This document shows, piece after piece, positions 1 through 47,164 of a stretch of 47,164 nt of DNA (position 1 is its first letter; each line of letters starts with the position of its first letter). Below the pieces are notes generated by a model that worked only from the letters and a program-made list of their open reading frames with translations, had not been told where the DNA came from and ran no database searches. Position numbers and translations under genes: made by a program. Location: contig NW_027361688.1 in NCBI RefSeq assembly GCF_039654945.1, positions 930,001-977,164 on the forward strand, in the 5' to 3' direction. This DNA is from Dendrobates tinctorius (lineage: Eukaryota).

Positions 1-105
1 CCGCGGCCACACCGAATCGGTAAGGTGTTGTGCCGGCGATCTCCTGGAGGGGGGGTGCGTCACTGTCTGGAGCTAGACTGCGCAGGAGGGTCGCGCTTGC
101 ACAGT
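1..105 (-). CDS. Possible internal exon of the ARNTL2 candidate, truncated by the window edge
   Basis: CTTTTATAG acceptor at 106-108, then an open phase-1 frame (DCASATLLRSLAPDSDAPPLQEIAGTTPYRFGVAA); no recognisable domain. Confidence 0.3.
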
Positions 106-119
106 CTATAAAAGGCTTC

Positions 120-1168
120 AGACAGAGTTACGTGGATTCATAACTGGCTTAGTGATCGGACCCAAAGAGTGGTCGTAAATGGCTGCACATCCAGTTGGAA
201 GAATGTCTCAAGTGGGGTACCACAGGGCTCTGTCCTGGGCCCTGTATTGTTCAACATCTTTATCAACGATTTAGATGAAGGAATTGAGGGTAAACTGATT
301 AAATTTGCTGATGACACAAAGCTAGGAGGGATAGCTAATACTATAGAGGAGAGAGGATTCAAAAAGATATAAATAAACTGGAGAAGTGGGCAGGAACTAA
401 CAGAATGGTTTTTAACAGGGAAAAATGCAAAGTACTACATCTGGGCAATAAAAATGAAAAAAGCATATACAGAATGGGAGGAATAGGGCTAAGTGACAGC
501 ACATGTGAAAAAGACTTGGGTATAATAATAGATCACAGACTGAATATGAGTCAACAGTGTGATGCAGCAGCAAAAAAGGCAAATGCAATTCTAGGCTGTA
601 TTAACAGAAGCATACAGTCTAGATCACGTGAAGTCATTATTTCCCTCTACTCCTCTTTGGTCAGACCTCATCTGGAATATTGTGTCCAGTTTTGGGCGCC
701 ACATTTTAAAAAAAGACATTAAACTGGAGCAAGTTCAGAAAAGAGCGACCAGAATGGTGACCGGTCTGCAAACCCTGTCTTATGAGGAAAGGTTGCAGGA
801 TTTGGGAATGTTAAGTTTGCAGAAGAGAAGACTGAGAGGAGACTTAATAGCTGTCTACAAATATCTAAAGGGCTGTCACATTGTAGAAGGATCAACTTTA
901 TTCTCATTTGCACAAGGAAAGACTAGAAGCAATGGGATGAAACTGAATGGGAGGAGACACAGATTAGATATTAGAAAAAACTTTTTGACAGTTAGAGTGA
1001 TCAATGAGTGGAACAAGCTGCCACGAGAAGTGGCGAGTTCTCCTTCAATGGAAGTCTTCAAACAGAGGCTGGACAGACATCTGACTGGGATGATTTAGCG
1101 AATCCTGCTTTGAGCAGGGGGTTGGACCAGATGGCCCAGGAGGTCCCTTCCGATTCTATGATTCTATG
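120..1168 (+). mobile_element. CR1 LINE, 5'-truncated and frameshifted ORF2 (RT) with 3' tail
   Basis: [22 protein letters not shown]...KFADDTKL...RPHLEYCVQFWAP...RRLRGDLI across three frames; ends with (ATTCTATG)2. Confidence 0.95.
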
Positions 1169-2525
1169 AGTGACGCGTAGCCCGTTATATTATAGATTCC
1201 CACAGCCCCTGATGTGTACATGGGATGATGAGTGAACGCAGTAGTTCTCCTTATTAATGCAGTGCATATTTGCCACCATCGGGCAGTCACAGAGGCCTCC
1301 GCACCACTTCTACTTCTCCTCTCAGGACTTATTTGCCCTGGGTCATTGTTGTGATCGGTCCGCAGCGCTCCTGCTCCCATTCCTGGCGGGCAAACATCAG
1401 ACTGACAGTGACGTGATGGGACTGGTTAGTCACAGGCACTCGCGACCGATCGCATTAATATTCCTGTAGAACCGGCAAGTCTCATGTATTTCCTGCTGTA
1501 ACCGTGGAGAATCCGCCCTGCGCCGTCCACGACCTGCGGCAGCACAGCGAGATCCAGGAGGAAACTCACTATATATCCCCAGTCTCTGCCCCCACACACC
1601 TGAAATACTCTGCGCTGCTGAGATACAAGAAAAAAATAAATAAAATAAAAAAGCCACAGCTCTGACCGGACACATGAATACAATTCCAGTATTACAGTCT
1701 AGACTGACACACGAGAAGAAAAAGGCGGCCAGCAGGGGGAGACGTGTGGGAGCTACCGGGTCAAGAAGTGCATCAGCAGCTGCGATTCGGCCCTCAGTCT
1801 CCAGACGCCGGGGGATTTGGAGGGTTTTGATTACGAAGGGAAGGATCTGTACAAAGCCTGAGAGGCTGATAACAGAGAACAAGAGCTGGATCACAGCGAC
1901 GCTCTGCCCTCGAGCCGCCATCTCTGCCTTTTCCTACGATTTCTACCCTGGAGCGAAACGTGTCGCTGGATGCAAACAGTCCGCAGGCAGGGTATCTGCT
2001 GTTGACAGATCTTATCGCGACGGCTGAGCCAATTACTAATTGTGTCAACTCCCGGGATGGTCGGGGGACACGAGCGGAGAGCGGCCGCGCCGGCGGGGAG
2101 GTGCGGGATCTCACTGTGCGCCTTACAAAGATCGACCGGTTCTTTAGAGGCCGTTCATTATGTGTGGATGGCTTTCCTGAAATCCTCTGTGCCGCTGAGG
2201 GATTGATGGGCCAGAAACAGGAACGGCGGCCGCCCGTAACCGCCAACGCCACAGGTGAGGGCTGATGAGCGCAGCGCTCAACCGGTTAATCCAGACTCAC
2301 GATGGGTTAACGATTGCCTAATTATCGCTGGAGGTCACATGACTTCATCTTCACAATTAAGGCGATGCCTGAATCATTTCAAGACGCAGCAAAGAAAAAA
2401 AAAAAAAAAAAAAAAACGAAAAACTTTCTAAACTCGCGCTCGTTGGTTCCATCCAGAGGTGAAAATTCTACATGGAACATTCCGGGAGGAGGCGATGTAG
2501 CAGATCCGGGAACGGCGAGGCGGAG

Positions 2526-3017
2526 CAGTGTCAGAGGATGAGACCCCCCCCCGACACTGTCAGAGGATGAGACCCCCCCCCGACACTGTCAGAGGATGAG
2601 ACCCCCCCCCCGACACTGTCAGAGGATGAGACCCCCCCCCCCGACACTGTCAGAGGATGAGACCCCCCCCCCGACACTGTCAGAGGATGAGACCCCCCCC
2701 CGACACTGTCAGAGGATGAGACCCCCCCCCGACACTGTCAGAGGATGAGACCCCCCCCCGACACTGTCAGAGGATGAGACCCCCCCCCGACACTGTCAGA
2801 GGATGAGACCCCCCCCCCGACAGTGTCAGAGGATGAGACCCCCCCCCGACACTGTCAGAGGATGAGACCCCCCCCCGACACTGTCAGAGGATGAGACCCC
2901 CCCCCGACACTGTCAGAGGATGAGACCCCCCCCCGACACTGTCAGAGGATGAGACCCCCCCCCGACACTGTCAGAGGATGAGACCCCCCCCCCCCCGACA
3001 CTGTCAGAGGATGAGAC
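2526..3017. repeat. Minisatellite, ~30-bp unit GACACTGTCAGAGGATGAGA(C)n
   Basis: About 16 copies differing mainly in poly-C length. Confidence 0.95.
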
Positions 3018-3470
3018 GGGTGACCACACAGCCGACAATAGGGGAGGAAAGAAGGGGGTAGCAGGGGGTTTCTTTTTGCCTTTTTGGTGCGTTATATTAA
3101 TATAAAACTTTCATTATGTCCTTTCTGGACGAATGTAAAATATTATAAAATATACGAATATAAAATAATCTAAAAAATAAATTTAAAAAAGTGTTCTGAC
3201 CAGTTACTCTGATTTTTCCCTCATTTTTTTTCTTAAAAAGGGGGAAAATAAATAATGACCAATTAATTTTCACTTTTTTTTTCCCCCCTCTTGAAAGAAG
3301 AAAAAAAAAAAAAATAAAAAAATAAATATAACGATCGGAACTGAACGGTGAAATTTTGATAAATAAAGAAATAAATAAAATACAGAATGTGAGTCCCGGT
3401 GGGGGCAGAGGCGTCGCTGTCGCCTTCCAGTGGTCTCCTGTGGGGATGCAGCAGAGCTGGGTGTGTGGTG

Positions 3471-3489
3471 CAGACAGCAGGGGGCGCTA
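3471..3489 (+). promoter_or_regulatory. Predicted CTCF site
   Basis: CAGACAGCAGGGGGCGCTA, close to the CTCF core consensus. Confidence 0.55.
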
Positions 3490-3650
3490 CAGGTCACAAA
3501 AGTCACTAGAAATTACGTTCGACCAGTTTTTAGAAGTCGCACAGCCGGAACAGGTGTCATGCGTCTTTCGTGCGGCATTAAATAGAAAGCAGCGTTACAC
3601 ACACAGCGGTATATGAAGGTCGCAGGAGGCCGCGGCCCCGTCACACTCAC

Positions 3651-3687
3651 CCGGCAGCTCCTCCCCGTCCCCCATGGCGGCGGACAT
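3651..3687 (-). CDS. ARNTL2: Probable first coding exon of ARNTL2/BMAL2 (MSAAMGDGEELP+G, phase 1)
   Basis: ATG in a CpG island followed by a strong CCGG|GTGAGT donor. Identity is inferred only from the MED21-STK38L-ARNTL2 co-oriented synteny and the short phase-1 first exon; no bHLH-PAS sequence is in the window. Confidence 0.5.
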
Positions 3688-3689
3688 GA

Positions 3690-3900
3690 TGAGCCCCCAC
3701 AGCAGGCATGGAGCTCCCGTCACCTCCACTCCTGGCCGGAGCCGGCTCCGACTGAAGAGACCGACGGCAGACCACGCCTACTTCCTCTCAAACACACTCC
3801 GCCCACAAAACGATGAAAGCGTCTTATTGGTCGATGAGGAGAACGGTCTAGTATTGTAGTGGGAGGCGGGGCCTGGGTCTCCACGGTAACCGACATGTTT
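3690..3900 (-). promoter_or_regulatory. CpG-island promoter of the downstream gene (likely ARNTL2)
   Basis: CpG-rich; CCAAT (3826-3830), GC boxes (~3798-3805, 3862-3873), X-box-like GTCTCCACGGTAAC (~3877-3890). Confidence 0.55.
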
Positions 3901-4149
3901 AATAATAGTGAGAGCTGTGAAGGGGATGACTGAATGTGCTGCTCTGCCAATCAGATTGCTGCTTTCGTGTTCCAAAGGGCTTTATAAAAATGAGAGCTGG
4001 GCTGTGATTGGTTGTTATGGGGAATTCCTTCATTGCTCTAGTTTAAGGGGTCTGCATACTGGAGGGGTGATTATTAAGGCGGAGTCCTATGTAGTATATA
4101 TAATCAACATCACATAGCGCTATTAATGGAGACCGCTCATAATCGCCGC

Positions 4150-4494
4150 TTAACCCCTTCACCTCCAATGTGTTTCTCTGAAGGCGGTTTCTGCACGGCG
4201 CGTCCGTTTTAGACACCAATCGGTCACTCATAACGCGATTGCTGATGGGTTACCATGGCAACCGGACCACGTCTTATTAATAGGAATAATAATAAACGAA
4301 CGAGCAGGAGAATCGCGTCACTCACGATTAATCGCAACGTCTAGTTTTCCATTTCCACAAGCGTCGGTGGCACCAGAGCATCTAAGGGGTTAACCACCAG
4401 GGATCGGGGGTTATCTCCGATCCCAGACGCTATGGAGCGCCACATACCTACGGACGCTCACCCGAATGACGCAGACTTGGTATGGATGGGGTTA
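4150..4494. mobile_element. Degenerate TTAA-flanked (piggyBac-like) non-autonomous element
   Basis: TTAACCCCTT at the left; GGGGTTAA at ~4386-4393 and ~4487-4494. Confidence 0.45.
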
Positions 4495-4507
4495 AAGGAA
4501 ATACATT

Positions 4508-5146
4508 GTGCACAGCACAGGCCGACATGCTCACCACCCTGACCGCCCAGCTGCATCTTCCGCTCCGGCTCCCGTGTACTATGGTCGGCTCATGCCACGC
4601 AGGTCTCGTGGCAGAACGCGTAGGACGCGCTCTCCCCACTTCTTAAAGCGTCGGCACTTGCACTCCTGATGTATCCCCAACCAATAGCTGGGAGACGCTA
4701 AGTATTTAAGGCACCTTCCCCTGTAGGGAGGTGCCTGAGCAATAACTGTGTTTCATTTGTCTGCAGCCTGCTAAGTCTATTGTCAGGTCGGTGTTTCTGT
4801 TCCTGTCCTGTTACTCTGAACCGTCTAGTCTGTACCAGCACCGTTACCTGTTACCCGTCCTGTCTGTACCTGTACCAGAATCCGGTGATCCATAATCCAC
4901 AATGTCTGAACCAGCATCAGTGTCTGGTCCTGCCATGGACTCTGTGTCCGTACATGTGTCTGTGACCCTTGGAGTCAGCTCCTGCAGTATCGGAGACCTC
5001 CTTGGAGTGATACCTGGCAGCTACCTGCAGCTCAAGCCTAACCTCACCATCAGAGGCTCTAGTGAACAAAAGGTAGCAGCTTAATTACACCGCTCTAGAG
5101 TAAGCACAGCCTGTGGAGCAGTGGGTACACACCCACCAGCGTCACA
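4508..5146 (+). mobile_element. Probable solo LTR of an LTR retrotransposon
   Basis: About 640 bp with TATTTAA box, hairpin GGCACCTTCCCCTGTAGGGAGGTGCC and a ...GCGTCACA terminus; left boundary uncertain. Confidence 0.4.
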
Positions 5147-5149
5147 CAG

Positions 5150-7900
5150 GGCTTTGCCGGGGGGGCCGTTATACTATATGGAGGGCTATGTGGGGGTCTT
5201 TGTACATTATGGTAGGATATGTGGGGACCATTATATTGTTTGAAGGGCTGTATGGGGCCATTATACTGTATGGAGAACTATGTGGGGACATTATACTATA
5301 TGGAGGACTATGTGGGGGTCATTATACTGTATGGAGGACTATGTGGGGCCCATTATACTATATGGAGGACTATGTGGGGGTCATTATACTGTATGGAGGA
5401 CTACGTGGCGCCCATTATACTATATGGAGGGCTACGTGGGGACATTATACTATATGGAGGACTATGTGGGGGCCATTATACAGTATGGAGGACTATGTGG
5501 GGGCCATTATACTATATGGAGGGCTATGTGGGACATTATACTATATGGAGGGCTATGTGGGGACCATTACACTGTATTGAGGACTATGTGTCAGCCATTA
5601 TACTATATGGAGGGCTATGTGGGGGGCAATATACTGTTTGGAGGGCTATGTGGGGGCCATTATACTGTTTGGAGGGCTATGTGGGGGCCATTATACTATA
5701 TAGAGGGCTATGTGGGGGTCATTATACTATATGGAGGGCTATGTGATGGCCATTATACTATATAGAGGGCCATGTGGGGCCATTATACTATATAGAGGGT
5801 TATGTGGGGGCCATTATACTATATGGAGGGCTATGTGGGGCCATTATATTGTTTGGAGGACTATGTGGGGGACATTATACTGTTTGGAGGGCTATGTGGG
5901 GGCCATTATACTATATGGAGGGCTATGTGGGGCCCATTATACTATATGGAGGGCTACGTGGGGACATTATACTATATGGAGGACTATGTGGGGGCCATTA
6001 TACAGTATGGAGGACTATGTGGGGGCCATTATACTATATGGAGGGCTATGTGGGACATTATACTATATGGAGGGCTATGTGGGGACCATTACACTGTATT
6101 GAGGACTATGTGTCAGCCATTATACTATATGGAGGGCTATGTGGGGGGCAATATACTGTTTGGAGGGCTATGTGGGGGACATTATACTGTTTGGAGGGCT
6201 ATGTGGGGGCCATTATACTATATAGAGGGCTATGTGGGGGTCATTATACTATATGGAGGGCTATGTGATGGCCATTATACTATATAGAGGGCCATGTGGG
6301 GCCATTATACTATATGGAGGGTTATGTGGGGGCCATTATACTATATGGAGGGCTATGTGGGGCCATTATATTGTTTGGAGGACTATGTGGGGGACATTAT
6401 ACTGTTTGGAGGGCTATGTGGGGGCCATTATACTATATGGAGGGCTATGTGGGGCCCATTATACTATATGGAGGGCTACGTGGGGACATTATACTATATG
6501 GAGGACTATGTGGGAGCCATTATACAGTATGGAGGACTATGTGGGGGCCATTATACTATATGGAGGGCTATGTGGGACATTATACTATATGGAGGGCTAT
6601 GTGGGGACCATTACACTGTATTGAGGACTATGTGTCAGCCATTATACTATATGGAGGGCTATGTGGGGGGCAATATACTGTTTGGAGGGCTATGTGGGGG
6701 ACATTATACTGTTTGGAGGGCTATGTGGGGGCCTTTATACTATATAGAGGGCTATGTGGGGGTCATTATACTATATGGAGGGCTATGTGATGGCCATTAT
6801 ACTATATAGAGGGCCATGTGGGGCCATTATACTATATGGAGGGTTATGTGGGGGCCATTATACTATATGGAGGGCTATGTGGGGCCATTATATTGTTTGG
6901 AGGACTATGTGGGGGACATTATACTGTTTGGAGGGCTATGTGGGGGCCATTATACTATATGGAGGGCTATGTGGTGGCCATTATACTATATAGAGGGCTA
7001 TGTGGGGCCATTATACTATATGGAGGGCTACGTGGGGGGCAATATACTGTTTGGAGGGCTATGCGGGGGACATTATACTATATGGATGGCTATGTGGGGG
7101 CCATTACACTGTATGGAGGACTATGTGTCAGCCATTATACTATATGGAGGGCTACGTGGGGGGCAATATACTGTTTGGAGGGCTATGCGGGGGACATTAT
7201 ACTATATGGATGGCTATGTGGGGGCCATTACACTGTATGGAGGACTATGTGTCAGCCATTATACTATATGGAGGGCTACGTGGGGGGCAATATACTGTTT
7301 GGAGGGCTATGTGGGGGACATTATACTGTTTGGAGGGCTATGTGGCACCATTATACTATATGGAGGGTTATGTGGGGGCCATTATACTATATGGAGGGCT
7401 ATGTGGGGCCATTATACTGTATGGAGGGCTCTGTGGGGCCATTATACTGTATGGAGGGCTATGTGGGGCCATTATACTGTATGGAGGGCTATGTGGGGCC
7501 ATTATACTATATGGAGGGCTTTGTGGGGGCCATTATACTGTATGGAGGGCTATGTGGGGGCCATTATACTGTATGGAGGGCTATGTGGGGCCATTATACT
7601 GTATGGAGGGCTATGTGGGGCCATTATATTATATGGAGGGTTATGTGGGGGCCATTATACTATATGGAGGGCTATGTGGGGCCATTATATTGTTTGGAGG
7701 ACTATGTGGGGGACATTATACTGTACATAAGCAATTATACAGTCTGAAAGGTTTTCTGGGGTCCATAGTACTCTGTAGGGGGCTGTATGTGGGTCAGTAT
7801 GATGTTTTGAGGGCTGGGTGGGGGCCATTATATTATTTGGAGGGCTAGTTGGGGCCACTATACAGTGTGGATGTTGTATTGGGGCCATCATACAGGGTAG
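5150..7900. repeat. G-rich minisatellite, 30-31-bp unit GGGGCCATTATACTATATGGAGGGCTATGT, with higher-order repeats
   Basis: About 85 units; variant pattern recurs every 522 bp and later every 124 bp; decays beyond 7730. Confidence 0.95.
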
Positions 7901-8574
7901 GGGTATGGAGGCCATTATACTGCATGGCGGGCTGTGTGGGGATCACAGTTGGGGCATTATATTATGTTGGGGTCACCATACCTTGCCGGTGGAGTGTGGA
8001 GGGTCAGGAGGGGGGGTACAGTAGGGTCATCATACCGTGTGTCGGGTGCTGTAGAAGAATTCACTGTGGGGGTATCAAACTGTGTTTCAGGGGGACACTA
8101 AAGTTGGCATCATACTTTATGGGGGGTAATGAAGGGGGCTCCAATAGGGGGGAAATTACTTTGTAATAGCTGCCAAGTTGTGAGACATGCTCCTCTGTGA
8201 CCCCGCCGGATATTATGTTTTCTTTGGGGGTGGGGGGAAGCCCCATGCTTAATCTGCACACCCCTGGCACCGGGTGTAAGGGGGAGGAGCATGATACTGA
8301 GCCATGCCCCGCCCCCTGCTACGAGGTTTTCTCAGGGAAATTCCTCAATGTCCCAATCCGAGAGCTGGAGTCTCCGCCATCATCTCACTCCATTGCTCGT
8401 CTCTGATGATCCGTCACCGTCTGACTCATCCGCATAATTGCGGCTCATGGAAATTATTCCAGGAAGAGAAACGACTGATTACATGATCAACTCTGAGATC
8501 ACCGACCACAAAGCCGATGACATCACAGCGAGACCCAAATTACTGTCACCGCCCCCACCGAAAATACTCTGTGC

Positions 8575-11500
8575 TACAGGATAATGAGCGCAGCTCTGGG
8601 GTAGAATACCGCATGTAACTCAGGATCAGTAATGTAATGTATGTACACAGTGACTGCACCAGCAGAATAGTGAGTGCAGCTCTGGAGTATAATACAGGAG
8701 GTAACTCAGGAACAGTAATGTAATGTATGTACACAGTGACTGCACCAGCAGAATAGTGAGCGCAGCTCTGGAGTATAATACAGGATGTAACTCAGGATCA
8801 GTAATGTAATGTATGTACACAGTGACTGCACCAGCAGAATAGTGAGTGCAGCTCTGGGGTATAATACAGGATGTAACTCAGGATCAGTAATGTAATGTAT
8901 GTACACAGTGACTGCACCAGCAGAATAGTGAGTGCTGCTCTGGAGTATAATACAGGATGTAACTCAGGATCAGTAATGTAATGTATGTACACAGTGACTG
9001 CACCAGCAGAATAGTGAGCGCAGCTCTGGAGTATAATACAGGATGTAACTCAGGATCAGTAATGTAATGTATGTACACAGTGACTGCACCAGCAGAATAG
9101 TGAGTGCAGCTCTGGGGTATAATACAGGATGTAACTCAGGATCAGTAATGTAATGTATGTACACAGTGACTGCACCAGCAGAATAGTGAGTGCCGCTCTG
9201 GAGTATAATACAGGAGGTAACTCAGGATCAGTAATGTAATGTATGTACACAGTGACTGCACCAGCAGAATAGTGAGTGCAGCTCTGGAGTATAATACAGG
9301 AGGTAACTCAGGATCAGTAATGTATGTACACAGTGACTGCACCAGCAGAATAGTGAGTGCAGCTATGGAGTATAATACAGGATGTAACTCAGGATCAGTA
9401 ATGTAATGTATGTACACAGTGACTGCACCAGCAGAATAGTGAGTGCAGCTCTGGAGTATAATACAGGATGTAACTCAGGATCAGTAATGTAATGTATGTA
9501 CACAGTGACTGCACCAGCAGAATAGTGAGTGCCGCTCTGGAGTATAATACAGGAGGTAACTCAGGATCAGTAATGTATGTGCACAGTGACTGCACCAGCA
9601 GAATAGTGAGTGCCGCTCTGGAGTATAATACAGGAGGTAACTCAGGATCAGTAATGTAATGTATGTACACAGTGACTGCACCAGCAGAATAGTGAGTGCA
9701 GCTCTGGGGTATAATACAGGATGTAACTCAGGATCAGTAATGTAATGTGTGTACACAGTGACTGCACCAGCAGAATAGTGAGTGCAGCTCTGGGGTATAA
9801 TACAGGATGTAACTCAGGATCAGTAATGTAATGTATGTACACAGTGACTGCACCAGCAGAATAGTGAGTGCCGCTCTGGAGTATAATACAGGAGGTAACT
9901 CAGGATCAGTAATGTAATGTATGTACACAGTGACTGCACCAGCAGAATAGTGAGTGCAGCTCTGGAGTATAATACAGGAGGTAACTCAGGATCAGTAATG
10001 TATGTACACAGTGACTGCACCAGCAGAATAGTGAGTGCAGCTATGGAGTATAATACAGGATGTAACTCAGGATCAGTAATGTAATGTATGTACACAGTGA
10101 CTGCACCAGCAGAATAATGAGTGCAGCTCTGGGGTATAATACAGGAGGTAACTCGGGATCAGTAATGTATGTACACAGTGACTGCACCAGCAGAATAGTG
10201 AGTGCAGCTCTGGAGTATAATACCGCATATAACTCAGGATCAGTAATGTAATGTATGTACACAGTGACTGCACCAACAGAATAGTGAGTGCAGCTCTGGG
10301 GTATAATACAGGATGTAACTCAGTATCAGTAATGTAATGTATGTGCACAGTATGTGCACAGTGACTGCACCAGCAGAATAGTGAGTGCAGCTCTGGAGTA
10401 TAACACAGGATGTAACCCAGGATCAGTAATGTATGTACACAGTGACTGCACCAGCAGAATAGTGAGTGCAGCTCTGGAGTATAATACAGGATGTAACTCA
10501 GTATCAGTAATGTAATGTATGTACACAGTGACTGCACCAGCAGAATAGTGAGTGCAGCTCTGGGGTATAATACAAGATGTAACCCAGGATCATTACTGTA
10601 ATGTATGTACACAGTGACTGCACCAGCAGAATAGTGAGTGCAGCTCTGGGGTATAATACAGGAAGTAAATCAGGATCAGTAATGTGTGTACACAGTGACT
10701 GCACCAGCAGAATAGTGAGTGCAGCTCTGGAGTATACCGCATATAACTCAGGATCAGTAATGTAATGTATGTACACAGTGACTGCACCAGCAGAATAGTG
10801 AGTGCAGCTCTGGGGTATAATACAGGATGTAACTCAGGATCAGTAATGTAATGTATGTACACAGTGCCTGCACCAGCAGAATAGTGAGTGCAGCTCTGGG
10901 GTATAATACAGGATGTAACTCAGGATCAGTAATGTATGTACACAGTCACTGCACCAGCAGAATAGTGAGTGCAGCTCTGGAGTATAATACAGGATGAACT
11001 CAGGATCAGTAATGTATGTACACAGTGACTGCACCAGCAGAATAGTGAGTGCAGCTCTGGAGTATAATACAGGATGTAACTCAGGATCAGTAATGTATGT
11101 ACACAGTGACTGCACCATCAGAATAGCGAGTGCAGCTCTGGAGTATAATACAGGAGGTAACTCAGGATCAGTAATGTACAGTATGTACACAGTGACTGCA
11201 CCAGCAGAATAGTGAGTGCAGCTCTGGGGTATAATACAGGATGTAACTCAGGATCAGTAATGTATGTACACAGTCACTGCACCAGCAGAATAGTGAGTGC
11301 AGCTCTGGAGTATAATACAGGATGAACTCAGGATCAGTAATGTATGTACACAGTGACTGCACCAGCAGAATAGTGAGTGCAGCTCTGGGGTATAATACAG
11401 GATGTAACTCAGGATCAGTAATGTATGTACACAGTGACTGCACCATCAGAATAGCGAGTGCAGCTCTGGAGTATAATACAGGATGTAACTCAGGATCAGT

Positions 11501-11806
11501 ATTGTATGTGCACAGTGACTGCACCAGCAGAATAGTGAGTGCAGCTGTGGAGTATAATACAGGATGTAACTCAGGATCAGTAATGTATGTACTCAATCAC
11601 TGCATCAGCACAATAGTGAGTGCAGCTCTGGGGTATAATACAGGATGTAACTCAGGATCAGTAATGTATGTACACAGTCACTGCACCAGCAGAATAGTGA
11701 GTGCAGCTATGGGGTATAATGCAGGATGTAACTCAGGATCAGTAATGTAATGTATGTACACAGTGACTGCACCAGCAGAATAGTGAGTGCAGCTCTGGAG
11801 GATAAT
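8575..11806. repeat. 86-bp satellite array 1 (81-bp variants), intergenic
   Basis: Unit TCAGTAATGTAATGTATGTACACAGTGACTGCACCAGCAGAATAGTGAGTGCAGCTCTGGAGTATAATACAGGATGTAACTCAGGA, about 38 copies. Confidence 0.97.
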
Positions 11807-12190
11807 GTAGATGGTTAGTCTGATACTCTGTACATAATTCTCGGTTGCTCCTGATTTTTACTCTTCTGGTGATGGTCTCCACCCTGTGCTGTGGAGGGTC
11901 AGACACCATTTACATATAGATGCCAGGCAGAGATGATGCGTGTCCGGGCGAAGCACAAGGGTAAGGTTTAGGAATATTAATGATGCCATACCCTCTCTGC
12001 AGATCCTGGAGCCAACCACACCCGTACGCTGCAGCAGCGAGGCACGATCTCGTGATTGGCACCATGACATATGTGAGTTATACATGGCAGATGCTGCACA
12101 GGCGGCCCGAGGACATGTGAGCTGGGCCGACGAGTGACAGCACACGAGCCATCACCACACCATGTCTGTCTGCGAAGAGGAGTGCGGCCA

Positions 12191-12209
12191 CCGTGCCCTC
12201 TAGTGGAGG
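12191..12209 (-). promoter_or_regulatory. Predicted CTCF site near the STK38L 3' end
   Basis: CCTCCACTAGAGGGCACGG on the minus strand. Confidence 0.5.
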
Positions 12210-12252
12210 TTAGAGACTTAGAGAAGACGCCGTGCCGTCATCAGAAAACATC

Positions 12253-12277
12253 TTTATTAGTTCTAGTTGGGTTTATT
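12253..12277 (-). terminator. Candidate STK38L polyadenylation signals (two AATAAA), implying a ~1.65 kb 3'UTR
   Basis: tttatt at 12253-12258 and 12272-12277 on + strand; assignment to STK38L is inference. Confidence 0.45.
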
Positions 12278-12554
12278 GCATGAATGCCGTCACTGAAGAG
12301 CTGAGATTGCTTATATGGCCAAAACGCGCAACCACTGCCTCAATGGGTACAGTGCGCTAGAAAGTCTGCAGTCATCAGTGTCCTATCTGCCAAAGCGCAG
12401 GGTACAAAGATGCTGTAGAGTCTCCAGTGGGAGGAAACAATGACCAAGCCCATCTGTGGCCACCACTAGAGGGAGCTCACAGCACAGGAATGTATACAGA
12501 GTCTGAGTTCCATACTATACATAGCACTCTGTATTTCACTCCCTCATACATCAC

Positions 12555-12712
12555 CATCATAATCCGCAGCGCTTTACTGATATCACTGTCACCGTCCGGA
12601 CTCACAGTCAAAGCTCCTCATCAGTATGTTTGTGTGTGCGAGAAAACAGGAGGGAAACCACACAAACACGGGGAGAACATACAAACTCCTGCAGATGTTG
12701 TCCTTGGTGGGT
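12555..12712 (-). mobile_element. V-SINE-like fragment with L2-derived tail
   Basis: Minus strand GAGTTTGTATGTTCTCCCCGTGTTTGTGTGGTTTCC (V-domain core) and GTAAAGCGCTGCGGA tail. Confidence 0.65.
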
Positions 12713-12714
12713 AC

Positions 12715-12940
12715 ATGCAGTGAGCTCCCTCTAGTGGCGACTGTATAAATCTGTATGCAGTGAGCTCCCTCTAGTGGCGACTGTATAAATCTGTATGCAG
12801 TGAGCTCCCTCTAGTGGCGACTGTATAAATCTGTATGCAGTGAGCTCCCTCTAGTGGCGACTGTATAAATCTGTATGCAGTGAGCTCCCTCTAGTGGCGA
12901 CTGTATAAATCTGTATGCAGTGAGCTCCCTCTAGTGGTGG
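12715..12940. repeat. 40-bp tandem repeat with CTCF-like motif in the putative STK38L 3'UTR
   Basis: TGAGCTCCCTCTAGTGGCGACTGTATAAATCTGTATGCAG x5.5; inverted single arm at ~12458-12480. Confidence 0.92.
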
Positions 12941-13917
12941 GTAAAGGAAAAAGTTTAGAATAGGAAAAAAATAATCACTTCCATAGATATTAGAGGGGAT
13001 TCGACTTTATAATTCACTTTTGTGTTTTTCAACCAGCATTAAAGGTTTGTGTTTGCTGTCAGTGAATGGAGCTTTCTTTTTTTGCTTCCACTGCCGGGGC
13101 ATGCTGGGAGTAGTAGTTTCACAAGAACTTAAGTGCTGCACATTGTCGACCTCTGGGCCCGCATAATGCTCCGAGCGTGAAAACAACTGGAACAAACCCT
13201 CATAAAATTACACGTTGCAGATCTGAACCCGATCAAATATTTTAATATATATATTGCTCTTTTTCTTTACTTTTTCATCCATTATTAGAAGCAGCCTCTT
13301 CCACCTGGAGGTCAGTAACGAATATTAGAAGGATGCCGGACCCCGACCGTGGAAAGAAATGAAGATTAAATTCTAACCGGACACCGTAGAATAAATAATC
13401 ATAAAATTAAAAATGTACAAATAAAAAAGTAACAGGGAAAAATCATGGTTTTCTCCACCGACCGGCAGCTGCCCCTTTAAAACAAAACACAGCCCCTACG
13501 ATCCCAATCATCCCTGGAATCCCGTCATGGAACGGTCGTCATCAGATCCCAGAGTGACGGTGATCGGCGGCAGAGTGCAGCTCTGGGGGTCTCATAATGC
13601 AAAAAAAAAAAATGGCAAGAAAAACAAAAAAGACCCCCGTGGTTAATTGCAGGGCCTGAGGCTCTTGATCCAGTACCCTCATAACATAATTTAAGCCCCT
13701 CCTTAGTTCCTAAATATAAAAAGGTGGGAAAGGAAGTCTCCGGGCGCGTGCTGCCATCATGCGAGAAATCCAGGGCCTGCAGGATCTCCTTGGCATTGGC
13801 GTCGCTCCTGCGCAGCTCCTGATGACCAACCGAGTCAGTCTGACAGATTCCCGAGAATCTTTTTTGTAATATTTTTTTCTCATTTTAAGCTCAAGTCAAA
13901 AAAGCAGCAGATGCATC

Positions 13918-20807
<6,890 letters not shown>

Positions 20808-20869
20808 AGTAACGAGCGCTGGAAAAGAAAACAAAAAACTATTAAAGTGGAAGTGTCGAAAGGGGCAGC

Positions 20870-21738
20870 GGCCCACCCCAGAGGGGACACTGCACCGGCC
20901 CGCCCCGCCCCAGAGGGGACACCACACCGGCCCGCCCACCCCAGAGGGGACGCCCGACCTGCCCACCAACCCCAGAGGGGACGCCCGACCGGTCCACCAA
21001 CCCCAGAGGGGACGCCCGACCGGCACCGACTCACCCACCCCAGAGGGGACGCCTGACCTGCCCACCAACCCCAGAGGGGACGCCCGACCGGCACCGACTC
21101 ACCCACCCCAGAGGGGACGCCCGACCGGCACCGGCTCACCCACCCCAGAGGGGACGCCCGACCTGCCCACCAACCCCAGAGGGGACGCCCGACCGGCACC
21201 GACTCACCCACCCCAGAGGGGACGCCCGACCGGCACCGACTCACCCACCCCAGAGGGGACGCCCGACCTGCCCACCAACCCCAGAGGGGACGCCCGACCG
21301 GCACCGACTCACCCACCCCAGAGGGGACGCCCGACCGGCACCGACTCACCCACCCCAGAGGGGACGCCTGACCTGCCCACCAACCCCAGAGGGGACGCCC
21401 GACCGGCACCGACTCACCCACCCCAGAGGGGACGCCCGACCGGCACCGGCTCACCCACCCCAGAGGGGACGCCCGACCTGCCCACCAACCCCAGAGGGGA
21501 CGCCCGACCGGCACCGACTCACCCACCCCAGAGGGGACGCCCGACCGGCACCGACTCACCCACCCCAGAGGGGACGCCCGACCTGCCCACCAACCCCAGA
21601 GGGGACGCCCGACCGGCACCGACTCACCCACCCCAGAGGGGACGCCCGACCGGCACCGACTCACCCACCCCAGAGGGGACGCCCGACCGGCACCGACTCA
21701 CCCACCCCAGAGGGGACGCCCGACCGGCACCGGCCCAC
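20870..21738. repeat. GC-rich minisatellite, 31/37/37-bp units forming a 105-bp higher-order repeat, STK38L intron 1
   Basis: CCCCAGAGGGGACGCCCGACCTGCCCACCAA and CCCCAGAGGGGACGCCCGACCGGCACCGACTCACCCA. Confidence 0.95.
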
Positions 21739-22713
21739 TGGCAGATACTCCGCCTTTCTGCTAATGACCTCGACCCTAGAAAGAGAGGGTCATACTCATC
21801 ACAACTACAACTCCCAGCATGCCTCTCTTGGTCTCCAATGCCATGCAGATGCCCCGTGCCCCCTCTCAGCACCATGGTACGGAGCTGTCTGTCTCTCCTG
21901 AGTGCCAGCTACTGTTTTCTGCTATCAGCCACTGCCCGCGGCGGTCTCTAAGGGTCTTGTGTTTCCGGGTGCGGCAGTAAGGAAGATCCTGTGTCCCCTC
22001 AGAGCAGCGGTCAGGTTCTTACACCCGGGTGCGGTATGTGACACGTCCACACGGCATGCGGGGTGGCCGCTGTACACTGTGGGGGGGGCAGCCACATATA
22101 GCAAGATCCCCCTCCGAGCTGCCGGGGAAAGCTGGGTGACGACTGCCACCATTGCCACCCTTACATAAGACTCTGAGCTGGCAGAGCGCCCCACACTGGT
22201 GGAGTAGGACAACTCCCAGCATGAACCGGAGAAGCCACGGTGCCCAGGAAAGTACAGAGATCTCATATCTGGGGAGCGACAGCTACTGCAGGACTACAAC
22301 CCCCAGCACTGCCCTGCCCCCAGACATGATGAGGGGTGAGGCCGCCGGGGTCGGGGGCTTCCTCGCTGCCCCTCCTCTAGTTTGCAGCTATTTTTAGTCA
22401 TTTGATGAATGAAGTGGAAAAAGCGACTGAGAAAGGAAATCTGCAAAATCCCATCGGTGCGACGTAATAAGGACAGTGGGAGCAGAACTCCCCCGTATAG
22501 AGTCACTGCCCGGACAACCATCTGCCCCCGGAATCACTTCAGGGTCGGCAAGAGAGAGGAAGGACCCCAAAAGCGGCATCAACTAGTAACGCCCTAAGAT
22601 TGATATAGGACCCCCAGAGACTGTGTGACAAAGTGATAACCTGCACCCCAAAATCACTGCACCTCATGTAATGCAGGAGGAAGAGGAGGCAGCACATTAC
22701 TGCCATCATCCAA

Positions 22714-25165
22714 ATACTATAATACTGCCCCCTATGTACAAGAATATAACTACTATAATACTGCTCCTATGTACAAGAATATAACTACTATAATACTGCT
22801 CCTATGTACAAGAATATAACTACTATAATACTGCCCCTATGTATAAGAATATAACTACTATAATACTGCCTCCTATGTACAAGAATATAACTACTATAAT
22901 ACTGCCACCAATGTACAAGAATATAACTACTATAATACTGCCCCTATGTACAAGAATATAACTACTATAATACTGCTCCTATGTACAAGAATATAACTAC
23001 TATAATACTGCCCCTATGTACAAGAATATAACTACTATAATACTGCCCCTATGTACAAGAATATAACTACTATAATACTGCCCCCATGTACAAGAATATA
23101 ACTACTATAATACTGCCCCTATGTACAAGAATATAACTACTATAATACTGCCCCTATGTACAAGAATATAACTACTATAATACTGCCCCCATGTACAAGA
23201 ATATAACTACTATAATACTGCCCCTATGTACAAGAATATAACTACTATAATACTGCTCCTATGTACAAGAATATAACTACTATAATACTGCCCCTATGTA
23301 CAAGAATATAACTACTATAATACTGCTCCTATGTACAAGAATATAACTACTATAATACTGCACCCTATGTACAAGAATATAACTACTATAATACTGCCCC
23401 CTATATACAAGAATATAACTACTATAATACTGCCCCTATATACAAGAATATAACTACTATAATACTGCCCCCTATGTACAAGAATATAACTACTATAATA
23501 CTGCTCCTATGTACAAGAATATAACTACTATAATACTGCTCCTATGTACAAGAATATAACTACTATAATACTGCCCCCATGTACAAGAATATAACTACTA
23601 TAATACTGCCCCTATGTACAAGAATATAACTACTATAATACTGCTCCTATGTACAAGAATATAACTACTATAATACTGCCCCCATGTACAAGAATATAAC
23701 TACTATAATACTGCCCCCATGTACAAGAATATAACTACTATAATACTGCCCCTATGTACAAGAATATAACTACTATAATACTGCTCCTATGTACAAGAAT
23801 ATAACTACTATAATACTGCCCCTATGTACAAGAATATAACTACTATAATACTGCTCCTATGTACAAGAATATAACTACTATAATACTGCCCCTATGTACA
23901 AGAATATAACCACTATAATACTGCTCCGATGTACAAGAATATAACTACTATAATACTGCACCCTATGTACAAGAATATAACTACTATAATACTGCCCCCT
24001 ATATACAAGAATATAACTACTATAATACTGCCCCCTATATACAAGAATATAACTACTATAATACTGCCCCTATATACAAGAATATAACTACTATAATACT
24101 GCCCCCTATGTACAAGAATATAACTACTATAATACTGCTCCTATGTACAAGAATATAACTACTATAATACTGCTCCTATGTACAAGAATATAACTACTAT
24201 AATACTGCTCCTATGTACAAGAATATAACTACTATAATACTGCCTCCTATGTACAAGAATATAACTACTATAATACTGCCCCCTATGTACAAGAATATAA
24301 CTACTATAATACTGCCCCCATGTACAAGAATATAACTACTATAATACTGGCCCCTATGTACAAGAATATAACTACTATAATACTGCCCCTATGTACAAGA
24401 ATATAACTACTATAATACTGCTCCTATGTACAAGAATATGACTACTATAATACTGCCCCTATATACAAGAATATAACTACTATAATACTGGCCCCTATGT
24501 ACAAGAATATAACTACTATAATACTACCCCCTATGTACAGGAATATAAATACTATAATACTGCCCCTATATACAAGAATATAACTACTATAATACTGCTC
24601 CCTATGTAGAAGAATATAACTACTATAATACTGCTCCTATGTACAAGAATATGACTACTATAATACTGCCCCTATATACAAGAATATAACTACTATAATA
24701 CTGGCCCCTATGTACAAGAATATAACTACTATAATACTACCCCCTATGTACAGGAATATAAATACTATAATGCTGCCCCTATGTACAAGAATATAACTAC
24801 TATAATACTGCCCCCTATGTACAAGAATATAACTACTATAATACTGCCTCCTATGTACAGGAATATAAATACTATAATACTGCCCCTATGTACAGGAATA
24901 TAAATACTATAATACTGCCCCTATATACAAGAATATAACTACTATAATACTGCTCCTATGTACAAGAATATAACTACTATAATACTGCCCCTATATACAA
25001 GAATATAACTACTATAATACTGCCCCTATGTACAAGAATATAACTACTATAATACTGCCCCCTATATACAAGAATATAACTACTATAATACTGCCCCTAT
25101 GTACAAGAATATAACTACTATAATACTGCCCCCTATGTACAGGAATATAACTACTATAATACTGC
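22714..25165. repeat. 35-36-bp AT-rich minisatellite
   Basis: TACTATAATACTGCCCCTATGTACAAGAATATAAC x~69. Confidence 0.97.
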
Positions 25166-25639
25166 AGATGCGGATTGGAGCGGTAGCAGACGACAGTGGA
25201 TTGCGGTATTACGTTATTACACCTCGCCCTCGCCTGACACCTGTGTACACAGGACGGGGGAGGGGATTGTGCCGCCTGACAGTCACTGAGAACCGTCCTT
25301 ACCTGCAGACCCCGTTACCCCCGGGGAATATACGGTATATACTGGAGGTGTATGCCGCCAGTGATTACACAGCCCGGTCGCAGTCACGGTGCAGATATTT
25401 GGGGCGGTGTCACGATTACTGTACCAGGTGTAAACACTGTACCGCCACGTGGGGCACGAATACTTTTATCCCGCGTCACGCGCTGATGTGATTGGCTGGC
25501 AGTCAGCAGGGTGTGTGGCCCTTTAAATAGCAGACATGTTATAAAGTGAGTGGTACACCACAACTCCCAGCATGCCCTCAGTACAGACACACACTGGGGG
25601 TCCTGCAGAACGAGACCCTTTATACCCCCTACCTCTGCC

Positions 25640-25925
25640 TGCTGTCAGTGACTTGCCTCCTCCCCTCTCACAGCTGCGGCTTTGTTACAATGTGTCAGGG
25701 CGACCAGAACATAGTGACAGGAAGCAGAGGAACCGCCAGCCGAGCGCACTGCGCCTGCGCACGTACCTGCTCCGTGGTCTCCCCCGCACTGACGTCCTGT
25801 CTCACCGGTGACCAGACCCGTACTGACTACTGAGCGCAGCCCGCCTCCTCCGGCCGCTTCACTCACCGCCACTCGCGAGAACTGCGCACCTGCCCCGCTG
25901 TCCCCGCCCCCTGGTCACACCCACC
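25640..25925 (-). promoter_or_regulatory. CpG island, candidate STK38L promoter and non-coding exon 1
   Basis: NRF1-like TGCGCAGGCGCA (25750-25761), TCTCGCGAG(T) BANP/ZBTB33-like motif (25871-25880), GC box (25902-25910), minus-strand donors CCG|GTGAGA (~25805) and GCG|GTGAGT (~25866); exon 2 has an acceptor upstream of its ATG, so an upstream exon is required. Confidence 0.6.
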
Positions 25926-26529
25926 GTCTTAGGACACGCCCCTGTTCCATCTGCTCAGTCTTGGGCACAAGAGGGCGAACAGTCCTCATCACTAGCTCTC
26001 CTTGACGTCCATTTTGTTGTAGTCTTCTCTCGCTTAACATATATAGGAAATCATCACAAGAATGGACTCCACACTGGGGACAATATTTATCTTTCATTTT
26101 CAATAGAGTTGACGTGACGTCGTGTCGGTTGTTATTTTAAAATCCTCAGCAGGTGCGTATTCAAAAGTCGCGCAACTTTATTGAATTGTGAAGTTTACAT
26201 TTTCCAGATAAGTACTAGCCAGTGTCGTGCCTCAGTGGTCACCAGTGGGATTTTATCGTGTGTCTATGTGGCTAGGGCGACACATTGTAAAATCCTTTTT
26301 AAAGGGAGAAAAAAACAAGTCAAATGAGATGTCCGCTCGTCTCAGTGTGTCCATTCATCAGTGTGTTGTATCTATGTGACGTATTCGAGTCCCTCAAAAA
26401 ACAACATTATTCTAGGACAAGCACGGAAAAAAAAAAACACCCTGAAAGGACCTTCAGTGTAAATAAAAAATGTGAAAACGGATTTTTAATAACTTTCTTC
26501 TAGGCTGAGATATATGCATTTGGAGGCAC

Positions 26530-26682
26530 AGGCCCGAAGCCTGAGGCTGCACTACTGCAGTGTTGTCATGGAGACCGTGTGTTTATCACTGATATCAGAA
26601 CTTGAAGCCAAAGTTTCCATGACAACGCTGCAGCACCAGGGAGTCGGCGGCCTCAGTAGTGCAGCCTCAAGCTTCAGGCCTT
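26530..26682. mobile_element. Small foldback element (MITE-like)
   Basis: AGGCCCGAAGCCTGAGGCTGCACTACTG ... CAGTAGTGCAGCCTCAAGCTTCAGGCCT inverted arms with inner GTTGTCATGGAGAC / GTTTCCATGACAAC. Confidence 0.65.
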
Positions 26683-26954
26683 AACGTGTAGACACTGTAT
26701 CGCAAATCACAAGTGAGTTATTTGGAAATGGTTTCATCAGTGTTAATATAGAGGGGTAAATCTGCAGAGTGATGAGGGGATCCGGATCCACCATGTCATA
26801 CAAAATGTGCAAGAAATGCCAGGTAGAAGGGGAGACACCACCCCGCGGATCCCTCACATCTCACCCACACACTCGGCTGCACTTCCATCCTCCTCGGGTG
26901 CAGCTGGAGACATTGTACTGACTGGGGAAAAGTGCAGGCTATAAACCAATCTGT

Positions 26955-27404
26955 ACGTATACAGGAGGGGTCTGGTCTGGGGTCTGTATACAGGAGGGGT
27001 CTGGTCTGGGGTCTGTATACAGGAGGGGTCTGGTCTGGGGTCTGTATGTGTAGTGGTCTGCTGCTTGTATACAGGGTGCTCTGGTCTGAGGTCTTTATAC
27101 AGGAGGGGTCTTGTCTTTGATCTGTATACTTGAGTGATCTGGGGTTTGTATACAAGGAGCGGTCTGGGGTCTGTATACAGGAGGGGAATGGTCTGTTGTC
27201 TGTATGTATTTAGGGGTCTGGGGTTTGTATACAGGAAACGTCTGGTCTGGGATTTGCATGCAGGAGGCGTCTATTCTGGAGTCTGTATATGTGGGGTCTG
27301 TATATATTTAAGGGTCTGGTCTGGGGTCTGTATACAGGAGGAGTCTGGTCTGTATGGTCTGGGGTCTGTATACATGGGGGTCTGATCTAGGGTCTGTATA
27401 CATG
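26955..27404. repeat. ~28-bp G-rich minisatellite, left degenerate part
   Basis: GGGGTCTGGTCTGGGGTCTGTATACAGGA-type units. Confidence 0.85.
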
Positions 27405-28988
27405 ACGCTCTTCAACATTTACATCAATGAGCTGGCTACCGCTCTGGAATCTTCCACAGCACCAGGTCTCACCCTCCACGACGTGCAGGTGAAATTCCTG
27501 CTGTATGCAGATGACCTGCTGCTTCTGTCACCAACCGAGAAAGGCCTCCAAGACAACCTGAAAATCTTAGAGAAATTCAGCTCCACCTGGGCTCTACCGG
27601 TCAACCTAAAGAAAACCAACATCATGGTGTTCCAGAAGAGAAAGAGAAAATCAGACCAGCACCCTTCATTTATCCTCAACAACTGCGCCCTTTCAGGAAC
27701 GGACAAATATACCTACCTGGGCCTAGAGATTCACCGGTCAGGGAGCTTCAAACAAGCCATAGAGACCCTGAAAGACAAGGCCTGCAAAACCTTCTATGCC
27801 ATCCGAAAGAAACTCTACCATCTAAAGCCACCAGTGAGGGTCTGGTTAAAAATCATCGATTCTATCATCGCCCCAATCCTCCTGTATGGCAGCGAAGTCT
27901 GGGGTCCTCACACCTACCCAGACTGGTCAAGGTGGGATTCCAGCCCAACAGAAATATTCCACCTGGAATTCTGCAATCACCTTCTCCAAGTCCATCGGAG
28001 CACCTCCAACAGCGCTTGCCGGGCCGAGCTGGGCAGATTCCCTCTACACCTAACGGTTCTAAAGAGGGCACTGTCATTCCGGGCTCACCTACGTAGGAGC
28101 AATCCAAGCTCCCATCACCATAAAGCCCTGACACATGTAGGGAAAACAGAAAAACCAGGACCCTTGGAACAGCCCACCCAAACCCAACCTGACCAGAACA
28201 CCAATCACAACAACCTGACAAAAGCCGGAATCAGGAAGATGGTAGACGAAGGCCAGGAGAGGTACGTAAGTGACTGGAAGAGCGACATCATCAGCTCACA
28301 GAAACCATGTACCGGAGTCTACAGGGAGACTACAGACTGGCCCCATACCTGGAGAAACTCCCGCACCCCAGAGACCGCAAGATCCTGAGCCGGTATAGAC
28401 TCAGTGCCCACAGTCTGGCCATCGAATCCGGCCGACACAGGCAGAGCTACAAGCCCAGGGAGGAAAGACTGTGCCAACACTGTGACCAGGAGGCCCTGGA
28501 GAATGACACCCACTACACTGCCCCAAATACTCAGCAGTGAGGGACACTCACTTCAGGAGACTCTCACATCTCTTCCCGGATTTCACCACCATGAAGGAGG
28601 AAGAGAAAACATACATCCTGCTGGGGAAGAAGAGAGAGCAGTGGAGATAGCAGCGCAATATGTGAGCGAATGCCATAGACTGCGAGAAAGAGAACTATGA
28701 TATGCCATGGTCTTCTATGGCCCCCACCCTGGATAGCCCCAATCCCCCATCCACCTTCCCTATGCCATGGACTTCTATAGCCCCATCCTGGATCTGCCCC
28801 CATGCCCCCATCCACCTTCCCTATGCCATGGACTTCTATAGCCCCAACCTGGATCTGCCCCCATCCACCTTTCCTACAGCCCCTTCCCAACATCCCTACA
28901 GTCCCTATCCCTATTCCCTTCTGTACACCTGCTTTGGCAAAACTAATGTGTATTTAGTCCTGCCAATAAAGCTTCTTTGAATCTTAAA
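27405..28988 (+). mobile_element. Non-LTR retrotransposon 3' fragment, RTE-X-like, frameshifted RT
   Basis: TLFNIYINEL...LLYADDLLLLS...YTYLG...LYGSEVWG...CRAELGRFPL...YRLSAHSLAIESGRH...REERLCQHC; AATAAA plus TTGAA-like tail; flanked by a 35-bp direct duplication. Clade assignment is from recalled motifs. Confidence 0.88.
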
Positions 28989-29722
28989 ATACATGGGGGT
29001 CTGATCTAGGGTCTGTATACATGGGGGTCTGGCCTGGGCTCTATTTATAGGAGTCTGGTCTGTATGGTCTGGGGTCTGTATACATGGGGGTCTATATACA
29101 CAGATGTCTGATCTAAGGTCTGTATACATGGGGGTCTGGTCTGGGGTCTGTATTTATTTAAGGATCTGTATACATGGGGGTCTGGTCTGGGGTCTGTATA
29201 CATGGGGGTCTGGTCTGGGGTCTGTATACATGGGGGTCTGGTCTGGGGTCTTTATACATGGGGGTCTTGGTCTGGGGTCTGTATACATGGGGGGGGTCTG
29301 GTCTGGGGTCTGTATACATGGGGGTCTGGTCTGGGGTCTGTATACATGGGGGTCTGGTCTGGGGTCTGTATACATGGGGGTCTGGTCTGGGGTCTGTATA
29401 CATGGGGGGGGTCTGGTCTGGGGTCTGTATACATGGGGGTCTGGTCTGGGGTCTGTATACATGGGGGGGTCTGGTCTGGGGTCTGTATACATGGGGGGGT
29501 CTGGTCTGGGGTCTGTATACATGGGGGGTCTGGTCTGGGGTCTGAATACATGGGGGGGTCTGGTCTGGGGTCTGTATACATGGGGGGTCTGGTCTGGGGT
29601 CTGTATACATGGGGGGTCTGGTCTGGGGTCTGTATACATGGGGGGGTCTGGTCTGGGGTCTGTATACATGGGGGTCTGGTCTGGGGTCTGTATACATGGG
29701 GTCTGGTCTGGGGTCTGTATTT
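28989..29722. repeat. ~28-bp G-rich minisatellite, right homogeneous part
   Basis: (G)4-8 TCTGGTCTGGGGTCTGTATACAT units, over 20 copies. Confidence 0.95.
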
Positions 29723-32644
29723 AAGGGTCTGTGCACAGATAGACATGAGTTAATAGATAGGTCTTTGCTTTTCATCCTGCGGTCAGTCGGCCATGTTGTG
29801 ACGGCTCGGTCCCCGGCGCAGTCTTGTCTTCCAGGCTTTAGGTCACATTCTTCTTATATGCTGTGATTTTAGTCATTTTGCCCCTAGCGCCCCCCGCAGG
29901 GCAGACACTTTCTCACTCGGTCACATACTTTCATCCATAACTGCCTCCACATCGGTCTCATTACATTTTTAAGAGCGTAAGCTAGAAGTGGCGCCCATTA
30001 ACCCCTTCAGACCAGTTTGTCAGGTTCCTAGCGCCTACAGCCAGTAACCCTATGAAGCCACGTTCACACATTCAGTATGTGGTCAGGATTTTAATATGGC
30101 CGCCGTTACCTCACAGATCAGTTATCTCACACCCCACAGGGCTCCCTGGGCAGCCATTATGGGGTGAGAAACCTCTGGCCTGCGAGGTAATGGCGGCCAT
30201 ACTGTCGTCACACAGCTTCTTGGAGGAAGATTTATCAAAACTAGTAGAAGCGTTGTCAGTGCTGCCCCAGCAACCAATCACAGCGCAGCTTCCATTTCAG
30301 AATACTTATTTGAAAAATGAAATCTGCGCTGTAATTGGTCGCTAGGGAGTAACCATGACAGATTTGATAAATGAGGCCTAGTGAGGCTTTCTGCGCTGTG
30401 TGTACAGGGCTCGGCCTCCCTCAGCAATAAAATAACATTAAACTTCACTACATTACACTGTCAGACGTGAGACCGCCGGAGCAGCCCCATGTAAGGTGTA
30501 AACACAGCGCCGCCCTGCTGGGCACACCACCCTCACCAGAATCACAGACAACCCCATAATCAGGATTCCTGGCGCCCCGCACGCTCCTATCAATGTGTCA
30601 CATTCGAGAGACAATAATAATTAAGCGTGGCTCATCACATAAACCGTGTGCGAGAGCCGAGGAGTCATCATGGCGGGAAGTAACAGCACCTGACTAACCA
30701 GCGCTGAGAAAATAATCATTACTGACTAATGTGCCCATGTCTGTTATGTCACAGGACGGCGAAGCCTTCAGACAAGTGATCCCAAAATTATTAGGGAACC
30801 TGGACAACAAAAGAAGAAAGAAAAAAAAAACAATAAAAAAAATAAAATAAAACAGAATTAAAAAAATGCATAAAATAAACAAAATAAAAAAGGAAAAAAA
30901 ACAACGAAAACAATAGAATAAAATAAAAAAAATACTAGAATAGAAAAAAATTGAAAAAATATAGGAAAAAAAATAAATCAATGTCGGCCATATTGGTTGT
31001 TACCCAGCTTTTGACAGCAATAAAAGAGCTGACTGGAAATTTTCCAACAACCTTCCAGACGAGGAGGACTAGGACAACACCCGCATCTGGACTGGTGATT
31101 ATGGTGGCTCTGGTGCTGCTTCTGACTCCTCTGATGTCTTCTCTGAGGGGAAATGGAGGCATAAAGGGACTTTGGCGCCATGATAAGATGGCTGCTCATG
31201 CCGCGACACCTGACCGACTCTAGACTGCCTGGGGAATTGGGGGAAAGTGGTCACCGGCTTTTCTAGAGACTGAAAAAAAGGAGCCATTTTGAAAAGTGTC
31301 TCCATGGTGACAGACTACAAACAACCCCGCTGTAGTCACGCTTTAGTCCCCCCCTTCCTGGGTCCTCCATGCGTTTCCATGGTTACAGACTACAATCTAC
31401 CTCCGTGTAGTCTGGCCCTGAAGTCGTGTGTTATCCCCCTTTGTCTGACTGCAGGATCAGACTACAAGGCTTTTGTTTGTAGTCTGTAACTATAGAGACG
31501 CATAGAAGCTGTATACACAAAACGGTAAGGGGTTTTTGTCTTTAAGAAAATTTTTAAAAGTTTTCAATGTTTGCGCGGAAGGCGTGTGATGTGGGAGAGT
31601 CGGGAATGGAAATAGGATGCTTACGCTTAATAAATAATGCCGCCATGATGTGCAGACACATCTGTTCACCACCGATATGATAGCGGCCAGCTGTACCACT
31701 GTTGTATAGTATAAATAATAACGCCATATGTGACTCCTCCAAATAATGCCGCCATAAGAGGCTCACACAATACTGATCGGTATTGCTCCAACAGTGCGAT
31801 ACCAAACCTAAAAAATACCACTAAACTTATTACACCCATACAGTGTCCGTAGAAAGCTGGGTGGAAGCTCTTAAAGGCACAGTAACAGCACAAGTCATAC
31901 ACAAGTCATGGATTTCCAGGGTGTGTTCCTCTGCCAAATCATCCAATTAGTAGAGCGACAGGAAAGGATTTTTTACTTTTAATACAGAAGGGAAAAAAAA
32001 AAAATGCGGCGGCGCTTCACCCCACCATCCACAGCGGACTGAATTCCTTTCTGATTATGTGACGTCTGTATATATGTATTTATAGCTCGCCAGGCCACTC
32101 TGGCACCGCAAGGAAATTGTACATATATACACATACACATATAAAGCTCATTTAAAGGGGTGGAAAAAACACACAGTGCCCCCATCTGCCTGTAGGTTGA
32201 GTCTGGCACTGCAGCTGAGCTCGATTACAAGTCAATAGGACAGAGTTGAAGTACCAGACATGGCCTGCGGAGATGTGAGGCGCCGTTTTGGTCCCACACA
32301 ATCCTTTAATTCACTTTTCCTATAAAAATATCACCTATCCTCCGAGGCAGAAGACAGTGGGATATTTCAGTGGGGCGACGTCACCCTCGTATCCCACCCA
32401 CCGTCTTATTCCACAATGACACCAGTGTTCCTGGACAGACTCCTGCATGTTCTTATGAAGCCCCTGCTAGAAATCCCCCCCACACCTTCTTAAAGGAGCC
32501 TTTGAGGATCATGACGTGTTTTCCTCCAGGCTAATAAATGGCTGTTATATGATCCAGACAGGGAGGGGAGAGGATTGTGGTGGGACACAGAGCGGCCCTG
32601 TAGGAAAACCCACAAGATGAACACACTTATTGTAACCACGCACC

Positions 32645-32835
32645 GGTCTGTACATCGGGAGTCTGTATACTGAGGGTCTGTACGCTGGGGGTCTGTAGGC
32701 AGGGGTACTGTATACTGAGGGTCTGTATGCTGGGGGTCTGTAGGCAGGGGTACTGTATACAGAGGGTCTGTACGCTGGGGGTCTGTAGGCAGGGGTACTG
32801 TATACAGAGGGTCTGTACGCTGGGGGTCTGTACAT
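32645..32835. repeat. 45-bp tandem repeat
   Basis: GAGGGTCTGTACGCTGGGGGTCTGTAGGCAGGGGTACTGTATAC(T/A) x~3.5. Confidence 0.85.
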
Positions 32836-32917
32836 TAGGGGGGGGAACTTCCCCCTGATGATACAGCAAATGCAGCCAAAAAAAAAGCTGAAACCAAAGT
32901 GCGATCACACTACTCTT

Positions 32918-35476
32918 CCTGTATAACACCCAGGTGCCACCACTACTCCTCCCGCCCTCCCGCATAATACCCAGGTGCCACCACTACTCCTCCCGTATAA
33001 TACCCAGGTGCCATCACTACTCCTCCCGCCCTCCCGTACAATACCCAGGTGCCACCACTACTCCTCCCGCCCTCCCGTACAATACCCAGGTGCCACCACT
33101 ACTCCTCCTGCCCTCCCGTACAATACCCAGGTGCCACCACTACTCCTCCCGCCCTCCCGTACAATACCCAGGTGCCACCACTACTCCTCCCGTATAATAC
33201 CCAGGTGCCATCACTACTCCTCCCGCCCTCCCGTATAATACCCAGGTGCCACTACTCGCGCCCTCCCGTATAATACCCAGGTGACACCGCTTTTTCCTCC
33301 CGTATAATACCCATGTGCCACCACTACTCCTCCCGCCCTCCCGTATAATACCCAGGTGCCACCACTACTTGCGCCCTCCCGTACAATACCCAGGTGCCAC
33401 CACTACTCCTCCTGCCCTCCCGTACAATACCCAGGTGCCACCACTACTCCTCCTGCCCTCCCGTACAATACCCAGGTGCCACCACTACTCCTCCTGCCCT
33501 CCCGTACAATACCCAGGTGCCACCACTACTCCTCCTGCCCTCCCGTACAATACCCAGGTGCCACCACTACTCCTCCTGCCCTCCCGTACAATACCCAGGT
33601 GCCACCACTACTCCTCCTGCCCTCCCGTACAATACCCAGGTGCCACCACTACTCCTCCTGCCCTCCCGTACAATACCCAGGTGCCACCACTACTCCTCCT
33701 GCCCTCCCGTACAATACCCAGGTGCCACCACTACTCCTCCTGCCCTCCCGTACAATACCCAGGTGCCACCACTACTCCTCCTGCCCTCCCGTACAATACC
33801 CAGGTGCCACCACTACTCCTCCTGCCCTCCCGTACAATACCCAGGTGCCACCACTACTCCTCCTGCCCTCCCGTACAATACCCAGGTGCCACCACTACTC
33901 CTCCTGCCCTCCCGTACAATACCCAGGTGCCACCACTACTCCTCCTGCCCTCCCGTACAATACCCAGGTGCCACCACTACTCCTCCTGCCCTCCCGTACA
34001 ATACCCAGGTGCCACCACTACTCCTCCTGCCCTCCCGTACAATACCCAGGTGCCACCACTACTCCTCCTGCCCTCCCGTACAATACCCAGGTGCCACCAC
34101 TACTCGCGCCCTCCCGTACAATACCCAGGTGCCACCACTACTCGCGCCCTCCCGTACAATACCCAGGTGCCACCACTACTCGCGCCCTCCCGTACAATAC
34201 CCAGGTGCCACCACTACTCGCGCCCTCCCGTACAATACCCAGGTGCCACCACTACTCGCGCCCTCCCGTACAATACCCAGGTGCCACCACTACTCGCGCC
34301 CTCCCGTACAATACCCAGGTGCCACCACTACTCGCGCCCTCCCGTATAATACCCAGGTGCCACCACTACTCCTCCCGTATAATACCCAGGTGCCATCACT
34401 ACTCCTCCCGCCCTCCCGTATAATACCCAGGTGCCACCACTGTTACTCCTGCCCTCCTGTATAACACAGGTGCCACCACTACTCCTCCCGCATAATAACC
34501 AGGTGCCACCACTACTCGCGCATAATACCCAGGTGCCATCACTACTCCTCCCGCCCTCCCGTACAACACCCAGGTGCCACCACTACTTGCGCCCTCGCGT
34601 ATAATACCCAGGTGCCATCACTACTCCTCCCGCCCTCCCGTATAATACCCAGGTGCCACCACTACTCCTCCCGCATAATACCCAGGTGCCACCACTACTC
34701 CTCCCGTATAATACCCAGGTGCCACCACTACTCCTCCCGCCCTCCCGTACAATACCCAGGTGCCACCACTACTCCTGCTGCCCTCCCGTACAATACCCAG
34801 GTGCCACCACTACTCCTCCCGCATAATACCCAGGTGCCACCACTACTCCTCCCGCACAATACCCAGGTGCCACCACTACTCCTCCCGCACAATACCCAGG
34901 TGCCACCACTACTCCTCCCGCACAATACCCAGGTGCCACCACTACTCCTCCCGCACAATACCCAGGTGCCACCACTGCTCCTCCCGCCCTCCCGTACAAT
35001 ACCCAGGTGCCACCACTACTCCTGCCGCCCTCCCGTACAATACCCAGGTGCCACCACTACTCCTCCCGTACAATACCCAGGTGCCACCACTACTCCTGCC
35101 GCCCTCCCGTACAATACCCAGGTGCCACCACTACTCCTCCCGTATAATACCCAGGTGCCACCACTACTCCTCCCGCACAATACCCAGGTGCCACCACTGC
35201 TCCTCCCGCCCTCCCGTACAATACCCAGGTGCCACCACTACTCCTGCCGCCCTCCCGTACAATACCCAGGTGCCACCACTACTCCTCCCGTACAATACCC
35301 AGGTGCCACCACTACTCCTGCCGCCCTCCCGTACAATACCCAGGTGCCACCACTACTCCTCCCGTATAATACCCAGGTGCCACCACTACTCCTCCCGCAC
35401 AATACCCAGGTGCCACCACTGCTCCTCCCGCCCTCCCGTACAATACCCAGGTGCCACCACTACTCCTCCCGCCCTC
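32918..35476. repeat. C-rich minisatellite with 41/38/33-bp unit variants
   Basis: CCAGGTGCCACCACTACTCCTCCTGCCCTCCCGTACAATAC, about 65-70 copies in homogeneous blocks. Confidence 0.97.
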
Positions 35477-35481
35477 TTATT

Positions 35482-35704
35482 TAGCCCATTCACTATCTCC
35501 ATCCATCCCTCAAGATGGCTGAACCATCACTGTAAATACACCCCTGTCCTCTGTATCTCCCCCACCTCACTGTAGACTGTGAGCTCTCACCAGCAGGGGC
35601 GGCTGATTGTGCTTTCATTATTGTTAACGTTGTGACTTGTGTTTTGGAACTGTTAAACTGTAAAGCGCTGCGGAATATGTTGGTGCTGTATAAACATTAT
35701 TATT
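35482..35704 (+). mobile_element. L2 3'UTR tail, same family as the intron-6 L2
   Basis: CCCATTCACTATCTCCATCCATCC...TGTAAAGCGCTGCGGAATATGTTGGTGCTG...ATTATTATT matches the reverse complement of ~18000-18270. Confidence 0.85.
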
Positions 35705-35916
35705 GTACCCCGGTGCCATCGCTGCTCCTCCCATCATCCTGGATTGTGGGTTTGGGGAGCCTCAGCAGATGACCGTGCTGTTACTCAACATAAATTACTA
35801 AATAAATGCCCTGAGCATGTGCCCACTTATAATGCCCCATGTGCCCCTTTGACGGTCACAGTACTGTGAGTGCCCCTATAACAATAATGTTTTTTAAGTG
35901 CCCACTAAACATTTAA

Positions 35917-36651
35917 AGGGAACCTGTCACCTCGTTTTTCAGCTGTAAGGTGCAGCCACCGCCTTTCAGGGCTGATATACAGAATTCTATAATGCAGGGT
36001 TCCCCAACTTCAGTCCTTAAGACCCACCAACAGGTCATGTTTTCAGGATTTCCTTAGTATTGCCCAGGTGATAATTGCTTCACCTGTACAAGGGAAATCC
36101 TGAAATCATGACCTGTTGGTGGGTCTTGAGGACTGGAATGGGTGAACCCTGCTGTAGAGAAGCCCCCGATCCGACCTGGAAGATTAGAAAAATAAGTTTT
36201 ATTATACTCACCCAGGGGCGGTCCGGTCCGATGGGTGTTGCAGGTCCGTTCCGGCGACTCCCATCTTCTTGCGATGCCGCCCTCCTGTTTCTACCTCACT
36301 CCCGGCATCGCCCTCCTGCGCAGCCGTGCTTCTCTGTCCTGTTGAGGGCAGACCAAAGTACTGCAGTGCGCAGGGCCTCTCTGACCTTTCCTGGTGTCTG
36401 CGCACTGCAGTACTTTGGTCTGCCCTCAACAGAAGTACGGCTGCGCAGGAGGGCGGGCGGGCGGACCCGGACCTGCGACACCCATCGGACTGGACCGCCC
36501 TCAGGTGAGTTAACAAAAAAAAAAACAACTTATTTTTCTTCACTTGCAGGTCGGACCAGGGGCTGATCTACAGCATTATAGAATGCTGTAGATCAGCCCT
36601 GACAGGCAGTGACCGTATCTTATAGCGGCCCAAACTGCTGACAGGTGCACT
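35917..36651. mobile_element. T2/Kolobok-type MITE, long palindrome with TTAA TSD
   Basis: TTAA|AGGGAACCTGTCA ... TGACAGGTGCACT|TTAA with extended internal inverted arms. Confidence 0.85.
35995..36151. mobile_element. Nested hAT-like MITE
   Basis: CAGGGTTCCCCAA...GACCCACCAACAGGTCATG / CATGACCTGTTGGTGGGTC...GGGTGAACCCTG; absent from the opposite arm of the host MITE. Confidence 0.75.
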
Positions 36652-36713
36652 TTAAAACTATCCCGAGTCCCATTTCCAGCTGCCCAATACACAATGTGAT
36701 GGGCCCCCCCCCA

Positions 36714-36973
36714 TAGACACGAGAAGCAATGGGATGAAACTGAAGGGGAGAAGATACAGATTAGATATTAGAAAGACTTATTGACACTGCGGATGATCAA
36801 TGAGTGGAGCAGGCTGCCACGAGAGGTGGTGAGTTCTCCTTTAATGGAGGTCTTCAAACAAAGGCTGGACAGACAGACAACTGTCTGAGAGGGTTTAGTG
36901 ACTCCTGCATTGAGCATGGGGTTGGACCAGATGACCCAGGAGGTCCCTACCAACACATTCAGGGATTCTATGA
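36714..36973 (+). mobile_element. Second CR1 3' end fragment
   Basis: Clearly similar to ~920-1168; ends GATTCTATGA. Confidence 0.88.
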
Positions 36974-37059
36974 ATATGATGCCCCACAGCTCCCCTATAC
37001 ATAGTATGATGACCCGACAACTTAACAGTATGATGCTCCTCCAAAACATTGTACAGCAG

Positions 37060-37565
37060 CCCCCACACCGTACAGCGGCCCCCTCAGCAGTCCCCACACC
37101 GTGCAGCGGCCCCCTCAGCAGTCCCCACACCGTACAGCGGCCCCCTCAGCAGTCCCCACACCGTACAGCGGCCCCCTCAGCAGTCCCCACACCGTACAGG
37201 GGCCCCCTCAGCAGTCCCCACACCGTACAGCGGCCCCCTCAGCAGTCCCCACACCGTACAGCGGCCCCCTCAGCAGTCCCCACACCGTACAGCGGCCCCC
37301 TCAGCAGTCCCCACACCGTACAGCGGCCCCCTCAGCAGTCCCCACACCGTACAGCGGCCCCCTCAGCAGTCCCCACACCGTACAGCGGCCCCCTCAGCAG
37401 TCCCCACACCGTACAGCGGCCCCCTCAGCAGTCCCCACACCGTACAGCGGCCCCCTCAGCAGTCCCCACACCGTACAGCGGCCCCCTCAGCAGTCCCCAC
37501 ACCGTACAGCGGCCCCCTCAGCAGTCCCCACACCGTACAGCGGCCCCCTCAGCAGTCCCCACCCT
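37060..37565. repeat. 31-bp minisatellite
   Basis: CAGCGGCCCCCTCAGCAGTCCCCACACCGTA x~16, nearly invariant. Confidence 0.96.
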
Positions 37566-38240
37566 GTATAATGGCTCATCCGCCTTCCCGCTCTGGACGA
37601 TCTCGGCTGTGCGCTCCTTGGCCGGGACTCTTTCTACAAGTGTCTAAAAAATTTTTTGTTGAAAAATGGATGATATCTATGAGCCGAATATAACCCGACC
37701 CATCGAGCTGTAGACAAAGTACAAACATTTCCAGTGATGGGGGAATGATAGAAAACGCCCCCTTATCAGATAAGGACAACTCTCAGATATGAGAACTGGC
37801 CCTTTAAATACCAGGACGGCTCCTATTATCGGTGCACCTGGACCGGTCGGGGTGACGGAACGCAGTGACACAGACTGAGGGCAGCCGAGAGATTAACTCA
37901 CGAGAGGAAGTGACTGACAGCGGTAATCATCTGAGGCTGGAGATCACTGTTATGATGTCACGCGACAATCATCGATGACATCATACGATCTTGTGATATT
38001 ATGGACTGAATGTACCATCACAAATACATACGAGTGCAAAAACAAAACTGCAGCTCCATCCCCCTCCTCCCCCTACATCAAGGAACTACAACGTGCGGCT
38101 CAGACGGTCAGTATCCTGTGACTGCAGCAGGAGCCTCCCCCCTCTGTAGTAGGACCTACCTGTTGATTTTTAAAGGGATTGAATATTATTGCACATATAA
38201 ACCAAAATAAATAAATCTAATATTTTTCATCCAATTAATT

Positions 38241-38246
38241 TTTATT
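38241..38246 (-). terminator. MED21 polyadenylation signal AATAAA
   Basis: tttatt on + about 440 nt past the stop codon, followed on the minus strand by a T-rich tract. Confidence 0.65.
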
Positions 38247-38669
38247 AACAAAAACCTTGTTACAAACGTCGGCAGAGATCCCGGGATCCGGTGCAGGGGG
38301 CCTCGCTGTAGAAAATCCACTCCGACCTCCCGGGCCTCATTTATCAGTGACACTGGGGCCACCTACTGGTCGTGAGTGGGAAGTACGGCGCCCGACAGAC
38401 TTTCCAGAGACGGGCGGGGGCTGTTTTCTGCCATCCTGGGCAGCAGCTTAAGGGGGTCTCCTCCCATAAAATGGTCAGAAGAAGGTTTTCTAAGCACGAG
38501 GATACCGAGACTCCCTCCGATGGCTAACACGAAGGCACAGACTCTCAGACACCATCGGTCCGGATGGACGGCAGCGCTGCTTCGCTTTAGCGATCGGCAG
38601 GGGCCGGCCTCCATCGCACACAGTGATGTCACGCGGCAGATAGTTCAGTATCTCAGTCCTGAGGCGGGA

Positions 38670-38688
38670 GAGCGCCCCCTGCTGCTAG
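38670..38688 (-). promoter_or_regulatory. Predicted CTCF site overlapping the MED21 stop codon
   Basis: CTAGCAGCAGGGGGCGCTC on the minus strand. Confidence 0.5.
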
Positions 38689-38861
38689 CTCTCAGACAGC
38701 GGCTGCATGTGGATGATGCTCCTCGTCTTCAGCTGGGACTGAGCGATGTCTGCCAGGGCCGTCTGGATCTTCTCCAGCAACATGTCCCCCCGGTACACCA
38801 CCTCCTCCAGGCGCGCGGCCGCCGCGTGGTTCTCCTCCTCCAGCTGGTACAGGCTGGCAGC
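38685..38861 (-). CDS. MED21: MED21 exon 4 coding part (TAG at 38687-38685)
   Basis: 177 nt, [12 protein letters not shown]...LSES*; TAG acceptor. Confidence 0.95.
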
Positions 38862-41800
38862 CTAAAGGAAAAAGCGACAAAACAGCCTGATAATCCGGCA
38901 CCTTGTCCCCGATCTCCTGGACCCTCCGCCGGGGCCCGCAGAGCGTCTCACCTGTAGGGCCGCCGTAGACTCCTCGCTGGGTAAAGACTCGATCAGAACG
39001 TCGATATCTTTTGCGGTGCGAGCGATGAGGGCGGCGAAGAGCTGAGCATATTCTGCAAGACAGAAGAGAGGAGGATACAACATGTCTGCTGGGAGGAGGA
39101 GGACGGCGAGGACGGGTGAAACTCACCTTCCGTGGGGCTGGAGGGCTGCTCCTTATTTACAGACGTCTGGATGTTACTGAACGAGGCGGGAGGAGCGCAC
39201 TGCTGCAGCACCCCGATGGCGTTACAGAACTGGTCCGCAAGCTGCAAAACACGGCAGAAGAGTGAGCGCAGCTCTGGGGTATAACACAGGATGTAACTCA
39301 GGATCAGTAATGTAATGTATGTACACAGTGACTGCACCAGCAGAATAGTAAGTGCAGCTCTGGGGTATAATACAGGAGGAAACTCAGGATCAGTAATGTA
39401 ATGTATGTGCACAGTGACTGCACCAGCAGAATAGTGAGTGCAGCTCTGGAGTATAATACAGGATGTAACTCAGGATCAGTAATGTAATGTATGTGCACAG
39501 TGACTGCACCAGCAGAATAGTGAGTGCAGCTCTGGGGTATAATACAGGAGGTAACTCAGGATCAGTAATGTAATGTATGTACACAGTGACTGCACCAGCA
39601 GAATAGTGAGTGCAGCTCTGGGGTATAATACAGGAGGTAATTCAGGATCAGTAATGTATGTACACAGTGACTGCACCAGCAGAATAGTAAGTGCAGCTCT
39701 GGGGTATAATACAGGAGGAAACTCAGGATCAGTAATGTAATATATGTACACAGTGACTGCACCAGCAGAATAGTGAGTGCAGCTCTGGAGTATAATACAG
39801 GAGGTAACTCAGGATCAGTAATGTAATGTATGTACACAGTGACTGCACCAGCAGAATAGTGAGTGCAGCTCTGGGGTATAATACAGGAGGTAATTCAGGA
39901 TCAGTAATGTAATGTATGTACACAGTGACTGCACCAGCAGAATAGTAAGTGCAGCTCTGGGGTATAATACAGGATGTAACTCAGGATCAGTAATGTAATG
40001 TATGTACACAGTGACTGCACCAGCAGAATAGTGAGTGCAGCTCTGGAGTATAATACAGGATGTAACTCAGGATCAGTAATGTATGTACACAGTGACTGCA
40101 CCAGCAGAATAGTGAGTGCAGCTCTGGGGTATAACACAGGAGGTAACTCAGGATCAGTAATGTAATGTATGTACACAGTGACTGCACCAGCAGAATAGTG
40201 AGTGCAGCTCTGGAGTATAATACAGGATGTAACTCAGGATCAGTTATGTAATGTATGTGCACAGTGACTGCACCAGCAGAATAGTGAGTGCAGCTCTGGG
40301 GTATAATACAGGAGGTAACTCAGGATCAGTAATGTAATGTATGTACACAGTGACTGCACCAGCAGAATAGTGAGTGCAGCTCTGGGGTATAATACAGGAG
40401 GTAATTCAGGATCAGTAATGTAATGTATGTACACAGTGACTGCACCAGCAGAATAGTAAGTGCAGCTCTGGGGTATAATACAGGAGGAAACTCAGGATCA
40501 GTAATGTAATATATGTACACAGTGACTGCACCAGCAGAATAGTGAGTGCAGCTCTGGAGTATAATACAGGAGGTAACTCAGGATCAGTAATGTAATGTAT
40601 GTACACAGTGACTGCACCAGCAGAATAGTGAGTGCAGCTCTGGGGTATAATACAGGAGGTAATTCAGGATCAGTAATGTAATGTATGTACACAGTGACTG
40701 CACCAGCAGAATAGTAAGTGCAGCTCTGGGGTATAATACAGGATGTAACTCAGGATCAGTAATGTAATGTATGTACACAGTGACTGCCCCAGCAGAATAG
40801 TGAGTGCAGCTCTGGAGTATAATACAGGATGTAACTCAGGATCAGTAATGTATGTACACAGTGACTGCACCAGCAGAATAGTGAGTGCAGCTCTGGGGTA
40901 TAACACAGGAGGTAACTCAGGATCAGTAATGTAATGTATGTACACAGTGACTGCACCAGCAGAATAGTGAGTGCAGCTCTGGAGTATAATACAGGATGTA
41001 ACTCAGGATCAGTTATGTAATGTATGTACACAGTGACTGCACCAGCAGAATACTGAGTGCAGCTCTGGAGTATAATACAGGATGTAACTCAGGATCAGTA
41101 ATGTAATGTACGTACACAGTGACTGCACCAGCAGAATAGTGAGTGCAGCTCTGGGGTATAATACAGGATGTAACTCAGGGTCAGTAATGTAATGTATGTA
41201 CACAGTGACTGCACCAGCAGAATAGTGAGTGCAGCTCTGGAGTATAATACAGGAGGTAACTCAGGATCAGTAATGTATGTACACAGTGACTGCACCAGCA
41301 GAATAGTGAGTGCAGCTCTGGAGTATAATACAGGATGTAACTCAGGGTCAGTAATGTAATGTATGTACACAGTGACTGCACCAGCAGAATAGTGAGTGCA
41401 GCTCTGGAGTATAATACAGGAGGTAACTCAGGATCAGTAATGTAATGTATGTACACAGTGACTGCACCAGCAGAATAGTGAGTGCAGCTCTGGAGTATAA
41501 TACAGGATGTAACTCAGGATCAGTAATGTATGTACACAGTGACTGCACCAGCAGAATAGTGAGTGCAGCTCTGGAGTATAATACAGGATGTAACTCAGGA
41601 TCAGTAATGTAATTTATGTACACAGTGACTGCACCAGCAGAATAGTGAGTGCAGCTCTGGGGTATAATACAGGATGTAACTCAGGGTCAGTAATGTAATG
41701 TATGTACACAGTGACTGCACCAGCAGAATAGTGAGTGCAGCTCTGGAATATAATACAGGAGGTAACTCAGGATCAGTAATGTAATGTATGTACACAGTGA

Positions 41801-42452
41801 CTGCACCAGCAGAATAGTGAGTGCAGCTCTGGGGTATAATACAGGATGTAACTCAGGGTCAGTAATGTAATGTATGTACACAGTGACTGCACCAGCAGAA
41901 TAGTGAGTGCAGCTCTGGGGTATAATACAGGATGTAACTCAGGATCAGTAATGTATGTACACAGTGACTGCACCAGCAGAATAGTGAGTGCAGCTCTGGA
42001 GTATAATACAGGATGTAACTCAGGATCAGTAATGTAATTTATGTACACAGTGACTGCACCAGCAGAATAGTGAGTGCAGCTCTGGGGTATAATACAGGAT
42101 GTAACTCAGGGTCAGTAATGTAATGTATGTACACAGTGACTGCACCAGCAGAATAGTGAGTGCAGCTCTGGGGTATAATACAGGATGTAACTCAGGGTCA
42201 GTAATGTATGTACACAGTGACTGCACCAGCAGAATAGTGAGTGCAGCTCTGGAGCAGACATCACACACAGATGATACTGGTGGTCGTGCACTATCATGCA
42301 GTCACGAGGGTGTTTACATACAATCTTTCTCGCTATATCGCGGTCTCCTCGGATATACACCGCACAGCGGACGGAGCACGAGCCTCGGGCGGACACCGTG
42401 AGTCACTTACCGAGTTGAGCGCGTCCTGCAGCTGCGTCAGGCGATCCGCCAT
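38685..42452 (-). CDS. MED21: Mediator complex subunit 21, full spliced CDS span, 4 exons, 435 nt, 144 aa
   Basis: [14 protein letters not shown]|[38 protein letters not shown]|[34 protein letters not shown]|[58 protein letters not shown]; all introns GT-AG. Confidence 0.97.
38952..39052 (-). CDS. MED21: MED21 exon 3
   Basis: 101 nt, [34 protein letters not shown]; CAG/GTGAGA. Confidence 0.95.
39127..39241 (-). CDS. MED21: MED21 exon 2
   Basis: 115 nt, [10 protein letters not shown]...PSSPTE; CAG/GTGAGT. Confidence 0.95.
39254..42254. repeat. 86-bp satellite array 3, MED21 intron 1
   Basis: Same unit and orientation as arrays 1 and 2, about 35 copies, ~95% of the 3169-nt intron. Confidence 0.97.
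42411..42452 (-). CDS. MED21: MED21 exon 1 coding part
   Basis: ATG at 42452 in AAGATGGCG context; [14 protein letters not shown]; GTAAGT donor. Confidence 0.95.
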
Positions 42453-42550
42453 CTTTGACTCGGGCAAAAGCGAAACTGCGCCCACAATCACGACGTGCTC
42501 TCCTATTGGTCCGTGACTACTGGGCGTGACACGTACGGTCGACGTAAATT
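42444..42550 (-). promoter_or_regulatory. MED21 CpG-rich promoter/5'UTR
   Basis: CpG-dense; YY1-type AAGATGGCGG over the start codon, CCAAT box (~42506-42510), CRE-like half sites. Confidence 0.65.
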
Positions 42551-42795
42551 TTTTTCTATTCACCGATTTTTTTTTTTTCTGTATTTACTTTATTGACATC
42601 ACTCACAACGAACACTTGCGCTGTAGTGACAATGAACCTGTGTAATTCCAGGAGTCGTCTCTGTCTCTGAGGCTCAGGAATGATTTGTCTCTGACATTAA
42701 ATAAAAACAGATCACCTGTAAATTAAAAGCTCAATACAGCAGTGAGCTGCGCTGTACATGGGGCAAGTACACTAGGGGAAGGTTAAGACAAACCG

Positions 42796-42828
42796 TGCAG
42801 TTCCACCACTAACCTCCAGGTGTCGCAC
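42796..42828 (+). promoter_or_regulatory. Predicted bipartite CTCF site upstream of MED21
   Basis: TGCAGTTCC + 5 nt + TAACCTCCAGGTGTCGCAC (upstream module plus core at canonical spacing). Confidence 0.5.
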
Positions 42829-43899
42829 TTGATTCTTTGTGTCCAGAGATTTAACCCCTTCCTGGTGATTTTTTAAAATTTTTTCCTCCCTTATTTTTTA
42901 CATTTCCCTTCCCCATGTCCACACAAGCATTTTATTTTATTTTTTTTTTTTTAATCGAGTTGTGGTTTCCAACGACACCATATAGTGAAAAAATGGGGAG
43001 AAAAAAACTCCAAGTTAGATGAAGCGGTTAAAAAAAAATATCTATAGGGTTTTGTTTTAGCAGTAATCATTGTATGGTAAAAACGAGCCCATCATATAAT
43101 TCTCGGGGTCAGTACGATGACGGTGATACCAAACTTCAATAGATTTTATTGGCTTAAAATAGGAAAAAACAATTCAGAACTTTTTACATAAAGTTTTTTT
43201 TTTAGTCTGTGTCGCCATTTTCTGAGACCTGTAACGTTTTAATCTTCTGTTGATGGAGCTGTTTGTGGGCTCGGGGGTTTTTATTGCATGTAGTTTTCGT
43301 GGCTGGGCGCTGACGGGGGTCTTCGTCACACACCTTGTTGTCATGGCAATCCATCTGCGCACAAAAAAATCCTTTCTCAAGAATAAATGACGGCAGCAGC
43401 AATCAGATCCAATAATGACTACAATTATTGGTTTTTTTTCTTGTACATGAGGAAAAAATGGACTCTATGGATGCGATTTTCATCCGTTTTTGATCCGAGT
43501 GCCCATTTTTACCATTACTGTGAAAAATGGACGCCTGTATGAGGCCTCAGTCACAGACCGAGTCTGAAATGTAAGGGGATCAGCCATATTTCTTCACTAT
43601 AGCCCCTTTAGGGCCCCCCAATAGCAGCGATCTGAAGACCGCCATTATACAGGAGGGTTGTCGGTAATTTGCCAGGACTGTTTCCATAAATTCTGCAGTG
43701 TCTCGCTCAATTTGGGGCTTTTATTATCTAGGCCCATTGTTGTACTGGATAGAGACCTGCAGACGCAATGGTTGGGATATATATTATTATGTTTTTATAT
43801 AGCACCACTGACATATAATATATATGTCTCTATCACTGTCTCTGTTCTCCAGTTAGTCCGTAAGTCCTCAGCGCCCGGGATCGGCACAGTCGGATCAAT

Positions 43900-44650
43900 C
43901 AGAAGGAAGAAAAAGGTGTAGAAATCAGCCTTCAAGAATAAACCAGCCTCGTTGCCCTTAGCAACCAATCAGAGCTCAGCTTTCAGTCTCCCACAGCACT
44001 GTGAGGAATGAAAGCTGCGCTCTGATTGGTTGCCATGGACAACGAGGCCTGCTTTACCTTTCTGATAAATGAAGCCTACATACACACAATTCTTTTGGGT
44101 CGTTTTTTTTTTTAATTTTTTTGATTCTGCAGCCTTGTGTAGACATAATCTATGTACATCTAAGAGGGACTTGTTCCATGACAGTCCAAAGTCAAACACG
44201 AAGAACCTGTCTTTCTGAAACCTAAAGGGCTGCATTAAATCCAACGTATATTTCCAGTAAAAAAAAATAGTGTCTCCTCTCTCCAGCTCCCTGATAGGTC
44301 TGTCCATACGTCTGCAGCGTGCGGGAAGCAGAGACGGATGAATCACAAGGAAGAAGTGGTAGAAATCGGTCATCAAGAAGAAACAGGCCTTATTGCCCTT
44401 AGCAACCAATCAGAGCTCAGCTTTCATTCTCCCACAGCACTGTGAGGAATGAAAGCTGCGCTCTGATTGGTTGCTAAGGACAACGAGGCCTGCTTTAAAT
44501 TTCTGATAAAATGGATCCTAACTACACGCAATTCGTTGGGGTCTTTTTATTATGTGTACATCTCCGGCGAATGATCCATGACAATGCAACGCAAAACACG
44601 CACAACCCGTCTGGCGGCATTGAATCCAACGTGTATTTCCAGTTTTAGCA
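43900..44650. repeat. Diverged ~441-bp direct duplication, each copy carrying a CCAAT/X-box hairpin MITE
   Basis: GCAACCAATCAGAGCTCAGCTTTCA...TGAAAGCTGCGCTCTGATTGGTTGC at 43961 and 44402, with matching flanks. Confidence 0.8.
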
Positions 44651-45370
44651 CCATTGTCATTCAGTGGGCTGATTTTAGGCCTTGAAAGTACTTTTAATTC
44701 CTCTGTAGATTCACTGGAGGGGGTCCTCATAGTTTACCTGATAGAATCTGTACAGGAGATAAGGAGCTGCCAAACAGACGCTTATCTCCGCCATTAAACA
44801 TGATCACTGGTTATGTCATCCATATAGAGATGGAGAGAATAATGGCCGCCCTCTGCATTGTAGGGATTGCCGCTCCCCAGATACTGAGTAACGGGATCTC
44901 TGATTTGCATGTCCATTGGTCTTGGAGGCGGGGGTCCGCTTACTCCCCTCCAGCGCTTGTTTACAGGAACGCCTGTCTATCTGGATGTAGAGGAGGCGCA
45001 ATTCTGATACTAAAACCATTGATCCTGATCCAATGATCCCAAAATTCTTGGGTGGTCTCGTAAAGTAGATGTGCGGCCGACATGAAAGGAAATTGTACGG
45101 GGACCCGATGAATGTCCAAATGATCGATTCTTGAAACCTTCCCGGTAATCGAAGAATAACGAGCGCAAACGGACCGGCTACAGTGTTGGATGGCGGAAAA
45201 AGGGGAATCGACAGCATTGGCCATTCTTTGGCCACCACTTCCGACTCAAAAATGCAATGAAACCCGCCAAAACATTATACCGACCCCGCAATGGTGTAAA
45301 GAACCATCAGCTCGCCGCGCGATAAACGGCCGACACGGCTGCATCGACAGAAGAGTCAAAAAAGTGACCT

Positions 45371-46842
45371 CACCGGGCTGGAGAGTAACGCCACCGGGCT
45401 GGAGAGTAACGCCACCGGGCTGGAGAATAACGCCACCGGGCTGGAGAATAACGCCACCGGGCTGGAGAGTAACGCCACCGGGCTGGAGAGAAACGCCACC
45501 GGGCTGGAGAGTAACGCCACCGGCTGGAGAGTAACGCCACCGGGCTGGAGAGTAACGCCACCGGGCTGGAGAGTAACGCCACCGGGCTGGAGAGTAACGC
45601 CACCGGGCTGGAGAGAAACGCCACCGGGCTGGAGAATAACGCCACCGGGCTGGAGAACGTCACCGGGCTGGAGAATAACGCCACCGGGCTGGAGAATAAC
45701 TCCACCGGGCTGGAGAGTAACGCCACCGGGCTGGAGAGTAACGCCACCGGGCTGGAGAGTAACGCCACCGGGCTGGAGAGTAACGCCACCGGGCTGGAGA
45801 ATAACGCCACCGGGCTGGAGAATAACGCCACCGGGCTGGAGAGTAACGCCACCGGGCTGGAGAATAACGCCACCGGGCTGGAGAGTAACGCCACCGGCTG
45901 GAGAGTAACGCCACCGGGCTGGAGAATAACGCCACCGGGCTGGAGAGAAACGCCACCGGGCTGGAGAGAAACGCCACCGGGCTGGAGAATAACGCCACCG
46001 GGCTGGAGAATAACGCCATCGGGCTGGAGAACAACGTCACCGGGCTGGAGAATAACGCCACCGGGCTGGAGAATAACGCCACCGGGCTGGAGAGAAACGC
46101 CACCGGGCTGGAGAATAACGCCACCGGGCTGGAGAATAACGCCACCGGGCTGGAGAATAACGCCACCGGGCTGGAGAGAAACGCCACCGGGCTGGAGAAT
46201 AACGCCACCGGGCTGGAGAACAACGTCACCGGGCTGGAGAATAACGCCACCGGGCTGGAGAATAACGCCACCGGGCTGGAGAGTAACGCCACCGGGCTGG
46301 AGAGTAACGCCACCGGGCTGGAGAATAACGCCACCGGGCTGGAGAGTAACGCCACCGGGCTGGAGAGTAACGCCACCGGGCTGGAGAATAACGCCACCGG
46401 GCTGGAGAATGACGCCACCGGGCTGGAGAGTAACGCCACCGGGCTGGAGAGTAACGCCACCGGGCTGGAGAATAACGCCACCGGGCTGGAGAATAACGCC
46501 ACCGGGCTGGAGAGTAACGCCACCGGGCTGGAGAGTAACGCCACCGGGCTGGAGAATAACGCCACCGGGCTGGAGAATAACGCCACCGGGCTGGAGAGTA
46601 ACGCCACCGGGCTGGAGAGTAACGCCACCGGGCTGGAGAATAACGCCACCGGGCTGGAGAATAACGCCACCGGGCTGGAGAGTAACGCCACCGGGCTGGA
46701 GAATAACGCCACCGGGCTGGAGAGTAACGCCACCGGCTGGAGAGTAACGCCACCGGGCTGGAGAGTAACGCCACCGGGCTGGAGAATAACGCCACCGGGC
46801 TGGAGAGTAACGCCACCGGGCTGGAGAGTAACGCCACCGGGG
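45371..46842. repeat. 21-bp minisatellite
   Basis: CACCGGGCTGGAGA(G/A)TAACGC x~70. Confidence 0.97.
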
Positions 46843-47164
46843 TACGATCACCGTACAGCGAGAACGTAAAAACATCAGTGGCAGAAATGTGCGGAGGGAG
46901 CGGCGGGGGGTGGTGGGGGGCACCATGTCACTGCATTTGGGGTTTTCCCCAGTTTTTCACATTATATGAGAAAGTGAACGGTGTCATTTAAAAGTAAAAC
47001 TCGCCCCACAGATAACGAGCCGTAATACATAAAGACAAGTCATGGCTTTTGGGAAAAGGGGAGGAAGAAAAATGAAAGAGCAAAAATGGAAAATGACCCT
47101 GAAGGAAAGGGTGAAGGAAGGAGTGCGGACACTTATATATCTATGCACTGAGTTTTTTTTAATC

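What the first reader, a model, noticed from the sequence alone, without database searches (positions are those of the whole stretch)
39242..39290. 86-bp satellite appears to supply the branch point and 3' splice site of MED21 exon 2
Seen: on the transcribed strand each unit reads GCACTCAC-TATTCTGCTGG-TGCAG, a yTnAy branch-like motif followed by CAG. The last unit reads GCGCTCAC-TCTTCTGCCGTGTTT-TGCAG|exon 2, so the real acceptor looks like a pyrimidine-improved version of the unit, with the branch A at -22. About 35 weaker copies lie upstream. Inference: either the satellite was exapted as a splice signal or it expanded from a 3'-splice-site-like seed. Either way the spliceosome must skip dozens of near-cognate sites.
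Basis: partly seen in the sequence, partly recalled or inferred. Interest (0 to 1): 0.72.

Follow-up and report, generated by a model that had tools for sequence, protein, structure and literature searches.

The report
Satellite repeat supplies MED21 branch point
In poison frogs a 3-kb tandem repeat sits 12 bases before a conserved MED21 exon, so its last copy almost certainly supplies the intron's branch point, while the splice site itself is older frog sequence; this is a tidy but fairly ordinary case of a repeat taking over a splicing signal.

Summary
MED21 runs on the minus strand. Intron 1 (42410-39242, 3169 nt) is 95% one 86-bp array of 36 copies, all sense to the gene. The array ends 12 nt before the exon-2 AG. 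The last copy puts CTCAC with its A at -22, the only adenosine in the AG-free zone. The 35 upstream copies carry CT[C/T]AC-15 nt-CAG.

- **Branch point:** by geometry, the branch point and the distal pyrimidine tract are satellite DNA.
- **Splice site:** the AG and the T-run are probably ancestral. Bufo, Pristimantis and Gastrophryne have TGCAG at this acceptor without a sense array there. The two flanks of the dendrobatid array join into a 3' end collinear with that of Engystomops.
- **Age:** both array junctions are shared with Ranitomeya variabilis and R. imitator (27 and 52 copies), whose NCBI gene models use this acceptor.
- **Origin:** the satellite did not grow from this site. It is a MITE-like family also found in other frog families, in either orientation.
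- **Chance:** a branch-like motif plus CAG occurs in 70% of shuffled units.

The scan noted the same satellite at an STK38L acceptor in this window. It also noted other repeat-at-acceptor cases in this genome (GLYR1, COPS3, TOM1L2, FBXO3). No branch point has been mapped.

The parts
42411..42452 (-). MED21 exon 1 coding part ([14 protein letters not shown]), followed by the donor GTAAGT
   Evidence: Read directly. Identical to the N-terminus of the frog MED21 proteins P0006 and P0071.
42253..42410 (-). 158-nt non-array 5' part of intron 1. Roughly 42322-42271 looks like a decayed antisense copy of the same satellite. The end (...TGTGTGTGATGTCTGCT) is the upstream half of the ancestral 3' intron end.
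   Evidence: The match to an antisense unit is weak: score 24 against shuffles of 14.1 +/- 2.3, shuffle maximum 27. Collinearity with Engystomops is shown.
39254..42252 (-). 86-bp (some 81-bp) satellite array, 35.3 copies, sense to MED21, making up 95% of intron 1
   Evidence: Tandem Repeats Finder. 36 anchors, all on the minus strand. Both junctions are shared with R. variabilis and R. imitator.
39253..39277 (-). Last, partial satellite copy (CCAGAGCTGCGCTCACTCTTCTGCC). It differs from the consensus by A>G at -26 and A>C at -20.
   Evidence: The A>C change occurs in 1 of 83 copies in the window and in 1 of 24 in R. variabilis, at the orthologous copy.
39262..39266 (-). Predicted branch-point motif CTCAC, with the branch A at 39263 (-22)
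   Evidence: It is the only A between the upstream AGAG and the 3' AG. It matches yUnAy and lies within the 19-37 nt range of mapped branch points. It has not been mapped experimentally.
39244..39262 (-). Pyrimidine tract, 15 of 19 pyrimidines. The distal part (CTCTTCTGC) is satellite. The proximal part (GTGTTTTGC) is probably ancestral.
39242..39253 (-). Last 12 nt of the intron (CGTGTTTTGCAG), with the acceptor AG at 39243-39242. This is probably the ancestral 3' end and not satellite.
   Evidence: Outgroup acceptors end in ...CTGCAG...TTGCAG or ...GGCAG. Alignment of the array-excised flanks supports this. The first base of this tail (-12) differs among the three dendrobatids (C, G, T), and R. 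imitator also differs in the satellite bases just upstream, while TGTTTTGCAG is fixed.
39127..39241 (-). MED21 exon 2 (115 nt), followed by the strong donor AAG|GTGAGT
39332..39352 (-). Nearest decoy module (CTTAC-15 nt-CAG). Using it would lengthen exon 2 by 90 nt, which is 30 codons in frame with no stop.
   Evidence: The open frame is shown.
17397..17434 (-). Second case in the window. The last copy of the same satellite lies before the acceptor of the STK38L exon that starts at 17396. CTCAC has its A at 17420 (-24) and the array ends at -14.

Best explanation
An array of an old, MITE-like 86-bp frog satellite, oriented sense to MED21, came to lie about 12-13 nt upstream of the exon-2 acceptor. 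This happened in the common ancestor of Dendrobates and Ranitomeya.

The array split the ancestral 3' end of intron 1. The upstream part, which holds the former branch region, is now 2.3-4.5 kb away. The last ~12 nt, with the T-run and the AG, stayed in place.

The spliceosome must now use the last satellite copy for U2 binding. That copy offers CTCAC with its A at -22 and the tract TCTTCT. This part is inferred and has not been mapped.

The 35 upstream copies are weak decoys for three reasons:
- Their A sits only 18 nt from their CAG.
- The tract between is short and broken by GG.
- The strand offers no 5' splice site to define a pseudo-exon.

The real site, by contrast, has a T4 run and is followed by a 115-nt exon with a consensus donor.
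For: **Shown**
- The array is at 39254-42252 and the AG at 39243-39242.
- There is a single A in the AG-free zone, at -22.
- Both array junctions and the private A>C change of the last copy are shared by R. variabilis and R. imitator, with 27 and 52 copies.
- NCBI models for both Ranitomeya species join exon 1, and also alternative first exons, to this acceptor (P0006, P0003, P0002).
- Five outgroup frogs keep a YAG acceptor at the same codon. Three of them have TGCAG without a sense array at the site.
- The array-excised dendrobatid flanks align collinearly with the 3' end of the Engystomops intron, with 0-5 of 500 shuffles reaching the observed score.
- The decoys have 10/15 pyrimidines against 15/19 for the real site.
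- The best 5' splice site match on the sense strand is 5/9. The antisense strand has ATA|GTGAGT.

**From the literature**
- 90% of human branch points lie 19-37 nt upstream, 78% are A, and 77% of the stretches from branch point to splice site are AG-free (PMC4315302).
Against: - No lariat or RNA data exist for D. tinctorius. The Ranitomeya models are NCBI predictions.
- About a fifth of branch points are not A.
- The TG-rich flanks make the collinearity test soft. Z is only 1.3-2.4 against Pristimantis.
- The unit's own GGTGCAG can be aligned to the terminal GGTG-TTTT-GCAG in R. variabilis with one 5-nt insertion. Satellite origin of the AG is therefore not excluded.
- The last copy is no better conserved between genera (35/36) than its neighbours (167/172), so there is no separate sign of selection on it.
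- Private changes also mark the last copies of the other two arrays.
Confidence: 0.65

Rival explanations
1. The whole acceptor, including TGCAG, is the unit's own CTCAC...GGTGCAG, improved by a T-rich insertion. On this view the satellite supplies both the branch point and the 3' splice site.
For: The unit reads TTCTGCTGGTGCAG. R. variabilis reads TTCTGC-GGTG-TTTT-GCAG, which is one deletion and one 4-5-nt insertion away.
Against: TGCAG or GGCAG stands at this acceptor in Bufo, Pristimantis, Gastrophryne and Engystomops with no sense copy adjacent. The last 12 nt align with those outgroup tails. CAG preceded by a G and a pyrimidine is common at acceptors anyway. An insertion landing exactly at the intron-exon border would also have had to replace the old AG base for base.
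Confidence: 0.2
2. The fixed register is a selective filter. Array ends can erode or sit anywhere. In introns, only junctions that place CTCAC about 22-24 nt before an AG survive. The satellite would then act genome-wide as a portable branch-point cassette.
For: - Two intronic arrays in one window end at -13 and -14 with CTCAC at -22 and -24.
- The STK38L intron keeps only 13 nt of non-satellite DNA at each splice site. That is too little for a simple insertion into a normal intron and suggests loss of unique DNA up to the splice signals.
Against: - The third array (8577-11806) ends in the same register about 5.3 kb past the STK38L stop, with no known exon behind it.
- Three arrays are too few to judge.
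- In other frogs the family's ends fall in other registers and the antisense orientation is tolerated in the same intron.
Confidence: 0.25
3. The satellite arose here, by tandem duplication of a 3' splice-site-like seed in MED21 intron 1.
For: Locally born acceptor minisatellites do exist in this genome (GLYR1 and COPS3 notes; not checked here).
Against: The same unit forms other arrays in this window. Related 95-100-bp units occur in Engystomops, Pristimantis and Bufo, with inverted-terminal, MITE-like forms.
Confidence: 0.02
4. The branch point is not in the satellite. Either a non-adenosine branch in the last 12 nt is used, or a distant branch upstream of the array.
For: Non-A branch points make up about 22% in human data. 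A note on FBXO3 in this genome proposes a far-distant branch (not checked).
Against: The last 12 nt are too close to the AG for a branch. Every satellite copy carries four AGs on this strand, so a branch upstream of the last copy would be followed by many earlier AGs.
Confidence: 0.08

Closest known systems
Branch points and pyrimidine tracts supplied by antisense Alu elements (Lev-Maor 2003; Mercer et al. 2015, PMC4315302)
   Same: A repeat's own sequence serves as B-box and tract. 154 mapped branch points lie in exonized Alus, and a CUAAU motif sits in the Alu consensus.
   Different: In the Alu cases the repeat creates new, mostly alternative exons. Here a repeat appears to have taken over the branch point of an old, constitutive exon, and it is a tandem array with 35 copies of the same module upstream.
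Human F7 intron 7: 37-bp minisatellite whose first unit spans the donor (Borensztajn et al. 2006, PMC1557585)
   Same: A tandem repeat abuts a real splice site, so near-identical pseudo-sites follow one another and stay silent. It is a natural model of splice-site choice.
   Different: F7 concerns 5' splice sites with identical copies, and the unit contains the real site. Here it is the 3' side, the copies are weaker than the real site, and the AG itself is probably outside the repeat.
Canine merle: SINE inserted at the PMEL intron 10/exon 11 border (PMC7349775)
   Same: A repeat wedged at an acceptor, with its pyrimidine-rich strand facing the exon, governs acceptor use.
   Different: Merle disturbs splicing and gives a phenotype. 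The frog array is fixed in three species and apparently harmless.
MITE-derived satellites such as Xstir of Xenopus laevis (Hikosaka & Kawahara 2004, listed in PMC6947457)
   Same: A frog tandem repeat whose unit is related to an element with terminal inverted repeats. Arms of 35 nt (86% complementary) occur in Engystomops and 27 nt (89%) in Bufo.
   Different: No sequence comparison with Xstir was made. No target-site duplication or transposase partner was found.
Other repeat-at-acceptor cases noted in this genome (GLYR1, COPS3, TOM1L2, FBXO3)
   Same: Repeats or insertions directly in front of conserved exons, with the last copy used.
   Different: Those are locally born duplications or a retrotransposon. 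This one is a dispersed satellite family that recurs at a second gene.

Membership tests
MED21 (Mediator subunit 21, Pfam PF11221) | The exon-2 peptide matches MED21 proteins, with the exon 1/2 junction at ...ALNS|LADQF | tested here: met
   Exon 2 is 100% identical to Ranitomeya MED21 (P0003, P0006-P0008), and the hits carry PF11221. The junction is conserved in seven frogs.
U2-type 3' splice site | YAG preceded by a pyrimidine tract and an AG-free zone holding a yUnAy adenosine 19-37 nt upstream | tested here: met
   CAG at 39244-39242, 15/19 pyrimidines, CTCAC with its A at -22, and no other A back to the AGAG at -34 to -31. The range is from PMC4315302.
U2-type 3' splice site | The predicted adenosine is actually used for lariat formation | not testable with these tools
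   No lariat or RNA reads were on hand. Only NCBI gene models of two sister species use the acceptor.
Repeat-derived (exapted) splice signal | The signal lies in sequence that is recognisably a copy of a dispersed repeat | tested here: met
   The 26 nt up to TTCTGC match the unit consensus at 24 positions. This holds for the branch motif and the distal tract only.
Repeat-derived (exapted) splice signal | The acceptor AG itself is repeat-derived | tested here: not met
   Outgroups have TGCAG or GGCAG here without the sense array. The last 12 nt align with their tails.
Repeat-derived (exapted) splice signal | The ancestral signal was displaced or lost | tested here: inconclusive
   The upstream half of the ancestral 3' end now lies 3 kb away. 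However, the ancestral branch point is itself only predicted.
Splice-site minisatellite of the F7 IVS7 kind | The repeat unit contains the authentic splice site, so the copies are identical pseudo-sites | tested here: not met
   By Tandem Repeats Finder the array ends at -13. The real module differs from the copies in spacer length (19 against 15 nt) and in four or more bases.
MITE-derived satellite | Terminal inverted repeats bounding a short element related to the unit | tested here: met
   Arms of 35 nt (86% complementary, Engystomops) and 27 nt (89%, Bufo). None bound the D. tinctorius arrays.
MITE-derived satellite | Target-site duplication and a related autonomous transposon | tested here: inconclusive
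   No clear duplication was seen at the ends inspected. No transposon search was made.

The most novel reading that the evidence does not exclude
In dendrobatid genomes this satellite may work as a portable branch-point and pyrimidine-tract cassette. Because its TIR-like end carries CTCAC-TATTCTGC, arrays could spread or erode right up to about -13 of acceptors. They would do so in one register and on one strand, repeatedly replacing ancestral branch points of conserved exons, as seen at MED21 and STK38L in this window. Intron growth in giant frog genomes would then be shaped by which repeats can stand in for splice signals.
Probability: 0.2. Interest if true: 0.6.

Novelty: new member of a known kind. 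Interest (0 to 1): 0.38.

Why it matters
This is a clean natural experiment on 3' splice-site choice. Three species carry 27-52 near-identical branch-plus-CAG modules in a row, and gene models use only the last, slightly different one. The nearest decoy lies within exon-definition range and would add 30 in-frame codons to an essential Mediator subunit.

It also shows how a very repeat-rich genome can lengthen an intron roughly tenfold, right up to the acceptor, without losing the exon. The mechanism, repeat-supplied splice signals, is already well known from Alu and SINE cases. The value here is as an example and test bed, not as a new principle.

Tried and rejected
1. **RNA folding.** I computed the partition function of the last 6.5 copies plus exon 2. 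The AGs of the decoys and of the real site are all predicted paired, and the branch motifs are equally accessible. Structure therefore gives no discrimination.
2. **Unit as an unusually splice-like sequence.** Rejected. 70% of shuffled units carry such a module.
3. **Extra conservation of the last copy.** Not seen. It is 35/36 identical between genera against 167/172 for its neighbours. Private substitutions also mark the end copies of the other arrays.
4. **Orientation bias.** All 88 copies in the window are sense to both genes. But they form only three arrays, and Engystomops and Pristimantis tolerate the antisense orientation in the same intron.
5. **D. tinctorius transcripts.** None turned up among the exon-2 hits. 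The species' protein differs from P0006 by one residue, so look-ups by identity could not find it. Following the operators' rule, I did not search or look up a joined exon model; exon 2 was searched by reference only.
6. **STK38L orthologues.** Not retrieved. No stop-free reference long enough to reach full-length kinases exists in the window.
7. **Failed look-ups.** P0007 and P0081 were not on record.
8. **Mammalian or human-like hits.** Some hits look like mammalian or human MED21 (for example P0113 and P0117). I did not fetch, compare or search them further.
9. **Literature.** I found no description of this 86-bp satellite or of the MED21 site. The D. tinctorius genome paper does not mention satellites or tandem repeats.

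Full report
**What is there**

The window carries MED21 and, downstream of it, STK38L, both on the minus strand. Earlier notes of the scan name the genome as the dyeing poison frog. The 100% identity of exon 2 to Ranitomeya MED21 fits that.

- MED21 exon 1 ends at 42411 (…AACTCG|GTAAGT).
- Exon 2 starts at 39241 (CTTGCGGACCAG = LADQ…).
- Intron 1 is therefore 42410-39242, 3169 nt.
- Tandem Repeats Finder reports an 86-bp array at 39254-42252, 35.3 copies, 94% matches.
- A 16-mer anchor finds 36 copies in the intron, spaced 86 or 81 nt apart, all on the gene's strand.
- Only 158 nt at the 5' end and 12 nt at the 3' end of the intron lie outside the array.

Each copy reads GCACTCAC-TATTCTGCTGG-TGCAG. 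The last reads GCGCTCAC-TCTTCTGCCGTGTTT-TGCAG|exon 2, with the A of CTCAC at 39263, which is -22.

| Feature | Real site | 35 upstream copies |
|---|---|---|
| Branch A position | -22 | -18 relative to their own CAG |
| Spacer from A to AG | 19 nt | 15 nt |
| Pyrimidines in spacer | 15 | 10 |
| Longest runs | T4 and Y7 | no pyrimidine run above 4 |

Between the upstream AGAG (-34 to -31) and the 3' AG there is exactly one adenosine, the -22 A. Five of the copies read CTTAC instead of CTCAC.

**Is it more than chance?**

The motif content is not. In 2000 dinucleotide-preserving shuffles of the pyrimidine-rich sense strand, 70% carry at least one yTnAy…YAG module. The mean is 1.17 per unit against 2 observed.

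The geometry is what counts. In human data, 90% of mapped branch points lie 19-37 nt upstream of the AG, 78% are adenosine, and 77% of the stretches between branch and AG contain no other AG (PMC4315302). Here that whole zone is satellite DNA. The branch point of this constitutive exon is therefore very probably in the last copy. This is an inference; nothing has been mapped.

**Comparative evidence**

I searched exon 2 by reference and fetched the MED21 loci of seven other frogs.

| Species | Intron 1 length | Satellite in intron 1 | Last bases before exon 2 |
|---|---|---|---|
| D. tinctorius (window) | 3169 nt | 36 sense copies | …GTGTTTTGCAG |
| Ranitomeya variabilis | 2345 nt | 27 sense copies | …GTGTTTTGCAG |
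| R. imitator | 4503 nt | 52 sense copies | …GTGTTTTGCAG |
| Engystomops | 2015 nt | 18 antisense 100-bp units | …GTCTGGCAG |
| Pristimantis | 318 nt | about 2.3 antisense units | …GTGTCTGCAG |
| Bufo | 10645 nt | a few copies, both orientations, not near the acceptor | …TTTCCTGCAG |
| Gastrophryne | 9114 nt | none | …CTCTTTGCAG |
| Spea | 415 nt | none | …CTTTTTAG |

- The two Ranitomeya species share both array junctions with D. tinctorius. They also share the private A>C change at -20 and the same CTCAC…TGTTTTGCAG. Only about -15 to -12 varies among the three.
- The array therefore predates the Dendrobates-Ranitomeya split.
- NCBI models of both Ranitomeya species join exon 1 to this acceptor. 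They also join an alternative donor (R. variabilis) and an upstream first exon (R. imitator) to it.
- The Engystomops antisense array ends 26 nt before the exon.

**What this does to the interpretation**

- TGCAG at this acceptor is older than the dendrobatid array, so it need not come from the unit.
- I cut the array out in a script and joined the two flanks. The result aligns collinearly with the last 40 nt of the Engystomops intron (z 3.1-5.5; 0-5 of 500 shuffles reach the score). The fit to Bufo is weaker and to Pristimantis weaker still.
- The simplest history is that a sense array came to lie at about -12/-13 inside an ancestral TG-rich 3' end. That placement separated the upstream part, including the GTATAAT/GTATTAT end of an old antisense copy that probably held the earlier branch region, from the AG.
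- The idea that the satellite grew from a splice-site-like seed at this locus is excluded by the family's wide distribution. It is also excluded by the inverted-terminal, MITE-like forms: 35-nt arms at 86% in Engystomops and 27-nt arms at 89% in Bufo.
- Satellites derived from MITE-like elements are known in frogs, for example Xstir (PMC6947457).

**How the decoys are probably avoided (inferred)**

- Their branch-to-AG spacing of 18 nt lies just below the usual range.
- Their tract is short and interrupted by GG next to the CAG.
- The sense strand has no 5' splice site match better than 5/9, so no pseudo-exon can be defined. The antisense strand would offer ATA|GTGAGT.
- The real site has the T4 run and a 115-nt exon ending in AAG|GTGAGT.
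- Predicted RNA structure does not distinguish real from decoy.
- The nearest decoy would extend exon 2 by exactly 90 nt, 30 open codons. That product would escape nonsense-mediated decay and is worth looking for.

**Selection on the last copy is not shown**

The last copy is 35/36 identical between genera, and its neighbours are 167/172. The unique 5' flank is only 118/157 identical. The A>C at -20 is unique to the last copy (1 of 83 in the window, 1 of 24 in R. variabilis). However, the end copies of the other two arrays also carry private changes, as array edges usually do.

**The second case and the register**

The same satellite fills the STK38L intron 19194-17397 from +14 to -14, interrupted by a 781-nt insert. 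CTCAC has its A at 17420, which is -24.

A third array (8577-11806), about 5.3 kb past the STK38L stop, ends in the same register with no known exon behind it. Three of three ends in one register is unlikely by chance. It may mean that arrays of this family end with a whole TIR-like module. It may instead mean that only such junctions survive next to acceptors. One window cannot decide, and in other frogs the ends fall elsewhere.

**Comparison with known systems**

- Repeat-supplied branch points and tracts are established for antisense Alus.
- A minisatellite that multiplies a splice site is known at the F7 donor.
- A SINE at an acceptor underlies canine merle.
- The scan has noted other repeat-at-acceptor cases in this same genome: GLYR1, COPS3, TOM1L2 and FBXO3. 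I did not check these.

This finding is a new and rather neat member of that kind. It is old, fixed in three species and lies in an essential gene, but it is not a new principle.

**Limits**

- There are no RNA data for D. tinctorius.
- STK38L orthologues could not be fetched.
- I left untouched the hits that looked like mammalian or human MED21.

Noticed in passing
window 17397-19194 (minus strand): One STK38L intron consists of the same satellite from +14 to -14. Arrays at 18770-19181 and 17410-17988 are split by a 781-nt insert ending in (TAA)n. Only 13 nt of unique DNA remain at each splice site, which suggests loss of the original intron sequence up to the splice signals.
   Followed up: partly
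window 8574-8588 (minus strand): A third array (8577-11806), about 5.3 kb past the STK38L stop codon (13920-13918), ends in the same register (CTCATTATCCTGTAG) with no known exon behind it.
   Followed up: partly
window 39242-39333 (minus strand): Splicing to the nearest decoy CAG would add exactly 90 nt to exon 2. That is 30 codons in frame with no stop, so the product would not be removed by nonsense-mediated decay.
   Followed up: partly
L001 about 7040-7060; window about 42275: R. variabilis isoform P0003 (MMVREQQ|LADQF) uses an alternative donor CAG|GTATTA that lies 24 nt before the array, in what looks like a decayed antisense copy. D. tinctorius has CAG-TATCAT there and so has no GT.
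   Followed up: partly
L002 3091-3153: In Engystomops the antisense array ends 26 nt before the exon. Its terminal GTATAAT, with an A at about -28, is the likeliest branch region. The satellite may therefore serve the acceptor there too, from the other strand.
   Followed up: no
L003 (Bufo gargarizans), intron 1: NCBI isoform P0025 carries an extra 55-residue exon between exons 1 and 2, inside a 10.6-kb intron. It is probably an exonized repeat.
   Followed up: no
window 39254-42252; L001 7081-9266; L007 6916-11271: Copy number differs (36, 27 and 52) while both junctions stay fixed. Orthologous copies near the acceptor are about 97% identical between genera, against 75-88% for unique intron DNA. 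This points to homogenisation or a slow-evolving family consensus.
   Followed up: partly
L002 1321-1435; L003 3388-3562: The family occurs as short elements with inverted ends: 35-nt arms at 86% and 27-nt arms at 89%. It looks MITE-derived. No target-site duplication was seen.
   Followed up: partly
window 1-47164: The window is packed with unrelated tandem arrays: 59 Tandem Repeats Finder rows with periods of 21, 29, 31, 35, 37, 41, 50 and 57 bp, among others. They include 2.5-kb arrays at 5161-7722, 22715-25165 and 32917-35476.
   Followed up: no
window 13571-13586 (minus strand): There is a lone fragment, CCAGAGCTGCACTCTG, matching the start of the satellite unit but followed by unrelated sequence. 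It is possibly a related element sharing the terminal module.
   Followed up: no
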